Shown here: positions 1-64,000 of the stretch, piece by piece
Position numbering within the stretch: the stretch's first letter is position 1
How the letters are laid out: every line of letters starts with the position of its first letter
Source of the DNA: Prevotella sp.
GTDB taxonomy: Bacteria; Bacteroidota; Bacteroidia; Bacteroidales; Bacteroidaceae
NCBI RefSeq assembly: GCF_036570325.1
Contig: NZ_DATCYK010000028.1
Coordinates: 11,526-75,525, forward strand
Direction: 5' to 3'
Length of the DNA: 64,000 bases
Position numbers and translations under genes: made by a program
The notes under the pieces: generated by a model
What the model saw: the letters and a program-made list of their open reading frames with translations, nothing else
Databases searched by the model: none
Told to the model about the DNA's origin: nothing

Positions 1-49
1 TGAATGGTTACTTTAGAGGGTGAAAGGCGGCTTGCGAGCCGCCAAAAGC

Positions 50-91
50 GTCGGACTAGTCAGACCGGTCTGACTAGTTCGACCGGTCCGA
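50..91. repeat. REP-like array of 9-bp near-palindromic units (R-GTCNGAC-Y), family A
   Basis: gtcggactagtcagaccggtctgactagttcgaccggtccga, followed by hairpins aggggc-ttaat-gcccct and gcccttaatgggca...tgcccattaagggc, downstream of the ABC gene. Confidence 0.85.
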
Positions 92-155
92 GGGGCTTAA
101 TGCCCCTGCCCTTAATGGGCAATTGCTTGCCCATTAAGGGCAAACCGCCGGCCCG

Positions 156-2018
156 CTATGCCTGCATGTCGTGCAACTTGCGGTAATATCCGTCCTTGGC
201 CAGCAGGCTTTCGTGGGTTCCCCGCTCCACGATGCGGCCCTCATGGAGCACGCATATCTCGTCGGCATTCTTGATAGTAGAGAGCCGATGGGCAATGGCC
301 ACCGTGGTGCGGGTCTTCATCAACCGCTCCAAAGCGTCCTGCACGAGGCGTTCACTCTCGGTGTCGAGGGCCGAGGTGGCCTCGTCGAGGATGAGGATGG
401 GCGGGTTTTTCAGGATGGCCCGGGCTATGCTGACACGCTGGCGCTGGCCTCCGGAGAGACGACCGCCACGGTCGCCGATGTTGGTATCAAAGCCATTCTC
501 GGACGACATGATGAAGTCGTAGGCGTTGGCAATGCGCGATGCCTCGATGATTTGCTCGTCGGTGGCGCCATCTACGCCGAAAGCGATGTTGTTGCGGAAC
601 GAGTCGTTGAAGAGAATAGCCTCCTGATTGACGTTGCCAATGAGCTGTCGCAGGTCGTGAATGCCGAGGTCGCGCACGTTGATTCCATCGATGAGCACCT
701 CTCCTTCCTGCACGTCGTAGTAGCGAGGGATGAGGTCCACGAGGGTGCTCTTGCCCGAGCCGCTCTGTCCCACCAAGGCTATGGTCTTGCCCTTGGGTAT
801 CGTAAGGTTGATATTGCGCAGCACATAAAGCAGTTGGTCGGCGCCATTGGGGGCATGGCCATCGGCGGCGCGATAGGCGAAACTGACGTTACGAAACTCT
901 ATCTGGTGCTCAAACGACGTGATATGTATGGGCGATTGGGGCTCCTGAAGGTCGATTTCGGCTTTCAATATCTTATCGACGCGCTCCATCGAGGCCAGTC
1001 CCTTGGGAATGTTATAGCCTGCCTTGGAAAATTCTTTCAGCGGATTGATAATGCTGTAAAGCAGCGTCATGTAGTAAATAAACGACGGTCCGTCGATGGT
1101 TTTATTGTTAAGCACGAGGATTCCGCCGAACCACAGCACCACGACGATCATCACCGTGCCCAAGAACTCGCTCATGGGATGGGCCATCTGTTGGCGAATG
1201 TTCACCTTCATGATGTCGCTTCGATAGGCCGAATTTACCTTGTCGAAGCGCCGGTTCATCTTTTCCTCGGCGCAAAATGCCTTGATGATACGTAGGCCGC
1301 CGAGCGTTTCCTCCACCTGACTCATCGTGTCGCTCCACAAGGCTTGGGCCTTCATGCTCTTGGCCTTGAGCTTTCGGCCCACCAAACCCATGAACCAACC
1401 GAACAAGGGCACGAAAACAATGGTGAACAGCGTCAGCTCCCACGACAGGAACAGCAAGGCCGAGAAATAAATAAGAATAAGGATGGGATTCTTGAAAAGC
1501 ATGTCGAGACTCGACATGATGGAACTTTCTATCTCCTGAACGTCGCCGCTCATGCGGGCAATGATGTCGCCCTTGCGCTCCTCGCTGAAGAAACCGAGCG
1601 GCAAAGCGTTGATTTTCCGATATAACTGATTGCGAATGTCGCGCACGACGCCGGTCCTTATGGGGATGATAGTGGCCGAGGAGAGGAAGTAGGCGCCCGT
1701 CTTGAGCAGCGTCATGAACGCCAAGACAAGGCCGATGATAAGCAGTGTGGTGGTAGCTCCCCACGTGCTGATGAGCTGACTGACGTAATAGTCCATGTTG
1801 TTCATCAGCGATTCCTTGAGATTTCCCATCGTCACGGGCATGAGCGCCGTGGCTTTGGCCCCGCCGTCGGTCTTGAACAGAATGCTCAACATGGGTATCA
1901 GCGTGGCAAAAGAGAACACGTTGAGGATGGCCGAGAGGACATTGAAGAACACGCTCCACGCCAAATAACGCTTGTAGGGTGGAACAAAACGGCGCAGCAC
2001 CTGTAGGAATTCTTTCAT
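156..2018 (-). CDS. ABC transporter permease/ATP-binding protein (MsbA-like exporter)
   Basis: 620 aa; N-terminal TM domain; Walker A GQSGSGKST, signature LSGGQRQ, Walker B ILILDEATSALD, H-loop IAHRL. Confidence 0.93.
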   Translation of the reverse strand: MKEFLQVLRRFVPPYKRYLAWSVFFNVLSAILNVFSFATLIPMLSILFKTDGGAKATALMPVTMGNLKESLMNNMDYYVSQLISTWGATTTLLIIGLVLAFMTLLKTGAYFLSSATIIPIRTGVVRDIRNQLYRKINALPLGFFSEERKGDIIARMSGDVQEIESSIMSSLDMLFKNPILILIYFSALLFLSWELTLFTIVFVPLFGWFMGLVGRKLKAKSMKAQALWSDTMSQVEETLGGLRIIKAFCAEEKMNRRFDKVNSAYRSDIMKVNIRQQMAHPMSEFLGTVMIVVVLWFGGILVLNNKTIDGPSFIYYMTLLYSIINPLKEFSKAGYNIPKGLASMERVDKILKAEIDLQEPQSPIHITSFEHQIEFRNVSFAYRAADGHAPNGADQLLYVLRNINLTIPKGKTIALVGQSGSGKSTLVDLIPRYYDVQEGEVLIDGINVRDLGIHDLRQLIGNVNQEAILFNDSFRNNIAFGVDGATDEQIIEASRIANAYDFIMSSENGFDTNIGDRGGRLSGGQRQRVSIARAILKNPPILILDEATSALDTESERLVQDALERLMKTRTTVAIAHRLSTIKNADEICVLHEGRIVERGTHESLLAKDGYYRKLHDMQA

Positions 2019-2090
2019 AAAATGGCTTTTTTAGTGGGGCCATGGCGCCGCCGTGACTCATCGTGACGGCCGCTGCCATGGGGTGATAGC

Positions 2091-3488
2091 TTAAATTTCT
2101 TCGCCAAAGAGCGTGGCGCTGGTAGAACCGGTGATACGCACTTTCACGAACTCACCGATGTGATGATTGCCTTTCTCTATGATGACGGCCTTGTTCTGCT
2201 CGGTCCGTCCCATCAGATGATTGCGGTCGCGCTTGGCAAATCGCTCGATAAGTATCGTGAACTCCTTGCCCTCATCCTTCTTGTTTTGCCGAGCGCTGAT
2301 GTCGGTCTGCAGGCGGATGAGCTTGTTGAGTCGGTCTACCTTCACCTCCTCGGGCACGTTGTCGGGCAGGTGTTTGGCGGCGTAGGTGCCCGGACGCTCG
2401 GAGTATTTGAACATGAAAGCGGAGTCGAAGCCCACTTCTTCCACCAAGGAGAGCGTCTGCCGGTAATCTTCCTCGCTCTCGTTGTGGTATCCCACGAAGA
2501 CGTCGGTGGTGAGGCCGCAGCCCGGAATGATGCGACGGATGGCCTCAACCTTGCTCAGGTAGTCCTCACGGGTGTACTTTCGGTTCATGAGTTTCAGCGT
2601 GGAATTGCTGCCACTCTGGGCCGGGAAGTGGATGTGATTGCAGAGATTGGGCTCCTCGGCGATGACATGGAGGATGTCCTCGGTCATGTCCTCGGGATTG
2701 GACGTGGTGAAACGCACCCGCATTTGGGGCACGCTGCGGGCCACCTCACGCAGCAGTTGGGCGAAGGAAATGCCGTCGTCGGGGCGCTTGCCGTTAGGAA
2801 GCAGACCGTAGGAGTTGACGTTCTGCCCCAAGAGGGTTACCTCCTTGAAGCCTTTGTCGCGCAGGTCGTGCACCTCCTTGAGTATGCTTTCCACGTCACG
2901 ACTGCGCTCACGACCACGGGTGAAGGGCACGATGCAGTAGTGGCAGAAGTTGTTGCAGCCACGCATAATGCTGACAAAACCGCTCACCCGGTTGCCTCCG
3001 ATACGCTGGGGAATGACGTCCCGGTAGGTCTCGGTGGTCGAGAGCTCCACGTCTTGCGCGTTATGTCCCAGCTCGCACTGGGCTATCATTTCGGGCAGAT
3101 TCAAGTAAGCGTCGGGTCCACACACGAGGTTGGCGTGGTGGTTCTGTATCAGGTCGTCCTTCACTCGCTCGGCCATGCAACCCAGCACACCCAATATGGG
3201 TGAGGGATGCGAGGCTTCCGACGCCGCCGGAGCCGGCCCATCGCCCTCCGCCAAGGCCTTTCGCTGCTCGGCGTCACGCTTCTTTTGCAGGGCATGGAGG
3301 GTTTCCAAACGGTGGTAAATCTTGTTCTCGGCGTTCTCACGAATGCTACATGTATTGAGGAAAATGGCGTCAGCGTCCTCCTCCTTGTCACATATTTCGT
3401 AGCCGGCCATCTGCATCACCGAGGCGACCACTTCGCTGTCGGCCACGTTCATCTGGCAACCGTAGGTTTCGATATATAGTTTTTTCAT
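2091..3488 (-). CDS. miaB: tRNA-2-methylthio-N6-dimethylallyladenosine synthase
   Basis: ETYGCQMN N-terminus, NTCSIRE, radical SAM motif GCNNFCHYC, C-terminal TRAM domain. Confidence 0.96.
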   Translation of the reverse strand: MKKLYIETYGCQMNVADSEVVASVMQMAGYEICDKEEDADAIFLNTCSIRENAENKIYHRLETLHALQKKRDAEQRKALAEGDGPAPAASEASHPSPILGVLGCMAERVKDDLIQNHHANLVCGPDAYLNLPEMIAQCELGHNAQDVELSTTETYRDVIPQRIGGNRVSGFVSIMRGCNNFCHYCIVPFTRGRERSRDVESILKEVHDLRDKGFKEVTLLGQNVNSYGLLPNGKRPDDGISFAQLLREVARSVPQMRVRFTTSNPEDMTEDILHVIAEEPNLCNHIHFPAQSGSNSTLKLMNRKYTREDYLSKVEAIRRIIPGCGLTTDVFVGYHNESEEDYRQTLSLVEEVGFDSAFMFKYSERPGTYAAKHLPDNVPEEVKVDRLNKLIRLQTDISARQNKKDEGKEFTILIERFAKRDRNHLMGRTEQNKAVIIEKGNHHIGEFVKVRITGSTSATLFGEEI

Positions 3489-3518
3489 ATTTCTTTTTAA
3501 AAAATGAGATGGATAATT

Positions 3519-4481
3519 TTACGCTTTGATTTTGCCCACGGCCATGAATCCGAAGAAAGCCATGGCCCCGGTAATGAGTCCGGCGATGGCGTCGACGGCG
3601 TAATGGGCCTGAATGTAAACCGTGGCCAAGCACAGAAAGACGTAGAATGGCGCCATGGCGAGGAGCAACTTGCGGTTGCCCGACCAGCCGATGAGCAGCA
3701 TGCAAACCGTGCTAATGCCCACGTGTGAGCTGGGGAAGGCGGCCGTGGGGCGCTCGCCGGCGGCCTTGGCGTCTTCCACCAAGTGATAGAACAAGCCGTC
3801 CTTGTAGCCCGGACTGGGCAGGCAAGCCTGATGGTTATTGAAGTAATCGTGCAGATTGGGGAACACGCCGTTGGCTATTTCCTTCAGTCCCACGGCCTTA
3901 TAATAGAAGGTGGGACCCACGACGGGCAGTAAATCGAACACTACGTAATAGGCGAAAAAGGAGCCGATGACCACGAAAGCGGCCCGTTGGAAATCCTGAT
4001 AGCGCCAAAAGAAGAAGTACAGAACGGTCAGTACGATGAGCGGATAGTAGGCCGCGTAGCCCATATCCATCAGCTCGCTCACCACGGGGGAGGGGAAGCG
4101 CTCGGCAAAGAGCAGGGCGGGCTGGCAGCCGAAGAGCCATTGGTCGGCCAAGGCAAAGTAGTGGTCGAGGTTGGGCAGCACCCGATTGAGCTCATAGGTG
4201 TCGGGGTACCACCATGCCAGCAGCCCGAACTGGGCCATCACCCTGAACAACATGACCATCCGACAAGGCAACAACCGGTAGCTGGCCCACAGCGCCAACG
4301 TCACCGCGCCTATCTTCAGACGGTCCCAAATCATGGAGTCGGGATTGTCGAGACGGGTGAAGAGGAAGAGCACCATGAGCAACGTGAAGGCCATGTAGCC
4401 CAGCACGACCCACTCCAACGGCAGCAGTCCGCGGCGTGGAGCGGCCTCTATCTTGAACAGTTCCTTGATTGTCATAGCCAA
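3519..4481 (-). CDS. PAP2-superfamily membrane protein, AUR1/IPT1 (inositol-phosphoceramide synthase)-like
   Basis: multi-TM; motifs AAFPSSH and VYIQAHYAVD; no obvious KxxxxxxRP motif. Confidence 0.75.
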   Translation of the reverse strand: MAMTIKELFKIEAAPRRGLLPLEWVVLGYMAFTLLMVLFLFTRLDNPDSMIWDRLKIGAVTLALWASYRLLPCRMVMLFRVMAQFGLLAWWYPDTYELNRVLPNLDHYFALADQWLFGCQPALLFAERFPSPVVSELMDMGYAAYYPLIVLTVLYFFFWRYQDFQRAAFVVIGSFFAYYVVFDLLPVVGPTFYYKAVGLKEIANGVFPNLHDYFNNHQACLPSPGYKDGLFYHLVEDAKAAGERPTAAFPSSHVGISTVCMLLIGWSGNRKLLLAMAPFYVFLCLATVYIQAHYAVDAIAGLITGAMAFFGFMAVGKIKA

Positions 4482-5473
4482 TGGTTCTCCTTATACCAGC
4501 GCATGGTGAGCGCCGTGCCCCGTCGAAGGTCGAAATGGGGATGATACCCCAGCTCGTCCATCGTGGGCTCTATGTTGCAACGCCAGTTGCGCTGGCGCAG
4601 AATGTTGTACTTATCATCGTTGAGCGCCGTCATCCTACCCGTGACGTGGCCCCAATACTCGCCCACCTTCGTGACGATACGCAGCACCCACACGGGTGCC
4701 TTTATCTTGATACGGAACGGTCGGCCCAGCTCCTCATGGATGTAATCGCTGAAGTCGCTGCTCTCGTAAATATTGCCATCGCTCAGGAAATACTTGCGTC
4801 CGTTCATGCCATGGTCGAAGGCCAAGAACACGGCTTGCACCACATCTTCCACATAAACGAAGGTGATGTCCTGCCGACGGAAGCCCACCGAGAAATCCAC
4901 ATGGCGCTTCATACTCTGCGCCATCAGGAAATAGTCGGTCTCACGAGGGCCATAGACGCCCGTGGGACGCAGCACTATGTAGGGGAAATCGCTGCCGAGG
5001 GAGTCGAGATAGTACTCTGCCTCGAGCTTGCTACGGCCATAGGCGGTGTTGGGACGGGGCAAATCGTTCTCATCTATCTCCTGATAAGGCTGCCGCTCCT
5101 TGATAGCGCCGAACACACTGAGACTGCTGATGAAGACAAAACGCCTGATGGGCATTTGCAACGCACGGATGGCGTCGGCCAAATTCTTGGTTCCCTCGGT
5201 GTTGGTCTTGAAAAAATCGGCCGCATGAAGACACTTCGTGGCACCGGCCGCGTGCACCACATAATCAAATTGTCGGCCGCGAAGCTGCTCTCGGAGCTTG
5301 TCAGCCGACCCAAGGTCAAGCTCTATGAAATGGATGCGAGGGTCTTGCAGATAGCGTCGTGAACTGCTTTTCCGCACGCCGGCCCACACCTCCATGCCAC
5401 GGCGCAGGGCTTCCTCAACCACGAAACTGCCGATGAAGCCACTCGCGCCTGTCACTAATATACTTAAACTCAT
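4472..5473 (-). CDS. NAD(P)-dependent epimerase/dehydratase (extended SDR)
   Basis: VTGASGFIG Rossmann motif, YGRSK (YxxxK), LRPTGVYGP; overlaps next gene by 10 nt. Confidence 0.9.
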   Translation of the reverse strand: MSLSILVTGASGFIGSFVVEEALRRGMEVWAGVRKSSSRRYLQDPRIHFIELDLGSADKLREQLRGRQFDYVVHAAGATKCLHAADFFKTNTEGTKNLADAIRALQMPIRRFVFISSLSVFGAIKERQPYQEIDENDLPRPNTAYGRSKLEAEYYLDSLGSDFPYIVLRPTGVYGPRETDYFLMAQSMKRHVDFSVGFRRQDITFVYVEDVVQAVFLAFDHGMNGRKYFLSDGNIYESSDFSDYIHEELGRPFRIKIKAPVWVLRIVTKVGEYWGHVTGRMTALNDDKYNILRQRNWRCNIEPTMDELGYHPHFDLRRGTALTMRWYKENHWL

Positions 5474-5500
5474 TATTTATTTATACGCGTATAACGCTTG

Positions 5501-5508
5501 CAAAGTTA
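5501..5508 (-). promoter_or_regulatory. Bacteroidetes -7 promoter box (TAACTTTG) for the SDR-PAP2-miaB-ABC operon
   Basis: caaagtta on + strand, 28 nt upstream of the SDR start. Confidence 0.7.
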
Positions 5509-5556
5509 GCGATTATTTCATGGATTTGCTACAAAGACATTAAAAAAAGTGGGGGC

Positions 5557-5860
5557 AGGCTCCATCGGCGACCCTCCGGGAGCGCCGATGGAGCAGTTGA
5601 GGAGGTGGGGAGTTGAGGGGATGAATAGTTTGTTTTGTGGATGATAGGATGCAGAAAAGTTGTTTTTAAAATATTAAAGTAACTATTCATCTTCCCAACC
5701 TCCCAACTCCTCAACTCCTTGAAGCCCTCATCGGACCAATCCGACTGGTCGGACCAGCCTGACCCGTCAAACCTTGCTTGAGGGTCAATGGGCCCCTCAA
5801 AGAATAAAGTAATTATTCATCCCCTCAACCCCTTAACCTCCAACTGCGGCTTTCGCCGCC
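5557..5860. repeat. Composite intergenic repeat cluster (hairpin, family B GGATGAAT units in both orientations, family A array, GCGGC-nnn-GCCGC hairpin)
   Basis: ggctccatcggcg...cgccgatggagc; agttgaggggatgaatagtt versus aactattcatcttcccaacc; tcggaccaatccgactggtcggacc; gcggctttcgccgc. Confidence 0.75.
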
Positions 5861-5878
5861 CTCAACCTCCTACCAACC

Positions 5879-5957
5879 AAAAAAAGGAATGACGCTTTTC
5901 ATCGGCGCCATTCCTTAGCTTTTGAGGCAGAAAGGGGCAGTCCTACTGCCCTTTTCT
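5879..5957 (-). terminator. Intrinsic terminator(s) downstream of GH20
   Basis: A-run then aaggaatg..cattcctt stem; second stem aaggggcag-tccta-ctgcccttt. Confidence 0.6.
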
Positions 5958-5987
5958 TAAAACTTTTACTTCAAACAAAGTCTGTTT

Positions 5988-7583
5988 TTAGTGAAACATA
6001 TCGTCGCTTGCGGCCCAATCGAGCAGCTTATAATGCTTGTAGAGGTTCACGTTGCGCTGCTTGAAAGAATTGAAATCTTTGAGCTTGTTGTCGGTCCATC
6101 CGGTCTCGGCGATGGCTGCCATGCGGGGCAGAAGCTGATACTCGGCCAACTGCTTGTAAGGAATGTACTCCGTCCAGAGGTTACCTTGCACACCGATAAC
6201 GTGCTTCTTGAGCGCCTCCGAGGCGTCGTCGGGCACGGGGTTGTAGCTGTAGACCTTGTCAACGGGCAGGTATCCGCCGATAAGACGTATGTCCGTGCTC
6301 TTGTTCTGATAGTAGTCGAGATAGTAATAGTCCGTGGGCGTCATGATGGCGTCGAGTCCTCGCTCGGCAGCTTGCTGTCCGCCGGCCACGCCGCGCCAGC
6401 TCATGACGGTTGTGCCGGGAACGATGTCGCCCTCGAGAACTTCATCCCAACCTATCACATTTCGTCCCTTGGCCTCCAAGTGCTTGGCGATGACGTTGAG
6501 GAAATGGCACTGCAATTGGGCCTCGGCCGAGAATCCGTTGGATCCTTTCAGGCCCAAGCGCTTTATTTCGGCCTGACAGTCGGGGCAGGCTTCCCACCGT
6601 TTGCGGGGCGCCTCGTCGCCTCCGAGGTGAATGAACTTAGAGGGGAATATCTCGAGGAGCTCATCGAGCACGTTCTTAGCGAACTCGTAAGTCTTCGATT
6701 TGCCTGCGCAGAGAATGTCATCGAACACGCCCCACGACTGTGCCACCTCGTATGGACCGCCCGTGCAGCCCAGTTCGGGATAGGCAGTGAGGGCTGCCAG
6801 CATGTGGCCGGGCATGTCTATCTCGGGTATTATGGTGATGTAGCGGTCGGCGGCGTACTTCACGATTTCCTTCAGTTGGTCCTTGGTGTAGAAACCACCG
6901 TAGGGCACGCCGTCATACACAGGCGAGTTGTGGCCAATGACGGTTTGTTTGCGCACCGAACCCACCTCGGTCAATCGCGGGTAACGGTCTATCTGCACGC
7001 GCCATCCTTGGTCCTCGGTGAGGTGCCAATGGAAGGTGTTGAGGTTGTGCATGGCCAAAATGTCGATGTATTCCTTCACCAAAGCCACGCTGAAGAAATG
7101 GCGTCCGCAGTCGAGCATGCCACCGCGATAGCCAAAGCGGGGCTGGTCGGCGATGCGTGCGGCGGGCAGGTTGACGCTTGCCTGCTGCTCCACGGGCAGC
7201 GACTTGCGCAGGGTCTGTATGCCGTAGAACACGCCTGCCGGTGTGCGACCTTCGATGGTGACGCCCTTGGCCTTGACTGTGATGACATAGCCCTCGTCAT
7301 TGGCAATCTTCGCATTGAGCGCCAAGGTGATTGTTTTCTTGCCCGTGGCGGCCAGCTCTATGCCCGTCACTTCTTTTATGTATTGCTTCAAGAACTGCGC
7401 GTTGCGCATCATGGCCGCGTCATTGCCCACCACGTTGATGGCTGTAGCGCCATCGAGCACGAAGGCGGCTCCCTTGTTAGCCGTGATACTTTGGGGCAAC
7501 GGCACTACCTGATAATTGGCGTCGGCTGCCTGAAGGCCAAATGAGGCCATGGCAAGCGCCACGGAAAGTAAAGTTTTTCTCAT
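5988..7583 (-). CDS. beta-N-acetylhexosaminidase, GH20, secreted
   Basis: signal peptide; LDCGRHFF, HWHLTEDQGWR, PEIDMPGH, catalytic HLGGDE, GVQGNLWTE. Confidence 0.93.
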   Translation of the reverse strand: MRKTLLSVALAMASFGLQAADANYQVVPLPQSITANKGAAFVLDGATAINVVGNDAAMMRNAQFLKQYIKEVTGIELAATGKKTITLALNAKIANDEGYVITVKAKGVTIEGRTPAGVFYGIQTLRKSLPVEQQASVNLPAARIADQPRFGYRGGMLDCGRHFFSVALVKEYIDILAMHNLNTFHWHLTEDQGWRVQIDRYPRLTEVGSVRKQTVIGHNSPVYDGVPYGGFYTKDQLKEIVKYAADRYITIIPEIDMPGHMLAALTAYPELGCTGGPYEVAQSWGVFDDILCAGKSKTYEFAKNVLDELLEIFPSKFIHLGGDEAPRKRWEACPDCQAEIKRLGLKGSNGFSAEAQLQCHFLNVIAKHLEAKGRNVIGWDEVLEGDIVPGTTVMSWRGVAGGQQAAERGLDAIMTPTDYYYLDYYQNKSTDIRLIGGYLPVDKVYSYNPVPDDASEALKKHVIGVQGNLWTEYIPYKQLAEYQLLPRMAAIAETGWTDNKLKDFNSFKQRNVNLYKHYKLLDWAASDDMFH

Positions 7584-7646
7584 GTTTGGGTTATGTTGAA
7601 TAAATGAATATGCCGGTCAATAGCTACGCCCTTCAAGCGCATAGGG

Positions 7647-7654
7647 CAAAATTA
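7647..7654 (-). promoter_or_regulatory. -7 promoter box (TAATTTTG) for GH20
   Basis: caaaatta on + strand. Confidence 0.6.
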
Positions 7655-7716
7655 CGCTAAATTATTCGGAATGCCTAATGTTTTAAAAATATTTTTCCAA
7701 GAAAATGGCGGCAGGC

Positions 7717-7910
7717 GGCCATCCTGCCAACAACCTCGGATGGGTCATCCAATAACATCGGACCGGTCTGACTAGTCCGACTGGTCCGACCCGTCCGACG
7801 ATAAAATCGCCCGTCCCATCGCGGCCCTTTGGCCGCTCCAAAAGGCCGCGATAGGGCGACAAAAGCAGCCTTTTCGCTGGCCCGAAAGCCCCCTTTCACC
7901 GCCCCCCCTC
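7717..7910. repeat. Left flank of four-helix-bundle gene: shared ~28-bp motif, family A array, 11-bp-period tract
   Basis: ggccatcctgccaacaacctcggatgggtc; tcggaccggtctgactagtccgactggtccgacccgtccgac; caaaaggccgc/gatagggcgac/aaaagcagcct/tttcgctggcc. Confidence 0.8.
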
Positions 7911-8019
7911 ACCACCAAGGGCCAACCATTTCCCACCGCTTAGCCTTTTTTAACGCACGGGGCGCCCTCGTTATCCCTCAAAAACGGTTAATTTGCAAAA
8001 TAATCTTAAGGATTTCACC

Positions 8020-8574
8020 ATGAGCGAAGCATTTCTCCAACAGAAAGGAGGCTACCGCCGACTCCGATCCTACCGGGCAGCCACCATTATCTACGACATC
8101 ACCTATTATTTTGCCACCCACTTCCTGCAAAAGGGCGACCGCACCGTCGACCAAATGATACAAGCCGCCCGCTCGGGTAAACAGAACATCGCCGAAGGCA
8201 GCGAGGCCGCCACCACCTCGGCCGAAACGGAAATGAAGCTGACCAATGTGGCCAAGGCAAGCCTCGAGGAATTGCTCATCGATTACGAGGACTATCTGCG
8301 CGTGAGGGCCAAACCGATATGGTCATCCTCCCACCCCCGCTGCCAAGCCATGAGGGCCTATACCGCCGGTGACCGCATAGCAAGCGAATATCCACGGCTG
8401 CTGCCCCGCCTGACGGACGAGGAAATGGCCAACCTATGCCTGACCCTCATCCACCAAACTACCTACATGCTCCGCAAACTCATCCTCCGCCAGCAGGAAA
8501 TGTTCCTCAAAGAAGGGGGCGTCAGGGAGCAGATGACCCGTGCACGGCTGCAAAGCAGGAGGGAAAGAGGGTAG
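8020..8574 (+). CDS. Four-helix-bundle protein (23S rRNA IVS-protein / Avd-like fold) with C-terminal suffix region
   Basis: DQMIQAARSGKQNIAEGS...KLTNVAKASLEELLIDYEDYLR is the family motif; ATG 8020 preferred over 7993. Confidence 0.85.
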   Translation: MSEAFLQQKGGYRRLRSYRAATIIYDITYYFATHFLQKGDRTVDQMIQAARSGKQNIAEGSEAATTSAETEMKLTNVAKASLEELLIDYEDYLRVRAKPIWSSSHPRCQAMRAYTAGDRIASEYPRLLPRLTDEEMANLCLTLIHQTTYMLRKLILRQQEMFLKEGGVREQMTRARLQSRRERG

Positions 8575-8594
8575 GGCTTAGCGGGCAGGTTGTG

Positions 8595-8711
8595 CCTCAG
8601 ACGGGTCGGATTGGTCCGACCCGTCCGACCAAAGAGCCATGCTCTCAACCCAATAGGCCATCTGCCAACCTCGGATTGGTCCAACCGGTCCGACTAGTCA
8701 GACCGGTCTGA
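8595..8711. repeat. Right flank of four-helix-bundle gene: two family A arrays and second copy of the shared motif
   Basis: gggtcggattggtccgacccgtccgacc; ggccatctgccaacctcggattggtcc; ggtccgactagtcagaccggtctga. Confidence 0.8.
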
Positions 8712-8768
8712 TTCCCTCAAGAGCCTTCAAAATCCACCAAAATCTTTGACGATTTCGGCTAATTGTCT

Positions 8769-8776
8769 TATCTTTG
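8769..8776 (+). promoter_or_regulatory. -7 promoter box TATCTTTG
   Basis: exact consensus, with TTTG about 25 nt upstream; makes the TTG start at 8763 unlikely. Confidence 0.7.
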
Positions 8777-8798
8777 CCCCAATCATAGGACAGATGCG

Positions 8799-9452
8799 AT
8801 GATAAAAAGAATCATGACGATAGCGGCACTGCTGCCCTTATTCGCCCTCGGGGCCATGGCCCAAGCCCCTGACGAGCGGCCCGGCCACGTCAATCCCGAG
8901 GACCGTGAGGTCGACATCGACCGCCCCACGTTCGTGCCAATGGTCAAAGTAGGAAAAGTGCTCGACCAAGGCGACTCCATACAATACGTGGAGCTGAACG
9001 ACGTGTGGTGCTATCCCAAGCCACAGTTCAGCAGCGCGGAGCAGCGACAAACATTCAACCGACTCGTCATGAACGTGAAAAAAGTGTTGCCCATCGCCAA
9101 GGAAGTCAACCAAATCATCATCGAAACCTATGACTACCTGCAAACACTGCCCAACAAGCAGGCCCGCGACGCCCATCTTAAATACGTGGAGAAAAGCATT
9201 AAGCAGGAATATACGCCCCGCATGAAGAAGCTCACCTACACGCAGGGAAAGCTCCTGATAAAGCTCGTCTACCGCGAGTGTGGCAGCTCCGCCTATGGCA
9301 CCCTGCAAGCCATCTTGGGCCCCGTGAGGGCCGGATTTTGGCAGGCTTTCGCTTGGACTTTCGGCGCCTCGCTGGCCAAAAAGTACGACCCCGACGGCGT
9401 AGACCGTATCACCGAGCGCATCGTGCGCCAAGTAGAAGCGGGTCAGTTATAA
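8799..9452 (+). CDS. DUF4294-like secreted protein
   Basis: signal peptide; LVMNVKKVLPIAK, KKLTYTQGKLLIKLVYRE, GFWQAFAWTFGASL typical of this Bacteroidetes family (from memory). Confidence 0.75.
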   Translation: MIKRIMTIAALLPLFALGAMAQAPDERPGHVNPEDREVDIDRPTFVPMVKVGKVLDQGDSIQYVELNDVWCYPKPQFSSAEQRQTFNRLVMNVKKVLPIAKEVNQIIIETYDYLQTLPNKQARDAHLKYVEKSIKQEYTPRMKKLTYTQGKLLIKLVYRECGSSAYGTLQAILGPVRAGFWQAFAWTFGASLAKKYDPDGVDRITERIVRQVEAGQL

Positions 9453-9455
9453 AAA

Positions 9456-9489
9456 TAACCCGCCTTTTCTTTGGCGGGTTACCTTTTTT
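9456..9489 (+). terminator. Intrinsic terminator
   Basis: taacccgcc-loop-ggcgggtta followed by T-run. Confidence 0.8.
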
Positions 9490-9546
9490 ATATAACTTTG
9501 TTGACAATTCAAACACATTACTACATAAACCGAAAAAACACATAAA

Positions 9547-11445
9547 ATGGCTGAAGAGCTCGAAGTAAAAGAGCTGGAGCAAGTCGTAGTAAGATTCTCT
9601 GGCGATTCCGGCGATGGCATGCAGCTGGCCGGTAACATTTTCTCAACAGTTTCCGCAACCGTAGGAAACGGTATCTCCACGTTCCCCGACTACCCTGCCG
9701 ACATACGAGCCCCGCAAGGCTCGCTCACCGGCGTGTCAGGATTTCAAGTCCACATTGGGCAAGGCCGCGTCTATACGCCGGGCGACAAGTGCGATGTTTT
9801 GGTGGCCATGAACGCCGCGGCGCTCAAGACACAGTACAAACATGCCAAGCCACAGGCCACCATCATCATCGACACGGACAGCTTCGGGCCCAATGACCTG
9901 AAGAAAGCGGAGTTCCACAGCGATGATTACCTGCAGGAAATGGGAATCGATCAAGACCGTGTCGTGGCCTGCCCCATCACCTCCATGGTGAAAGATTGCC
10001 TCGCCGACAGCGGCATGGACAACAAAACCATCCTCAAAAGCCGCAACATGTTTGCCCTCGGTATCGTGTGCTGGCTGTTCAACAGAGACCTCAGTCTCGT
10101 CGAGAACTTCCTCCGCGACAAGTTCGCCAAGAAGCCACAGATAGCCGAGAACAACATTAAGGTGGTCAACGCGGGCTACGATTACGGCCACAACGTACAC
10201 GCCAGCGTGCCCGCCACCTACCGCATCGACAGCAAGACCAAGACACCCGGCCGCTACATGGATATAACCGGCAACAAAGCCACGGCCTACGGACTCATCG
10301 CGGCGGCCGAACGAGCCGGCCTCAAGCTCTTCTTGGGCTCCTACCCCATCACCCCCGCCACCGACATCCTCCACGAGTTGGCCAAGCATAAGTCGTGCGG
10401 CGTCATCACGGTACAGTGCGAAGACGAAATATCGGGCTGCGCCAGCGCCGTGGGAGCAGCCTTCGCGGGCGCCTTGGCAGCCACCTCGACCTCCGGACCG
10501 GGCATTTGCCTGAAGAGTGAGGCCATCAATCTGGCGGTCATCGATGAGCTGCCGCTCGTCATCATCGACGTTCAGCGAGGCGGACCGTCAACGGGTCTGC
10601 CCACAAAGAGCGAGCAGACCGACCTGCTTCAGGTGCTCTACGGTCGCAACGGCGAGAGCCCCATGCCCGTCATTGCCGCCACCAGCCCCACCGATTGCTT
10701 CGACGCGGCGTTCATGGCAGCCAAGATGGCCCTCGAACACCTTACGCCTGTGGTGCTCCTCACCGACGCTTTCATCGCCAACGGCTCATCGGCATGGCGT
10801 CTGCCCGACATTAATGCCCTGCCGGAGATACATCCCCACTACGTAAAAGAGGAACAGAAATACAAATACACGCCCTACCAGCGCGACCCCGAAACCCACG
10901 TGCGCTACTGGGCACGCCCCGGACAAGAGGGCTTTACCCACATTCTCGGCGGATTGGAAAAGGACGGTGAGACCGGCGCCATATCCACCGAACCCGAGAA
11001 CCACGACCGTATGGACCACCTGCGCTTTGAAAAAGTGGCCAAGATAGAGGTGCCCGACGTTGAAGTTCAGGGCGACAAGGACGACGCCGACCTGCTTATC
11101 GTGGGCTTCGGATCGACCTACGGCCATCTCTTCACGGCCATGGAAGAGCTTCGGAAGGAAGGTCACAAGGTGGCATTGGCACAGTTTAAATATGTAAACC
11201 CATTGCCCAAGAACACCGCCGACGTGCTGCTGCGCTACAAGAAGGTGGTCGTGGCCGAGCAGAATCTCGGACAATTCGCCGCCCTGCTCCGCATACGTAT
11301 CAACGAGTTTGCCCCCTATCAGTACAATCAGGTAAAGGGACAACCTTTCAACGTCAGCGAATTGGTAACCGGCTTCGAGAAGATTCTCCGTGCCAAGTGC
11401 GAGGACCACGTGGGTGGAACCTTCGAGAACCGTGTCATCTACTAA
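9547..11445 (+). CDS. korA: 2-oxoacid:ferredoxin oxidoreductase alpha subunit (fused gamma-alpha)
   Basis: FSGDSGDGMQLAG, YPITPATD, TSGPG, QRGGPSTGLPTK; promoter box TAACTTTG at about 9493-9500. Confidence 0.93.
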   Translation: MAEELEVKELEQVVVRFSGDSGDGMQLAGNIFSTVSATVGNGISTFPDYPADIRAPQGSLTGVSGFQVHIGQGRVYTPGDKCDVLVAMNAAALKTQYKHAKPQATIIIDTDSFGPNDLKKAEFHSDDYLQEMGIDQDRVVACPITSMVKDCLADSGMDNKTILKSRNMFALGIVCWLFNRDLSLVENFLRDKFAKKPQIAENNIKVVNAGYDYGHNVHASVPATYRIDSKTKTPGRYMDITGNKATAYGLIAAAERAGLKLFLGSYPITPATDILHELAKHKSCGVITVQCEDEISGCASAVGAAFAGALAATSTSGPGICLKSEAINLAVIDELPLVIIDVQRGGPSTGLPTKSEQTDLLQVLYGRNGESPMPVIAATSPTDCFDAAFMAAKMALEHLTPVVLLTDAFIANGSSAWRLPDINALPEIHPHYVKEEQKYKYTPYQRDPETHVRYWARPGQEGFTHILGGLEKDGETGAISTEPENHDRMDHLRFEKVAKIEVPDVEVQGDKDDADLLIVGFGSTYGHLFTAMEELRKEGHKVALAQFKYVNPLPKNTADVLLRYKKVVVAEQNLGQFAALLRIRINEFAPYQYNQVKGQPFNVSELVTGFEKILRAKCEDHVGGTFENRVIY

Positions 11446-11542
11446 CGCTTTTCGGTAGGCCCGGCGCCGCTTCCATGCCCCGCCCATCGGCCACCGAAGC
11501 CCTTAACCCCATCTATTCTACACATTAGAAGCGATAAAAACC

Positions 11543-12553
11543 ATGAGTGAATATACAGCACAAGATTATAAAAAAGGTCAGCCCCGCTGGTGCCCCGGCT
11601 GTGGTGACCATTTCTTCTTGGCCAGCCTGCAAAAGGCAATGGCCGAAATAGGCGTTCCACCTTATGAGACCGCCGTCATCAGTGGTATCGGTTGCTCCAG
11701 CCGATTGCCCTATTACGTCAACACTTATGCCATGCAGACCATCCACGGACGGGCCGCTGCCGTGGCCACAGGACTGAAAGTGGCCAATCCGGAGCTCACC
11801 GTGTGGCAGATAAGTGGCGACGGCGACGGCCTCGCCATTGGCGGCAACCATTTCATCCACGCCATGCGCCGCAACGTAGACATCAATATCATCTTGCTCA
11901 ACAACCGCATCTACGGTCTCACCAAAGGCCAGTACAGCCCCACGAGCCCCCGTGGCTTCGTGTCGAAGTCGAGCCCCTACGGCACCGTGGAGGACCCCTT
12001 CCGCCCCGCCGAGTTGTGTTTCGGTGCCCGCGGCCGCTTCTTCGCCCGATCGGTAGCCACCGATGGCAAGGAAACGGAGTACATCCTGCAAGCCGCCTAT
12101 CGGCATAAGGGAGCGTCGGTGTGCGAGATTCTGCAAAACTGCGTCATCTTCAACAACGGTTGTTACGATCCCATCTACAACAAGGAAGGCCGCCGCAAGA
12201 ACGCCATCTACGTGGAACATGGCAAGCCATTGGTCTTTGGTGAGAACAATGAGTACGGCCTCATGCAGGAAGGTTTCGGCCTGAAGGTGGTCAAGATAGG
12301 CGAGAACGGCGTCACCCTCGACGACATCCTCATCCACGACGCCCACTGTCAGGACGACACATTGCAGCTAAAACTCGCCATGATGGATAACGAGCACGGT
12401 TTCCCCGTGGCCTTGGGAATCATCCGCGACGTGGAAGCGCCCACCTACGACGATGCTGTCAACGCCCAGATAGAGGAGGTAAAAGCCAAGAAACCCTACC
12501 ACAATTTCATGGAACTCCTTGAGACCAACGATATTTGGGAGGTGAAAGAATAA
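11543..12553 (+). CDS. korB: 2-oxoacid:ferredoxin oxidoreductase beta subunit
   Basis: WCPGCGD, SGIGCSSR, TPP-binding GDGD..IGGNH..NN, YGLTKGQYSPT. Confidence 0.93.
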   Translation: MSEYTAQDYKKGQPRWCPGCGDHFFLASLQKAMAEIGVPPYETAVISGIGCSSRLPYYVNTYAMQTIHGRAAAVATGLKVANPELTVWQISGDGDGLAIGGNHFIHAMRRNVDINIILLNNRIYGLTKGQYSPTSPRGFVSKSSPYGTVEDPFRPAELCFGARGRFFARSVATDGKETEYILQAAYRHKGASVCEILQNCVIFNNGCYDPIYNKEGRRKNAIYVEHGKPLVFGENNEYGLMQEGFGLKVVKIGENGVTLDDILIHDAHCQDDTLQLKLAMMDNEHGFPVALGIIRDVEAPTYDDAVNAQIEEVKAKKPYHNFMELLETNDIWEVKE

Positions 12554-12560
12554 AAAGAAA

Positions 12561-12697
12561 AAGCCCTCCTAATAATAAGAAGGAGGGAAAAGGGGAAAGA
12601 AAAGAAAGCCTCCTAATGATAAGAAGGAGGCTAAAGAGTAAACCCATATCTACCAAAAGAAAGTACCGATGGCACAAAATCGTGCCATCGGTACTTT
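12561..12697. terminator. Duplicated hairpins plus bidirectional terminator between convergent korB and mutS
   Basis: cctcctaat(a/g)ataagaaggagg twice, 44 bp apart; aagtaccgatggcac-aaaatc-gtgccatcggtactt. Confidence 0.75.
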
Positions 12698-12767
12698 GTT
12701 TTTACACCTTAATTAATAGCTTTCGCCCCATGGAGCGTTAGCCTTTTAGCCGGCAAAAGCCGGCCTT

Positions 12768-12860
12768 CCGACTAATCGAACCCATCAGACCGGTCCGACG
12801 GGTTCGACCATGATAGGGGCCACCTCCCCAACCTCACAACGGCGGCTCTGCCGCCTACGC
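12768..12860. repeat. Family A array plus GGCGGC-nnn-GCCGCC hairpin
   Basis: tccgactaatcgaacccatcagaccggtccgacgggttcgacc; ggcggctctgccgcc. Confidence 0.7.
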
Positions 12861-15521
12861 TCCTCCTTTCAGTATTTTCTTGATGTCGTTGAGCTTGTTG
12901 AGGGCCTCGATGGGGGTAAGCCGGTTGACGTCGAGCTCAAGAATCTCGTCACGAATTTGGGCCAGCACGGGGTCATCGAGCTGGAAGAAGCTCAGCTCCA
13001 TGCCACTCCCATGGTCGGTTATCTTGGTAGTGTCGGGTCGTCCGGCACGTCCCACGCCGGCATTGTCGGCCTCCAGCTCACGCAGGATGATGTTCGAGCG
13101 CTTCACGATGGACCTCGGCATGCCCGCAATCTCGGCCACGTGGATACCGAAACTGTGCTCGCTGCCGCCCCGCATGAGCTTGCGAAGGAATATCACCTTG
13201 CCATCGACCTCCTTCACGCTCACGTTGTAGTTCTTGATACGCGTGAAATTCTTTTCCATTTCGTTGAGTTCATGGTAGTGGGTGGCAAAGAGCGTGCGGG
13301 CGCCGGCCCGGGGATTCTCGTGCAGATACTCCACGATGGCCCACGCTATGCTGATTCCGTCGTAGGTACTCGTGCCCCGTCCCAGCTCGTCAAAGAGCAC
13401 GAGGCTCTTCTCGGACACGTTGTTGAGGATGTTGGCGGCCTCGGTCATTTCCACCATGAACGTGGACTCGCCCAGCGAGATATTGTCGCTGGCACCCACA
13501 CGGGTAAATATCTTGTCGACCAATCCTACCCGGGCGCTCTCAGCGGGCACGAAACAACCCACTTGGGCCAGCAGGACGATGAGGGCCGTTTGGCGCAGCA
13601 AGGCTGACTTACCGGCCATGTTAGGTCCCGTTATCATCATAATCTGCTGTTTCTCGGTGTCGAGATACACGTCGTTGGGCACATAACGATCGCCCACGGG
13701 CAGTTGGGTCTCGATGACGGGATGGCGTCCTTGGCGTATGTCGAGCACCTCGCTGTCGTCGATAACGGGGCGCACGTAGCGATTTTCCTCCGAAATCTTG
13801 GCGAAAGAGAGCAGGCAGTCGAGCCTCGCCACGAGCGTGGCGTTGATTTGTATCTGCGGAATGAATTCCTGCATGGCCATCACCAGCTCATTGAAGAGCG
13901 ACGCCTCGAGGGCCAATATCTTCTCGTCGGCCCCGAGAATCTTCTCCTCGTATTCCTTCAGTTCCTGCGTGATGTAGCGCTCGGCCTGCGCCAGTGTCTG
14001 CTTGCGAATCCACTCCTCGGGCACGCGGTCCTTGAAAGCGTTGCGCACTTCCAAGTAATAGCCGAAGACGTTGTTGAACCCCACCTTCAGACTTGTTATG
14101 CCCGTACGCTCTACCTCGGCCTCTTGTATGCGGAGCAGGTAGTCCTTTCCGTGGCGACTGATGGCCCGCAGCTCGTCCAGCTCGGTACTGTAACCGTCGG
14201 CTATCACGTCACCTTTGTTGACCAACTGTGGCGGGTCGGGCTGTATTTCCTTCTCTATGCGGTCGCGGAGGCTCTCACATAGGTTGAACTGTTCGCCGAT
14301 GTGGCGCAGCGTTTCGTCCTCGGCATGAAGGCAGGCCAGCTTGATGGGCCGGATGGCACGCAGCGCCAGCTTCAACTGAACGACCTCACGGGGCGACACA
14401 CGGCCCACGGCCACCTTGGAAATGATACGCTCCAAGTCGCCCACACGGTGGAACTCCTCGTCTATGCGCTGCCTGAAATCGGGATGGCGGAAGAAATATT
14501 CCACCACGTCGAGCCTATCGTTGACGGGCTTCACGTCCTTCAGCGGGAACACAAGCCACCGCCGCAACATTCTGCCACCCATCGGCGTGGCCGTCCTGTC
14601 GATGACATTGAGCAGCGAGGCGCCATCGTCCTGCATCGTGTGGAGCAGCTCCAAGGAGCGAATGGTGAACTTGTCGAGGCGCACATATTTCTCTTCCTCA
14701 ATGCGTGAGAGCGACGTGATGTGGTTGATGTGCGTATGTTGGGTGATTTCCAGATACTGCATGATGGCGCCGCTGGCGATGATTCCACTCTTCAAATGTT
14801 CCACGCCAAAGCCCTTGAGACTCTTTGTGCCAAAATGTTTCAACAGTTTCTGCCGTGCGTTTTGGTCGGTAAATACCCACTCATCCATTTCAAACACACA
14901 GTAGCGTTGGCCGAAATTGCGCTCAAAATCCTGCTTGTGGCTGCGCTCATAGAGCACTTCCTTGGGCATGAAGTTGCCCAGCAGTTTCTCCACATAATCG
15001 TATGTGCCCTCCCCGGTGAGGAATTCGCCGGTCGAAATATCGAGGAAGCTCACGCCGCAAGCTCCCTTACCAAAGTGCACGGCGGCCAAAAAGTTGTTCT
15101 CCTTGTAATTCAATACATTATCGCTCATGGCCACTCCCGGCGTCACCAGCTCCGTAATGCCGCGCTTCACCATCTTATCCATCTCGGTCAGTCCGCGCTT
15201 TCCTTTTATCTCCTGCCGCTTTTTCTTGGGGTCCTCCAGCTGGTCGCAGATGGCCACACGCCGTCCGGCCCTGATGAGTTTGGGCAAATACGTGTCGAGC
15301 GCATGGTGGGGAAATCCCGCCATTTCGGTCTCCCCGCTCAGTCCTCCGTTATTACGTTTGGTGAGAGTGATACCCAAAATAGAGGCAGCAATGACGGCGT
15401 CGTGACCATAGGTCTCATAAAAGTCGCCACAACGAAACAGCAATACGGCGTCAGGATGTTTATCTTTCATCGAGAAAAACTGTTTCATCATGGGCGTAAG
15501 GCCCTTATCGCTTGTTGCCAT
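12855..15521 (-). CDS. mutS: DNA mismatch repair protein MutS
   Basis: [10 protein letters not shown], Walker [34 protein letters not shown]; start moved to MATSDK; promoter box at 15630-15637. Confidence 0.97.
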
Positions 15522-15816
15522 AGGATTATTTTTTAGGAAATATAGGGGTTGTGCGGAGCCTCGCAAAATCATTTTCCTCCGTCAATCCACAACCCTCCAA
15601 TGCTATGTATCTCATTCTTTGGTGAACAGCAAAATTACGTAAAATCACGTGATTGTCAAAGATTTTAAGGCTTTTTTAGATAGCAAAATCAGGATAATAG
15701 CAGCCCTATTACCTCGCTAAATCGTACCCTTTCTCCTCCCAAAAGCCCCTTTCTTCCTCTTTCTATGCCTATTTCCTTCCCTCTCTTTCTTTTTTATTGT
15801 ACCTTTGCAGCCGGCG

Positions 15817-15902
15817 TTTGACAAGTTGACGAGCTACGAGTTGACAAGTAAACAAGTTGATAGTTTTAGTTAATGAGATACAAGTTAGCGAGTAAACAAG
15901 TA
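15817..15902 (+). repeat. Family C 7-8-bp array (GTTGACGA/GTTGACAA/GTAAACAA) in the EamA 5' leader
   Basis: gtttgacaagttgacgagctacgagttgacaagtaaacaagttgatag; lies just after promoter box TACCTTTG at 15800-15807. Confidence 0.8.
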
Positions 15903-15969
15903 GCATGAAGAGGGTGCGCCGCTATCCTCATACCGGCTATGGTTGTCCTCTGACCAGTTTTCATCAGCC

Positions 15970-16010
15970 GTCGGACCGGTCCGATTGGTCAGACTTGTCC
16001 GACCGGTCCG
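15970..16010. repeat. Family A array
   Basis: gtcggaccggtccgattggtcagacttgtccgaccggtccga. Confidence 0.85.
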
Positions 16011-16158
16011 AAGACTTTTCCGGAAAATAGGAGGCCAAAAGCCCCGCTATCCCCGCAAAACCACCCCTTCATCCGCCCAACTCCTCACCTTCACAACTGC
16101 GGTTCCGGGTACGGGCCGCCACGGCCTTGCCGCCCCCACAACCCAAAAAATTATCATT

Positions 16159-17043
16159 ATGAAAACCCTTCCTGCCCACATGGCCGTACTCATGGCCAAC
16201 ATTATTTTCGGACTCGGCGTCCCGGTAACCAAACTCCTGCTCGACAAATGGGTATCGCCCATGGGCTACATGGTCACCCGCTGCATCGGCGCGGCCGCCA
16301 TTTTTTGGCTCATCTCCTTGTTCATGCCCAAGGAAAAGGTGAGCCGTCACGACCTCATCGTCATCATGTTGGGCGGCCTGCTGGGCTTCGTCGTGTCGCA
16401 AACCCTCACCGCTTGGGCCCTCACCTACACCACCCCCGTTTACTTTTCGCTCATCGCCACCCTCACCCCCGTGGCCACAATGGTGTGCGCCTCACTCATG
16501 ATAGGTGAGAAAATGACCACCCGCGGCATTATCGCCGTGCTCATCGGCATAGCCGGTGCCATGCTCATGGTGCTCATGGGATGGCAGGGCGGCCGCGGCA
16601 CCAACGACTTGCTGGGCATAGGCCTCACCATTTTGAGCCTGCTCACATGGGCCGTCTACCTCATCATCACCCGCAAGGTATCGACCCGCTACACCGCCGT
16701 GACGCAGATGAAATGGGTGTTCCTCGTTTCCACGGTGGCCGTGCTGCCCTTCTCATGGAACGATCTCCTCACGGCGCCCCTCTACTCCTCCGCCACCCAA
16801 TGGGACGGTTTGCTCGAAATGGGCTTCATCGTCATCTTCGCCACCGTGGCCGGCTATTTCGCCATCCCCTTCGCCATGCGCTATCTCGAGGCCACGACCG
16901 TCAGCATTTACACCAATCTCCAGCCCATCGTCGCCTCCCTCGTGGCCATCGCCCTCATGCAGGATGTCCTCACGTGGGACAAGCCCGTGGCCCTCATCTT
17001 GGTGCTGCTGAGCGCGTACGTGGCACAGCCTCGGCGCTCTTAG
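16159..17043 (+). CDS. EamA/DMT family transporter
   Basis: about 10 TM helices in two EamA repeats; start moved to MKTLPAH because the 72 upstream codons are repeat-derived. Confidence 0.88.
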   Translation: MKTLPAHMAVLMANIIFGLGVPVTKLLLDKWVSPMGYMVTRCIGAAAIFWLISLFMPKEKVSRHDLIVIMLGGLLGFVVSQTLTAWALTYTTPVYFSLIATLTPVATMVCASLMIGEKMTTRGIIAVLIGIAGAMLMVLMGWQGGRGTNDLLGIGLTILSLLTWAVYLIITRKVSTRYTAVTQMKWVFLVSTVAVLPFSWNDLLTAPLYSSATQWDGLLEMGFIVIFATVAGYFAIPFAMRYLEATTVSIYTNLQPIVASLVAIALMQDVLTWDKPVALILVLLSAYVAQPRRS

Positions 17044-17185
17044 TCAGACGGGTCGGGCCGGTCAGACGGGTCCGACTAGTCGGATGGCTACCGCCCATAG
17101 GGCGGCTGTGCCGCCCCTACTACTCCAAAACTAACCATTCATCCTCCCAGACCTCCCAACTTTACTACTGCGGCTATGCCGCCTA
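17042..17185. repeat. Family A array, GCGGC hairpins and family B unit between convergent genes
   Basis: agtcagacgggtcgggccggtcagacgggtccgactagtcgga; ggcggctgtgccgcc; aaccattcatcc. Confidence 0.8.
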
Positions 17186-19189
17186 CCTCACCACTGCTAC
17201 CCTGCACACCACTCCTTTCTTTCCATCGCTGGTGGCGGTAAGCACTGAATAAACCCCGGAGGGCACACGGCAGCCGCGGCTATCGAGGCCCGGCCACGTG
17301 AAGGTGCCGCCATTGCTGCGACCCTGATAGACGAGGTGGCCCGATGAGGTGACAATTTTCACGTCGGCGTCGGCCGTCAGTCCCCGCACGGTGATGGGCC
17401 CGGTGTAGTCGGGCGCTACGGGATTGGGGAAGGCATACACCGTTTCGGCCGTCATATTCTCGGCTGAGCTGGTGGCGTCGGCCCGATAAGAGCAGAGCCC
17501 TTTGTCCGTGGCGAAGTACACGTTGCCCGTGGCGCCGTCGATGGCGATGGACGTTATGTTGTCCGAAGGCAAGGGACTGTTGGCCTTGGTGAAGTGATGA
17601 ATCTCCTCGGTGTTGTCGCTTCCGATGAGATACACGCCGTTTCCGTTCGTCCCCATCCATTTTCTGTTGGCCCCATCCACAGCCATGGCCGTGATGTCGA
17701 CGCCCCCCAAGAGGTAGTCGGCCGTGGTAGTGCCGTCGTTGCGGGCCACTTTCACTTGCTCAAACATCGGGTCGCCATCGGTCAGCGGCAAGGCGGGCAG
17801 GACCAGCGGACCCACGTTGGTGCCTATCCACAGCCGTCCGTCCATGTCCTCCACGGCGCAATGGACGTAGTTCACGGCCAAGCTGTTGCCATCGGTATTG
17901 GTGAAACGGCTGACAACCCTCACCTTGTCGGCCCGCGGGTCGTAGCAGATGATGGAGGGAACGGACCAATGGTCGTTGACAAACCACAGCAACCCGCGGC
18001 TGTCGAAGAACGCGTTGCGCATGAAATATAGGCTGTGGTCGGCGTCCATCAGCTCTTGCTTGAAATGCGATACCCACTCACCCGAGGGTTTGATTTCCAT
18101 CAGGTTGCGGTTGGGCGAGTAACAATTGAGGAACCATAGGCTGCCCGTGGCGTCGAAGGTAAGGCCGGGAATGATGGTGTAGCGCTCGTTCACCAAGGTG
18201 GTGAGCAGGCTGTTGGTACTGTTGTGGGCGTGGACGACGGTGCCGTTATCAAACTCGAACAGCCCGCTCCGTGCCGCCACGAACGCCCGGCCCGGCCGAA
18301 TGGGGTCGAGGGCCAGCGACAATGCCGCTACATAAGGTATGCCCGTCTTCTCCTTTACGGCCTCGTCATAAACCGACCATGTGCCCGTGGTGACGTCCAT
18401 CACCTGCACCCGTCCCGGCGTAAGGTCGTCGGTAAGGTAATTGAAGCCCCCTGCCACGCCATAAAGACGGCCATCGGAAAATTTTATCTCATAAAAACGA
18501 TTCGACCGGGGGCCGCCGGGCTGCAATCGCTTGATGCGTTCCAAGAGGGCCTCGTCCACTGTTGCGGCGGGCTTTTGGTAGTCGCTTACCCGTTTCCATG
18601 CGCTCTTATCGTTCAAATTGGCGGTCAAGGGCGCCTCGTACAAGCCCGCTTCCTCACCGGCGGCATAGATGTTCTTATCCGTTGTGTAGCAATAGTTTAT
18701 CCTGAATCCCAGCTTGTAGGTGGCACTGATCTCGGCCTTGCGCACGTTAATCCTCAACAGTCCGAAGCCCGTACTGAGCAGCGCATGGTCGCCCGCCATG
18801 GCGATGTGGTTCACCGTTTTGTCCTCCGTGAGGGTCGCCGAGTGGTAAGCGCTGATGTTGATGACGGCCCCTTGGTCATCCATGAGGTCGATATTTTGGT
18901 TTTCATACACGATAACCAGCCGCCCGGCCGCCTTGTTGTAGCCTATATGGGCTATGCCGCTGTCGGTCAGTCCCGTGGTCTTGTCGAATGTTTGCAGGCT
19001 TTCGTCGGCCTCATTGTAGACATACAGTCCTCCCGAGGCCAGCACATACACCCGCTGATGGGCCTTGGCTATCTCCTTTACCTCGTGATACGCCTGATAC
19101 ATTTGCCACGTGCCTGTCTGTGCCCGGCCGACAGTCGCCCATCCACCGGCCCACATCATGATGGCCATAATCAATAGTCTTATCCTCAT
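17183..19189 (-). CDS. porZ: PorZ-like T9SS component (beta-propellers plus C-terminal T9SS sorting-like domain)
   Basis: signal peptide; repeated two-component-regulator propeller blades (LWIGTNVG, KWMGTNGNGVY, VYFATDKGL); C-terminal VYAFPNPV...GVY. Confidence 0.7.
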   Translation of the reverse strand: MRIRLLIMAIMMWAGGWATVGRAQTGTWQMYQAYHEVKEIAKAHQRVYVLASGGLYVYNEADESLQTFDKTTGLTDSGIAHIGYNKAAGRLVIVYENQNIDLMDDQGAVINISAYHSATLTEDKTVNHIAMAGDHALLSTGFGLLRINVRKAEISATYKLGFRINYCYTTDKNIYAAGEEAGLYEAPLTANLNDKSAWKRVSDYQKPAATVDEALLERIKRLQPGGPRSNRFYEIKFSDGRLYGVAGGFNYLTDDLTPGRVQVMDVTTGTWSVYDEAVKEKTGIPYVAALSLALDPIRPGRAFVAARSGLFEFDNGTVVHAHNSTNSLLTTLVNERYTIIPGLTFDATGSLWFLNCYSPNRNLMEIKPSGEWVSHFKQELMDADHSLYFMRNAFFDSRGLLWFVNDHWSVPSIICYDPRADKVRVVSRFTNTDGNSLAVNYVHCAVEDMDGRLWIGTNVGPLVLPALPLTDGDPMFEQVKVARNDGTTTADYLLGGVDITAMAVDGANRKWMGTNGNGVYLIGSDNTEEIHHFTKANSPLPSDNITSIAIDGATGNVYFATDKGLCSYRADATSSAENMTAETVYAFPNPVAPDYTGPITVRGLTADADVKIVTSSGHLVYQGRSNGGTFTWPGLDSRGCRVPSGVYSVLTATSDGKKGVVCRVAVVR

Positions 19190-19192
19190 TCA

Positions 19193-19465
19193 GATACGAG
19201 TTAATAAGTTGACAAGATACGAGTTGACGAGTTAACGAGTTATTTGCTTAATCAAAAAGAGTTGGGAGTTGTGGCTAATGAGGTGGTAGCGGGGCGAGGC
19301 TTTAATATCATCGGACTTGTCGGACAAGTCTGACAGGTCCGACCGGTCTGACAAATTACTCAACAATGGTGGCTCCGCCGCCACACGCTTTTAAAGGAAA
19401 CTATTCATCCTCTCAACCCCTCAACCTGACAACGGGGGCTCTTGCCCCCTTCACCTGCGGCTCCG
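19193..19465. repeat. Composite of family C, A and B units and GCGGC hairpins between rdgB and porZ
   Basis: gatacgagttaataagttgacaagatacgagttgacgag; tcggacttgtcggacaagtctgacaggtccgaccggtctgac; aactattcatcc. Confidence 0.8.
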
Positions 19466-19472
19466 CCGCCCC

Positions 19473-20078
19473 TCATCGTTGGCCCTGCCGCAAATGCTCC
19501 GCTAACTTACGGACGGCCCGGGCACGATGACTGATGGTGTTCTTGATGGCTTCACCCAATTGGGCGAAGCTCTCGTTATGGTCTTCAGGAATAAAAACGG
19601 GATCGTAACCAAAGCCCCCCTCGCCTTGCGGAGCGGTGCCGATACGGCCGTTGACAATGCCCTCGAACCGATATTCACGGGGCTGTGAGGGATTGGAAGC
19701 GTCGTGGCAGAGAAGCGAAATGACCGTGCGGAAACGGGCGCCGCGGTTTTCACGCCCCTCCATTTCACGCAACAGCTTGGCCATATTGGCCCTGCTGTCG
19801 TGGTCGGTGCCCTCGGCGTAGCGTGCGCTGTGCACTCCCGGGGCGCCACCAAGGGCCTCCACCTCGAGTCCGGTGTCGTCGGCGAAGCAGTCAAGGCCGT
19901 AATGGATGAACACGTATTGGGCCTTCTGCCGGGCATTTTCCTCCAAAGTATCGCCCGTTTCGGGGATGTCGACGTGGCAACCAATGTCTTTGAGCGACAC
20001 AATCTCGAACTGCGGGCCCAAGATTTGCCTTATCTCATCGAGCTTATGCGCGTTGTTGGTGGCGAAAACTATCTTCAT
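19473..20078 (-). CDS. rdgB: Non-canonical purine NTP pyrophosphatase (RdgB/HAM1)
   Basis: [37 protein letters not shown]. Confidence 0.95.
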
Positions 20079-21022
20079 TTCTCGGCTAATTCTTTGATTT
20101 TCTTCTTCTTTATCTTCACTTTCATTTCGTCGAAGCCCTCACCGTACACGCCGATGACGCTGCTCTGGCTGACGAAAGCGTTGGGGTCGATCATCTTAAT
20201 GAGGCGGAATATCTCCGTGCTCTCGTGCTTCTTGGCTAATACGCACAGCACTTTGACGTCCTGACCGGTGTACCATCCGTGGCCATCGAGTATGGTTACG
20301 CCGTGATTCATCTGCGTTCCGATCTCGTCGGCTATCTCCGCGAACTTGCGAGAGAATATCATGAACTGCACCGACTCTCGGCGGGCGTTCATCACATAGT
20401 CGAGCGAGAAGTTCTCGAGCGTCATCACACACAAACCGAACATCACCTTATGGGCCCGCTCGATATAGGTTCCGAACGAGGGAATGAACATACAACTGCC
20501 GATGATACAGAAGTCGACGGCGATCAGGACGGTACCCAACGACACGTTGTGGTACTTGTTGATGGAGGCGGCGATGATGTCCGTGCCTCCCGTGGAACCA
20601 TTATGAAGGAACACCGTGGCCAAGGCCACACCCGTGATGACACATCCTATGACCATCGACATGAAGTCCTGACCCTCACCCAGCAGCTTGACGGGCAAGC
20701 CGTTGGGCTGTTTCGGAATGATGTCCTGCGCTATCATGAGCATGAAATAGAGCGTGAAAATAGCGAAGATGGTCTTCATCATGAACTTCAGACCCAATAC
20801 CTTGAGCGCCACGACGAGCAGCGCGAGGTTGATGATGATGTACGTGTTTTCTATACGAAAGCCCGTGGCATAGTAGATAATGGCCGCAAGACCGGTCACG
20901 CCGCCGGCCACTATCTGATAAGGCATTAGAAAAACGGTGAATGCCACAGTGTACATAAGCAGGCCAAGGGCTATGAACATATAGTCCTTTACCTCATTCC
21001 AAATTTGCAATTGGCGCATCAT
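20075..21022 (-). CDS. YitT family membrane protein
   Basis: [18 protein letters not shown]-terminal DPNAFV (DUF2179-like); ATGA overlaps with leuS and rdgB. Confidence 0.9.
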
Positions 21023-23883
21023 TTGATGACAATATTAACGATTTTACGTGGTACGATGATTACTTTCACGATGGTTTTGCCCTCCAAGTACTTGGCGCTT
21101 CGCTCATCATTGAGCACCGCCTGCTGTATTTCCTCGTTCGGGGCGTCGACGGGCAGGAGCTTCTGATAGCGGGCCTTACCGTTGAAACTCACGGTAAGCT
21201 GCATCTCGTTCTCGGTAAGATAGGCCTCATTCCATACGGGCCATGTGGCGTCGCATACGCTTCCGGCCTGTCCCAAGTGCTCCCACAGCTCCTCGGCGAT
21301 GTGCGGCGCGAAGGGAGCGATGAGCACCACGAGGTCGGAAAGCAACGAGCGACTGTGGCATTTCTGCTGCCCCAGCTCGCCAATGGCTATCATGAAGGCC
21401 GAGATAGAGGTGTTGTAAGAGAATTTCTCGATGTCTTCGGTCACCTTCTTGATGAGTTTGTGCAGGCTCTTCAGGCTGTCCTTCGAGGGTGCCTCGTCGC
21501 TGACGACGCTCTCGCCGGTACGGTTGTCGAAGAAAAGATTCCAGAACTTGCGCAGGAACCGATGGCAACCGTCAATGCCGTTGGTGTCCCACGGCTTGCT
21601 GGCCTCAACGGGACCGAGGAACATTTCGTACAAGCGGAGCGTGTCGGCGCCGTACTTCTCGACGATCATATCGGGGTTAACGACGTTGAACATGCTCTTG
21701 CTCATCTTCTCGATGGCCCATCCGCACTTGTAAACGCCGTTCTCCAAGATGAACTCGGCGTTGCTGTACTCGGGTCGCCAAGCCTTGAAGGCGTCGCGAT
21801 CGAGCACGTCATTGCTCACGATATTTACGTCGACATGGATGGGCGTGGTGTCATAACCGTCCTTCAGGCCCACGGAAACGAACACGGGGTGGTCGGCCGG
21901 GGTGGCGTCAGCGGCGCTGTTGACACGGTAAACGAAGTTGGAACGGCCTTGGATCATACCTTGGTTGACGAGCTTTTGGAAGGGTTCCTCCTTGCAACTT
22001 ACGCCACAATCGAACAAGAACTTGTTCCAAAAGCGACTATAGATAAGGTGTCCCGTGGCATGTTCGGTTCCTCCGACGTACAAATCCACGTTCTGCCAGT
22101 ACGCGTCGGCCTCTTTGCCCACGAGGGCGCTGTCGTTCCGGGCGTCCATATAGCGCAGGTAGTAAGCCGAACTGCCCGCAAATCCCGGCATGGTATTGAG
22201 CTCCAAGCGGAATACCGACTTGTTATCGACGAGCGAGGTCTCGACTACCTTCTTATTCTTCTCGTCCCATGCCCACACCTTGGCACGTCCCAAGGGCGGC
22301 TCACCCGTCTCCGTGGGCTTGTAGGTCTCGATGTCGGGCAACTCGAGGGGCAGACATTCCTCGGGAATCATGCGTGGCATGCCATCCTTATAATATACGG
22401 GGAATGGCTCACCCCAGTAGCGTTGGCGTGAGAAAATGGCGTCGCGAAGCCGGTAGTTCACCTTTACGCGGCCCAACTGATGGGCGGTGACAAATTCCTT
22501 TGTGGCCGCTATGGCCTCCTTCACGGTCATACCGTTCAGGCTGAAGCCGTCGAGCGCCGTCGTGCCGGCCTTGGGTGAGTTCATCACCGTGCCTTCCTTG
22601 GCGTCGAAGCTCTCCTCGCTCACGTCGGCACCCTCGATAAGGGGCACGATGGGCAGGTCGAAATGGCGGGCAAAGGCATAGTCCCTACTGTCGTGGGCAG
22701 GCACGGCCATGATGGCGCCCGTGCCGTAACCGGCCAATACATATTCGGAAATCCAGATGGGAATGTTATCGCCCGTGAAGGGGTTGACGGCATAGCTGCC
22801 GCTGAACACGCCCGTTACCTTGCGATCGCTGATACGGTCGAGCTCGGTGCGTTTCTTGACATAAGCCAAGTACTCGCTCACTTCGGCCTTCTGCTCCTCG
22901 GTGGTCAGCTCGTCCACCAGCTCCGACTCGGGGGCCAATACCATGAAGGTAACGCCGAAAATGGTGTCGGCACGGGTGGTGAAAATGGTGAAATGGCGGT
23001 CGCTGCCGGCCACTTTGAACTGCATTTCGGTACCCTCCGAGCGACCTATCCAGTTGCGTTGCGTCTCCTTGAGCGAGTCGGTCCAGTCGACCGTCTCGAG
23101 CCCTTCGAGCAATCGTCCGGCGTAGGCCGACGTGCGCAGGCACCACTGCTGCATTTTCTTCTGCACCACGGGATAGCCTCCGCGCTCGCTTACGCCGTCG
23201 ACAACCTCGTCGTTTGCCAGCACCGTTCCCAAGCCCGGACACCAATTGACCATGGTCTCGCCGAGGTAGGCAATGCGGTAATTCATGAGCACCCGCTGCT
23301 GTTCCACCTCGCTCATAGCCTGCCACTCGGCGGCCGTGAAGCAGAGTTCCTCGCTCCGGGCGGCGTCAAGCCCGTCAGTGCCGCGGGCCTCGAAATGGGC
23401 CACAAGGTCGGCGATGGGGCGTGCCTTTTGGCAGGTGTTGCAGAAATAGCTGTCAAACATTTTCTCAAAAGCCCACTGCGTCCAATGGTAATAGCCGGGA
23501 TCGCAGGTGCGCACCTCGCGCTGCCAGTCGAAGCTGAAACCTATCTTGTCGAGCTGTTGGCGGTAGCGGTTGATATTGGTCTCGGTGGTCTTGGCCGGAT
23601 GTTGGCCCGTCTGTATGGCATACTGCTCGGCGGGCAGGCCGTAGGCGTCATATCCCATGGGGTTGAGCACATTGAATCCCCGCAGTCGCTTGTAGCGGGC
23701 ATAAATGTCCGAAGCTATGTATCCCAGCGGATGACCCACGTGGAGACCGGCTCCTGATGGGTAAGGGAACATATTGAGCACATAAAATTTCTTTTTCTCG
23801 GGGTTTTCCTCAACATGGTAGGTCTGGTCGTTCTCCCACCGCTGTTGCCATTTTTTCTCAATGTCTCTGAAATTATAGTCCAT
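21019..23883 (-). CDS. leuS: Leucine--tRNA ligase
   Basis: [14 protein letters not shown] (HIGH), KMSKS, editing domain with [14 protein letters not shown]; promoter box at 23937-23944. Confidence 0.97.
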
Positions 23884-23983
23884 TGTTTATGATTGAGTTA
23901 TAATTGTTTCGTTTGACAGAAGCGTTGTCATGGATGCAAAGATACATATTATAAATGAGAAAACATCGCGGCCCGAATACAAA

Positions 23984-24015
23984 AAATTGGGCAGATTTTC
24001 ACAAATCCGCCCAAT
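23984..24015 (-). terminator. Terminator downstream of smalltalk peptide
   Basis: A-run then ttgggcaga-loop-tccgcccaa imperfect stem. Confidence 0.55.
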
Positions 24016-24072
24016 CCGTCAGTAATCATCTGTGTTGACTGTGGGGGCCTGCCCTCCGGCGGCCGCCGCGCT

Positions 24073-24180
24073 TCATTCGTTTGTCATGCTGTCGGCGCCC
24101 AAGGCCCCGAGCAGTGCCGTCGCCACGGCAATGATGACTTTAAAGAGTATTTTCCATGGTGTCAGATTCACTTGAGCCAT
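24073..24180 (-). CDS. smalltalk-family small membrane peptide, 35 aa (absent from ORF track)
   Basis: hand translation MAQVNLTPWKILFKVIIAVATALLGALGADSMTNE; ATG overlaps the TAA of the HU-like gene; matches the W-K-x-I-x-K-x-I-I-A-V-A-T-A-x-x-G-A-L-G pattern recalled for the family. Confidence 0.85.
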   Translation of the reverse strand: MAQVNLTPWKILFKVIIAVATALLGALGADSMTNE

Positions 24181-24605
24181 TAGTTACCTCCTTCCTCGCC
24201 GCTTGTGGCCGAGCCCGAGGGCTTGGTCGTGGTGGTCTTGTCGCCCTTCTTGCCGCTGGTGTACTCATCGGCCTCGGTAAACTCAACGCCGTGGAGCAAT
24301 GCCCGCTTACGGGCGTGGCTGGAACGGTCGACGGTGAGCTCGGGCTGGAAGAGCACATGCACGTTGCGAAGGTGCTTCGTGATGGTGAAATCCTTGGCTG
24401 TTTCGGCGGCACGGGTGGAGATTCCGATCTTGAAGGTGCCCAGTCCGTTGAGCTTAATGCGCATCGACTGCTGGAGCATGTCGGTCATCACCTCGGTCAG
24501 TTGGTTGGTCTCGACCACTCCCTTGTGGGTGGCGCGGGCGAACCACTTGCCCTTTGTCTTACTCTCCTTGCGGTTGTCCTGATACATTTTGTAATTTACT
24601 GCCAT
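24180..24605 (-). CDS. HU/IHF-related DNA-binding protein (Bacteroidetes type)
   Basis: KWFARA, IKLNGLGTFKIGIS, VLFQPE, low-complexity G/T/S tail. Confidence 0.85.
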   Translation of the reverse strand: MAVNYKMYQDNRKESKTKGKWFARATHKGVVETNQLTEVMTDMLQQSMRIKLNGLGTFKIGISTRAAETAKDFTITKHLRNVHVLFQPELTVDRSSHARKRALLHGVEFTEADEYTSGKKGDKTTTTKPSGSATSGEEGGN

Positions 24606-24711
24606 AATTGTTTGTGTTTTTTGGTTAATAATTGGTTTGTTGTTTGTTGATAATATGTAAGCCTACAATTTTCTTTTTCTTTCGTCGCCGATGGTTGCCC
24701 CGGGCCGGCGG

Positions 24712-25167
24712 TCATGCCGGCATGTAGTAGGGAATCATGATTTGTCGGTTGTGGCCTTCGCGGTAGCTCACGTGTATCCACTCGGCGCCCTGCAGGTTGT
24801 GCTCAAAGAGGAGCTGGTCGTAGTCCAAGGTCATGAAGATGAACTCCAGCATTTCTATGCCTTTGGCCCGTGAGGGGATGTGGATGTCGCAGGCCTCGCC
24901 GAAGATGTGCTGCGAGTGGGTGGCCCCTCCCACCATGCGGTTGAGCCATTCGGAGCGGTAGCCGCTGGTGACGCGGATGGGGCCAAACTCCTTTCGGAGG
25001 GGTTCGAGCACCTTGGTGCAGAGCCGTCGCAGGTTGTGTACTGCCTCGGGTGAGGGCGTGTTGTCGACGTGGTACCGGCGGGCCGTGGCCGAGCGGGTCA
25101 TCTCCTCGAGGGTGAAATGGGGCGTCAGCCGCAGCCGGTCGCCGTTGGTTGGGTTGTGTGTTTTCAT
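24712..25167 (-). CDS. Peptidase M15 (Zn D-Ala-D-Ala carboxypeptidase / endolysin-like)
   Basis: HFTLEEM, SGYRS, SQHIFGEACD, WIHVS; no signal peptide. Confidence 0.88.
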   Translation of the reverse strand: MKTHNPTNGDRLRLTPHFTLEEMTRSATARRYHVDNTPSPEAVHNLRRLCTKVLEPLRKEFGPIRVTSGYRSEWLNRMVGGATHSQHIFGEACDIHIPSRAKGIEMLEFIFMTLDYDQLLFEHNLQGAEWIHVSYREGHNRQIMIPYYMPA

Positions 25168-25182
25168 GGTAATGGGGGTTTT

Positions 25183-25396
25183 GGTTGGTGGTTGGGGAGG
25201 TTTTAGTTGGCAGTTGGGGAGTTGGGGGGATGAATGGTTAGCCGGGATTGGTGAGGGGTGGTAGTTGGGGGGATGAATGGTTAGTTGTTATTGGTTGAGG
25301 GTGAGTAGTTGGGGGGATGAATGGTTAGTTTTGTTTTTGCTCCTTCTATTTGCCTCAGCCCGGTCTGATTAGTCCGACTGGTCCGACTATTCCGAT
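25183..25396. repeat. Family B G-rich repeats (43-44-bp period) plus family A array
   Basis: three agttggggggatgaatggttag copies spaced 43 and 44 bp; cggtctgattagtccgactggtccgact. Confidence 0.8.
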
Positions 25397-25611
25397 AGCC
25401 TTAACAGCTCTCTGCCATCAACTGATTAACTTCTTTACTTATATCTTTCTAATGATGTGTGTTTCAATATTTACGATTTGGTTTTGTTACTTTCAACGAT
25501 GCAAAGATAAGGAGGTTTTTAAGGGTGGCCAAGGAGGTGGGCGATACACTTGTGCCTACACTGCCTCGACATTCCTGAAACGGCTGCTTCCGCGGGCCAC
25601 GGGCCAGCTCC

Positions 25612-26046
25612 TCACGCCCTGCTGACCAATTGGCGGCGTGGATCGAGGCCGTTGATTTTCATGAGGACCCAGCGATCGAGCAGCGAGCTCTGGCGCATCG
25701 ACTTGCGCATTTTGGCCCGATAGGCATACGACCGTGGATTGCGGGGCACGGGCTTCACCAGCCTGCGACACACCATTTCGACCATGTAGGCAAAGGTTAG
25801 GTCGCACCCGCGGGCGTCCTTCACGTCGCACACCGTGTAAACATCGCTCACCAGCTCCACGAGGTCGGTCGTGGTGCTCTGCCAACGCAGGCTGCCCCCG
25901 TCGCCACCATCAATGAGTTCCATCACGAATTGCTGCATTTCCTGCATCGCTTCCTCCCGAAGGGGTCTGAGTTCTGATTTCCTGAAAGTCTGTATGTGCC
26001 CCTGATACATCAATTTTACGTTTGTTTCTTCCATTTCTCTATTCAA
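25612..26046 (-). CDS. Hypothetical protein resembling the RteC C-terminal domain
   Basis: LRWQSTTTDLVELV and RKSMRQSSLLDR resemble RteC W-T-G-S-K-x-D-L-x-E-L and R-K...F-L-D motifs (from memory); promoter box at 26081-26088. Confidence 0.5.
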   Translation of the reverse strand: MNREMEETNVKLMYQGHIQTFRKSELRPLREEAMQEMQQFVMELIDGGDGGSLRWQSTTTDLVELVSDVYTVCDVKDARGCDLTFAYMVEMVCRRLVKPVPRNPRSYAYRAKMRKSMRQSSLLDRWVLMKINGLDPRRQLVSRA

Positions 26047-26149
26047 TTATTTATTAGGGTTAGTGGGTTGTTATCGGGTGCAAAGTTAAGCCCTTTCGTG
26101 GAAATAATATTTCAGTGAACAGTCGTAAGAAGTTAAGATAAGATAAAGG

Positions 26150-26430
26150 AGGTGGGCGGTTGAGGGGTTGGGGGATGAATGGTTTGCCTTGAGGGCGATA
26201 AGGTGAGAGGGTGAGGCGGCCTTGCCGCCGCTGTAGAGAGAGCGTCGGACGGGTCTGAGCTGTCGAATCGGTCCGATTAGTCTGACTGGTCCGACTCGTC
26301 CGACAGCTCCCTTTCCCCCCACCTCCTCACCCCCTCAGCCTGCCACCACGCCTCTTCTCCCTCCTCAAACCAGCCCTTTAGCTCGTCCAAAGGGCAGCTT
26401 TAAGGGCCCAAAAGGCCCACTTTTTCACAC
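26150..26430. repeat. Composite of family B, GCGGC hairpin, family A and 11-bp-period tract
   Basis: ggggatgaatggtt; ggcggccttgccgcc; gtccgattagtctgactggtccgactcgtccgac; tttagctcgtc/caaagggcagc/tttaagggccc/aaaaggcccac. Confidence 0.75.
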
Positions 26431-26560
26431 CAAAAATGATGGCGTCAACAAAACTTTTCGTATCTTTGGCCCATAGACCACGCACGCCAAGCCCACCCCA
26501 CCGTGGCACGGCGAACCATCTATACCATTTTACCACGTTATATTTTAAAACACCATAGCT

Positions 26561-28801
26561 ATGACAAAAGGCAAAAAGGCCGGCAAACGACTGACCAAAA
26601 AACAATTGGCTGAGCGGATAGAGGAATTTTTCTCCGCCCTACCCGGAAAAACATTAAGTTTCAAAGAAATATTCAGAGCCCTCAAGCTCAACACCCACCC
26701 GCTCAAGATGCAGGCCATAGACATCATGGAGGAAATGGCGTGGGACGACTTTCTGGCCAAGGTTTCGGAAAATTCATACCGCCTCAACACCAATGGCCAA
26801 ATACAGGAAGGCACATTCCAGCGCAAGGCCAACGGCAAGAACTCCGTCATACCCGTGGATAGCGAGAAGCCCATCTTCGTGTCAGAGCGCAACTCCATGG
26901 GCGCCCTCACCGGCGACAAGGTAAAATTCTCGTTCATGGCTCGCCGCGTCAACCACATAAAGGAAGCGCAAGTCATCGAGATACTCGAGCGCAAGAAAGA
27001 CACCTTCGTGGGCCGCCTGAAGGTAGACAAGGACATGGCCTACCTCATACCCCAGTCCGACGTGCTGGCCCACAACATCATCATACCCCGCCGAAAGATA
27101 AAAGGCGGCAAGACAGACGACAAGGCCGTCGTGCGCGTAACGCAGTGGCCCGACGAGGAACGCAAGAGCCCCATCGGCGAAGTCATCGACATCTTGGGAC
27201 AGACGGGCGACAACGACGTCGAGATGAACACCATCCTCGCCCAATACGGACTGCCCTATAAATACCCCCAAGCCGTGGAGGAAGCCGCCAAGAAGATAAC
27301 CGGCGAGGTAACGAAGAAAGACCTTGACGAGCGCGAGGACTTCCGCCAAGTGTTCACCTGCACCATCGATCCCCGCGACGCCAAGGACTTCGACGACGCC
27401 CTCTCCATCCGCCTGCTCGACGCCCAAGGCCATCCCCTCACCCCGCAGGCCGCCAAGCAAGGCAAGGCAGCCCTCTACGAGGTGGGCGTGCACATAGCCG
27501 ACGTGAGCCACTACGTGACCGAAGGCTCCATCATCGACAAGGAAGCCGTCAAGCGAGCCACCAGCATTTACCTCGTCGACCGCACCATCCCCATGCTGCC
27601 CGAGCACCTCTGCAACTTCGTTTGCTCACTCCGCCCCAACGAGGAGAAGCTCGCCTACAGCGTCATCTTCACCATGGACGCCGACGCCGACATCAAATCA
27701 TCGCGCATAGTCCACACCGTCATCCGCAGCGACCGCCGCTACGCCTACGAGGAAGTACAACAAATCCTTGAGGACAACGGCGTCATCGACGGCACGGGAG
27801 AGCCCGCCCCACCCGCTCCCAAGGGCGGCTACAAGGGTGAGAACGCCCAACTGCTCATCCTCCTCGACCGACTGGCCAAGCAATTGCGTAGCAAACGATT
27901 CAAGAACGGCGCCGTGAAATTCGACCGAGAGGAGCTCCATTTCGACATCGACGAAAAGGGAAAGCCCACCCGCTGCTACTTCAAGAGCTCCAAGGACGCC
28001 AACAAGCTCATCGAGGAATTCATGCTGCTGGCCAACCGCACCGTGGCCGAGACCGTCGGAAAAGTAAAGAAAGGGCGCAAGGCAAAGACCCTTCCCTACC
28101 GCGTTCACGACAATCCCGACCCACAAAAAATGGAGACGCTGCGCCAATTCATCGCCAAATTCGGCTACAAAGTAAAGACCGATGGCACCAAGGGCGCCAT
28201 GGCCAAGAGCATTAACAAGCTCATGGACGACGTCGAAGGCAAGCGCGAGGGCAAAGTAATACAAACCGTGGCGCTCAGGGCCATGATGAAAGCCAAGTAC
28301 ACCACCCACAACATCGGCCACTTCGGGCTGGCCTTCGACTACTACACCCACTTTACCTCCCCCATACGCCGCTACCCCGACACCATCGTCCACCGACTCC
28401 TCACCCGCTACCAGCAAGGAGCGCGCAGCGCCAATGAGAAACATTGCGAGGAACTCTGCGAACATTGCTCCGACATGGAGCTCGTGGCACAGAACGCCGA
28501 GCGCGATTCCATCAAGTACAAGATGGTGGAATTCATGGCCGACAAGCTCGGACAGTCCTTCGACGCCCACATCAGCGGCATTACAAGCTACGGCATTTAC
28601 GCCGAGATCGACGACAACCACTGCGAGGGAATGATTCCCATGCGCGACTTGGATAACGACTACTACGAGTTCGACGAGCGCAACTTCTGCCTCGTGGGTC
28701 GCCGTCATCACCACAAATACCAGCTCGGCGACGCCATCCGCATCAAAGTGGCCAAGGCCAACCTCGAGAAAAAACAGCTCGACTTCGCCCTCGACGAGTA
28801 A
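26561..28801 (+). CDS. rnr: Ribonuclease R
   Basis: TIDPRDAKDFDDALS, GVHIADVSHYV, HFTSPIRRYPD, C-terminal S1 domain; promoter box TATCTTTG at 26461-26468. Confidence 0.96.
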   Translation: MTKGKKAGKRLTKKQLAERIEEFFSALPGKTLSFKEIFRALKLNTHPLKMQAIDIMEEMAWDDFLAKVSENSYRLNTNGQIQEGTFQRKANGKNSVIPVDSEKPIFVSERNSMGALTGDKVKFSFMARRVNHIKEAQVIEILERKKDTFVGRLKVDKDMAYLIPQSDVLAHNIIIPRRKIKGGKTDDKAVVRVTQWPDEERKSPIGEVIDILGQTGDNDVEMNTILAQYGLPYKYPQAVEEAAKKITGEVTKKDLDEREDFRQVFTCTIDPRDAKDFDDALSIRLLDAQGHPLTPQAAKQGKAALYEVGVHIADVSHYVTEGSIIDKEAVKRATSIYLVDRTIPMLPEHLCNFVCSLRPNEEKLAYSVIFTMDADADIKSSRIVHTVIRSDRRYAYEEVQQILEDNGVIDGTGEPAPPAPKGGYKGENAQLLILLDRLAKQLRSKRFKNGAVKFDREELHFDIDEKGKPTRCYFKSSKDANKLIEEFMLLANRTVAETVGKVKKGRKAKTLPYRVHDNPDPQKMETLRQFIAKFGYKVKTDGTKGAMAKSINKLMDDVEGKREGKVIQTVALRAMMKAKYTTHNIGHFGLAFDYYTHFTSPIRRYPDTIVHRLLTRYQQGARSANEKHCEELCEHCSDMELVAQNAERDSIKYKMVEFMADKLGQSFDAHISGITSYGIYAEIDDNHCEGMIPMRDLDNDYYEFDERNFCLVGRRHHHKYQLGDAIRIKVAKANLEKKQLDFALDE

Positions 28802-28877
28802 CGCCCGCCGCCTCGGTGAGAAGATTCATTGCCAAGGGTAAAAGACAGATTTCCCGCCTGCGGAATCCTCCACCCCT

Positions 28878-28952
28878 CAAAACAAATCAGCCGCATCTAA
28901 GAGTAGATGCGGCTGATTTGCTGTTTAAATAGCGTAGGGCTACGACTTCCTT
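28878..28952. repeat. Left hairpin direct repeat of the AT-rich island
   Basis: aaacaaatcagccgcatcta-agag-tagatgcggctgatttgctgttta...cgacttcctt. Confidence 0.9.
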
Positions 28953-29032
28953 GTCAACTCGTCGATTGATTTACTCGTCAACTCACAAGGGGCCCTACAA
29001 TTCAATAACTCAATTTGAAATTATAATATCTC

Positions 29033-29266
29033 TTAATACGGCGGTTCGTTATCATGATTCCATTTAATTCCTAACTCTGTGTAGGCTTCTTTAAAAACGT
29101 CTGACAAGCCTCTTTCTTTTAATAAATCATAAACGCCATTATCCATTATCTTTAGATTCTCATCTCTCTCGTCAGATTTGATTTGAGATAAAATAAACTC
29201 TGCATTCTCTTGAGATGTCCTTTTTACAAGAGCCGTTCTAAGTTTTGATTCAAAATTGTCTATCAT
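29033..29266 (-). CDS. Hypothetical protein, 77 aa
   Basis: ATG 23 nt downstream of the beta-barrel gene, same strand, helical acidic composition. Confidence 0.55.
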   Translation of the reverse strand: MIDNFESKLRTALVKRTSQENAEFILSQIKSDERDENLKIMDNGVYDLLKERGLSDVFKEAYTELGIKWNHDNEPPY

Positions 29267-29289
29267 GATTTCTTCTTTTGGGTTATTAT

Positions 29290-29874
29290 TTAAAACGTCA
29301 ATCTTAATTTTGCATTGACATTGAGATAGGTTCCACCATCATTTTTTAAGTCTTTATGCTTATAAAAAGCCAATTCAGGCGTGACAATAAATTGGAGATT
29401 ACGTGATTTGGTCAAGTTAAGGGCAACATTAACTCCAACCTTGGGAACAATGAAATGAGATGTTGATTTCTCATCCCATCTATGATCATCATGGTCAACA
29501 TAATCTTCAGTTTCCCAACTATAACCAATTCCCACTGTTGGCTCTATCTCAAGAATGCTGTTGGGCATAAAGAGTTCTGACACCTTTGCATGTCCGTTGA
29601 CACCAATAAATCCCAAAACTGCATCGGTCTCACCATATTCATTCTTTTTATGACGTGTTCCCAACTTTCCCTCAACACTCACACCCCATATTGGTGTGAA
29701 ATAACGGCCAAGGCTTAGTCCACCTCCCCAATAAGTCAAGTCATCCCTATCTCCAAGGTCCTGCATCATCACTCCACCAACTTCCACGAAATTCTTTTTT
29801 GATGGAGTTTCCTCTGCATAAACACCGACAACGGCTGTCAAAGCCAAAAATAAAATACTTAAAAACTTCATCAT
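29290..29874 (-). CDS. Outer-membrane beta-barrel protein, paralogue 2
   Basis: signal peptide, alternating beta strands, terminal Phe (KLRLTF). Confidence 0.8.
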   Translation of the reverse strand: MMKFLSILFLALTAVVGVYAEETPSKKNFVEVGGVMMQDLGDRDDLTYWGGGLSLGRYFTPIWGVSVEGKLGTRHKKNEYGETDAVLGFIGVNGHAKVSELFMPNSILEIEPTVGIGYSWETEDYVDHDDHRWDEKSTSHFIVPKVGVNVALNLTKSRNLQFIVTPELAFYKHKDLKNDGGTYLNVNAKLRLTF

Positions 29875-30485
29875 TAAAACTTCAATCTTAATTTTGCATT
29901 GACATTGAGGTTTGTGAAACCATCATTACGAACATCTTTATTCTTATAAAAAGCCAACTCTGGTGTAACAATAAATTGGAGATTACGTGATTTGGTCAAG
30001 TTAAGGGCAACATTAACCCCAACCTTGGGAACAATGAAATGCCATGTCTTATTCTTCTTTACAAGGTTAACTTCCTCATGCATCTCCTCTGTCCATTCAC
30101 TATTTTCATGAATCCAACTATAACCAATTCCCACAGTTGGCTCAATTTCAAGAATGCTGTTGGGCATAAAGAGTTCTGATACCTTAGCATGTCCGTTGAC
30201 ACCAACAAATCCTAAGACACCATCAGCTTTATCCCCTTCATCCTCATAATGACGGAAAACCACTTTTCCCTCAACACTCACGCCCCATATTGGTGTGAAA
30301 TAATGGCCAAGGCTCAGTCCACCTCCCCAATAAGTAAAGTTATCAAACTCTCCAAGGCCCTGCATCATCACACCACCAACCTCAGCGAAATTCTTTTTTG
30401 ATGAAGTTTCTTGTGCATAAACACCAACAACGGCTGTTAAAGCCAAAAATAAAATACTTAAAAACTTTTTCATAATGGTTTTCAT
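29874..30485 (-). CDS. Outer-membrane beta-barrel protein, paralogue 1
   Basis: as above (KLRLKF); TAATG overlap couples it to paralogue 2. Confidence 0.8.
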   Translation of the reverse strand: MKTIMKKFLSILFLALTAVVGVYAQETSSKKNFAEVGGVMMQGLGEFDNFTYWGGGLSLGHYFTPIWGVSVEGKVVFRHYEDEGDKADGVLGFVGVNGHAKVSELFMPNSILEIEPTVGIGYSWIHENSEWTEEMHEEVNLVKKNKTWHFIVPKVGVNVALNLTKSRNLQFIVTPELAFYKNKDVRNDGFTNLNVNAKLRLKF

Positions 30486-30614
30486 TTAATGTTTAAAAAA
30501 TTGATTTTAAAATAAAACTATCCGATAAAAATAATGTTATTCAATGTATGAATGTAGAACGTAGCAAACATAGAAACAACGCTGCTAAAACTAAAAGCTG
30601 TTTTATGATGGTAT

Positions 30615-31103
30615 TTATAAAAAGGTACGAAATGTAAATAAATGGAAAATAATATGCGCACACAGCAACAGACTGTAAAGCGTAAAGCTCATTGACGCAT
30701 AATATAACATTTGGTAAAGCATGGTTTCCTGACTAAGTAATTGGCATGTCATTACCATTAAGATATTAACTATCAATACTATGCAAAGAAAAGTTATCGT
30801 TGCAAAAACTACATTAATAGGCCTCTTTTTATCTTTAACTTTCTTACGTAATCTAACAATTACATCATGTCCTAAACTAAAGAAGATAGCTATACTCGCT
30901 ATTATAAAGCCCAATAGCTCTGACGTAATGTCAAGAGAACTGCCCAGAGACGATAATTTAGCATTTTCAGTAATGGGATTAAGGAAATAAAGAATTACTC
31001 CCACTAACATGCAAACCAAAAATAAAATCCAAGGACAACACTTTAAATTAGAATTAAGATCGTGGATTACGTAACATAATTTTTCATCTTTTATCATATA
31101 CAA
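30615..31103 (-). CDS. Hypothetical membrane protein with about 4 TM helices
   Basis: 162 aa, four hydrophobic stretches, AT-rich codons. Confidence 0.65.
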   Translation of the reverse strand: MYMIKDEKLCYVIHDLNSNLKCCPWILFLVCMLVGVILYFLNPITENAKLSSLGSSLDITSELLGFIIASIAIFFSLGHDVIVRLRKKVKDKKRPINVVFATITFLCIVLIVNILMVMTCQLLSQETMLYQMLYYASMSFTLYSLLLCAHIIFHLFTFRTFL

Positions 31104-31164
31104 AATATATTACTCTACTTCTCCCACATAGAGTTGATTAATAAAGTTAATATATTATAGTATA

Positions 31165-31571
31165 TACGAAAAAGCGTGGGAGACTTACAGTTACCCGTCC
31201 CACGATCTTGAGGTCTTCGCATTACCCGACATAGTTGAACGAGCAACGAGACCCCACGCCGATATGAAAAAGCATTATACACCTATACACCCCATCTTTG
31301 CCATGTCTGCAAATGAGCAGAATGGGCATAACGAGGCTATAGGGCAGAATACATTAATTCACACCCATGGGCATCTACCGTTGCTATGTTCTTGACTATG
31401 TCTGGAAGTTTGCGAAGTTTCAAGATCGTCAAGGACAAAGCGCATGTAAACGCCTTACCATATATAAATAGTCCCCACACCGGCAATTTTGTCTCATCAG
31501 ACGTTTTGCCCTTTCCCTGCACCATTCTGTTAACAGAAGAGGCCATCGGCGTGGAAACTTTTACAAAGATA
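31165..31571 (-). promoter_or_regulatory. Putative long structured 5' leader / attenuator
   Basis: promoter box TATCTTTG at 31564-31571; inverted repeats 31197-31249/31379-31436 and 31254-31263/31545-31554; gcgtggg...cccacgc followed by TTTTT. Confidence 0.55.
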
Positions 31572-31720
31572 AGAATTATATTTATAATAACATGAGTTCT
31601 ACGAATTATAATTGCTGAAACATTTATATGACAGACGGCTTCAGCAAGTTTTTTGATTAAATGACAGAAAAATAGGCAGTTATACCGTCAAAATAAGCAG
31701 TCGTTATTGACTTATGATAC

Positions 31721-31795
31721 AAAAACAAATCAGCCGCATCTATCTTTAGATGCGGCTGACTTGCTGTTTAGGAAGCAAAGGATTGCGACTTCCTT
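31721..31795. repeat. Right hairpin direct repeat of the AT-rich island
   Basis: aaacaaatcagccgcatcta-tctt-tagatgcggctgacttgctgttta...cgacttcctt. Confidence 0.9.
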
Positions 31796-31868
31796 TCTAT
31801 GAATATGGGTTTAATGCTTCTTAAGAAGCCCACTTCCGCGGGGTCATAACAGCCCGGTGGCGGGGGCA

Positions 31869-32978
31869 TTAAGCCTTTTCAAAGGCCTCGGCCTCGGCTT
31901 GGGCGATGATGTCCTCACGGCTCATGCGCTGGGCACTGATGTCGCTCAGGTCGAACTCTTCATCGGCTTGACGGGCCGTGGAGGGCGGAGCGGCCTCTTT
32001 CTCGGCCTTGGCGGCTACCATTTCGTTGCTCGAGCGGTACATGGGTGACCGGCGGCTGCGGCGCGAGTCGTCCTTATATACCGTTTCGCTGAAGGCCGTG
32101 GTGTGCTTCTCCTCTACCTTCGGCTCGGCCGCTTGGCTGATGATGAAGTCTTCCTTCTGCTCGGTGGCGGGCACGTTCTGCACGGGTTCCTCCTCCATCT
32201 TGGTGCGGTTGGCCTTGGCGGCGAAGACGCTGTCGATGAATTGTGGCTCCTTGCGCAGTTTCTCCAAGGTGAGCTTGGCGGCTTTCTGCTGGCTTTCTTT
32301 CTTGCTGTAGCCGGTCCCGGCACAGCCCTTGATACCTTCGAGCACCACACGATAGTTGAAAATGGGACTTCCGTTCTCGTCGGTTTGCTCGTCGACGCTC
32401 TCAAATCCCATTTTCACCCGGTTCTTCTGGCTCCACTCTATGAGCTTGCTCTTGAAGTTGACCTCCTTGTACGCCACCTTGTCTATGTTGATGATTTCCT
32501 TGAGCACACGGTCTCTCATGAAGCGCATGCAGGCGTTGTAGCCGCGGTCCAAGTAGATGGCGCCCACCAAGGCCTCGAAGGCGTTGCCGCCCATGTAGCT
32601 GTTGTGGGACGAGCTTCGGCCGTTGCTCAGTATCAGTCGACTGATACCCATTTCCTTGGCCAGCCGGTTGAGCGTGTCGCGCTGTACCAGTTTGGAGCGT
32701 GTATTGGTGAGAAAACCCTCTCGTTTGCCGGGAAAATGTTGGTAGACGATGTCGCCCACGATGGCGTCGAGGATGGCGTCGCCCAAGAATTCGAGCCGCT
32801 CGTTGTTGACGGGCTTGCCTTTGGCGTTGCGACGCATGACGCTCTTGTGCATCAGGGCCAGCTTGTAGTAGCTGATGTCGTGGGGAAAGAAGCCTATAAT
32901 CTCGTATAAAGACAAATAAAGCTCCTTATCCTTGCGGAAAGGGAGCTTTATTCTATCAATGATGTTACTACTCAGCAT
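31869..32978 (-). CDS. rnc: Ribonuclease III with long acidic C-terminal extension
   Basis: NERLEFLGDAIL, GNAFEALVGAIYLD, dsRBD NFKSKLIEW...GYSKKESQQKAA. Confidence 0.95.
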   Translation of the reverse strand: MLSSNIIDRIKLPFRKDKELYLSLYEIIGFFPHDISYYKLALMHKSVMRRNAKGKPVNNERLEFLGDAILDAIVGDIVYQHFPGKREGFLTNTRSKLVQRDTLNRLAKEMGISRLILSNGRSSSHNSYMGGNAFEALVGAIYLDRGYNACMRFMRDRVLKEIINIDKVAYKEVNFKSKLIEWSQKNRVKMGFESVDEQTDENGSPIFNYRVVLEGIKGCAGTGYSKKESQQKAAKLTLEKLRKEPQFIDSVFAAKANRTKMEEEPVQNVPATEQKEDFIISQAAEPKVEEKHTTAFSETVYKDDSRRSRRSPMYRSSNEMVAAKAEKEAAPPSTARQADEEFDLSDISAQRMSREDIIAQAEAEAFEKA

Positions 32979-34230
32979 ACTTCTTGAATACTACGCAGCA
33001 GTTGTGTCCACCGAAGCCGAAGGTGTTGCTCAGGGCAGCACGTACCTCGCGCTTCTGGGCCTTGTTGAAGGTGAAATTCATGTTGTAGTCGAGTTGCTCG
33101 TCATTGTCGCCTTCCTCGTGGTTGATGGTTGGCGGAATGATGTCGTTCTGTACGGAGAGCACACATACCATGGCTTCCACCGCTCCGGCTGCTCCGAGGA
33201 GGTGACCGGTCATACTCTTGGTGGAGCTGATGTTGAGCTTGTAGGCGTGGTCGCCGAAAACGTCCTTGATGGCCTTGGCCTCCGACACGTCGCCCACGGG
33301 TGTCGATGTGCCGTGAACGTTGATGTAGTCGATGTCCTCGGGCTTCAAGCCGGCGTCCTCGAGGGCGTTGAGCATTACGAGTTTCGCTCCGAGACCCTCG
33401 GGATGTGAGGCGGTGATGTGGTGCGCATCGGCACTTGCGCCCTCGCCTACCATCTCGGCGTAGATCTTAGCGCCGCGGGCCTTGGCGTGCTCGAGCTCTT
33501 CGAGGATGAGACAGCCTGCTCCCTCGCCCATGATAAAACCGTCGCGGCTGGCGCTGAATGGGCGGCTGGCGTGCTCCGGGTCGTCATTGCGGGTCGAAAG
33601 GGCGTGCATGGCGTTGAAACCTCCTACTCCACACTCGCAGATAGCTGCCTCGGCACCACCGGTAACGATGACGTTGGCCTTGCCCAAGCGTATGAGGTTG
33701 AAGGCGTCGGCCACGGCGTTGCTCGACGAGGCGCAGGCGCTGGTGGTGGTATAGTTAGGTCCGTGGAACCCAAAGTGAATGCTGATTTGGCCTGAGGCGA
33801 TGTCGGCTATCATCTTTGGGATGAAGAAGGGGTTGAACTTAGGACCGTCGGCCATGTGCTGACCGTAGTAAGTCACTTCGTCTTGGAATGTCTTGATACC
33901 GCCGATACCTACGCCGTAAACGACGCCTATGCGGTTTCTGTCTTCTTTTTCCAAGTCAAGGCCGGCGTCTTTCACGCCCTGCATGGCGCTGATCATGGCC
34001 AACTGGCAGTAGCGGTCCATCTTGCGAACTTCCTTGCGGTCGATGTATTCGGTGACGTTAAGGTTTTTCACCTCGCAGGCGAACTGGGTCTTGAAATTGG
34101 TTGCGTCGAATTGTGCAATAGGCGCGGCTCCGCTTTTTCCGGCCAGCAGGTTAGCCCATGTTTCCTCGGGGGTATTACCTACGGGCGTAACGGCGCCGAG
34201 GCCTGTTACTACTACTCTCTTTAATTCCAT
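32968..34230 (-). CDS. fabF: 3-oxoacyl-ACP synthase II
   Basis: TSACASS catalytic Cys, NVHGTST, KSMTGHLLGAAG, SNTFGFGGHN. Confidence 0.97.
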   Translation of the reverse strand: MELKRVVVTGLGAVTPVGNTPEETWANLLAGKSGAAPIAQFDATNFKTQFACEVKNLNVTEYIDRKEVRKMDRYCQLAMISAMQGVKDAGLDLEKEDRNRIGVVYGVGIGGIKTFQDEVTYYGQHMADGPKFNPFFIPKMIADIASGQISIHFGFHGPNYTTTSACASSSNAVADAFNLIRLGKANVIVTGGAEAAICECGVGGFNAMHALSTRNDDPEHASRPFSASRDGFIMGEGAGCLILEELEHAKARGAKIYAEMVGEGASADAHHITASHPEGLGAKLVMLNALEDAGLKPEDIDYINVHGTSTPVGDVSEAKAIKDVFGDHAYKLNISSTKSMTGHLLGAAGAVEAMVCVLSVQNDIIPPTINHEEGDNDEQLDYNMNFTFNKAQKREVRAALSNTFGFGGHNCCVVFKKYAE

Positions 34231-34252
34231 TTAATTAAAATGTTAATTAGGA

Positions 34253-34334
34253 ATTAGGGATTAGTGATCAGAACCTCACATCGCAACAAGCATGTTGATG
34301 TGCCGGTCCAAATCCTTAATCACTAATCCCTAAT
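34253..34334 (-). promoter_or_regulatory. Long intercistronic stem-loop between acpP and fabF
   Basis: perfect 16-bp attagggattagtgat / atcactaatccctaat with inner cacatc/gatgtg stem. Confidence 0.7.
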
Positions 34335-34362
34335 CGTATAAAAAAATAAAAGCTTCGGCTAA

Positions 34363-34599
34363 TTACTTAGCGTTCTCTGCGATGTAATTAATAGCGTCGC
34401 CAACAGTCTGGATAGTCTCAGCCTTGTCGTCGGGAATTGAAATACCGAATTCCTTCTCGAATTCCATGATCAATTCTACTGTATCAAGTGAGTCGGCGCC
34501 AAGATCGTTTGTGAAACTTGCTTCCGGCTTAACTTCAGCCTCGTCAACACCGAGTTTGTCCACGATAATAGCCTTTACTTTGCTTTCAATTTCTGACAT
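34363..34599 (-). CDS. acpP: Acyl carrier protein
   Basis: [14 protein letters not shown] phosphopantetheine site. Confidence 0.98.
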
Positions 34600-34850
34600 A
34601 ATTGTAACTTTTAAATTGGTTTATAAATAATTATCTTATTAAAAATTCGGGTGCAAAGAAACAACTTTTTCTTCAAAGTTGCAAATATTTCTTTTAAAAA
34701 AGCGCCTCGCATTGCACAAACACCCCCCTACTGTGCATTATTTGGGGCCGTTTTAAGGCTAAATTCCAAAAAATCAGGCGGTTAGATAATTATCTTTTGA
34801 GAAATGGTTTCGGCGCCCCGGCGACATGCCATAGGCGGGGTTGGCGGCTG

Positions 34851-35906
34851 TCAGCGCAGGGGTCGGTTGATGACTCGCTCCACTCTGTTGATTACCAGCT
34901 CGGGGGAGATATTCTTCAGGCAGGCATAGTCGCCCCTCAGGCAGGGCTTGTTGCCGTAAATGGAGCAGGGACGGCAGGGCAGGTCTATCTGCACGGCGTT
35001 GTCGAGGCTCTGTTTCCACCCCATGAAACCGGCGAAAGGATGGGTCGCCCCCCAAACGCTTACCACGGGAATGCCCGTGAGCGAGGCCAAGTGCATATTG
35101 CCGCTATCCATGCTGATCATCGCGTCGAGGTGGCTCATGAGTATCAATTCGTTACCCATACCGCCGAGCAGGGCCGACGCGTTAAGGCAATTGGGGTATT
35201 TCGAAGCCCACTCGTCGAGCACGGTTTTCTCGCGCCCGCCGCCCCCAAAGAGGAATATGCGGCACGAGGGATGGCGCCTGATGAGCTCGGCCATGACTTT
35301 CTCGGTATGGCCCTCGGGGTAAATCTTGCCCTTGTGGGCGGCAAAGGGCGCTATGCCTATCCACTGCTGAAAGGCTTTCTTCTCACCGATGACGCCCGGC
35401 AGGAGCCGCAGGTTACCGCCCTCGGGTGGGAATATGCTGGTGAAACTCATCGCCACGGGATAGCCCAAGCGGGCCAACACGTCGAGGTAGTTCTTGAAAA
35501 CGGTGGGCTGTTGCACCATCACCTTGTCCTCACTCCTCACGAGCAAGCGCTTGCCACGGCGGTGCTTGTCGATATGGGCCACGCGAAAGCCGCCCAGATT
35601 GAACCGCAACCTGAGATAATTTGACCTTAATATATTATGGAAATCGGCCACGGCCGTGATGTTCTTGGCCAACAGCCGCCGATAGAGCTTGTTGAGTCCG
35701 TGCAGCCCGGCGTACTCATTCTTCACGTCGGCGCCCATGAATCCCACGTTGGGTGCCAAGTTCTCGAAGAACACACGGGCAAAAGGACGGCTCAACACCG
35801 TGATGCGCAGGTCGGGATATTGCCGGGCCAGCGACGCCACTACGGGCACGGCCATGGCCACGTCGCCCAAGGCCGAGAAGCGAATAATCAGCAAATGTTC
35901 TTTCAT
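34851..35906 (-). CDS. Glycosyltransferase family 9
   Basis: LIIRFSALGDVAM, DSGNMHLA, WGATHP; start moved to MKEHLL. Confidence 0.9.
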   Translation of the reverse strand: MKEHLLIIRFSALGDVAMAVPVVASLARQYPDLRITVLSRPFARVFFENLAPNVGFMGADVKNEYAGLHGLNKLYRRLLAKNITAVADFHNILRSNYLRLRFNLGGFRVAHIDKHRRGKRLLVRSEDKVMVQQPTVFKNYLDVLARLGYPVAMSFTSIFPPEGGNLRLLPGVIGEKKAFQQWIGIAPFAAHKGKIYPEGHTEKVMAELIRRHPSCRIFLFGGGGREKTVLDEWASKYPNCLNASALLGGMGNELILMSHLDAMISMDSGNMHLASLTGIPVVSVWGATHPFAGFMGWKQSLDNAVQIDLPCRPCSIYGNKPCLRGDYACLKNISPELVINRVERVINRPLR

Positions 35907-35919
35907 AAGGTGGAGATTG

Positions 35920-36010
35920 GTAGTTGAGGAGTTGGGGGGTTGAGGGGATGAATGGTTTGTTTTAAGATGAGGGAGTGGCAATGCCGCTCCTTATCCCCCA
36001 ACTCCTCACC
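35920..36010. repeat. Family B unit and GAGYGGC-AAT-GCCGCTC hairpin
   Basis: agttgaggagttggggggttgaggggatgaatggtt; ggcaatgccgctccttatcccc recurs at 43622-43644. Confidence 0.7.
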
Positions 36011-36018
36011 CCACAACC

Positions 36019-36621
36019 TTACTTCTTATAAAGTACGGGGTTAGTGGCGGGGTCGTTATACATCTTCATCTGACGATACACCTTCATGTATTTACGTCCT
36101 TGCTCAATGTCCTCAAGGAGCTGGTCGATGGCCGTCGAGAGGTCCACCTGCTGTTCCAAGAGCACGGCCAGCTTGGCGGCGCACTTCGAGCGATGGTCTT
36201 CCGTGGCGTCGGTACGCTCGGCCTGCTCACGCATGTGGTAAATCTTCAATGCCAGAATACTCAGACGGTCCACTGCCCACGCCGGGCTCTCGGTGTTGAT
36301 GCGGGCATCGGGCAAAACCTGCACGTCGCTGTACTTCTGTCGGAAGTAGCTGTCTATCTGTTCAACCAAGTCCGTGCGGTCCTGATTGCTGCGGTCTATG
36401 CGCCGCTTCAGGCCCAAAGCCTCCACCGGGTCGATATGAGGATCGCGGATGATGTCCTCAAAATGCCACTGCACCGTGTCTATCCAACACTTCAGATACA
36501 AGCGGTTCTCAATAGAGTCGCGCTCATAAGGATTATTGATAGGGGTTTCAATGTTGTCTTTCACATGGTAATCGGCAATCGCCTTGTTAAAGATTTCGTT
36601 GCAAGTTTCTGTAAAAGTCAT
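36019..36621 (-). CDS. DUF4254-like protein
   Basis: KCWIDTVQWHFEDIIR, RRIDRSNQDRTD, ESPAWAVDRLSIL; usual partner of GT9 in Bacteroidetes (from memory). Confidence 0.8.
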   Translation of the reverse strand: MTFTETCNEIFNKAIADYHVKDNIETPINNPYERDSIENRLYLKCWIDTVQWHFEDIIRDPHIDPVEALGLKRRIDRSNQDRTDLVEQIDSYFRQKYSDVQVLPDARINTESPAWAVDRLSILALKIYHMREQAERTDATEDHRSKCAAKLAVLLEQQVDLSTAIDQLLEDIEQGRKYMKVYRQMKMYNDPATNPVLYKK

Positions 36622-36779
36622 TGTATTCAGATTTTTAATTATTATGCAAATGTAAAGATTATTTTCTATACTTCCAAATGTTTCCCACCATTAATCTTCG
36701 CCTTTTTCAGCCTAAAAAGCGATAGCCAATCCCGTCATGTGACAGAATCCGGATTTTCATGGAATATATATAAATCTTC

Positions 36780-37310
36780 AATGGAATAGAATCATTCTTT
36801 TCATGCGATGTATATAATCCTCTTACCTGATATAATTTATCTTTTCTCCTATTATATATAATAAGGTAAACAGCCCACACCCCCACGCCTCAATCGTTTT
36901 CCCCATCTTCCGAGTTATCCACAAAAAGTGTGGATAACCCTGTTGAAAACCTTCTCATAAGCCCGTTGATAACTTGGTGCATATCCACACCCATCAGGTC
37001 GGAGGGCCGTCACCGTGGATATCCACAGCTTTATCCCGCGGTATTCATTGAGTTTTCAACCGTTTTTCAGCCAAAAAAGTTATCAACTTATCAACGCTTC
37101 GGGATTGTCCCCATTATTGTGGAAAACCATTCCAACCCATTGATTATCACTCAATAGATATTGCTCCAAGCAGTGGAAAGCCCTTTCTCCCGTGTTAATA
37201 GTTAAACTACCAAATTTTTACTCCTAAAGTTATGAACATATCCACAGCCTATCATCTTACTCTTTTTTTTATTCTTTAAAGAAAGAAAAGTAAATAAGAT
37301 AATAATGAGT
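36780..37310. other. Probable chromosomal replication origin (oriC)
   Basis: perfect DnaA boxes TTATCCACA 36915-36923 and TGTGGATAA 36929-36937; near-matches at 36964, 36981, 37014/37019, 37031, 37080, 37088, 37118, 37238; AT-rich tracts on both sides; gene-free. Confidence 0.8.
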
Positions 37311-37322
37311 TGGGGAGAAATG

Positions 37323-37455
37323 GGTTGGTGGTTGGGAAGTTGGGGGGATGAATGGTTTGATAATAAGGTTGGTGGTTGGGAGGTTGGGGGGATGAATAGT
37401 TTGAGAATAAGGTTGGTGGTTGGGAGGTTGAGGGGATGAATAATTTGTTGAGAAG
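37323..37455 (+). repeat. Three tandem 44-bp G-rich units (family B)
   Basis: ggttggtggttggga starts at 37323, 37367 and 37411. Confidence 0.9.
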
Positions 37456-37490
37456 GTGATGAGTTGTAGGTTTTGCGGCTTTTGCCGTAA

Positions 37491-37692
37491 CGGTCTGATT
37501 AGTCTGACTGGTCCGACTTGTCTGATTATCCCCCGCCATTAAATAAAGTCTCTGCCAATCTCCGCCAGATTATCCCCGAAGTAAAAATAAAGTTTCTGCC
37601 AATCTTCATCTGTTAAAAGCTATGCAATCATCAGGTCAAAGGCCCACTTCGGCCCGGTCAATCGCCCACTTCGGCCCGGTCAATCGCCCACT
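37491..37692. repeat. Family A array, 44-bp-spaced duplication and 22-bp tandem repeat
   Basis: gattatcccc..taaagt(c/t)tctgccaatct at 37524 and 37568; cccacttcggcccggtcaatcg x2.3 from 37643. Confidence 0.8.
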
Positions 37693-37768
37693 CTTGCGCC
37701 GCCACCGGCAATAAACGCTAAATCGGTGGATGTTTCGCAAAATCTAAAAATATCTGTCCGAAAAATAT

Positions 37769-37952
37769 TATCTTTGTAAACAAGTAGCGAAAACGATGGT
37801 AAAAACCGAACCCAAAAGCACGGCGAAACCCGATTGAAGAACGGGCTCATTGACCACATGAAGCAGCTTCTTCTTGGAAAATAAAAAGCCATGAGCTGCC
37901 ACCATCATCGCTCCTCCTCCCTCACCCACCCTTAAATACAACAGACATAAAT
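37769..37952 (+). promoter_or_regulatory. nadA promoter box and ~175-nt structured leader
   Basis: TATCTTTG at 37769-37776; pairings agcga/tcgct, gatggt/accatc, gctcat/atgagc, cccg/cggg. Confidence 0.5.
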
Positions 37953-38945
37953 ATGAATATCAAGCAAGAATGGAAAGAACGGGGCTTCATTGACGAGCCC
38001 ATCGACGAGCAAATGGATTTAAAGGGCGAGATAAAACGCCTCTGCCGTGAGAAAGACGCCATCATTCTGGCCCATTACTACACCGTGGGCGAGATACAAG
38101 AGATAGCCCATTTCGTGGGCGACTCGCTGGCCTTGGCCCGCAAGGCCGCCGAAACCGAGGCACGGGTGATGGTCATGTGCGGCGTGCATTTCATGGCCGA
38201 GACCTGCAAACTGCTCTCACCCGATAAGACGGTGCTCTGCCCCGACCTCACGGCGGGCTGCTCCTTGGCCGACAGTTGCGGCGCCGACGACCTCAGACAG
38301 TTCAAGGCCGACCATCCCGGTTACCAAGTCATCAGCTACGTCAACACCACCGCCGCCGTGAAAGCCCTGACCGACTGTGTCGTCACCAGCGGCAACGCCA
38401 AGCGCGTGGTCGACAGTTTCCCGGCCGACGCCAAGCTCATTTTCGGTCCCGATTACAACCTCGGCAACTACATCAACAGCGTCACGGGCCGACAGATGTT
38501 GCTCTGGAACGGCGGCTGTCACGTGCATGAGAAGTTCAGCGTGGCCGAAATCGCACGGCTCCGCCGGCTCCATCCCGACGCCATCGTCATGGCCCACTTG
38601 GAGTGCAAGGCCCCCGTCTTGGCCTTGGCCGACGTCAAAGGCTCCACCGCCGACATGCTCCGCTACGCCGCCGAGCACCCCGAGCAGCGCCAATACATCG
38701 TCGCCACCGAGGCCGGCATACTCCATGAGCTGGAGCGTACCTGCCCCGAGGCCACCTTCATTCCCGTGCCTCCCGAAGTGACCGAGGGCGGACCGGCCTG
38801 CAGTTGCAACGAGTGCGAGTACATGAAAAAGAACACCCTGCGCAAAATCTACCTCACGTTGAAATACGGATGGCCCACCGTCGAAATCGATCCCGCCATC
38901 GCCCGCGACGCCGTGAAGCCCATCGAGCGCATGCTGAAGCTCTGA
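37953..38945 (+). CDS. nadA: Quinolinate synthase A
   Basis: ILAHYY, VGDSLAL, MCGVHFMAET, AGCSLAD, YVNT, CHVHE, C-terminal CSCNECEYMK. Confidence 0.96.
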   Translation: MNIKQEWKERGFIDEPIDEQMDLKGEIKRLCREKDAIILAHYYTVGEIQEIAHFVGDSLALARKAAETEARVMVMCGVHFMAETCKLLSPDKTVLCPDLTAGCSLADSCGADDLRQFKADHPGYQVISYVNTTAAVKALTDCVVTSGNAKRVVDSFPADAKLIFGPDYNLGNYINSVTGRQMLLWNGGCHVHEKFSVAEIARLRRLHPDAIVMAHLECKAPVLALADVKGSTADMLRYAAEHPEQRQYIVATEAGILHELERTCPEATFIPVPPEVTEGGPACSCNECEYMKKNTLRKIYLTLKYGWPTVEIDPAIARDAVKPIERMLKL

Positions 38946-39029
38946 ATCGTCATGCCCCGGCGCTCTGCTTCTCCTCTCAACAATACGGGTTTCCGCCCCG
39001 CCGGCCCTCTTTCGGAGCGTAAAAAAACA

Positions 39030-39830
39030 TCGTATATAAATAAGGAGGAAAACATTTCGCTCCCTAAATCAGATAGATTGATAGGGCAAAGAGCTATGTC
39101 TTTCAATAAAAAAGCAGACGGTTCGTTTTCTAAATCGGCCGAATGGATAGGGCAAGGAGCTATGTCTTTAAATAAAGAAGCAGCTGGTTCGCTCTTTAAA
39201 TCGGCCGAGTTAATTGGGCAAAGAGCTACATTTTTCAATAAAAAAGCAGCCGGTTCGCTCCCTAAATCGGCCGAATGGATAGGGCTAAGAGATACATCTT
39301 TAAATGAAGAAGCAGCCGGTTCGCTCTCCTAAATCGGCCGAATGGATAGGGTAAAGAAATACGTCTTTAAATAAAAAAGCAGACGGTTCGCTCTCCAAAT
39401 CGGATGGAATTCTGACGCAGGAGGATTGGAATTTGAATAAGAATAGTTCTCTTTTCTCAAACAATTCCGCTGAAATCATCGGGCAAGAAAATTAGGATTT
39501 GAATAAAGAAGGATATATTTTCCTCGCTAAATCGAATAGCTCCATCGGGCTAAAAACTCAATATTCGAGCATGGAATCATCCTTTTCTCGAAGCAAGACA
39601 AATAAAGTCATCGGGCTAAAAACTCAATATTTGAGCGAGGAACCATGCTTTTCTCAAAGCAAGACAAATAAAGTCATCGGGCTAAAAACTCACTATTCGA
39701 GCATGGCCCCATATATATCTCAAAACAAGATAAATTAAACCATCGGGTAAGAACATAAAAAATTGAAAACAGAAGAATCATTTTCTCAAAATAATTCCCC
39801 TTTGATTGAGGGTGAAAATCAAATTTTACA
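39030..39830 (+). repeat. Degenerate tandem array of about 12 x 66-bp units
   Basis: unit starts at 39056, 39122, 39188, 39254, 39320, 39387; atcggg anchors at 39478, 39544, 39610, 39676, 39742; reads as 22-aa repeats. Confidence 0.9.
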
Positions 39831-40845
39831 TGCGGCCGGAGCCACGTCGATAGCGCTTTATCGACTGCCCGACGCGGCGGAGTATGTGCGCATGGAGCAA
39901 ACGAGGGGGCTGCCCCGGCGGCTTGGTTCGGTGGAGGAATTGGGCCGTGAGCGAGGTTTTGCCATGGTACCGTTCGACACGGAAGCCGAGCCGGTGGTGC
40001 TCTTGCGGCCCGATAGGGTGGAGGTGTGCCCGTTGGAGGCCGATGAGCCGATGACCGTGGAGACCGTCGCGGTCGACGGCGAGGGCGATCGCAGCCGCTA
40101 TGGGCATGATTTTCGGCGGTTCCATGAGGCGCTCTTTGACGGCAAGTTTCAAAAAATAGTGCTGGCCCGGCGCAGCGAACGGCTCATGAGCGAGGAGGTT
40201 GGGGCGGAGCGTCTCTTCCGTCATGCCTGCCATTTGTACCCTCATCAGATGGTGGCGCTCTTCAGTTCGCCCCTCACGGGCACGTGGCTCATGGCCACAC
40301 CCGAGGTGCTTTTGCGGGGCGATGGGCAGCGGTGGCACACCATGGCCTTGGCCGGCACCATGCCGACGGACGGGCCTTGGAGCGAGAAAAACAAGGAGGA
40401 GCAGGCCTTTGTGGCCACGTATATAGAACAATGTCTGCGCCGACGGGCCACGGACGTGACCCTCTCGCCCACTTACACCCGCACGGCGGCACGGCTGTTC
40501 CATCTCTGTACCGATTTCAGTTTCGGCCTGCCATCGTCCCGGTGCGTCGGTCCGTTGCTCGAGGAGCTGTTTCCCACGCCCGCCGTCTGTGGCATTCCCA
40601 AGGACCGGGCCCGCCGTTTCATTCGGCAAAACGAGTCGGCGCCCCGCAGTTATTACAGCGGTTTTCTCGGTCCTATCGACCCTTTGGGCACCACGGAGCT
40701 TTACGTTTCGTTGCGCTGCGTGCGCATTGAGGGTTGTCGGCTCAGCCTTTTCGCCGGGGGCGGACTGCTTACCGAGAGCCAAGAAAACAAGGAATGGGCC
40801 GAAACCGAAGCCAAATTGAAAACGATTTCGCATGTTTTTGAATGA
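39763..40845 (+). CDS. menF: Isochorismate synthase (start codon uncertain)
   Basis: QKIVLAR, WLMATPE, MALAGT, HLCT, LFPTPAVCG, LYVSLRC, LFAGGG. Confidence 0.9.
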   Translation: MKTEESFSQNNSPLIEGENQILHAAGATSIALYRLPDAAEYVRMEQTRGLPRRLGSVEELGRERGFAMVPFDTEAEPVVLLRPDRVEVCPLEADEPMTVETVAVDGEGDRSRYGHDFRRFHEALFDGKFQKIVLARRSERLMSEEVGAERLFRHACHLYPHQMVALFSSPLTGTWLMATPEVLLRGDGQRWHTMALAGTMPTDGPWSEKNKEEQAFVATYIEQCLRRRATDVTLSPTYTRTAARLFHLCTDFSFGLPSSRCVGPLLEELFPTPAVCGIPKDRARRFIRQNESAPRSYYSGFLGPIDPLGTTELYVSLRCVRIEGCRLSLFAGGGLLTESQENKEWAETEAKLKTISHVFE

Positions 40846-40880
40846 TCGATAAGGCTTTGGAAAATCAGTCATTGGCATGT

Positions 40881-40916
40881 TGTCGGACCAGTTGGATCGG
40901 TCAGACCAGTCTGATA
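40881..40916. repeat. Family A array inside the men operon
   Basis: tgtcggaccagttggatcggtcagaccagtctga. Confidence 0.8.
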
Positions 40917-41008
40917 ACGCATGCTTCAAATCAGCTGCTTGCATGATTTTAAAGTCGACCCCCCATGCTTTCAATCAGCCATAGATATTTTTAAAATACT
41001 AAAATCGC

Positions 41009-42721
41009 ATGTTCTCTGATAAGGAAAATATAAATATTCTCACGTCGTTGCTCATAGGTCATGGCGTGAAACATGCCGTGGTATGTCCCGGGAGCAGGAA
41101 TGCGCCCATTGTGCACAACCTTGACGAGGCGCCCGAAATCACGTGCCACTCGGTTACGGATGAGCGCTCGGCGGCGTTTTATGCCCTCGGTATGGCCGAG
41201 ACTACGGGCAGCCCGGTGGCGGTGTGCGTCACTTCGGGCACGGCGTTGCTCAATGTGTTGCCCGCCGTGGCGGAGGCTTTTTACCGCCATGTGGCCTTAG
41301 TGGTGGTGTCGGCCGACCGTCCCGCGGCGTGGATAGGCCAGCAGGACGGGCAGACATTGCCCCAGCCCGACGCCTTGGGACGCTTTGTGACGAAGGCGGT
41401 GAGCCTACCCGAGCCGATGGATGAGGACGGGCGGCGTTATTGTAACCGACTTGTCAATGAGGCGCTCATCGCCGCCAAGCGCCACGGGGGACGGCCCGTG
41501 CATATCAATGTGCCCATCAGCGAGCCGCTGTTCGCGTTTACCAAGGTCGGGTTGCCCCGTGAGCGGGTTATCCGAATGGTGGAGGCCACGGAGAGCGCGG
41601 ACTGCCATGAGGCGCCGGGAGCGGCTCTTTTATCGGCCCAAAGGCCCATGATTGTCGTGGGACAGTTGGCCTTTGACGAGGCCGAAAAGGTGAGTCGGGC
41701 CGTGCGAAGGCTGCGGACTGACGTGGTGGTTGTGGGCGAATGTCTCTCGCTGGCGGGCGATGAGGCGGATGGCGGGTTGGCTGACGACGGCCGACCGATG
41801 GCCCCGCAGCACGTGGATAAGGTGCTGGCACAGCTGGGCGAGGGCGTGGCCGACTATCTGCCCGACTTCATTCTCTACGTCGGAGGCACGCTGGTGAGCA
41901 AGCGTCTCAAGCAATTCCTGCGCCAAGCTGTGCAGGTCCGCACGTGGATTGTGAACCGGGGAGGCGAGGTGTACGATACTTTCCTTAATTTGGAGGGCGT
42001 CGTCGATGGTCGGTGTGGCTGCGTGTTGGAAAATATAGCCACCGATTTGCCGCGGCGCAAGGCTTGTGGCGACATGGCCATTGACCCGGCTTTCGTCGGC
42101 CGATGGGCCGCGGCTTTCCGTCGGGCGGCGCAGGCTTTCGGCCGTTTCGTGCCCCGTTACTCGCAGCTTTCGGCCGTCAAGGCGTTCTTTAAGGGCCTTC
42201 CGGCCCGTCGACCTTACACCATCCATGCCGCCAACAGCATGTCGGTGAGGCTCGTGGGACTGTTTGCCACGGGCCACGTCATGTGCAACCGGGGTGTCAA
42301 CGGCATTGAGGGATCGCTCTCCACGGCCGCGGGCAGTTCGCTGGTGGGCCTTACGGAGACGTTCTGTGTCATCGGCGACCTCAGTTTTTTCTATGATCAA
42401 AACGCCTTGTGGCCCCGTTTGGGTCGCAATTTCAAGGTGTTGTTGCTCAATAATCATGGCGGTGGAATCTTCGCCACGCTGCCCGGTCTGCCGTCGAGCG
42501 GTGCCTATGAGGCTCACGTGGCGGCCCGTCATGGGCTTTCGGCGCAAGGTATCTGTGCCCAGTGTGGGGTGGATTATCTCGCCGCCCATGACGCCCGGGA
42601 GCTTGAGGAAGCCATGGCGGCGTTCATGCGCACGGGGAATGAGCGGCCCGTGGTGCTGGAAGTATTTACCGACAGCAACACGGACGCAGAAGTAATGAAA
42701 GAATATTATCAATCAAAATAA
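41009..42721 (+). CDS. menD: SEPHCHC synthase
   Basis: [23 protein letters not shown]-like [32 protein letters not shown]. Confidence 0.95.
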
Positions 42722-42723
42722 AT

Positions 42724-43548
42724 ATGAAAAGAGAATGGAAAACCATCGAAGGGTTTGATTTCAAGGAAATCCTCTTTGAAGAATACAATCACATTGCCAA
42801 GATAACCATCAACCGTGAGCGCTACCGCAACGCCTTCACGCCGCTTACGACGTGGGAGATGAGTCAAGCGTTGAGCTACTGCCGTGAGGCCGCCGACGTG
42901 AGGGTGGTCATCCTTACCGGTGCGGGCGACAAGGCGTTTTGCTCGGGTGGCGACATGAACGTGAAGGGACGGGGCGGCTATGTGGGCACCGACGGCGTGC
43001 CACGGCTCAACGTGCTCGACGTGCAGATGCAGATTCGACGCCTGCCCAAGCCCGTCATCGCCATGGTCAACGGCTACGCCATCGGGGGCGGACATGTGCT
43101 CCACGTGATGTGCGACTTGACGATCGCCTCGGAGAATGCCATCTTCGGACAGACGGGACCCAAGGTTGGCTCGTTCGACGCGGGCTTTGGCGCCAGCTAT
43201 CTGGCCCGTATGGTGGGACAGAAAAAGGCCCGTGAGATATGGTTTTTGTGCAAACAGTACACTGCCCGTGAGGCGGAGCAGATGGGAATGGTCAACCGTG
43301 TGGTTCCCTTCGATGCGCTTGAGGACGCTTGTGTGGAGTGGGCTGAGGTGATGATGGAGCGCTCTCCGCTGGCCCTTCGCATGATCAAGGCGGGTCTCAA
43401 CGCCGAGCTCGACGGGCAGGCGGGCATTCAGGAGCTGGCCGGTGACGCCACCATGCTGTATTACACCATGGATGAGGCGCAGGAAGGAGGCCGTGCTTTC
43501 CTCGAGAAACGCAAGCCCGACTTCGATAAGTATCCGCAGTTTCCGTGA
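42724..43548 (+). CDS. menB: 1,4-dihydroxy-2-naphthoyl-CoA synthase
   Basis: [34 protein letters not shown]. Confidence 0.97.
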
Positions 43549-43568
43549 TGAGGGGGCTTTTTCTTTTG

Positions 43569-43645
43569 GTCGGACGGGTCAGACTAGTCCGACCGGTCCG
43601 ACCAGTCCGAGCTCCATGAGCGGCAATGCCGCTCCTTATCCCCCT
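43569..43645. repeat. Family A array plus hairpin between menB and menC
   Basis: gtcggacgggtcagactagtccgaccggtccgaccagtccga; gagcggc-aat-gccgctc. Confidence 0.85.
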
Positions 43646-43673
43646 TTTATTACCAATAATCTCCTCTCTTCCT

Positions 43674-45719
43674 ATGCTTAAAATAACCATTACCGACCGC
43701 ACGCTTCACTTCAAACAGCCGGCCGGAACGTCGAGGGGCGTGTATCTCACACGCCACAGTTACTACCTTACACTGACCGACTCGGAGCGGCCGGGACTGA
43801 CGGGTGTGGGCGAATGTGCGCCCTTGCCCCGGCTCTCGTGTGACGATTTGCCCGATTACAGTCGGATTTTGAGAGAAATGTGTGACCTCGTGGAGCAGTC
43901 GGGCGCTATCCCCTATGAGCGGTTGCGGCCTTATCCGAGCATGCTGTTTGGCTTGGAAACGGCGTTCGCGCAGCTCGAGGCGCAGGGTAGCACCGCCTTG
44001 TTCGACACCCCCTTTGGCCGTGGTGAGGAGGGCATTCCTATCAACGGACTGGTATGGATGGGCACGTTCGACGAGATGATGGGGCGCTTGGAGGCGAAGC
44101 TCGAGGAGGGATTTCGCTGCGTGAAGCTCAAGATTGGCGCCATCGACTTCGACCGTGAGCTGGCGCTTATACGCCACATACGCCGGCGTTTCACGAAAGA
44201 GGAGGTGGAATTGCGGGTCGACGCCAACGGCGGATTCACCCCTCAAGAGGCCATGGGGCGCTTGGAGGCGCTGTCACGTTTTGACATCCATTCCATCGAA
44301 CAGCCCATACGCCAACGCCAATGGGCTGACATGGCCCGTCTGTGCGCCCATTCGCCGCTGCCCATCGCCCTCGACGAGGAGCTGATAGGGGTCAACTCTA
44401 AGGAGGAAAAAGAGCGGTTGCTCGACACGATACGGCCTCAATACATCATCCTTAAACCGAGTTTGCACGGGGGTATGAGGGGTTCGGAGGAATGGATAAG
44501 GCTGGCCCGCCGGCGAGGCATAGGCAGTTGGATAACCTCGGCCTTGGAAAGCAACGTGGGACTGAACGCCATCGCCCATTTCTGCGCTAAGGTATATGGT
44601 CCTGCCATCACCATGGCGCAGGGCTTGGGAACGGGCCAACTCTTCACCGATAATATCGAAATGCCTTTGGAAATCAAGGGAGACAAACTGTGGGCCGGGG
44701 CCACGCTGGCCTCGTTCATGAGCGAGTGGCGGGACAGTAGTCCCACGGTGACAGTGCGCACGAGTGGCAGCACGGGGCAGCCCAAGGCCATGCGGGTGGA
44801 GAAAAGGCGCATGCTGGCGTCGGCCCGCATCACGTGTGACTTCCTCGGACTGCGGCCCGGATGCACGGCCTTGCTCTGTATGAAGCTCGACTATATAGCG
44901 GGCAAGATGATGGTGGTGCGCGGTTTGGAGCGGGGCATGCGGCTCATCAGCGTGCCACCCGACGGCCATCCCTTGGCCGCGTTGGGCGAGGGGCAGGCTC
45001 CCGACTTCGCGGCGATGGTGCCGTTGCAGGTATATAATTCGTTAAAAGTGGAGAAAGAGCGCCGTTTGCTCGGCCAAATCGGCCATCTCATCATCGGCGG
45101 TGGCGCCATTGACGACGACTTGGAACGGCGGCTGAAGCGCCTTCCCAACGCCGTATGGAGCAGTTATGGCATGACCGAGACGCTGTCGCACATTGCCCTG
45201 CGCCGTGTTTCGGGCCCGCAAAGCAGCTCGTGGTACACGCCGTTCGACAGTGTCAGCGTGGCGCTGAATGAGGAAGGATGTCTCGTTATCCATGCTCCCG
45301 AGGTGTGCGACGGCCTCCTCGTGACCAACGACCGGGCCGAGCTGCGGACCACCGATGGACCCGACGGGCGGCCGTTGACACAATTCAGGATTCTCGGAAG
45401 AAAGGATAATGTGATAGATTCGGGGGGAATAAAAATACAAATAGAGGAAGTGGAGCAAGCGCTGCGGCCCTTCCTGCGCCATCCTTTCATGATAACCAAG
45501 CGCCCCGACGCTAAATTTGGCGAGGCCATAGTGCTGCTGACCGAGCATAGCGACATGGCGGAGGTGAGCGAGATATGTATGAACTGCTTGCCCAAATATT
45601 GGGTGCCACGCCATTATGTGCACGTGGAGCGTCTGCCCCTCACCCCTACCGGCAAGCCCGCAAGGAAGGAAGCGGAGCGGTTGGCGGAAGAATCGGTCGG
45701 ACTAGTCGGACTGGTCTGA
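43674..45719 (+). CDS. menC-menE: Fused o-succinylbenzoate synthase / OSB-CoA ligase (MenC-MenE)
   Basis: enolase-family KLKIG, RVDANG, IALDEELI, ILKPS, then ANL ligase TSGSTG, YGMTET, GRKDNVIDSGG, TGKP; one continuous frame; start moved to MLKITI. Confidence 0.9.
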   Translation: MLKITITDRTLHFKQPAGTSRGVYLTRHSYYLTLTDSERPGLTGVGECAPLPRLSCDDLPDYSRILREMCDLVEQSGAIPYERLRPYPSMLFGLETAFAQLEAQGSTALFDTPFGRGEEGIPINGLVWMGTFDEMMGRLEAKLEEGFRCVKLKIGAIDFDRELALIRHIRRRFTKEEVELRVDANGGFTPQEAMGRLEALSRFDIHSIEQPIRQRQWADMARLCAHSPLPIALDEELIGVNSKEEKERLLDTIRPQYIILKPSLHGGMRGSEEWIRLARRRGIGSWITSALESNVGLNAIAHFCAKVYGPAITMAQGLGTGQLFTDNIEMPLEIKGDKLWAGATLASFMSEWRDSSPTVTVRTSGSTGQPKAMRVEKRRMLASARITCDFLGLRPGCTALLCMKLDYIAGKMMVVRGLERGMRLISVPPDGHPLAALGEGQAPDFAAMVPLQVYNSLKVEKERRLLGQIGHLIIGGGAIDDDLERRLKRLPNAVWSSYGMTETLSHIALRRVSGPQSSSWYTPFDSVSVALNEEGCLVIHAPEVCDGLLVTNDRAELRTTDGPDGRPLTQFRILGRKDNVIDSGGIKIQIEEVEQALRPFLRHPFMITKRPDAKFGEAIVLLTEHSDMAEVSEICMNCLPKYWVPRHYVHVERLPLTPTGKPARKEAERLAEESVGLVGLV

Positions 45720-45739
45720 CCGGTCAGACTAGTCCGACA
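45695..45739. repeat. Family A array overlapping the menE 3' end
   Basis: tcggtcggactagtcggactggtctga encodes SVGLVGLV-stop. Confidence 0.9.
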
Positions 45740-45755
45740 AAGCTGTGGAAGGCCT

Positions 45756-46505
45756 TTAGGCCTCAATCACACTCACCGTCATGGTGATGTCGTTAAGCGG
45801 CCGGTCGTCGGGCGAAGTGGCGCACTGCTGTATGCGCTCCACGACGTCGAGGCCCTCGATCACCTCACCGAACACGGTGTATTGGTTGTCGAGGAAGGGC
45901 GTGCCGCCCATGGTGGTGTAGGCATGGGTCTGCTCCGGCGTGAAAGCGGGCCGCCCCATGGCCTTACATTCGGCCTTGGTGTCGGCGATGATTTGGTCCT
46001 GCAAGGCCTGCAAACCGGCCCGGTCGCGCTTGCGGCGCAGGTCCATGATGGCGTCATGGTGGAGCCGTGCCAGCTTGTCGAACACTTGTTGCTCCTGCTG
46101 CATGGCCATTTGGCGCTCCATCTGCTTGAGTTCGGCAGGTTTGTAGGTTTTTCCCCACACGATGTAAAACTGGCTGCCGCTGCTCTCCCGCTGCGGGTTG
46201 ACTTCGTCGCCAAGGCGGGCCGCGCTCAGCGCACCACGCTTATGGAAGCGTTGGGGATAAGCAAACTCGGCCGGAAGCGTGTAGTCGGGGCCGCCCGTTC
46301 CGAGCCGTTTGCCCTTGGGAGCGCCCTTGCTGTCGGGGTCGCCACCCTGAATCATGAAGTCCTTGATGACCCGATGGAAAAGCGTTCCATCGAAATAGCC
46401 CTCCCGGGCCAGCTTAATGAAGTTGTCACGGTGGGCGGGCGTCTCGTCGTAAAGGCTGACGAGGATGTCGCCTTCGGTAGTGCTGATTTTGATGTTTGTA
46501 GGCAT
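45756..46505 (-). CDS. Cyclophilin-type peptidyl-prolyl isomerase with helical insertion
   Basis: LFHRVIKDFMIQGGD, SSGSQFYIV, LDNQYTVFGEV; start moved to MPTNIK. Confidence 0.92.
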   Translation of the reverse strand: MPTNIKISTTEGDILVSLYDETPAHRDNFIKLAREGYFDGTLFHRVIKDFMIQGGDPDSKGAPKGKRLGTGGPDYTLPAEFAYPQRFHKRGALSAARLGDEVNPQRESSGSQFYIVWGKTYKPAELKQMERQMAMQQEQQVFDKLARLHHDAIMDLRRKRDRAGLQALQDQIIADTKAECKAMGRPAFTPEQTHAYTTMGGTPFLDNQYTVFGEVIEGLDVVERIQQCATSPDDRPLNDITMTVSVIEA

Positions 46506-46536
46506 AAAAAAGTCTTTAATCGTGTTGTGGCCCGGC

Positions 46537-46620
46537 GGGAGCTGCTCTCTTATGAAATGAAAGTAGGCCTTTCGCCGCATGGGAGCTGCCCTTTTATGAA
46601 ATGGGAGCTGTCCTTTTATC
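46537..46620. repeat. Three gggagctg..ttat copies at 44- and 22-bp spacing
   Basis: starts at 46537, 46581, 46603. Confidence 0.75.
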
Positions 46621-46756
46621 GGGCGGAGTATTTCCTTATATTTATAAGGAGCGGCCGTCGGGACGTTGTAATGCTTCGCAAATTTAGGAAGATTATCGGA
46701 TTGTGACAAAATAATAATCATCTTTTTTGAGTATTGCAGATGATTTCCGAGGATTG

Positions 46757-46800
46757 TAATTTTGCATAAAAAATCGGAAACATGTGGAATTATGCAAAAT
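46757..46800 (+). promoter_or_regulatory. Promoter box TAATTTTG overlapped by a perfect 11-bp inverted repeat (candidate operator)
   Basis: attttgcataa 46759-46769, 20-bp spacer, ttatgcaaaat 46790-46800. Confidence 0.65.
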
Positions 46801-46960
46801 CAAGAACAATCTTGAAGTGTGGAAATCCTGCGGCGTAGGCTTCGTCTACCTGCCTTGTAGAACGGTTATTTAAAGCGAAAGACAGTACATTGGCTCATCA
46901 TAGGAATGAGGATGGCCTGCGTTCTATAGTTGTATATTAACTCAAAAATTATTGTAAACA

Positions 46961-49303
46961 ATGAAAATCAATTGCAGATATTTCATCGCAATGCTCCTTG
47001 TTTTTATTCTTTCCCTCGCCCCCTGCCTTGCCCAGAGCGGTCAGGAGCGCGTGATTAAGGTGACCGTGGTGGAGAAAGGCACGCTCGAACCCGTGGTGGG
47101 CGCCGTGGTGAGAGAGGGAAAGAAGATGTACGTTACCGACGGCTCGGGCTGTTGCTCGGTGCGATGTGACGCCTCGGGACGGGTGGTGCTCTCGGTGAGG
47201 TCGCTCGAATACGAGGAGATTATTGCCCATCCTTATGTGGTGAAAGACGGCTCGGGGCTGACCATTTACCTCCGTCGGTCGGTTAAAATGCTCGGTACGG
47301 TCAACGTGGAGGCCCAAAGGAAACAGACCTCCGTGCTGCAACAAGTGGCCAAAATCGACGCCAAGACGCTCGAGAAAAGCTCCGCCCTGTCGTTGGCGCA
47401 GCTCTTGGAGAAGGTGCCCGGCGTGAGTAGTATCAGTTCGGGCAACGCTGTGGCCAAGCCGGTGATACAAGGTATGCACAGCAGTCGCATTCTCTTGGTC
47501 AACAACGGCGTACGATTAGAGAGTCAGAACTGGGGCATTGACCACGCGCCCGAGATAGATCATACGGCCTCAAGCATAGTGGAGGTGATCAAAGGGGCCG
47601 AATCCATACGCTATGGTTACGGCGCCGTGGGTGGCGTTGTGCTGCTCGATCAGGCTCCGTTGCCCTTTGGCGCCGAGCGGTTGAAGGTGAAGGGCGTGGC
47701 CAACGTGGGCTACTCCACCAACAGCAACGCCTATGACGGGGCGGCGACGATGGATTTCGGTTATAAGAAAACGGGTCTCCGCCTGCACGGCATGTACCAA
47801 CGGGCCGGCGATTACCGCACCGCCGAATACCGACTTAACAACACCGGATACAAGAACATCAGCCTCTCGGCCCTCTTGGGCTATCGCACCAACCGCCTCA
47901 CGGCCAAGCTCTTTGCCTCGTTGTACTACTCGAGGAGCGGCGTGTATTACGGCAGCAACGTGTCGGACATGGACCAACTCTTGGCCCGCTTCATGCGGGG
48001 AAGGCCCGAGGAGAATACCATCCGCCCCTTCAGTTACCACATAGAGCCGCCTTTCCAGCAGTCGCAGCACGTCACGATGAAGGCCGACGCCACGTGGGAC
48101 GTGGCCCAAAGGCACAGCCTTATCTTCAGTCTTTCGTTTCAAGAGAACCTTCGGCAGGAGTTCGAGAATCGTAAAATAAAGCGTTTCAGTTGGATTCCCG
48201 TGCAGGATTTGCGGCTCAAGACCTTCAACGGCGAGGCGATATGGAATGCCAATTGGACGCCCTCCATGGTGTCGCAGTTAGGCGTTTCGGGCATGTACCA
48301 GACCAATTTCAACGTCCCCGGCACCAAACAGCCGGCCTTCATTCCCAACTTCGCCGCCCTCACCACGGGCTTCTTCCTGCTCCATAAGATGACCTTCGGG
48401 CGGCTGATGTGCTCCGCCGGCATGCGCTACGACATGCGGGGGCTCGACGTGAACGGCTATACCAGCCTATCGAGTTTCCAATATTACGACGATTTTAAGG
48501 TGTATAGCAACTTCACCGGCAGCCTCGCGGCCCACTATCAGTTCAACGATAACCTCGACGCACGCCTCAACATAGGCTGGGCTTGGCGCCCGCCCGACAT
48601 CAATGAGCTTTACGCCGGCGGCCTGCACAACGGCACTTACTGGGTCGTGGGCAATCGGGAGCTGACCAGCGAGCGAGGTTACAAGGCCGTGATGGGCGCC
48701 CGTTATCGTACGACATGGTTCTCCATAGAGCCCGGCATGTTCTTTCAAAACATCACGAACTACATTTATGACTGCATAGGCAGTGGCAACGACCGCTTCC
48801 ATAACCACCCCAGCGGCAAGTATCCTAAGTTTGTTTACGGGCAGGACAACGCCCGCTTCATCGGTGGCGACGTGGTGGCGACGGTGCGACCGATAGAGAG
48901 TTTGACGTTGAGTGCCAAGGGCGAGTGGATCAGCGCCCGCAACTTGTCGCAAAAGGCGTGGATGCCTTTCATGCCGTCGGACAGGTATGAGTTGGCCGCC
49001 GATTACCAAACGACGATTGGAAAGAGATGGCACGCCGGATTGGTGGTCGAAGGTCGATATGTAACCAAGCAGACACGCTTCGACCCGGTGAAAGACTTGG
49101 TGCCCGACACGCCGCCCGCCTACTTCCTCCTCGGTGGCTCGGCGGAGGCCTCAACAGAGCTTCCGGGTGGCACGAAGCTCAAGTTCGTCCTCGTGGGCGA
49201 CAACGTCCTGAACCGTCTTTACAAGGAATATACCGACCGCTTCAGGTACTATGCCCATGAGCGGGGCGCCAAATTCACCCTGAGAACCATCGTAACGTTT
49301 TGA
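46961..49303 (+). CDS. TonB-dependent receptor (non-SusC type)
   Basis: signal peptide, N-terminal carboxypeptidase-like domain, plug (PVIQGMHSSRILLVNNGV, EVIKGAESIRYG), barrel ending in Phe. Confidence 0.92.
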   Translation: MKINCRYFIAMLLVFILSLAPCLAQSGQERVIKVTVVEKGTLEPVVGAVVREGKKMYVTDGSGCCSVRCDASGRVVLSVRSLEYEEIIAHPYVVKDGSGLTIYLRRSVKMLGTVNVEAQRKQTSVLQQVAKIDAKTLEKSSALSLAQLLEKVPGVSSISSGNAVAKPVIQGMHSSRILLVNNGVRLESQNWGIDHAPEIDHTASSIVEVIKGAESIRYGYGAVGGVVLLDQAPLPFGAERLKVKGVANVGYSTNSNAYDGAATMDFGYKKTGLRLHGMYQRAGDYRTAEYRLNNTGYKNISLSALLGYRTNRLTAKLFASLYYSRSGVYYGSNVSDMDQLLARFMRGRPEENTIRPFSYHIEPPFQQSQHVTMKADATWDVAQRHSLIFSLSFQENLRQEFENRKIKRFSWIPVQDLRLKTFNGEAIWNANWTPSMVSQLGVSGMYQTNFNVPGTKQPAFIPNFAALTTGFFLLHKMTFGRLMCSAGMRYDMRGLDVNGYTSLSSFQYYDDFKVYSNFTGSLAAHYQFNDNLDARLNIGWAWRPPDINELYAGGLHNGTYWVVGNRELTSERGYKAVMGARYRTTWFSIEPGMFFQNITNYIYDCIGSGNDRFHNHPSGKYPKFVYGQDNARFIGGDVVATVRPIESLTLSAKGEWISARNLSQKAWMPFMPSDRYELAADYQTTIGKRWHAGLVVEGRYVTKQTRFDPVKDLVPDTPPAYFLLGGSAEASTELPGGTKLKFVLVGDNVLNRLYKEYTDRFRYYAHERGAKFTLRTIVTF

Positions 49304-49314
49304 TGAAAGAGTTT

Positions 49315-49695
49315 TTTAGTTGACGAGTAAACAAGTTGACGAGTTGACAAGTTGTTAGTTTTAAGTTGATAAGTTGATGGTTGAAGTTGACGAGCTACGA
49401 GTTAATGAGTAAACAAGTTGATGGAAACTATCTCTTGAATGCAATTTTATAGTTTATGAAAATACGATTTAATGATTTTAAAAGCAGCCTTATTACCTCT
49501 TAATAGTGGCTTAATCGCCGCTTAAAAGCGGCCTAATGGCGAGGTAAAAGGGCTGTAATCACTAATAACTTGTTCACTCGTTAACTTGTCAACTCGTCAA
49601 CTAAAACCTCGTTTACTCGTCCACTAAGCCATCAACTTGTCAACTCATTAACTTGTATCTCGTCAACTAAAACCTCCCAACTCGTCAACTAAAAT
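49315..49695. repeat. Composite element: inverted family C arrays around an 11-bp-period core
   Basis: gttgacgagtaaacaag... (49318-49425) versus ...cttgtcaactcgtcaac (49570-49692); core aaaagcagcct/tattacctctt/aatagtggctt/aatcgccgctt/aaaagcggcct. Confidence 0.85.
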
Positions 49696-49712
49696 AACAA
49701 ATGCACTTGAAT

Positions 49713-50996
49713 ATGAAACATTTTAGCACAATACCGGCCCTCTTGATGGGCCTGACGATACTGCTGAGCGGCTGTTCGGCCGAGAGCATGGAGAAACTTT
49801 TGTCGCCCATGGTGGTAGCTCCGCCGGCCACGATAGAGCGCGACGTGAAGGGACATGACCAGATTTACGCCATCCAAGTGGTGCTGCGCATGGCCCGACA
49901 GCGGCCCGACAACCAAACGTATTCGGCCTACGGGCTCAGCAATTTCGTGACGCCGCCCCTGCCATTGTTCCAACAAATCGACCTCAGTAAGGACGATGCG
50001 GGCAACGTAACCATCACGTCCGAGCGCAAAGCCTTTGACGTGGTGAAGGGAAAGAACGTCTGCTACGGGCTGGAATTGAGATACTTCGATATCAACGGCA
50101 AGCTCATCAACCACCAGTTCTCACGCTACGACCCCGAGGATTTGGAGAGTTCTACCCTCCTCCATCACCAACATTTCTTCACGTTGCAGAATTATTCGCT
50201 CACCGGCGAGCAGCTTACCTACCCCATGAGCCTCGATAGCACCTACTACGATCGCTACCTTTTCAAGACCGACGACGAGGGGCGACGCCTTAAGAGTACC
50301 GTGGCCTCGCCTAAAAACGTGTACGTGGAGGTGGGAAAAGAGGTGGATAACGACCTGCCTTACAACGCTTCCTTGGCCCGAAAGGCCGTGGAGGTGAGCA
50401 TGACCCGGCAGGCCACGGCCCCCTACCGCGACCCTTCCACGGGCAAGGAGTACGAGCTTTACAAGGCCATCGACCAAACGGCGCTCAACGCCATGGTAAA
50501 AGAAATATTCACCTATGACTACCGCGACACCGACCCCGTGGAGCTTGAGCTGGGCCAAGCGGTGAAAGGCAACGACGACATGGGCCGCTCACGGCTGGGC
50601 GAACCCGTGAAACTGTTGCAGCGCCATCGTGACCTCATGACCGCCAAGAACTACGATAGGCTAGGCTTCAAGGGCATGCTGCGCTTCCACAAGAGCAATG
50701 TGGCCTTCCAAATGCGTATCTGTATTTCGCACATGATAGGCTCCAAGGAGAAATATCTCACCGCTAACGGCATTGAGGGGCTCAACGGTCACGACGAGAT
50801 ACAGCCCTCGTGGAACACGTTTGACATAGATTACCCCATTGCTTTCCGTGTGATAGCCGACGCTGATGAGGCCGATAAGGAGAAGTTTGGCGCCGATGTG
50901 CGCCGCTACTACCCCGAGGCTGCCACGGAAACGCTGGTGCGTATGTTTGCCACCGACGGCGATTACTATCGCCTTATTCCCCAAATAACGATGTAA
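49713..50996 (+). CDS. Uncharacterised lipoprotein A
   Basis: lipobox LSGC; LLHHQHFFT motif; start may be 49701 or 49713. Confidence 0.85.
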   Translation: MKHFSTIPALLMGLTILLSGCSAESMEKLLSPMVVAPPATIERDVKGHDQIYAIQVVLRMARQRPDNQTYSAYGLSNFVTPPLPLFQQIDLSKDDAGNVTITSERKAFDVVKGKNVCYGLELRYFDINGKLINHQFSRYDPEDLESSTLLHHQHFFTLQNYSLTGEQLTYPMSLDSTYYDRYLFKTDDEGRRLKSTVASPKNVYVEVGKEVDNDLPYNASLARKAVEVSMTRQATAPYRDPSTGKEYELYKAIDQTALNAMVKEIFTYDYRDTDPVELELGQAVKGNDDMGRSRLGEPVKLLQRHRDLMTAKNYDRLGFKGMLRFHKSNVAFQMRICISHMIGSKEKYLTANGIEGLNGHDEIQPSWNTFDIDYPIAFRVIADADEADKEKFGADVRRYYPEAATETLVRMFATDGDYYRLIPQITM

Positions 50997-51009
50997 AAAA
51001 CTGATTATC

Positions 51010-52368
51010 ATGATGAAAACGATAACATTCTCGCTCCGCCTATCGGCCTTGGCGCTGGTGGCCATGAGCCTTACGGCGTGCGACCAATTCGTGTTCGGTG
51101 GCGTGACCATCGACGAGGAGAACAATCCCATCACCCAAAAGAAGGTGCCACTATCGGGCGCCGAGATTTATTATGGCACCGAGGCGGGCCAAAAACCCGT
51201 GCCCACGACCACCGACAAGGCCATTCCCAACCCCGACGCCGGGGGCGCCTTTGCCGATTGGTACACCTGCTTGGTGATGTTGAAGGAGGGCCATCCCCAC
51301 GGCGGAGGCATGATGCACGGCAATTATGTCTACACAAAGGCGCCGTGGAAGCAGGAACAATTCGCCCAAATACATAACTATAAAAGTGGCATAGAGGTGG
51401 AAATGGACCGCCAAAGCGTCAGCACGATGATAGAACAGCAGCGTGGCAAGCAGGGCCCCGAGTATTTCCGGGTCATCGGAGGGCCCGCCAAGCTGTGGGG
51501 ACTGTGCCTTTATTTCTACGACAAGAATGGCAAGTTGATGAACGACAGCATACTCTCGCGCTCCGACGAGTACCAGTTGTTCTTCTCCATCAGCGACGTC
51601 GACGCCGCGAATCGCCCCTACGAGGTGCGCGACGTGCGCTATCGGGGCGGCAGCGAGGTGCCCAAGGGCGAGGTAAAACCTATCGAGGGCGTGGCCGCCG
51701 AGAGCTTCGTGGGCAAGAAAGACTTTGAGTCGCGCCGCCTCATGACGCCCCAACTGTTTACCTACACCTATCGTGACACGTGGCATTACGACGACATGAA
51801 CGACGGCGTGCGTGAGCTGTTCAACATCAAGCTCCTGCCTCCGCTCACGCCCCGGCAGCATTTCGACGCCCGCAATCCCGAGGACCAAGACTGCGTGGGG
51901 CTGAAAGGTCACTTCAAGTTCGACTATCCTTCGGACGGGTTAGACGAGCGCCCGTGGCCCATCGAGCTAAGCAAGAAGAGCTTTCGCCGCCAATATTTCC
52001 GCCCCACCTACCTGCTGCCACAGTTTTACTTGGCTGTGAGGGTGATGAAATGCCGCAAGGGCAAGAAGGCTCTCAACGCCATTCCCGAGGGTATCCGTGC
52101 GCTAAGTCTCGCCTGCTGTGCCCCGTTCTACGCGCCCAACGCGGAGTCCGAATGGCAGGAAATCATCCGTTTCAACCTGCCCATCAAGGTATATGCCAGC
52201 ATGTTCGACAGCGACCCGACCAACGTCGACAGCCATGAGCCTTACTACTTTAACCTCGGCCGGGAGATAGGACTTACCCCCGAGGAGGCCCTCGACGCCG
52301 CTAACAACCAAATCATCCACTCCGGCGACGGCTCCGGCGGGCTGGGTTACGGCGCTTGGTTCTTGTAA
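51010..52368 (+). CDS. Uncharacterised lipoprotein B, distant paralogue of A
   Basis: lipobox LTAC; EGHPHGGGMMHG; shares GL.L.++D.NGKL+N, Q.FF, FTY.YRDT and G.KG..F blocks with A. Confidence 0.85.
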   Translation: MMKTITFSLRLSALALVAMSLTACDQFVFGGVTIDEENNPITQKKVPLSGAEIYYGTEAGQKPVPTTTDKAIPNPDAGGAFADWYTCLVMLKEGHPHGGGMMHGNYVYTKAPWKQEQFAQIHNYKSGIEVEMDRQSVSTMIEQQRGKQGPEYFRVIGGPAKLWGLCLYFYDKNGKLMNDSILSRSDEYQLFFSISDVDAANRPYEVRDVRYRGGSEVPKGEVKPIEGVAAESFVGKKDFESRRLMTPQLFTYTYRDTWHYDDMNDGVRELFNIKLLPPLTPRQHFDARNPEDQDCVGLKGHFKFDYPSDGLDERPWPIELSKKSFRRQYFRPTYLLPQFYLAVRVMKCRKGKKALNAIPEGIRALSLACCAPFYAPNAESEWQEIIRFNLPIKVYASMFDSDPTNVDSHEPYYFNLGREIGLTPEEALDAANNQIIHSGDGSGGLGYGAWFL

Positions 52369-52379
52369 GCCCATCGGCC

Positions 52380-52720
52380 TTAGTCAATAGGCTATGGCCT
52401 ATGGTCAACCTTCGTGGCAACCCGTGACTGACGGTGCGGAATGGCATGTCCCCGTCCCGGCGTTCCCAAAGGGTGGCTATGACGCCGCGGAAGGCCCGTT
52501 TCGACATGGCCAAAGCATGGCTTTTACGCTTCAAAAGAGCCGCTTCGGCCATGCTCATAGGCCGCTTATCGGACGGCAGGGAAGCCGTGGACCATTGCTA
52601 AGGCATGGGCTTGCGTCGTCGGGCCACATTATTTCATATACTCAGACTGTGCCAGTCTCGGCTGAACGGTCAGCCCCGTCCTTGGCGGGCTGTGCTATTT
52701 CATATATTCAGACAGTAGTT
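52380..52720. repeat. 11-bp-period intergenic tract with a 66-bp-spaced duplication
   Basis: caaagcatggc/ttttacgcttc/aaaagagccgc/ttcggccatgc; atttcatata(c/t)tcagac(t/a)gt at 52631 and 52697. Confidence 0.65.
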
Positions 52721-52738
52721 ATTTAAAATAAAAATCGA

Positions 52739-53800
52739 ATGAAAAGTTTTTTAAAAAGTAAATTACCCATGGCCCTGATGGCCCTTTGTAGTCTTTCAGC
52801 TTGTAACAACGGCGGTCCCGACCCCGTCATTCCCGATTCCGAAAAGGTAGTCGACCACCTTATTTTTAAGGAAATCTGCTACACCGGAACGTTGCATGCA
52901 ACGAAGAATTATTCCTATCCTTACGACTCCTACATCAAGATTATGAATCCCACAGCGGATAAAACGTTCTATCTCGATGGGCTGTGCCTCGTGCAGACGG
53001 GGTTGAGTTGCAGCAAGATAGTTGAGCTGAAGGAAAAGAATAACTTTATTTCCACCCACTTTGGAGCCTCCCGTTTGGTGCAATTCCCGGGCAGCGGACA
53101 GCAGTACCCCATCAAACCCGGCGAGGAAATCATCATCACCGGCTACGCCATCGACCACACCAAGGAAACCGAGGAGATGTGGAATCCCGCCTCGTACGAC
53201 CTTAGCGGCGCTAAATTTGAGTGGTATTCACCGGAGCAAATCAAAGAAGAGGAAATCTTTGAGGATAACGCTGACGTACCCAACATGAAGACCTTGTTTC
53301 CCGAAGACGGCAATGACATCGTTTTCACAATGATTCCCGAGGAAGGCGCTTTGGCCCTCGTGAAACTTCCCGACGGCGTTACGATGGATAAACTGTTGAA
53401 AGAGGACGAGTACAAATGGGTCACCACGTGGACTGAATTCAAGAAAGAAGGCAACGGACAAGGCTCGGGTCACAGTCACAATAACGAGAGCGACCCCGTA
53501 GAAATGCTCAAAATTCCCAACGCATGGGTCGTTGACGCCGTGCAGATATGCCCCCAACAAGATTATAAATGGAGCGTTGTGGGTCCCGAGCTCGACCGTG
53601 GTTACAAGAGCGTTCTTACCTCATCGCGCGATAAACGCACCAATCCACAAGCCTTGGCCGGCAAGTCTTTGGTACGTCGATGGGACGGAAAGAAGTACGT
53701 AGACGGCAATAATTCTTCGCAAGATTTCGAGGTTCGCGACGCCTCTTTGTCCGCTAAAGGCAAGTCACAGCCTGTCCCCGGCGCCTCGGCAGCACAGTAA
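52739..53800 (+). CDS. DUF4876-like lipoprotein
   Basis: lipobox LSAC; IFKEICYTGT, DSYIKIMNP, IPNAWVVDAV, NNSSQDF; GHSH loop. Confidence 0.75.
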   Translation: MKSFLKSKLPMALMALCSLSACNNGGPDPVIPDSEKVVDHLIFKEICYTGTLHATKNYSYPYDSYIKIMNPTADKTFYLDGLCLVQTGLSCSKIVELKEKNNFISTHFGASRLVQFPGSGQQYPIKPGEEIIITGYAIDHTKETEEMWNPASYDLSGAKFEWYSPEQIKEEEIFEDNADVPNMKTLFPEDGNDIVFTMIPEEGALALVKLPDGVTMDKLLKEDEYKWVTTWTEFKKEGNGQGSGHSHNNESDPVEMLKIPNAWVVDAVQICPQQDYKWSVVGPELDRGYKSVLTSSRDKRTNPQALAGKSLVRRWDGKKYVDGNNSSQDFEVRDASLSAKGKSQPVPGASAAQ

Positions 53801-53940
53801 CGGGCGTAGGGAGAGGGGACTGTAACCGTTCATCCCACCTTTGGTTCCCTTTTAAAACAGTAGGTATTTCTTTCCTGAACGCCTTTGGTTCCCTTTCCCG
53901 TTGCCCCTTATTCTGCTGCCCCACAGTAGCGGATAAAGCA

Positions 53941-53978
53941 AAGGAGATGGCCCTTCGTAGGGTCATCTCCTTATTTTA
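53941..53978. terminator. Bidirectional terminator between convergent operons
   Basis: aaggagatggccc-ttcgta-gggtcatctcctt. Confidence 0.8.
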
Positions 53979-54094
53979 TGATTTCTATTTTGAGGCGATA
54001 ATTTTTTGATAGGCTCTCTTTGTTTTCTTCGTTTATCGCCGATGGTTAGGTTGTTTTCTATTGATTTGGGGTGCGTTTGGAGCGGTTTGTCGTT

Positions 54095-55732
54095 TTATTT
54101 CAGGAAATCGGGATGGCGATAGCTGATACCGCAGTCGCCGAGTTGCTTTAAATGCCACGGCAGGCGGTCAACGTACGAGCCCCAATTGGCCTGCCGGCTC
54201 CATGTAAGTTCGGTGAAAGCTTGGAGCGAAGGGAAGAGATGTTGGCCCAATTTGGTCTCGTTTGGAATCATCTCCGTCCACACACAAGCCTGATAACCCT
54301 TGATGTTTTGGCGCAGAATGCCCTTGAATTGGGGTTGGAAAGTGAAGTTGTAGAGTTCCTTGAGCAGCTCGTCGGTGGGATCGGCGCTAAGGTAGAAGTG
54401 ACCCCATTCCATGAAAATAACGGGCAATCCGCGCTGGGTCATCTCGCCAACTTGGTCGGCTTTCCAGTCTCTCCAGAAGGTATAGAGCAGCGGTTGCGGG
54501 TCTTTCTCGTGGAAAGCGTCGTCCCATGCCATGGGCTGTTTGCCTTTGCCGCGTAGGAAGTCGGCCATTTCCTTGACGAAATAGTTTTGCAGTCCGTCTA
54601 TGTCGGTTAAGTTTTTATCGCGTATAAGGGCCTGACAGTCGGGACAATTGCGCCACGCCGTCTTCTCCACTTCGTCGGCTCCGATGTGGAAGTAATGGCT
54701 TGGGAAGAGGTCGGCTACCTCGGATAAGATGTCTTTCAGGAAGCCGTAGTTCTGTGTTTTGCCCGCGCATACGGGGTCGGAGAACTCCTCGCCCCATCCC
54801 GTTCCGCCATTGCAGGACAGTTGGGGAAAGGCTTTGATGGCGGCGGAGAAGTGGCCCGGCATGTCGATTTCGGGGATAACGTCGAGTCCTCGCTGCGTGG
54901 CGTAGTCGATAAAGTCCTTGAGTTGGGCCTGCGTATAGTAGCCTCCGTACTCCTTGCCATTCCTTACGAAGCGCTCGTCGATGGCAAACGAGGGGTCGGT
55001 GGCTGCCTTTTGCATGCACTCCCGGTCGTATTTGTCAAACGTGCGCCATGCTCCTTGCGTGGTCAGGGCAGGGTATTTCTTTATCTCTATGCGCCATCCC
55101 TGATCGTCGGTAAGGTGAAGTTGCAGCTTATTGAGCTTGTAAAACGACAGTTGGTCGACCAGTTTCTTGAGGTAATCCATGGTAAACATGTGGCGGGCCA
55201 CGTCGATATGAAAGCCTCGCCACGCCGTTTTGGGCTTGTCGGCGATGGTGATTTGGGGCAGCGTCAGCCCACGGTCATCGGCCTTGCCTTGGAGAATAAT
55301 CTGGCGTAAGGTCTGCACCGCCCACAGCATACCTTGCGAGGAAGCGCACGTAAGGGTAATATCCTTCTCGCCGATGGCCAACTTGTATTCCTCCTCCGTG
55401 AGCGATTGGTCCTTTGTGATGCGGATGGTGGCTTGGTCGTTGGCCCCGGAGGTGAGGCTGGTACCGGTCATCATGCGGCCCAACGACTGCTTGAGCAGGT
55501 CGGCACAGATAGGCGTAAGGTCGGCCGAGAGCACGATTTTCTTGGGCAGGACCATATCGGTGGCGCCATACTCCATGGCCACGGGTTGGGGGATAATGGC
55601 CACATGGGCGGCGTAAGCAGGCGTTGTTTCACGGCCATCGTTATCGTCGCAGGCATACATAATGGAGAGTTGCAGCGTGGCCAAGACCGTTAGCAGCAGG
55701 CCTCGGCAAAGGTTTTTATGGATAGTTTTCAT
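54095..55732 (-). CDS. GH20 beta-N-acetylhexosaminidase lipoprotein
   Basis: lipobox MYAC then acidic DDND; HIDVARHMF, LHLTDDQGWR, PEIDMPGH, HIGADE. Confidence 0.92.
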   Translation of the reverse strand: MKTIHKNLCRGLLLTVLATLQLSIMYACDDNDGRETTPAYAAHVAIIPQPVAMEYGATDMVLPKKIVLSADLTPICADLLKQSLGRMMTGTSLTSGANDQATIRITKDQSLTEEEYKLAIGEKDITLTCASSQGMLWAVQTLRQIILQGKADDRGLTLPQITIADKPKTAWRGFHIDVARHMFTMDYLKKLVDQLSFYKLNKLQLHLTDDQGWRIEIKKYPALTTQGAWRTFDKYDRECMQKAATDPSFAIDERFVRNGKEYGGYYTQAQLKDFIDYATQRGLDVIPEIDMPGHFSAAIKAFPQLSCNGGTGWGEEFSDPVCAGKTQNYGFLKDILSEVADLFPSHYFHIGADEVEKTAWRNCPDCQALIRDKNLTDIDGLQNYFVKEMADFLRGKGKQPMAWDDAFHEKDPQPLLYTFWRDWKADQVGEMTQRGLPVIFMEWGHFYLSADPTDELLKELYNFTFQPQFKGILRQNIKGYQACVWTEMIPNETKLGQHLFPSLQAFTELTWSRQANWGSYVDRLPWHLKQLGDCGISYRHPDFLK

Positions 55733-55758
55733 ATACTGAATAGATTTTTACGGATGGT

Positions 55759-58269
55759 TTACGGGTTTTTAATGGTGGTTACGGCGCTCTGACGGCCCAA
55801 GTAAAAGAGGCGGGCCTTGACGGTTGAGGCCTTGCAAGCTACGGGATGGGTCCATCGGGGAGATTTGTCGGTGGGGTCGGAGCCGTCGGTGGTGTACCTG
55901 ATAATGGCTCCCTGCAGCGGCGTGTTGGCCTGAAGGAGCCCATCGGTGATGACGAGTCCCGGCGCCGGAAGATGGAAATTGATATGTAAGCGGTCCATCC
56001 ACGGCAACTCACGCAGGGCTATCTTGGCGTAGAAACGCGACAGGTCAGCGTAAAAAGCCTGCTCCTCGGCGGTGCCCCGCAGTTGTTCCCATTGGGGATG
56101 AACATTCCATCCACGCTCCACGAGGCCCAAAATCTTGGGCAGCATATAGGCCGTTACGTCGCTGAAAGAGCGGATGGTTTCGCTGAAAAGCTGGGCCTGC
56201 ACGCCCTTAATGTTGGCTGCCGCCTCGGGTCGGAGGGCTACTTTGCCCCGTGATACGGAGTCAATATCGAGGGGATTCTCGCTCAAGTCGGCCCTCACCG
56301 ACCGATAGATGGAAAACGGAAGGGCGGCGAACGACTTGGCCTCGTTGACCGTTCCGGCCCAGCTAAGCCCACGTTCGTCGAACAACGGGGCGTACATGAG
56401 GTCGGCATAGAAGTTAGCCACGTTGCAAAGCACTACCCCGTAACCGTTGTTGGCTACGCTGTAAGGCACCGTATCGCCACCCCATTGGGGCACGGTGTCC
56501 CAACAGTAAATGCCCCCTACATGGGGACGAAGGCTTTGGTCGGTAGCGGCGGTGTTGTGAAGGCCTATCTCCTGCCATCCCGAGAGCCTCATGCCCTGCC
56601 GTGCCACGGTAGCGGCCATTTGGCGATAGAAGTGCTCAAAGAGATGGTGTTGGCCGGTATAACCTTGCCGTTTCATGAGTTCGAGGCATTGGGGCGACCC
56701 CATCCATGCTCCCTTGGGTACCTCGTCGCCACCCAAATGAATATCGGTGAGCGCCAGTCCGGCGTCCTTATACATCTTCCCAAGCTCGGTTACGACCTTC
56801 TCCATGAAGCGATAAGTAGACGGCAGGGCCACATTGATGACATTATCGGTATAAGATTGGGCCGAGCGATAGCGCGACGTATCGGCCCGATCGGTCAAAA
56901 GATACTCCTCGGCCTTGGCCTTATCGGTGGCCATATACTTGCGGTAGCGGGCCTTCATGGCCACGATGGCGGCCCGGGCGTGGCCGGGCGCCTCAATCTC
57001 GGGTATGATTTGAACGTGGCGTTGGGCCGCATAGCGAAGCAGGTCGATGAAAGTTTGGCGACTGTAGAAGCCGTTGCCCGACGTTGTTGCGGTCGGGTCG
57101 TAATGGCCGTCATAGCAAGGATAGAGACAATGGGCCTCGTCGTGGGTGTGGCCCCGCCGCGAACCGACGGCCGTAAGCTCCTCAATGCCCGGTATCTCTA
57201 TGCGCCATCCCTCGTCGTCGGTTAAGTGGAAATGGAGCTTATTGACCTTATATTGGGCGAGAATATCGATGAGTTGCTTTACGTCTTCGGGCCGGGTGAA
57301 GTTTCGAGCCACGTCGAGCATGAAGCCACGGTAGGCCAAGTCGGGGTAATCGGTGATGGTTTGCCATGCCAAGGCCTCGGCTTTCATAGGGCGGCGGAGC
57401 ATGGCGAGGAGCGTCATGGCACCGTTGAAAACACCGTGGGGCGTAGCGCCGACGAGGCGAAAGCCCTGCTTTTCTACTTGTAGGGTGTACCGTTCGGGAT
57501 GGGCGGTGGGCAAGGTGTTTTCCGAAAGGGCCATAATGACCTTGCAAGAGGCCCCCTTTCGCACGGTGATAGCGCAGCTTTTACCCAGCCATTGGCCCAC
57601 TATGGCAGCCTCGCCGGCCAAGGCCTCGGGGTAGATGAGTTCTACCTCGGTGGGCCATGGGAGCATGCCTTTCTCCCGGGCCGGTTCGATTTGCTTTACC
57701 GAGGGCAGGATGTCGGTGGGCGCAAGGAGGCTGTCGGCGGTAAGGCGGGCATTGTTGTGGTAAATGATTCGGGCCGCACGATTGAGCTTGTCGGCCGTGG
57801 CGATGGGCTTGACTATGCGCAGATCGACGGGCAGAGGCGCCTCTTCCCTATCCCCTACGGTCTTAACGTAGTAGGCCCCCTCGGGCATTTGCGACACGCT
57901 CGAGGCCGAACCGCCCAGCTCGAACGCTACGACGAGGGAGTCGCCCGGCCGCAACGACCTGAAGGCCGACGTGGGGCGGAGGCGGAAGAAGTTGGCATTG
58001 ACAGCCTCAAGGGTTACTTCAGGGGTAAGTATGCGACCTATGTCCTTGGGCATTTGCGAGTAGTAAATGTGCCAATCGGCCGTGATGGGCGAGGTGGAAA
58101 CATTCTTCAAAACCAACGAATGGCGCTTGGCGGCGCTGTCGAGGGTCAGCGGGTCGACCGTCCAAGTGAGCGCCAAGGGGGCTTGCCGACGGCCCACGGA
58201 GCAGGCCGAGAGCCATAGCAGCAGGACCGGCAGCCAAAGGTAGGCAGATAGATGGTGGAGATATTTCAT
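55759..58269 (-). CDS. GH20 hexosaminidase/chitobiase-type lipoprotein with N-terminal carbohydrate-binding-like and C-terminal Fn3-like domains
   Basis: lipobox LSAC; MLDVARNF, HFHLTDDEGWR, PEIEAPGH, HLGGDE, IRYTTDGSDP. Confidence 0.92.
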   Translation of the reverse strand: MKYLHHLSAYLWLPVLLLWLSACSVGRRQAPLALTWTVDPLTLDSAAKRHSLVLKNVSTSPITADWHIYYSQMPKDIGRILTPEVTLEAVNANFFRLRPTSAFRSLRPGDSLVVAFELGGSASSVSQMPEGAYYVKTVGDREEAPLPVDLRIVKPIATADKLNRAARIIYHNNARLTADSLLAPTDILPSVKQIEPAREKGMLPWPTEVELIYPEALAGEAAIVGQWLGKSCAITVRKGASCKVIMALSENTLPTAHPERYTLQVEKQGFRLVGATPHGVFNGAMTLLAMLRRPMKAEALAWQTITDYPDLAYRGFMLDVARNFTRPEDVKQLIDILAQYKVNKLHFHLTDDEGWRIEIPGIEELTAVGSRRGHTHDEAHCLYPCYDGHYDPTATTSGNGFYSRQTFIDLLRYAAQRHVQIIPEIEAPGHARAAIVAMKARYRKYMATDKAKAEEYLLTDRADTSRYRSAQSYTDNVINVALPSTYRFMEKVVTELGKMYKDAGLALTDIHLGGDEVPKGAWMGSPQCLELMKRQGYTGQHHLFEHFYRQMAATVARQGMRLSGWQEIGLHNTAATDQSLRPHVGGIYCWDTVPQWGGDTVPYSVANNGYGVVLCNVANFYADLMYAPLFDERGLSWAGTVNEAKSFAALPFSIYRSVRADLSENPLDIDSVSRGKVALRPEAAANIKGVQAQLFSETIRSFSDVTAYMLPKILGLVERGWNVHPQWEQLRGTAEEQAFYADLSRFYAKIALRELPWMDRLHINFHLPAPGLVITDGLLQANTPLQGAIIRYTTDGSDPTDKSPRWTHPVACKASTVKARLFYLGRQSAVTTIKNP

Positions 58270-58288
58270 GAGAAAAATGGTTTACGAA

Positions 58289-59653
58289 TCAGTAACTCAG
58301 TCGTTTGATATGGAGCGTTTCGCGGCCCACGCCTTGGCTGTTGTCGAAAGTGAGGCGGAAATAGCCCGGCACGAAGCCCGTGTCGGAGGTGATACCATTT
58401 GATTTAGAAACCTTAATGCCTTGGGTATCGCCGCTTAGTGAGCCTTCCTGAAGCTGCATGCCGCGGTCTTTTCCCCATGCAAGGTCGGAGTAAATCTCGA
58501 CCTCGAACGAGCCCCACTCATGGTTGTTGTTGAGGTAAACGGTGGTTTGATACTTGTTATCGGCCGTCTTTACGATGTAGCCCAAGCGGAAAATATCTTC
58601 CAATCCCCATCCGCCCGTGGCGTAGTCGTCGCTCCATCGGGGCGCGGCCGTGAAGCCATGGCCCACGAGCCAATAGCCTTCGGGCGCCACGTCGGTCATG
58701 CGTGCCACCCACATATAGTTATAAGCGGGCGAGTAATATACGTCCCACGAGCCGGCGGGGCCGGTAAACGTGAGGCTGTTATCGGCGGAGTTGTAGCTGA
58801 AGAAGTCGCGGTTGTAAGCCTTCTCAAGGTCGGTTATGCCCGTGAGCGTTACCCGGTCGTTGGGCTGCAGGCTCACGGTGGCCTTGTAATAGCCGCCGGC
58901 GAGGGCCATCTCAACGTTGTTGAGCATGAGCTTTTGGTACACGCCTATGGCGCCGAATTTAAAGGTATAGGCGTTGAAAGTTACTTGTCGCACCTTCCAA
59001 TCGCTGTAATCAAAGCTGAAGGCGGCCCCCGTGGGGTTGATGAGGGCGGCGTAACCGGCCGTCTCGGCGTGGCCCCATACGTATTTGGATTGGGCCAAGG
59101 AGGCGTCGGTGGCTATGCGGGCGCTGAACGTTTCGGGGTAATCGCCCTCGGGAGTGGCGTATAAGAAGGGGTTATCGGCCTGCCGGTGCATTTCGATTAC
59201 TTGGTCGTTGTAATGCAGAAAGAGCGTTTCGGGCAGCTCGGGGCGTACCAAGGAGAGTTGTCGGGTGAGCTGTTGGCTGCCTCCCTCCACGTTGATGGCC
59301 GTGAGCGTGAGGGTAATCGGGGTATCCTCACGGTCCATGTCGAAGGGCACGGATAGGCCATGGCGGCGAATGGAGGCCTCGTTTCCCTTGGTGCGGATAG
59401 ACTCCTTGTAGAGCGATTGGCCGTCGGCCGACAGCTCCACCTCCAAGGTCGATAGGGGCGTTTCGGGGTTATTGATGTCTAAGGAAAAGAAAAGACTGTC
59501 GCCGTAGGCCAACTGCTTGTCGGTAGATAGCGTAAGTCCGGAGATTCGGGGCACGGAGTAAGGATATACCGTGCGGCCCGTTTCTTCGTAACAACCCATG
59601 AGCAAGAGGCTGCCAAGGGCCATTGCGGTAGATAGGATATGGTTAATGTTCAT
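58289..59653 (-). CDS. SusE/F-like surface lipoprotein (DUF5121-like C-terminus)
   Basis: lipobox LMGC; Ig-like domains; position directly after susD. Confidence 0.7.
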   Translation of the reverse strand: MNINHILSTAMALGSLLLMGCYEETGRTVYPYSVPRISGLTLSTDKQLAYGDSLFFSLDINNPETPLSTLEVELSADGQSLYKESIRTKGNEASIRRHGLSVPFDMDREDTPITLTLTAINVEGGSQQLTRQLSLVRPELPETLFLHYNDQVIEMHRQADNPFLYATPEGDYPETFSARIATDASLAQSKYVWGHAETAGYAALINPTGAAFSFDYSDWKVRQVTFNAYTFKFGAIGVYQKLMLNNVEMALAGGYYKATVSLQPNDRVTLTGITDLEKAYNRDFFSYNSADNSLTFTGPAGSWDVYYSPAYNYMWVARMTDVAPEGYWLVGHGFTAAPRWSDDYATGGWGLEDIFRLGYIVKTADNKYQTTVYLNNNHEWGSFEVEIYSDLAWGKDRGMQLQEGSLSGDTQGIKVSKSNGITSDTGFVPGYFRLTFDNSQGVGRETLHIKRLSY

Positions 59654-59686
59654 TTGGTTTGTGTTTAAGGAAGTGGATATAAGGTG

Positions 59687-61159
59687 TTAATAGCCCTCGT
59701 TTTGTTTGAGGTTGGTGTTCTTGTCGAGCTCACTCTGGGGCACGGGCCATAAGGTGCGGAAGTCGCGCAGGTCGGTAAAGAGCTTATGGCCTTGGGCGTC
59801 TTTATGGCTCTTCATTACCTCGAGGGCACGGTTATTGCGCAGAAGGTCGTACCAACGCTGGCCTTCCATGTAGAGCTCAAGCTGGCGTTCGTTCTCCACG
59901 GCCAAGCGAGCGGCGGTCTGCGACATGGCGTTATTGAGCTGATGGGCGGTGAGTCCGGCCCGCCGGCGTATGGTATTGACAATGTCGATGGCCTCGGCCG
60001 TGCGTCCCATTTCCACGAGTGCCTCGGCTTTAAGCAGCATAATGTCGGCCAAACGCATGAGGATTATGTCGGAGTTTTTCTCCCTTATCTTATACGAGAA
60101 GGGGTAGTTGTCGGCGTTCCAGTAGGCGTCGTAGGGCGCTTTTTTCCACTGTATGGAAGCCTCGTAGCGGCGGTCGTCGGGCAGATACTTGGCCACTAAT
60201 TCGTGGGTGGGGGTGCAGTAGCGGCGCCATGTTACCGAGCCGTCGTCCTCCTTGAGCAGCGTCCAGTAGGCCCAGTTGGGCGATTCGGCCGTGTAGTACA
60301 CCTCGAATATGCTCTCGGAGGTAAACTTATTGTCGGGATTCCATAGCTCGTTGAAGTCCGAAACCAAGCTGTAGCCCTCGCCAATCACCTTGTCGCAGTA
60401 GCTCACTACCTTGGCGTAATCGCGTTGGTCGGCCGTTTTGTAGGTGGCGTAAACCTTGGCCAAGAGTCCGTAGGCGGCCCCTTTGGTGGCTTGGAAAGCC
60501 CCCGCGGGCTTGGAAGGCAGGGCCGACAGGGTTTCGTCATTGAGGTCGCGGAGTATTTGTTGGTACACTTCCTCGGTGGTGCTGCGGTGGGGATACATTA
60601 CGGGATACCACGTATCGAGGTTCTCGGCGGTGATGGTGGGAATAAGTTGGAGCACCATCGGCAGGTCGCCATAGAGCCTTACCATGTCGAACAAGGCCCA
60701 AGCACGGATAAAACGGGCCTCGGCCATTACCTCGGCGCGCTCCTTCGAGGGGGTGGAAGCGGGCATGAGCCTCACGTTTTCGATAACATTGGTGGCATTA
60801 CCGGCCATGGCCATGTACTGCGACCATACCAAAGCAACCTTTGCGTTGGTAGCGGTGAGCTTGAAAATATCGACCGCCGATTCGTTGGTTCCGTCGCCCC
60901 CGACGTAGCAATTGTCGGATTGTACGTCGTTGATCATGAAGTTTTCTTGTTGAAAAATGTCGTTCTTAAAGCTGTTGTAAGCGCCTAACAGCTCGGTACG
61001 GGCGTCGGCTATGGTGGCGTATTTGGTGACTATGCTGTCGCCGGGGGTAGCTTCGGCCGTGAAATCGGTCTGTGGGCGCTCGTCTAAAAAGTCGTTGCAA
61101 GCCGTTAGCGAGAGTCCTCCCAAGAGCAGGAAGGCCGAATAAATATGTTTGATATTCAT
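59687..61159 (-). CDS. SusD/RagB nutrient-binding lipoprotein
   Basis: lipobox LTAC, EARFIRAW, RLADIMLLKAEAL, ERQLELYMEGQRWYDL, QNEGY end. Confidence 0.95.
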   Translation of the reverse strand: MNIKHIYSAFLLLGGLSLTACNDFLDERPQTDFTAEATPGDSIVTKYATIADARTELLGAYNSFKNDIFQQENFMINDVQSDNCYVGGDGTNESAVDIFKLTATNAKVALVWSQYMAMAGNATNVIENVRLMPASTPSKERAEVMAEARFIRAWALFDMVRLYGDLPMVLQLIPTITAENLDTWYPVMYPHRSTTEEVYQQILRDLNDETLSALPSKPAGAFQATKGAAYGLLAKVYATYKTADQRDYAKVVSYCDKVIGEGYSLVSDFNELWNPDNKFTSESIFEVYYTAESPNWAYWTLLKEDDGSVTWRRYCTPTHELVAKYLPDDRRYEASIQWKKAPYDAYWNADNYPFSYKIREKNSDIILMRLADIMLLKAEALVEMGRTAEAIDIVNTIRRRAGLTAHQLNNAMSQTAARLAVENERQLELYMEGQRWYDLLRNNRALEVMKSHKDAQGHKLFTDLRDFRTLWPVPQSELDKNTNLKQNEGY

Positions 61160-61171
61160 AGTTCAGATAGA

Positions 61172-64000
61172 TTAAAATTCTACATTGAGTCCGAAAATAA
61201 CGGCCTTCGACTGCGGGTAAGTACCGTAGTCAATGCCTAACTGCACGGCGTTGGCGCCATAGGCGTTGACCTCCGGGTCGTAGCCGGCGTAGCGAGTGAG
61301 GGTCAGAAGGTTCTGTCCGGTAACGTATAATTGCAGGCGGGAGAGTCCCCATCGGCCTATGAGGCGCTTGTCGAAGTTGTACGACAGCGTGGCGGTTTTC
61401 AAGCGCAGGTACGATCCATCTTCCACAAAGCGGGTGGAGTTATGGATATTCTCGTCATTACCTACACGGGGTATGTCGGTCATCATGCCGGGTCGACGCC
61501 ATCGATGGAGCACGGTTTTGGACTGATTGCGGAAATCCATCATGCCCTCCGTGTCGATACGGGTGGCATTAAAGATGTCGTTGCCCTGACTACCCTGCAA
61601 GAAGAGCGATAGGCTGAAGCCTTTATAAGAGAGTGTATTGGTCATTCCGTAAGTGAAATCGGGCTGCGCGTTGCCTATGATTGTTCGGTCGCCGGGGTCG
61701 GTAAGGCCGTTATCGTTGAGGTCGGCGTAGGCGATATTGCCCGTCTCGGGGTCGACTCCTTGGGATATGTAGCCGAAGAATGAGCCCAAGGGAAGGCCCT
61801 CGCGCAATACGATGGCGGGCTCTTTGGTCTCGTACATCTCACCATAATAATATATTTTGTTGAGCCCCAAGCGGGTGAGTCGGTTCTTATTGAACGACAG
61901 GTTGAAGTCGGTATTCCATTGGAACGCCCCTTTCAGGTTCTGCGAAGATACGTTGAACTCCACTCCTTTGTTGACCATTTGGCCGTCGTTGCGGGTAATG
62001 CCGCCCGGCAGATTTACGTTATCGGGCAGGCTGACGGTAAGAAGCAGGTCGGTAGTCTTCTTATAATAGGCGTCGGCAGAGAAGGTAAGACGACCATTCC
62101 ACAGCGTTATGTCGAGGCCCATGTTCCACTGTGACGTCTTTTCCCACGTGAGTTCCTTGTTGGCTGCGGTGCCTGCGGCGATGGCAAGGCCCGGGTAAAG
62201 GTTGTCGGCAGTGGGCGTTACCTTGCTCACAGTCATGCCTGCCAAGTACGAGTAGTTACCTATGCCGCCTTGGTTACCGTTCATTCCCCAGCCCACACGC
62301 AGCTTCGCGTCGTCAACGATGGGCTTCAGAGGTAGCATGAACGGCTCTTCGGAGAAGCGCCAGCCGGCCGATACCGAGGGGAAAGCGCCCCAACGATGGC
62401 CTTTGGCGAAGCGAGATGAGCCATCGGCGCGGAAGTTCATCGTCAGCAAATACTTGCTATCATAGTTGTAGGCCACACGTCCTAAGAAGGAAGCGAGCGA
62501 CCATGCCGACGCGCCGGCGCCCGTAGCGTCCTTATCTATTTGGTTGGCGGCGGCCATGGAGTGGATGTGTGGGTAGGATTCGGATAGGTCGTAGCCGGCC
62601 ATCCATGAGCCTTTGTACTGGGCATGTTGCTGGGTTGCGCCGGCCATGGCCGAGAGATGGTGCTTGTCTTTCGACGTTTCGTAGGTGAGAATGTTCTCGA
62701 GTAACCATTCAAAGTTGCGGGCGGTGCTCTCCTCTACCCTGCCTTTGGTGGCGCGACCGTCGGAGGTCGACACGGGATCGAGGTAGTAATTCCAGCGTTC
62801 ATTGTTGAGATCTATGCCGAAAGTGGTCTTCCATGTGAGTCCCTTGGCTAAGTGGAGGGTGGCGCCAAAGGCCCCTTTGACGTAGTCGGTGGCCGTATTA
62901 TTGTCGGCGGCATTGGCCGCAAGAGGGTTGAGAATACGTGAACCGTAGGCTTGTTCGTCGTACCATCCGTCGTGGTTGGCGTCCCATTTGCGCATGAAAG
63001 GCGGTGTATTGATGACCGAGAGGATGGAACCGGCTCGCATGGAGCTGCTGTTTTCTCTCACCCATTGCCCATTGGTGTGGGCGTAAGAGAAGTTAAGCGA
63101 GAGGCTGAGCCACTTGGTTTGCTTGCTATCAAGGTTGGCTCTGAAGTTGTAACGCTTGAAATGTGATTTCTCAACAATGCCTTCTTGGTCGGTATAACCT
63201 CCCGAAATAAAGTATTGCAGTCGGTCGCTGCCATTCTGAAGGGACAGTTGGTAGTTTTGTTCTAAGCCGGTTTTGAAGAATAGGTCGGTCCAATCGGTAA
63301 AGCGATGTTCGGTCTCGGGGATGGACGGAGCTACGTTGGAAACCTTCTTGAGGTCGGCCATGAGCTCCTTATATTCCTCGGTATTGAGGGCGTCGAGCTT
63401 GCGTCCGAGTTTTGAAAGGCCCGCGTAGGCGCTGAATTTCACCCGTGGTGTGCCGGCCACGCCGCGCTTTGTGGTGATGAGAACTACGCCGTTGGCGGCC
63501 CGGGCACCATAGATGGCGGCCGAGGAGGCGTCTTTCAATACCTGCATAGTTTCAATATCATTGGGGCTGATGTCCGAAATATTGTCGGTAGGCATGCCAT
63601 CTACCACGTAGAGAGGCTCATTGGAAGCCTGCACCGAGGTAGCTCCACGCACCCGAATGCTTAGTCCGCTGCCCGGCGCTCCCGAGGGTTGAACCACCTG
63701 AATGCCGGCTGCCTTGCCTTGGATGGCCTGTGCCGCCGATATGAGAGGACGCTCGTCGAGGTCTTTGGTCGACACGATGGAAACGGCCGTGGTGATGTCT
63801 TTGCGCTTCATGGCACCGTAACCTACGACCACTACCTCATCGAGCAGTTTGTCGTCTTCATGGAGTACGATGTTGTAAGTGTCGCCATGGCCCACCCGAA
63901 GGGTATGGCTTTGGAAACCAACGTAGGAAAAACGCAGTTGTGCACCGGGCGAGGCGTCGAGCCGATAGCGCCCATCCATGTCGGTGATGGTGCCGTTGGG
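61172..64000 (-). CDS. SusC/RagA TonB-dependent transporter (5' end outside window)
   Basis: LDEVVVVGYG, EPLYVVDG, VLKDASSAAIYGARAANGVVLITTK, WEKTSQWN, EDGSYLRLK; frame open to the window edge. Confidence 0.96.
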   Translation of the reverse strand, partial: PNGTITDMDGRYRLDASPGAQLRFSYVGFQSHTLRVGHGDTYNIVLHEDDKLLDEVVVVGYGAMKRKDITTAVSIVSTKDLDERPLISAAQAIQGKAAGIQVVQPSGAPGSGLSIRVRGATSVQASNEPLYVVDGMPTDNISDISPNDIETMQVLKDASSAAIYGARAANGVVLITTKRGVAGTPRVKFSAYAGLSKLGRKLDALNTEEYKELMADLKKVSNVAPSIPETEHRFTDWTDLFFKTGLEQNYQLSLQNGSDRLQYFISGGYTDQEGIVEKSHFKRYNFRANLDSKQTKWLSLSLNFSYAHTNGQWVRENSSSMRAGSILSVINTPPFMRKWDANHDGWYDEQAYGSRILNPLAANAADNNTATDYVKGAFGATLHLAKGLTWKTTFGIDLNNERWNYYLDPVSTSDGRATKGRVEESTARNFEWLLENILTYETSKDKHHLSAMAGATQQHAQYKGSWMAGYDLSESYPHIHSMAAANQIDKDATGAGASAWSLASFLGRVAYNYDSKYLLTMNFRADGSSRFAKGHRWGAFPSVSAGWRFSEEPFMLPLKPIVDDAKLRVGWGMNGNQGGIGNYSYLAGMTVSKVTPTADNLYPGLAIAAGTAANKELTWEKTSQWNMGLDITLWNGRLTFSADAYYKKTTDLLLTVSLPDNVNLPGGITRNDGQMVNKGVEFNVSSQNLKGAFQWNTDFNLSFNKNRLTRLGLNKIYYYGEMYETKEPAIVLREGLPLGSFFGYISQGVDPETGNIAYADLNDNGLTDPGDRTIIGNAQPDFTYGMTNTLSYKGFSLSLFLQGSQGNDIFNATRIDTEGMMDFRNQSKTVLHRWRRPGMMTDIPRVGNDENIHNSTRFVEDGSYLRLKTATLSYNFDKRLIGRWGLSRLQLYVTGQNLLTLTRYAGYDPEVNAYGANAVQLGIDYGTYPQSKAVIFGLNVEF

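What the first reader, a model, noticed from the sequence alone, without database searches (positions are those of the whole stretch)
31165..31571. ~400-nt self-complementary leader with competing long-range pairings in front of the islet genes
Seen on the minus strand from the promoter box at 31564-31571: (a) 31379-31436 is an imperfect inverted copy of 31197-31249 (cgttgct..gttc..actatgtc..gcgaag..tcaagatcgt), allowing a ~50-bp duplex; (b) the extreme 5' end (31545-31554) is a perfect 10-nt complement of 31254-31263; (c) that same segment can instead close a gcgtggg/cccacgc stem followed by TTTTT, about 65 nt before the 162-aa gene; (d) a 69-aa uORF (31337-31546) crosses the first arm. Known: such mutually exclusive folds occur in attenuators and type I toxin mRNAs, and long duplexes are RNase III substrates; rnc lies just upstream on the same strand. 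Inference: an undescribed RNA switch controlling the cargo.
Basis: partly seen in the sequence, partly recalled or inferred. Interest (0 to 1): 0.7.

Follow-up and report, generated by a model that had tools for sequence, protein, structure and literature searches.

The report
Kissing-loop terminator leader RNA, Bacteroidales
The flagged stretch is one copy of a widespread, apparently uncatalogued ~300-400-nt folded RNA leader of gut and rumen Bacteroidales that carries its own promoter and a built-in stop signal, can adopt two mutually exclusive conserved shapes, and probably decides whether the accessory surface or defence genes behind it are transcribed.

Summary
Window 31161-31571 (minus strand) is one copy of a structured leader-RNA family. 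I found it in 54 of 121 genomes of the window's genus (Prevotella-like) and patchily across Bacteroidales. It matches no Rfam 15 model and none of the papers I searched. About 95% of copies have a TAnnTTTG promoter upstream. All have a U-run terminator, and a co-oriented gene starts a median of 70 nt further on with no promoter of its own.

On 113 aligned copies, two mutually exclusive folds each show compensatory changes beyond every shuffle:
- Local fold: two hairpins plus a terminator.
- Rod fold: long-range pairing of block A with block B, which takes up the terminator's 5' partners.

The two hairpin loops are perfect 7-nt complements in 167 of 171 copies, in eight co-varying sequence types. 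G-U pairs far outnumber A-C pairs, so the structure acts in the RNA, not the DNA.

The most likely function is a kissing-loop-initiated transcription attenuator; its trigger is unknown. The 69-aa uORF is not conserved, and rnc as neighbour is coincidence. No transcript data could be obtained. This scan has already flagged the same family on other genomes.

The parts
31564..31571 (-). Bacteroidetes-type -7 promoter box TAtcTTTG. The transcription start is inferred to lie near 31557.
   Evidence: Read in the sequence. It is the only TAnnTTTG box on either strand in 31100-31900. 105 of 110 family copies have such a box upstream.
31545..31554 (-). 5' box CCACGCCGAU, complementary to segment S11 (UCGGCGUGG)
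   Evidence: Perfect 10-nt complement (I15). A box of 9 nt or more is present in 38 of 110 copies.
31473..31482 (-). G-box GGUGUGGGG. In the window's best fold it pairs with the terminator 3' arm.
   Evidence: Best fold. A GGGNGGG-like box occurs in 49 of 110 leaders by a rough pattern.
31437..31456 (-). Hairpin P1 (AAGGCGU...GCGCUUU)
   Evidence: 88.5% paired on 113 copies, with 3 pairs changed on both sides.
31388..31436 (-). Block A local hairpin: outer stem 31428-31436/31388-31396 and inner stem 31418-31421/31405-31408
   Evidence: The outer stem is the predicted fold of block A alone; only part of the inner stem is predicted there. It co-varies: 9 of 9 outer and 3 of 4 inner pairs change on both sides.
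31411..31417 (-). A-loop CUUCGCA, which contains a UUCG (YUNR-type) motif; one of the two kissing partners
   Evidence: Perfectly complementary to the B-loop in 167 of 171 copies, in 8 co-varying types.
31372..31379 (-). Nearly invariant, unpaired GGUAGAUG, within GCAACGGUAGAUGCCC
   Evidence: Conserved columns in alignment A2. Function unknown. Its resemblance to the ops core CGGTAG is only a lead.
31262..31368 (-). Central domain of variable length and sequence (apical hairpins of the rod)
   Evidence: Alignment A2, columns about 140-340.
31252..31262 (-). Segment S11, UCGGCGUGGGG: the 5' arm of the large terminator hairpin. Its alternative partners are the 5' box and CCC 31369-31371.
   Evidence: S11:S18 is 96.6% paired, with 6 pairs changed on both sides. 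CCC:GGG is 97.1% paired.
31237..31247 (-). Segment b, GUUGCUCGUUC. It pairs locally with b' (31191-31200). In the rod it pairs with GCAAC 31380-31384.
   Evidence: b:b' is 97.8% paired, with 7 pairs changed on both sides; G-U 222 against A-C 6.
31211..31227 (-). B hairpin GGGU/ACCU, which presents the B-loop AAUGCGAAG (kissing 7-mer at 31215-31221)
   Evidence: 99.8% paired. The window copy's two differences from the consensus are a compensatory C:G to U:A pair.
31202..31233 (-). 3' strand of the long-range A:B duplex. It pairs with 31397-31429.
   Evidence: Helix at columns 65-75/423-432 is 95.5% paired, with 8 of 9 pairs changed on both sides and up to 4 Watson-Crick pair types per position.
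31174..31204 (-). Small terminator hairpin: CGUGGGA (31198-31204), loop, UCCCACG. Its 3' arm S18 (31174-31181) is shared with the large hairpin.
   Evidence: -11.7 kcal/mol when folded alone. 85.6% paired, with all 7 pairs changed on both sides.
31169..31173 (-). U-run of the intrinsic terminator
   Evidence: Read in the sequence. Conserved at the 3' end of alignment A2.
31121..31127 (-). Box GUGGGAG after the terminator, complementary to the terminator 3' arm
   Evidence: I5. A box of 6 nt or more sits at a fixed distance in 77 of 111 copies.
30615..31103 (-). First cargo gene: a predicted small membrane protein of 160-162 aa, with no family match. The likely start is ATG 31097.
   Evidence: ORF list. 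Pfam gives no significant match. The spacer of about 70 nt equals the family median.

Best explanation
The minus strand from about 31557 to 31098 is the 5' leader of the islet's first gene. It is a member of an uncatalogued Bacteroidales leader-RNA family that works as a transcription attenuator.

Shown by comparison:
- The family has its own promoter, an intrinsic terminator, and a co-oriented gene about 70 nt further on that has no promoter of its own.
- Two mutually exclusive folds are both conserved and both co-vary.
- Fold Y (local) consists of P1, a block A hairpin displaying the loop CUUCGCA, and a large hairpin next to the U-run. In that hairpin S11 pairs with S18 and b pairs with b', and its inner hairpin displays the loop UGCGAAG. 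This fold is a terminator.
- Fold X (rod) pairs block A with block B over about 35 bp. This takes up S11's GGG, segment b and the small terminator's 5' arm, so no terminator hairpin can form.

Inferred:
- During transcription block A first folds locally.
- When block B emerges, the two complementary loops kiss and nucleate strand exchange into the rod, which means read-through (ON).
- If that exchange is too slow or is blocked, the terminator forms (OFF).
- The input that sets this race is unknown. It could be a protein such as a NusG paralog, an RNA, a small ligand, or RNA polymerase speed.
For: - Family: 54 of 121 genomes of the genus by BLAST. A 17-mer of block B occurs in named Prevotella, Bacteroides, Parabacteroides, Muribaculaceae, Paludibacteraceae, Alistipes and Barnesiella records. 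About 140 full-length nhmmer hits.
- Leader architecture: promoter box upstream in 105 of 110 copies. The first ORF downstream is on the same strand in 114 of 125 copies, at a median gap of 70 nt, interquartile range 50-84. A promoter box lies in only 4 of 84 spacers, which is the chance level.
- Fold X: 92.0% of cells paired, 665 double-change cells against 211 +/- 16 in shuffles, 0/500.
- Fold Y with the large terminator: 92.5% paired, 248 against 81 +/- 7, 0/500. With the small terminator: 88.8% paired, 274 against 102 +/- 8.
- Column 74 co-varies with both column 92 and column 424.
- Kissing loops: perfect 7/7 Watson-Crick complement in 167 of 171 copies, in 8 types. Among the 30 loci fetched on the variant B-loop motif alone, nearly all recovered copies had the matching A-loop: 29 UCUCGCA/UGCGAGA pairs were found.
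- RNA strand: 868 G-U against 248 A-C in the helices.
- Energetics: the rod is in the best fold of 106 of 113 copies. Nascent block A alone forms its local hairpin in 67 of 113.
- The window RNA folds with z = -8.7.
Against: - There are no transcript data.
- Most of the A:B contacts use columns that are unpaired in fold Y. A single static fold with loop-loop (pseudoknot) contacts is therefore not excluded. Strict exclusivity rests on a few columns: 65-66, 74-75, 358-360, 379-383 and 423.
- In the predicted minimum-energy folds of the finished RNA the terminator is rarely present (9 of 113 copies), so termination would have to be kinetic.
- The cargo genes are heterogeneous, which gives no hint of a ligand.
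- No trans factor was identified.
- Alignment A2 is partly ascertained on an exact 17-mer of block B, which inflates the conservation seen there.
Confidence: 0.6

Rival explanations
1. It is a stand-alone, rod-shaped small RNA. The promoter and terminator simply delimit a stable ~300-400-nt non-coding RNA that acts in trans or sequesters a protein. The gene behind it is a passenger.
For: It has its own promoter and terminator. The thermodynamic ground state is a long interrupted duplex in 106 of 113 copies. Some copies (11 of 125) are not followed by a gene on the same strand.
Against: The element is co-oriented with, and tightly spaced from, a downstream ORF: 114 of 125 copies, median gap 70 nt. 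The spacer has no promoter. A conserved box after the terminator pairs with the terminator's 3' arm. The local fold co-varies independently of the rod.
Confidence: 0.14
2. It is a factor-dependent antitermination leader. The terminator is constitutive, and a NusG-family specialised paralog (UpxY-like) or another elongation factor is loaded at the leader and carries RNA polymerase through. This is what has been reported for the 5' leaders of Bacteroides capsule loci. RNA refolding would be secondary.
For: Published work says UpxY proteins prevent premature termination in the 5' leaders upstream of upxY (PMC7819879, PMC7315117). In 2 copies of this family the first gene downstream is UpxY-like. 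The window's genome encodes one UpxY-family protein elsewhere, in contig C56. The leader holds a nearly invariant unpaired GGUAGAUG.
Against: Only about 1% of copies precede an upxY-like gene. The leader of the genome's own upxY shows no similarity to this family. The match to the ops element is partial: CGGTAG only. This model does not explain why two exclusive folds and the matched loops are conserved.
Confidence: 0.12
3. It is an RNA processing, stability or translation element. The long duplex is a substrate for RNase III or another nuclease, and cleavage sets the stability or translation of the downstream mRNA rather than termination.
For: The A:B helices give about 18-19 bp of near-continuous duplex plus extensions. 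A conserved box after the terminator could reshape the region upstream of the start codon.
Against: The U-run directly after a conserved GC-rich stem is typical of an intrinsic terminator. rnc as neighbour is coincidental. No cleavage data exist.
Confidence: 0.08
4. It is a DNA-level element: an inverted repeat of an invertible switch, a miniature mobile element, or a recombination site.
For: It has imperfect inverted repeats, occurs in several copies per genome, is patchily distributed, and sits at the heads of accessory islets.
Against: G-U pairs outnumber A-C pairs 868 to 248, and 222 to 6 in one helix. That is strand-specific and so acts at the RNA level. The promoter lies outside the repeats. 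Copies within one genome are only 60-77% identical. A recombinase is next to 1 of 90 copies. BLAST with the window's copy found nothing in the phage or plasmid collections.
Confidence: 0.03
5. It is an attenuator coupled to a leader peptide, or a type I toxin mRNA, that depends on the 69-aa uORF.
For: An ORF at 31337-31546 crosses block A.
Against: No frame is open in more than 28% of copies across block A. Indels are not in multiples of three. There is no conserved start codon and no promoter box on the + strand within the leader region, 31100-31900.
Confidence: 0.02

Closest known systems
Classical terminator/antiterminator leaders (trp-type attenuators, riboswitch expression platforms)
   Same: It lies next to the promoter, in cis. 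Mutually exclusive helices compete for the 3' arm of a hairpin that is followed by a U-run. The gene behind it depends on read-through.
   Different: It is much larger (about 300-400 nt). The alternatives are whole-domain folds: two hairpins against one rod. The switch appears to be nucleated by an intramolecular loop-loop contact. There is no leader peptide and no recognisable aptamer. The cargo is heterogeneous. It matches no Rfam model.
Kissing-loop antisense systems (CopA/CopT, RNA I/RNA II) and hok-type mRNAs with metastable hairpins and fold-back pairing
   Same: Complementary hairpin loops, one with a YUNR-like UUCG, could nucleate an extended duplex. A local, kinetically trapped fold competes with a long-range fold that is more stable.
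   Different: Both loops lie in one molecule. There is no antisense gene, no toxin ORF, and no + strand promoter box within the leader. The output is inferred to be termination, not translation or replication.
UpxY (specialised NusG paralog) dependent 5' leaders of Bacteroides capsule loci
   Same: Same order of bacteria. These leaders too are reported to terminate prematurely, and they sit in front of surface-structure operons. Two family members directly precede upxY-like genes.
   Different: Roughly 99% of copies have no upxY gene behind them. The leader of this genome's own upxY is unrelated in sequence. The RNA features of the published leaders could not be read, because that paper is not held.
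T-box leaders
   Same: A large multi-helix leader ends in a terminator/antiterminator choice. The family is modular, with variable 'address' helices.
   Different: There is no specifier loop, no T-box sequence and no Rfam match. T-box leaders are typical of Firmicutes and sit before aminoacyl-tRNA genes, not accessory genes.
Processive antitermination RNAs (put of HK022, EAR of Bacillus eps operons)
   Same: These are structured RNAs at the head of accessory or exopolysaccharide operons that affect termination.
   Different: Those RNAs modify RNA polymerase so that it ignores terminators further downstream. Here the terminator is part of the conserved element, and alternative pairing explains its control.

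Membership tests
Any Rfam 15 family | A covariance-model match at or near the family's gathering score | tested here: not met
   No match at E <= 10 on window 31100-31620. None at E <= 1 on 28000-35000 apart from an unrelated weak hit at 32874-32967. None at E <= 0.1 in six other loci that carry the element.
Intrinsic-terminator attenuator (terminator/antiterminator leader) | A GC-rich hairpin directly followed by a U-run, between the promoter and the gene | tested here: met
   CCCACGC is followed by UUUUU at 31169-31180. The stem is conserved and co-varies. It lies about 70 nt before the start codon.
Intrinsic-terminator attenuator (terminator/antiterminator leader) | A conserved alternative pairing that excludes the terminator | tested here: met
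   Fold X shares columns 358-360 and 379-383 with the large terminator hairpin and 430-432 with the small one. It co-varies: 665 double-change cells against 211 in shuffles.
Intrinsic-terminator attenuator (terminator/antiterminator leader) | The downstream gene depends on read-through, and termination responds to a signal | tested here: inconclusive
   The spacer has no promoter box beyond chance, 4 of 84. No transcript data could be obtained. The signal is unknown.
Riboswitch | A conserved ligand-binding aptamer and a functionally coherent set of regulated genes | tested here: not met
   The cargo is heterogeneous: LRR surface proteins, DUF6175, GtrA, acyltransferases, DNA methylases, PAPS-reductase fusions and others. 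Ligand binding cannot be tested with these tools.
T-box leader | A specifier loop and the conserved T-box sequence that pairs with the tRNA 3' end | tested here: not met
   No match to any Rfam 15 model, which would include a T-box model. No such motifs appear in alignment A2.
Type I toxin-antitoxin mRNA | A conserved small toxin ORF plus an overlapping antisense RNA gene | tested here: not met
   No conserved open frame. No TAnnTTTG box on the + strand in 31100-31900.
Invertible DNA switch of Bacteroidales | Near-perfect inverted repeats flanking a promoter, with a site-specific recombinase nearby | tested here: not met
   The arms are imperfect and the promoter lies outside them. G-U to A-C asymmetry is 868:248. 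A recombinase is next to 1 of 90 copies. Read evidence for inversion could not be obtained.
RfaH/ops (JUMPstart) element | The 12-nt ops consensus GGCGGTAGnnTG in the non-template strand (recalled from memory) | tested here: not met
   Only CGGTAG is shared: the family consensus is AACGGTAGATGC. The TG is displaced by one position. This is a lead only.
UpxY-dependent capsule-locus leader | A leader directly upstream of an upxY gene, with termination relieved by the cognate UpxY | tested here: inconclusive
   2 of about 170 copies precede UpxY-like genes; the window's copy does not. Dependence on UpxY cannot be tested here.
6S RNA | A rod of about 180 nt with a central bubble that matches a 6S model | tested here: not met
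   No match to any Rfam 15 model, which would include the 6S models. It occurs in several copies and always in a leader position.

The most novel reading that the evidence does not exclude
The eight co-varying loop pairs (CUUCGCA/UGCGAAG, UCUCGCA/UGCGAGA, UCUGGCA/UGCCAGA and others) may be orthogonal 'addresses'. Several types coexist in one genome. Nascent or terminated leaders, or a dedicated factor, could then read these loops in trans. The copies in a cell would form an RNA-based network that coordinates, or makes mutually exclusive, the expression of surface and anti-phage cassettes. That would be an RNA counterpart of the UpxY/UpxZ hierarchy and of invertible promoters.
Probability: 0.1. 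Interest if true: 0.9.

Novelty: new variant of a known kind. Interest (0 to 1): 0.72.

Why it matters
Gut Bacteroidales are known to vary their surface and phage-defence genes through invertible promoters and NusG-like antiterminators. This would add a third layer: a portable promoter-plus-leader module that gates very different accessory genes by RNA refolding. It would also be one of the largest and most widespread uncatalogued cis-regulatory RNAs in a medically important order.

The matched loops give a clean genetic handle, because single and compensatory mutations should break and restore control. That makes the model directly testable in cultured carriers. The module could also serve as a tool for controlling genes in Bacteroides and Prevotella.

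Tried and rejected
- Rfam 15, at both gathering and permissive thresholds, on the window and on six other loci: no match.
- Papers:
  - FopS/GibS small RNAs are 65-70 nt and unrelated.
  - Full-text searches for the conserved sequence words found nothing.
  - Searches on leaders, antitermination and RNA motifs found no description of this element.
  - The human-microbiome catalogue of candidate structured RNAs (PMC8040213) did not contain the conserved words in the first 200 of 408 supplementary files. The rest could not be checked.
  - One search failed on syntax.
  - The 2009 UpxY paper is not held.
- Coding reading: no Pfam match for the four small ORFs and no conserved frame.
- DNA-level repeat or mobile element: rejected on the G-U/A-C asymmetry and the divergence of copies within a genome.
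- Phage and plasmid collections: no BLAST match with the window's copy. Twelve IMG/VR contigs carry the block-B motif.
- A conserved neighbouring regulator: none. Upstream genes are unrelated housekeeping or island genes.
- An empty site between rnr and rnc in relatives: cannot be defined, because the two genes are not adjacent in other species of the genus.
- No covariance model was built, because the alignment exceeds the column limit.
- The forced-pair energies are crude. For the window copy, enforcing every pair gave a worse energy than the unconstrained fold. Only the counts of which helices appear in the best fold are used.

Full report
**Context.** The finding lies in a low-GC islet (about 28.8-31.8 kb, 30-43% GC) inside a genome of about 57% GC. 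On the minus strand acpP, fabF and rnc run towards the islet. rnr (RNase R) converges on it from the other side. rnc ends in its own hairpin terminator at 31721-31768. The flagged region follows on the minus strand. It contains a TAtcTTTG box (31564-31571), then about 390 nt without a conserved ORF that end in a hairpin plus UUUUU (31169-31173). About 70 nt further on lies the ATG (31097) of a predicted small membrane protein, followed by two outer-membrane beta-barrel-like genes. Loci from other genomes of the window's genus are identical to public records labelled Prevotella sp., so the genus is Prevotella in the broad sense.

**The observation.** The predicted transcript 31557-31163 folds at -163.4 kcal/mol. 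Shuffles that keep dinucleotide content give -113.1 +/- 5.8, so z = -8.7, and none of 100 shuffles folds as well. The 69-aa ORF exists only in the mechanical sense.

**It is a family.**
- A BLAST search with 31140-31480 found two conserved blocks of about 110 nt each, A (31356-31466) and B (31161-31268). They occur in the same order and orientation in 54 of 121 genomes of the genus, often in several copies per genome.
- An exact 17-mer from block B occurs in more than 120 public contigs. These are labelled Prevotella, Bacteroides (B. clarus, B. vicugnae), Parabacteroides, Muribaculaceae, Paludibacteraceae, Alistipes putredinis, Barnesiella and others.
- With one mismatch allowed, the 17-mer is in 32 of 401 genomes and 23 of 226 genera sampled across the order. 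This undercounts, because the window's own copy differs at two positions.
- nhmmer recovers about 140 full-length copies in the loci fetched.
- The window's genome holds only this one copy.
- Copies within one genome are 60-77% identical, so they are old paralogs, not recent transpositions.

**It is not catalogued.** No Rfam 15 model matches, even at E <= 10. Full-text searches for the conserved sequence words and for relevant topics found no description. BLAST with the window's copy finds nothing in the phage or plasmid collections. Twelve IMG/VR contigs carry the motif. There it sits in front of a C5 DNA methylase or a PAPS-reductase/DUF4007 fusion.

**It is a leader.**
- 105 of 110 copies have a TAnnTTTG box upstream, at a median of 56 nt before the start of the alignment.
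- In 114 of 125 copies the first ORF of 90 aa or more downstream is on the same strand. The gap after the U-run is tight: median 70 nt, interquartile range 50-84.
- Only 4 of 84 spacers contain a promoter box, which is what chance predicts. The gene must therefore be transcribed through the terminator. This step is an inference.
- The downstream genes are heterogeneous accessory genes. They include BspA-type LRR proteins (18 of 109), DUF6175, Big_2, GtrA, PAP2, acyltransferases, DNA methylases, PAPS-reductase fusions, a UvrD helicase, SrfB and, in two cases, UpxY-like NusG paralogs.
- The upstream genes are unrelated housekeeping or island genes. rnc as neighbour is therefore coincidence.

**It acts as RNA on this strand.** In the helices defined below, G-U pairs outnumber A-C pairs 868 to 248 overall. 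The ratios are 222 to 6 in helix b:b' and 92 to 4 in CCC:GGG. A DNA-level inverted repeat would show no such asymmetry. No reading frame is conserved: at most 28% of copies are open across block A, and indels are not in threes.

**Two conserved, mutually exclusive folds.** I aligned 113 non-redundant copies (alignment A2) and ranked column pairs by corrected mutual information.

Fold X (rod):
- Block A pairs with block B. Columns 65-75 pair with 423-432, where 8 of 9 pairs change on both sides and positions show up to four Watson-Crick pair types. Columns 78-86 pair with 412-419, 97-105 with 399-404, and 121-126 with 375-383.
- CCC (136-138) pairs with the GGG of S11.
- Overall 92.0% of cells are paired, with 665 double-change cells against 211 +/- 16 in shuffles. 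No shuffle of 500 reaches this, and versions with the partners slid by 1-3 columns are far lower.

Fold Y (local, fully nested):
- P1.
- A block A hairpin: outer stem UGUUCUUGAC/GUCAAGAACA, inner stem GAAA/UUUC.
- One long hairpin abutting the U-run. It is built from S11:S18 (GCGUGGG/CCCACGC), b:b' (GUUGCUCGUUC/GGACGAGCAA) and a small apical hairpin GGGC/GCCU.
- Overall 92.5% paired, with 248 double-change cells against 81 +/- 7 in shuffles, 0/500.
- A smaller terminator (CGUGGGA/UCCCACG) that uses the same 3' arm also co-varies.

Evidence that the two folds exclude each other:
- They compete for columns 65-66, 74-75, 358-360, 379-383 and 423.
- Column 74 co-varies with both of its partners, 92 and 424.
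- In the window, block A alone and block B plus terminator alone each fold much as fold Y predicts (-16.9 and -34.0 kcal/mol).
- The whole RNA prefers the rod.
- Across the family, the rod is in the best fold of 106 of 113 copies and the small terminator hairpin in 9. Nascent block A alone forms its local hairpin in 67 of 113.

**Kissing loops.** In fold Y the block A hairpin displays CUUCGCA, which includes UUCG, a YUNR-type motif. The apical block B hairpin displays UGCGAAG.
- These 7-mers are perfect Watson-Crick complements in 167 of 171 distinct copies, in eight different sequence types.
- As an independent test I searched the genus for the variant B-loop motif alone. It gave 44 matches in 29 of 121 genomes and none for the reversed control. 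Among the 30 loci fetched from this search, nearly all recovered copies had the matching A-loop: 29 UCUCGCA/UGCGAGA pairs were found.
- Several loop types coexist in one genome.
- The window copy's two differences from the block B consensus are themselves a compensatory C:G to U:A pair in the stem that displays the loop.

**Accessory boxes.** About a third of copies, the window's included, carry a 5' box (CCACGCCGA) complementary to S11. 77 of 111 copies carry a box complementary to the terminator's 3' arm, mostly at a fixed distance after the U-run; in the window this is GUGGGAG at 31121-31127. A nearly invariant unpaired GGUAGAUG is unexplained. It shares only CGGTAG with the ops element.

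**Mechanism, mostly inferred.** Block A is made first and folds locally. When block B emerges there are two outcomes. It can fold locally, which brings S11 next to S18 and completes a terminator (OFF). Or its loop can kiss the A-loop, and strand exchange then builds the rod. The rod takes up S11's GGG, segment b and the small terminator's 5' arm, so RNA polymerase reads on (ON).

The rod is the stable end state, so the decision would be kinetic. Anything that changes the speed of kissing or exchange, or the speed of the polymerase, could set it. A specialised NusG paralog is a candidate. UpxY proteins are reported to prevent premature termination in capsule-locus leaders (PMC7819879, PMC7315117), two family members precede upxY-like genes, and this genome has one UpxY gene elsewhere. 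The link is weak, however.

**Caveats.**
- A static fold with loop-loop tertiary contacts is not excluded.
- Part of alignment A2 was ascertained on an exact motif.

**Earlier notes of this scan.** Unchecked AI notes from this scan describe what appears to be the same or a related family on other genomes and reach similar readings. I tested the claims independently here.

Noticed in passing
window 28879-28952 and 31722-31795: The low-GC islet is bracketed by two direct copies, 82% identical over 74 nt, of a palindromic terminator-like hairpin. One closes rnc. No integrase lies between them.
   Followed up: partly
window 26561-28801 (+) and 31869-32978 (-): rnr and rnc converge on the islet only in this genome. 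In other species of the genus the two genes are tens of kb to Mb apart or on different contigs, so the islet sits at a break in gene order.
   Followed up: partly
window 29290-29874 and 29874-30485 (-): Two tandem paralogous genes for outer-membrane beta-barrel-like proteins. Each contains the same ~40-nt stretch with a TAatTTTG box on the + strand (29305, 29889).
   Followed up: no
L006, L016, L018 (upstream of the leader's promoter): Two or three copies of the palindrome TCCCTCAATGAGGGA lie just upstream of the TAnnTTTG box of these leader copies. This looks like an operator array for a DNA-binding regulator.
   Followed up: no
L161, L167, L169, L163 (IMG/VR contigs): In viral or prophage contigs the leader precedes an 807-aa fusion of a PAPS-reductase domain, 4Fe-4S domains and DUF4007. 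This resembles DNA phosphorothioation (Ssp/Dnd-type) defence genes. In L168 it precedes a C5 DNA methylase.
   Followed up: partly
L193 1603-2527 and L188 686-1333: In two genomes of the genus the leader sits directly in front of UpxY-like NusG paralogs, which is the architecture of capsule-locus heads.
   Followed up: partly
L062, L068, L093, L109: Contigs labelled Oribacterium, Firmicutes or Anaerovoracaceae carry the element. L062 is 100% identical to a locus of the Prevotella-like genus, which suggests mis-binned contigs in those assemblies.
   Followed up: partly
window 31869-32978 (-): The rnc ORF as listed is 369 aa. The RNase III domains lie at residues 36-241, which leaves a C-terminal tail of about 125 residues with no domain match.
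   Followed up: no

Follow-up and report, generated by a model that had tools for sequence, protein, structure and literature searches.

The receptor gene, the genes for two related lipoproteins (A and B) and a DUF4876 lipoprotein gene described here constitute a real four-gene outer-membrane uptake operon, and the regulatory site in front of it, together with the genes that share this site, suggests that the cassette is probably an uptake machine for iron or haem that is regulated by iron starvation. The window, that is, the whole stretch of Prevotella sp. DNA analysed, is 64,000 nucleotides long. Acquisition of iron and haem decides the persistence of oral and gut Bacteroidales in inflamed tissue, and most of the iron-induced receptor loci of these organisms are without an assigned cargo.

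The features of the cassette are listed in Table 1. The receptor gene and the three lipoprotein genes all lie on one strand, as the original prediction had it, and are flanked by a single promoter and a single terminator. A gene-neighbourhood survey, as proposed with that prediction, bore out the cassette. The order receptor-A-B-DUF4876 was the same in 71 of 82 related loci, the remaining 11 being truncated by contig ends; no conserved flanking gene was found at the 82 loci, where the largest clusters of flanking genes reached 7 of 82 and comprised unrelated genes. PepSY, ABC, regulator and inner-membrane transporter genes were considered as conserved neighbours and rejected, none being present as such in the flanks of the 82 loci, and the flank survey revealed no linked inner-membrane partner. 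Carriers of the cassette belong to Prevotella, Hoylesella, Segatella, Alloprevotella, Porphyromonas and Bacteroides and, among the loci found, it is restricted to host-associated Prevotella, Porphyromonas and Bacteroides species.

Table 1. Coordinates of the features of the cassette and its control region within the window
Feature	Position	Strand	Remarks
Candidate 20-bp operator	46716-46735	.	Diverged copy AATCATCT-TTTT-TGAGTATT of AATACCTA-N4-TAGGTATT; overlaps -33 element
Bacteroidota -7 promoter box TAATTTTG	46757-46764	+	Followed by leader of ~190 nt
TonB-dependent receptor gene	46961-49303	+	780 aa
Receptor plug motif DHAPEID	47540-47560
Inserted repeat element, receptor gene/gene A interval	49304-49700	.	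Look-alikes on 17 contigs
Lipoprotein A gene	49713-50996	+	427 aa; His-motif lipoprotein superfamily
A motif KGH	49848-49862
A motif HHQH	50163-50174
A motif YRDTDP	50520-50537
A motif GFKG	50664-50675
Lipoprotein B gene	51010-52368	+	452 aa; paralogue of A
B motif GHPHGGGMMHG	51289-51321
B motif YQLFF	51571-51585
B motif YRDTW	51769-51783
B motif GLKGH	51898-51912
Unique 370-bp spacer, gene B/DUF4876 gene interval	52369-52738	.
DUF4876 lipoprotein gene	52739-53800	+	353 aa; PF16215; putative lid
DUF4876 lipoprotein motif GHSH	53468-53479
Intrinsic terminator	53941-53972	+	14-bp stem, then T-run

Two intervals are unusually long in the window. In orthologous loci the receptor gene and gene A are separated by a median of 9 bp and never by 300 bp or more; judged from these sequences, the repeat insertion is not part of the ancestral cassette. 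The likelier start of gene A is 49713, over 49701. In orthologous loci, gene B and the DUF4876 gene are a median of 49 bp apart (370 bp here). A riboswitch in the leader was considered and rejected, as no Rfam family matches the leader; in a scan of positions 45700-54200 with an E-value threshold, the sole Rfam match was a chance ALIL match within gene B.

The receptor consists of an N-terminal extension, a plug and a barrel. Its Pfam domains (Plug and barrel) and the absence of a SusC/RagA model among its 13 NCBIfam matches agree with the earlier designation of a non-SusC receptor. With none of these NCBIfam models does its score come near the cut-off. The top match, which is also the best full-length one, is the TonB-hemin family TIGR01785 (144.1 bits against a cut-off of 316.85, residues 111-759), followed by the haemoglobin/transferrin/lactoferrin family. 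By sequence, the closest solved structure is ZnuD, the zinc receptor of Neisseria (6.7e-16), and then the copper transporter OprC. Within the ZnuD ligand set D90(99)/H100/E340/H499, equivalents of H100 and H499 could be located in the receptor; E340 was not alignable. The plug Asp-His pair, D194-H195, is invariant, H195 being retained in all 75 orthologues and aligned with H100, which in haem receptors is likewise a haem-ligand position. The equivalent of H499 is H556, a loop His that lies between a FRAP-like and an NPNL-like box and is kept in only 32% of the 75 orthologues.

These matches bear on two explanations of the cargo. According to the first, A and B would be surface metal binders that, when metal is limiting or calprotectin imposes stress, pirate zinc, or Ni, Co or Cu, and deliver it to a ZnuD-like receptor. 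The ranking of ZnuD and OprC and the alignment of H195 and H556 with zinc ligands favour it; with the ZnuD model NF038289 (cut-off 950 bits), however, the score is only 84.9 bits and the match is confined to the N-terminal residues 107-291, and the poor retention of H556 also argues against it. According to the second, the cassette would serve the acquisition of haem or haemoproteins specifically, with A and B as a new haemophore pair in place of HmuY. This is in keeping with the full-length match to the haem/haemoglobin family, with the invariant plug His and with the carriers, which are mostly oral or mucosal species of Prevotella and Porphyromonas, many of them pigmented. It is also favoured by the result that neither HmuY nor a CobN-like HmuS was found in the genome, although the absence of hmu genes is unproven because the genome is 92% complete. 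The scores far under the family cut-offs and the variable loop His count against haem as they do against zinc.

Two further receptors were compared. The receptor on contig C139, which is linked to fldA, shares 36% identity with the cassette receptor over 655 aa, and the one of the same genome as the cassette that precedes DUF4876-DUF6850 shares 25% (E 2e-7, N-terminal part only).

All three lipoproteins possess lipoboxes (LSGC and LTAC in A and B, LSAC in the DUF4876 protein). It had been claimed that A and B share motif blocks despite low identity, and the comparison of the two upholds this: BLASTP yielded two colinear segments (E 3e-4 and 2e-3), hhalign gave a probability of 95.9% (E 5.5e-9), and a short-form HMM built from third-party relatives matched A at 5e-52 and B at 5e-32. 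On these alignments, A and B are true distant paralogues. Neither has any Pfam or NCBIfam match, and profile searches with each against PDB sequences found no match. AlphaFold produced confident models of A (pLDDT 85.5, pTM 0.83) and B (pLDDT 83.6, pTM 0.83); Foldseek searches of these models against the PDB returned nothing with E <0.05, and TM-scores among the top-ranked matches were ≤0.17. The earlier suggestion of an undescribed binding-protein family is in accord with these results, the binding role itself being predicted. The accompanying statement that the locus holds no SusD and no enzymes was borne out at the level of Pfam and NCBIfam only, A and B being without any annotation.

A and B are members of a superfamily whose genes lie after that of a non-SusC receptor of ~700-780 aa and whose proteins are recognised by a lipobox, a Y/W..L.Y/F.D..G..IN block and two motifs, G(L/F)KG and YxYRDT; both carry all of these motifs and have the receptor-linked position. 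The same position was observed on contig C139 and at loci L126 and L127, and the superfamily is always encoded after this receptor type. On contig C139, fldA-DUF2023 is immediately followed by a second receptor gene and two genes of the superfamily. A search for homologues of the C139 lipoprotein, made to reach a P. intermedia locus tag, gave 12 matches only, none of them named. Single, tandem-fused and duplicated (A and B) forms occur. Ten remote relatives were also without a Pfam match. The superfamily is small and undescribed, with no Pfam, NCBIfam or PDB relative.

Each of the three lipoproteins had been predicted to carry a His cluster. The clusters are present in all three, and those of A and B are conserved: H48, H152, Q153 and H340 are invariant in A (31 sequences), as are H95, H97 and H103 in B (28 sequences). 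The GHSH motif of the DUF4876 lipoprotein is not conserved, H245 being found in 54% and H247 in 28% of 67 sequences. The ancestral superfamily site contains up to five His residues, and the distribution of these residues indicates that, after duplication, A retained the HQH and H340 half of this multi-His site and B the GHxH half. Both proteins have HxH-type clusters with invariant Glu and Asp, which resemble cation sites more than haem pockets; this favours zinc or a similar metal. The many invariant charged residues of A and B and the up to five ancestral-site His would be unusual for a haem pocket and are a difficulty for haem, as is the lack of resemblance between the models and any solved structure, solved haemophores included. 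A haem-specific system is, on balance, a possibility to be held with considerable doubt.

In number, the invariant polar residues (His, Asp, Glu, Arg, Lys and Tyr) also resemble those of an enzyme, and A and B might instead be metalloenzymes of the surface or periplasm that prepare a nutrient other than a metal for import; the palindrome described below would then mark an envelope or outer-membrane regulon of a general kind. Neither sequence nor fold, however, gives a match to a catalytic family. Half of the ancestral His set has been lost in each of A and B, and this loss suits binding better than catalysis.

The DUF4876 lipoprotein is readily classified (105.6 bits against PF16215, cut-off 27.9; PDB 4q1z at 1e-11), and it is 28% identical to a DUF4876 protein on contig C58. 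Its gene shares the strand and operon of the receptor gene but is never adjacent to it, A and B lying between them in 71 of 71 complete loci.

Upstream of the operon lies a 20-bp palindrome with its centre near -43; exactly 21 nt separate it from the -7 box. The same register was observed at fldA, at TetR-ABC-MMPL and at 8 other promoters of the genome, and the 21-nt spacing occurs in 11 of 18 site-gene pairings examined. At least 11 of 16 consensus positions are present in 45 of 74 cassette upstream regions, against 17% of shuffles. A matrix derived from fldA sites, which is only semi-independent of the first matrix because its sites were found with it, reached at least 12 bits in 23 of 74 cassette upstream regions, compared with 0.6% of shuffles and 8 of 355 control upstream regions. 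The window's own site scores 18.2 bits with the fldA-derived matrix; it is a diverged copy, with 12.2 bits by the symmetric matrix, a range also reached by ~38 genomic sites. A generic -33 promoter element was rejected as the source of the palindrome's right arm: among 3056 occurrences of TAnnTTTG, only 12 carry.GTATTG at the palindrome register. A search of the literature for the palindrome or for a Fur box of Bacteroidales gave nothing usable, and no motif is given for the iron-responsive genes in PMC10434189.

Sites in the genome were located by scanning, and the adjoining genes were named by Pfam. Sites were found upstream of fldA-DUF2023 (fldA being the flavodoxin gene), at TetR-ABC-ABC-MMPL, at several receptors, including the receptor-DUF4876-DUF6850 locus, and in the frd/gidA intergenic region; an Nramp gene belongs to the same set. 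The fldA gene has the site in 13 of 14 congeners. Upon iron depletion of P. intermedia, fldA-DUF2023 is up 159-fold and TetR-ABC-MMPL about 130-fold, and frd is down 9-fold; PG1019-22 of P. gingivalis is up 214-fold and BT3625-33 of B. thetaiotaomicron 38- to 128-fold (PMC10434189). Homologues of fldA-DUF2023, TetR-ABC-MMPL, the receptors and frd are those that respond most strongly to iron in these three species. The link of the cassette to iron consists of a shared operator and of the homology of regulon members to genes in other species.

Strong sites are also situated beside genes that are not obviously iron-related (enolase, outer-membrane barrels, a POT transporter and an S13 peptidase). 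Those that precede barrels, SusC-like receptors, the POT peptide transporter and the peptidase would suit a general envelope regulon, but the presence of fldA-DUF2023, TetR-ABC-MMPL, frd and Nramp in the set, and the persistence of the fldA site among congeners, argue against it, and the metalloenzyme explanation is very unlikely. The original prediction had named Zn, Ni or Co as the cargo, and this found no regulatory support: the operator is common to fldA-DUF2023, TetR-ABC-MMPL, DUF4876 receptor loci and frd, homologues of which respond to iron in relatives. Neither evidence of the Zur type nor a neighbour from a zinc regulon was found; the sole conserved site upstream of the cassette is that shared with fldA and with homologues of further iron-responsive genes. 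A literature search recovered no lipoprotein-linked zinc system of this kind in Bacteroidales. Zinc piracy is accordingly judged unlikely, and iron or haem is the better guess because the operator is shared with homologues of iron-responsive genes. The description as an uncharacterised TonB uptake system holds for a four-gene cassette with a non-SusC receptor, its function in cargo uptake being predicted.

For uptake of iron or haem under iron starvation, the following mechanism is proposed. An iron-responsive regulator would bind the palindrome, either as a repressor over the -33 element or as a class-II-type activator, and the operon would therefore be switched on when iron is scarce. Lipoprotein A, in which acidic residues after the lipid cysteine form an export signal, would be located on the cell surface, as would the DUF4876 lid; a typical surface-export signal was not found in B. 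A and B would catch the cargo at their His/Asp sites and hand it over to the receptor, the plug pair D194-H195 would take it, and TonB would drive it into the periplasm, the inner-membrane step presumably being encoded elsewhere. Iron, as the ion or loosely bound, is the most favoured single cargo, at well short of even weight; haem or a haem protein is a slightly lesser candidate, something else altogether is rather improbable, and another metal such as zinc is more improbable still.

A broader proposal, offered tentatively, joins these elements. A, B and their single-domain and tandem relatives may share a new fold that binds metal or haem and is dedicated, as a partner, to a single clade of TonB-dependent receptors; the duplication would have split the ancestral multi-His site between two paralogues, and A and B would then need each other in order to function, for example in a heterodimer that captures the cargo; and the palindrome AATACCTA-N4-TAGGTATT at about -43 may be the iron-responsive control site, hitherto undefined, of Bacteroidales of the Prevotella and Porphyromonas type. 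If the palindrome is an iron operator, iron regulons could be read from sequence across the order Bacteroidales. With the cassette comes an entire family of receptor partners for which Pfam, NCBIfam and the PDB have no entry, and the question narrows to a pair of proteins, a few invariant His residues and a single promoter element.

The known loci that combine DUF4876 with a non-SusC receptor rank with the genes that iron depletion induces most strongly (PMC10434189) and are without an assigned function (PMC13096392); for the DUF4876 lid, AlphaFold-Multimer predicts a position on the receptor's outer face (bioRxiv 10.1101/2023.03.17.533168). The cassette was compared with the lid/TonB-dependent transporter pairs BT1938/BT1939 and BT3632/BT3633 of B. 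thetaiotaomicron and PG1019/PG1020 of P. gingivalis (Price et al. 2023). Like these, it has a DUF4876 lipoprotein and a non-SusC receptor in one operon. Its receptor, however, is of another clade (780 aa, against about 940 aa for the BT1939/BT3633/PG1020 type), its lid gene is not adjacent to the receptor gene, and two lipoproteins of an unrelated, undescribed family are encoded in between. The receptor of the lid pairs is often followed by a DUF6850 barrel, whereas the cassette has no DUF6850, ABC, PepSY or peptidase module.

The cassette receptor resembles ZnuD (TdfJ) in the plug Asp-His and the loop His of the window, which align with H100 and H499, but falls far below the ZnuD family cut-off; ZnuD works without lipoprotein partners and under Zur control, whereas the site upstream of the cassette is of the fldA type. 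With HmuY-HmuR of Bacteroidales the cassette is proposed to share a surface lipoprotein that feeds a haem-type TonB receptor under iron or haem starvation. It differs in having three lipoproteins rather than one, no PF14064/HmuY domain in any of them (Pfam), no HmuY fold in the models of A and B (Foldseek, PDB) and no hmuSTUV genes. SusCD utilisomes, BtuB-BtuG and XusA-XusB likewise combine one barrel with surface lipoproteins, for which binding of the cargo and capping of the barrel are known, as they are predicted here. The cassette barrel, however, is non-SusC, no SusD-family Pfam match occurs in the three lipoproteins, and BtuG and DUF4374 domains are also absent from them. Compared with these multi-lipoprotein TonB complexes, its partner family is also new.

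The cassette is composed of four ORFs, all on the plus strand of the window, which are listed below with their associated signals and with a further locus of this type. The product of the DUF4876 gene matched its Pfam model at 105.6 bits and PDB entry 4q1z at 1e-11. No match was obtained for lipoproteins A and B in Pfam or NCBIfam, and no Rfam family matched the ~190-nt leader. Elsewhere in the window, positions 43626-45719 hold a single 697-aa ORF with an o-succinylbenzoate synthase (MenC-type enolase-superfamily) domain and an OSB-CoA ligase (MenE, AMP-binding) domain; this ORF appears to be a menC-menE fusion.

Genes and signals of the cassette in the window, and the related locus in the same genome
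Feature	Position	Strand	Remarks
Palindrome copy (putative operator)	46716-46735		upstream of cassette
Bacteroidota -7 box TAATTTTG	46757-46764		~190 nt ahead of receptor start
Receptor	46961-49303	+	780 aa; Plug and barrel domains; signal peptide
Lipoprotein A	49701/49713-50996	+	427 aa from likelier start
Lipoprotein B	51010-52368	+	452 aa
DUF4876 lipoprotein	52739-53800	+	353 aa; PF16215 match
Terminator	53941-53972		14-bp stem, after DUF4876 gene
Second locus of same kind	contig C139, L125:6383-12875	-	fldA to tandem 540-aa member, downstream of operator sites

The A profile identified 80 loci in named genomes, from Prevotella, Hoylesella, Segatella, Alloprevotella, Porphyromonas, Bacteroides heparinolyticus and Bacteroides pyogenes, to which two P. 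cangingivalis loci were added (n=82). Cultured carriers include Prevotella denticola, P. histicola, Hoylesella loescheii, Porphyromonas somerae and Bacteroides heparinolyticus DSM 23917. The gene-neighbourhood survey bore out the grouping described in the original prediction: the order receptor-A-B-DUF4876 was found on a single strand in 71 of the 82 loci, and contig ends interrupt the remaining 11. Flanking genes are not conserved among these loci, and neither an inner-membrane transporter nor a regulator is linked to them. Occurrence of the cassette is patchy, with 3 carriers among 401 genomes sampled across the order; a family-wide sample yielded 9 of 301 genomes, 6 of these among the 16 from the genus of the window.

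Median gaps between successive genes in orthologous cassettes are 9, 15 and 49 bp, and none is as long as 300 bp. The spacers of 397 bp (receptor to A) and 370 bp (B to DUF4876) in the window are, therefore, local insertions. The former (49304-49700) is a dispersed repeat with look-alikes on 17 contigs of the same genome, and is put together from inverted arrays of short repeats. Since the median gap at this point is 9 bp, it represents an insertion inside the operon, and could affect co-transcription. The latter (52369-52738; orthologous median 49 bp) is unique and G+C-rich; it holds a near-repeated segment of ~17 nt (ATTTCATATAYTCAGAC) and an unsupported 110-aa ORF (52394-52726).

The proposed relationship between A and B was upheld. 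Two colinear segments were aligned by BLASTP, hhalign returned a probability of 95.9%, and an HMM built from short relatives matched both A (5e-52) and B (5e-32), as well as two more genes in the same genome. When 1.84 billion representative proteins were searched with the A profile, only 106 matched, among them short (~290-390 aa) and tandem (~515-600 aa) lipoproteins with the motifs (R/K)xGHxHG, HQHFF, YxYRDT(D/N)P and G(L/F)KG(Y/F)F; none of ten such relatives contained a Pfam domain. A and B are paralogues that belong to a wider superfamily not described before.

Each of the three lipoproteins had been credited with a histidine cluster, and that cluster is conserved in two of them. Invariant residues of A are H48, H152, Q153 and H340, together with E42 and YRDTDP. 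Those of B are K92-E93-G94-H95, H97, H103, Y188-Q189 and YRDTW, as well as L298-K299-G300 of the LKGH block, in which H301 is nearly so (≥90%). The GHSH of the DUF4876 protein did not stand, its two histidines being conserved at 54% and 28%. When the superfamily is aligned, GHxHG, HQH and one later His are seen in the short forms. A retains H-Q-H (31/31, 31/31 and 26/31) and the later His (31/31), and lacks His at the GHxHG position; B retains GHxH (28/28), with HQH replaced by Y-Q-I and the later His by Lys. The two proteins have lost complementary His sites.

With the family alignments as input, AlphaFold gave confident models of A (pLDDT 85.5, pTM 0.83) and B (pLDDT 83.6, pTM 0.83). Foldseek found nothing in the PDB with E < 0.05 for either model, the top-ranked TM-scores being ≤0.17, and profile searches of PDB sequences with both families gave no match. 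The original prediction was right in kind: this is a TonB uptake system that had not been characterised, and its binding proteins form a new family. The lipid cysteine of A is followed by Ser and then acidic residues, as would be expected for a Bacteroidota surface-export signal. In B the invariant sequence is C-x-x-F-(V/I/T)-F, with Phe at +3 and +5 and usually Gly next, which is not typical of such a signal. The C-terminus of the B family (alignment A2) is near-invariant and glycine-rich, ends in WFL, and is modelled with low confidence. A homologue of the DUF4876 proteins in B. fragilis is exposed at the surface, and proteins of this type are predicted to form caps over their receptors (bioRxiv 10.1101/2023.03.17.533168).

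The receptor scores far under every NCBIfam cut-off, the top matches being TonB-hemin (144 bits vs 317), the haemoglobin/transferrin/lactoferrin family (118 bits) and ZnuD (85 bits vs 950). Its closest solved structure is ZnuD (6.7e-16), followed by OprC and then haem receptors. Conserved histidines are numerous, and H195 lies inside the invariant plug motif DHAPE. H195 and H556 align with residues 114 and 513 of the ZnuD chain; a constant numbering offset of 14, assumed because both positions fit it, makes them H100 and H499, the zinc ligands known from the literature. H195 is invariant among orthologues, and H556 is conserved in 32%. The equivalent positions are those of the haem-ligating histidines in haem receptors such as ShuA. 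Because zinc-ligand and haem-ligand histidines share these positions, the receptor by itself does not discriminate between a metal ion and haem.

A related arrangement is present on contig C139, where fldA, DUF2023, a 141-aa ORF, a receptor (705 aa) and two superfamily members (332 aa and the tandem 540-aa form) follow one another on one strand. The order receptor-member(-member) recurs in two metagenome contigs. Over 655 aa, the cassette receptor and the fldA-linked receptor share 36% identity, whereas similarity of the former to the DUF4876-partnering receptor of contig C58 is only marginal. By these comparisons, the ancestral unit is this receptor clade together with a His-motif lipoprotein, with DUF4876 as an addition.

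In many genomes the region upstream of the cassette contains a palindrome, AATACCTA-N4-TAGGTATT, immediately before the -7 box; at least 11 of its 16 consensus positions were matched in 45 of 74 cassette upstream regions, vs 17% of shuffles. A matrix derived from the cassette sites found 28 sites of ≥14 bits in the genome of the window. The palindrome also precedes fldA-DUF2023 in 13 of 14 congeners, often as two copies 27 bp apart. A second matrix, constructed only from these fldA sites, scored the window site at 18.2 bits and, at ≥12 bits, detected 23 of the 74 cassette upstream regions, vs 0.6% of shuffles and 8 of 355 control upstream regions taken from these loci. The gap from site end to -7 box is exactly 21 nt in 11 of 18 site-gene pairings examined, including those of the cassette, fldA and TetR-ABC-MMPL. 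A generic -33 element was rejected as an explanation, as.GTATTG occurs at this register in only 12 of 3056 TAnnTTTG occurrences; this makes the palindrome, which has its centre near -43, a specific mark of a regulon.

Intergenic sites of this genome precede two outer-membrane barrel genes, five receptor genes (including receptor-DUF4876-DUF6850 on C58), TetR-ABC-ABC-MMPL, enolase (upstream of fldA), Nramp, a carboxyl methyltransferase and a POT transporter. A further site lies in the frdC/gidA intergenic region, and fldA itself has two half-symmetric sites. The putative regulon amounts to ~12-15 marked promoters; on contigs C14, C7, C84, C55, C56, C136, C18, C95, C4 and C88 it takes in TetR-ABC-ABC-MMPL, frdC/gidA, Nramp, the methyltransferase, both barrels and four further TonB receptors. 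The C58 locus (L093:3645-9462; receptor, 940 aa; DUF4876, 419 aa; DUF6850, 544 aa) has a 20.2-bit copy 21 nt from its -7 box, and is the PG1019-22/BT1939-type locus of this genome. Two Fur-family genes are present (C56:732383 and C131:9967).

When iron is depleted, P. intermedia shows a 159-fold rise in fldA-DUF2023, a rise of ~130-fold in TetR-ABC-ABC-MMPL operons, increases at several receptor loci and a 9-fold fall in frd (PMC10434189). Because the palindrome gene set overlaps such iron-depletion-responsive genes of related species, we infer that the site is iron-responsive. The Zn/Ni/Co cargo of the original prediction is, on this overlap, probably wrong; zinc becomes a minority alternative. 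The best-supported reading is that the cassette would belong to an iron-starvation regulon and take up iron or haem. Neither HmuY (PF14064) nor CobN-like HmuS (PF02514) was detected in the assembly (92% complete), and the hmu operon that usually serves haem uptake in Bacteroidales may therefore be absent; this proves nothing but leaves room for a role in haem uptake. Among known systems, PG1019/PG1020 of P. gingivalis still counted in 2026 as a transport system that had not been characterised (PMC13096392). Under iron depletion, the DUF4876/receptor locus PG1019-22 is elevated 214-fold, PG1175-81 13- to 136-fold, and BT3625-33 of B. thetaiotaomicron 38- to 128-fold (PMC10434189).
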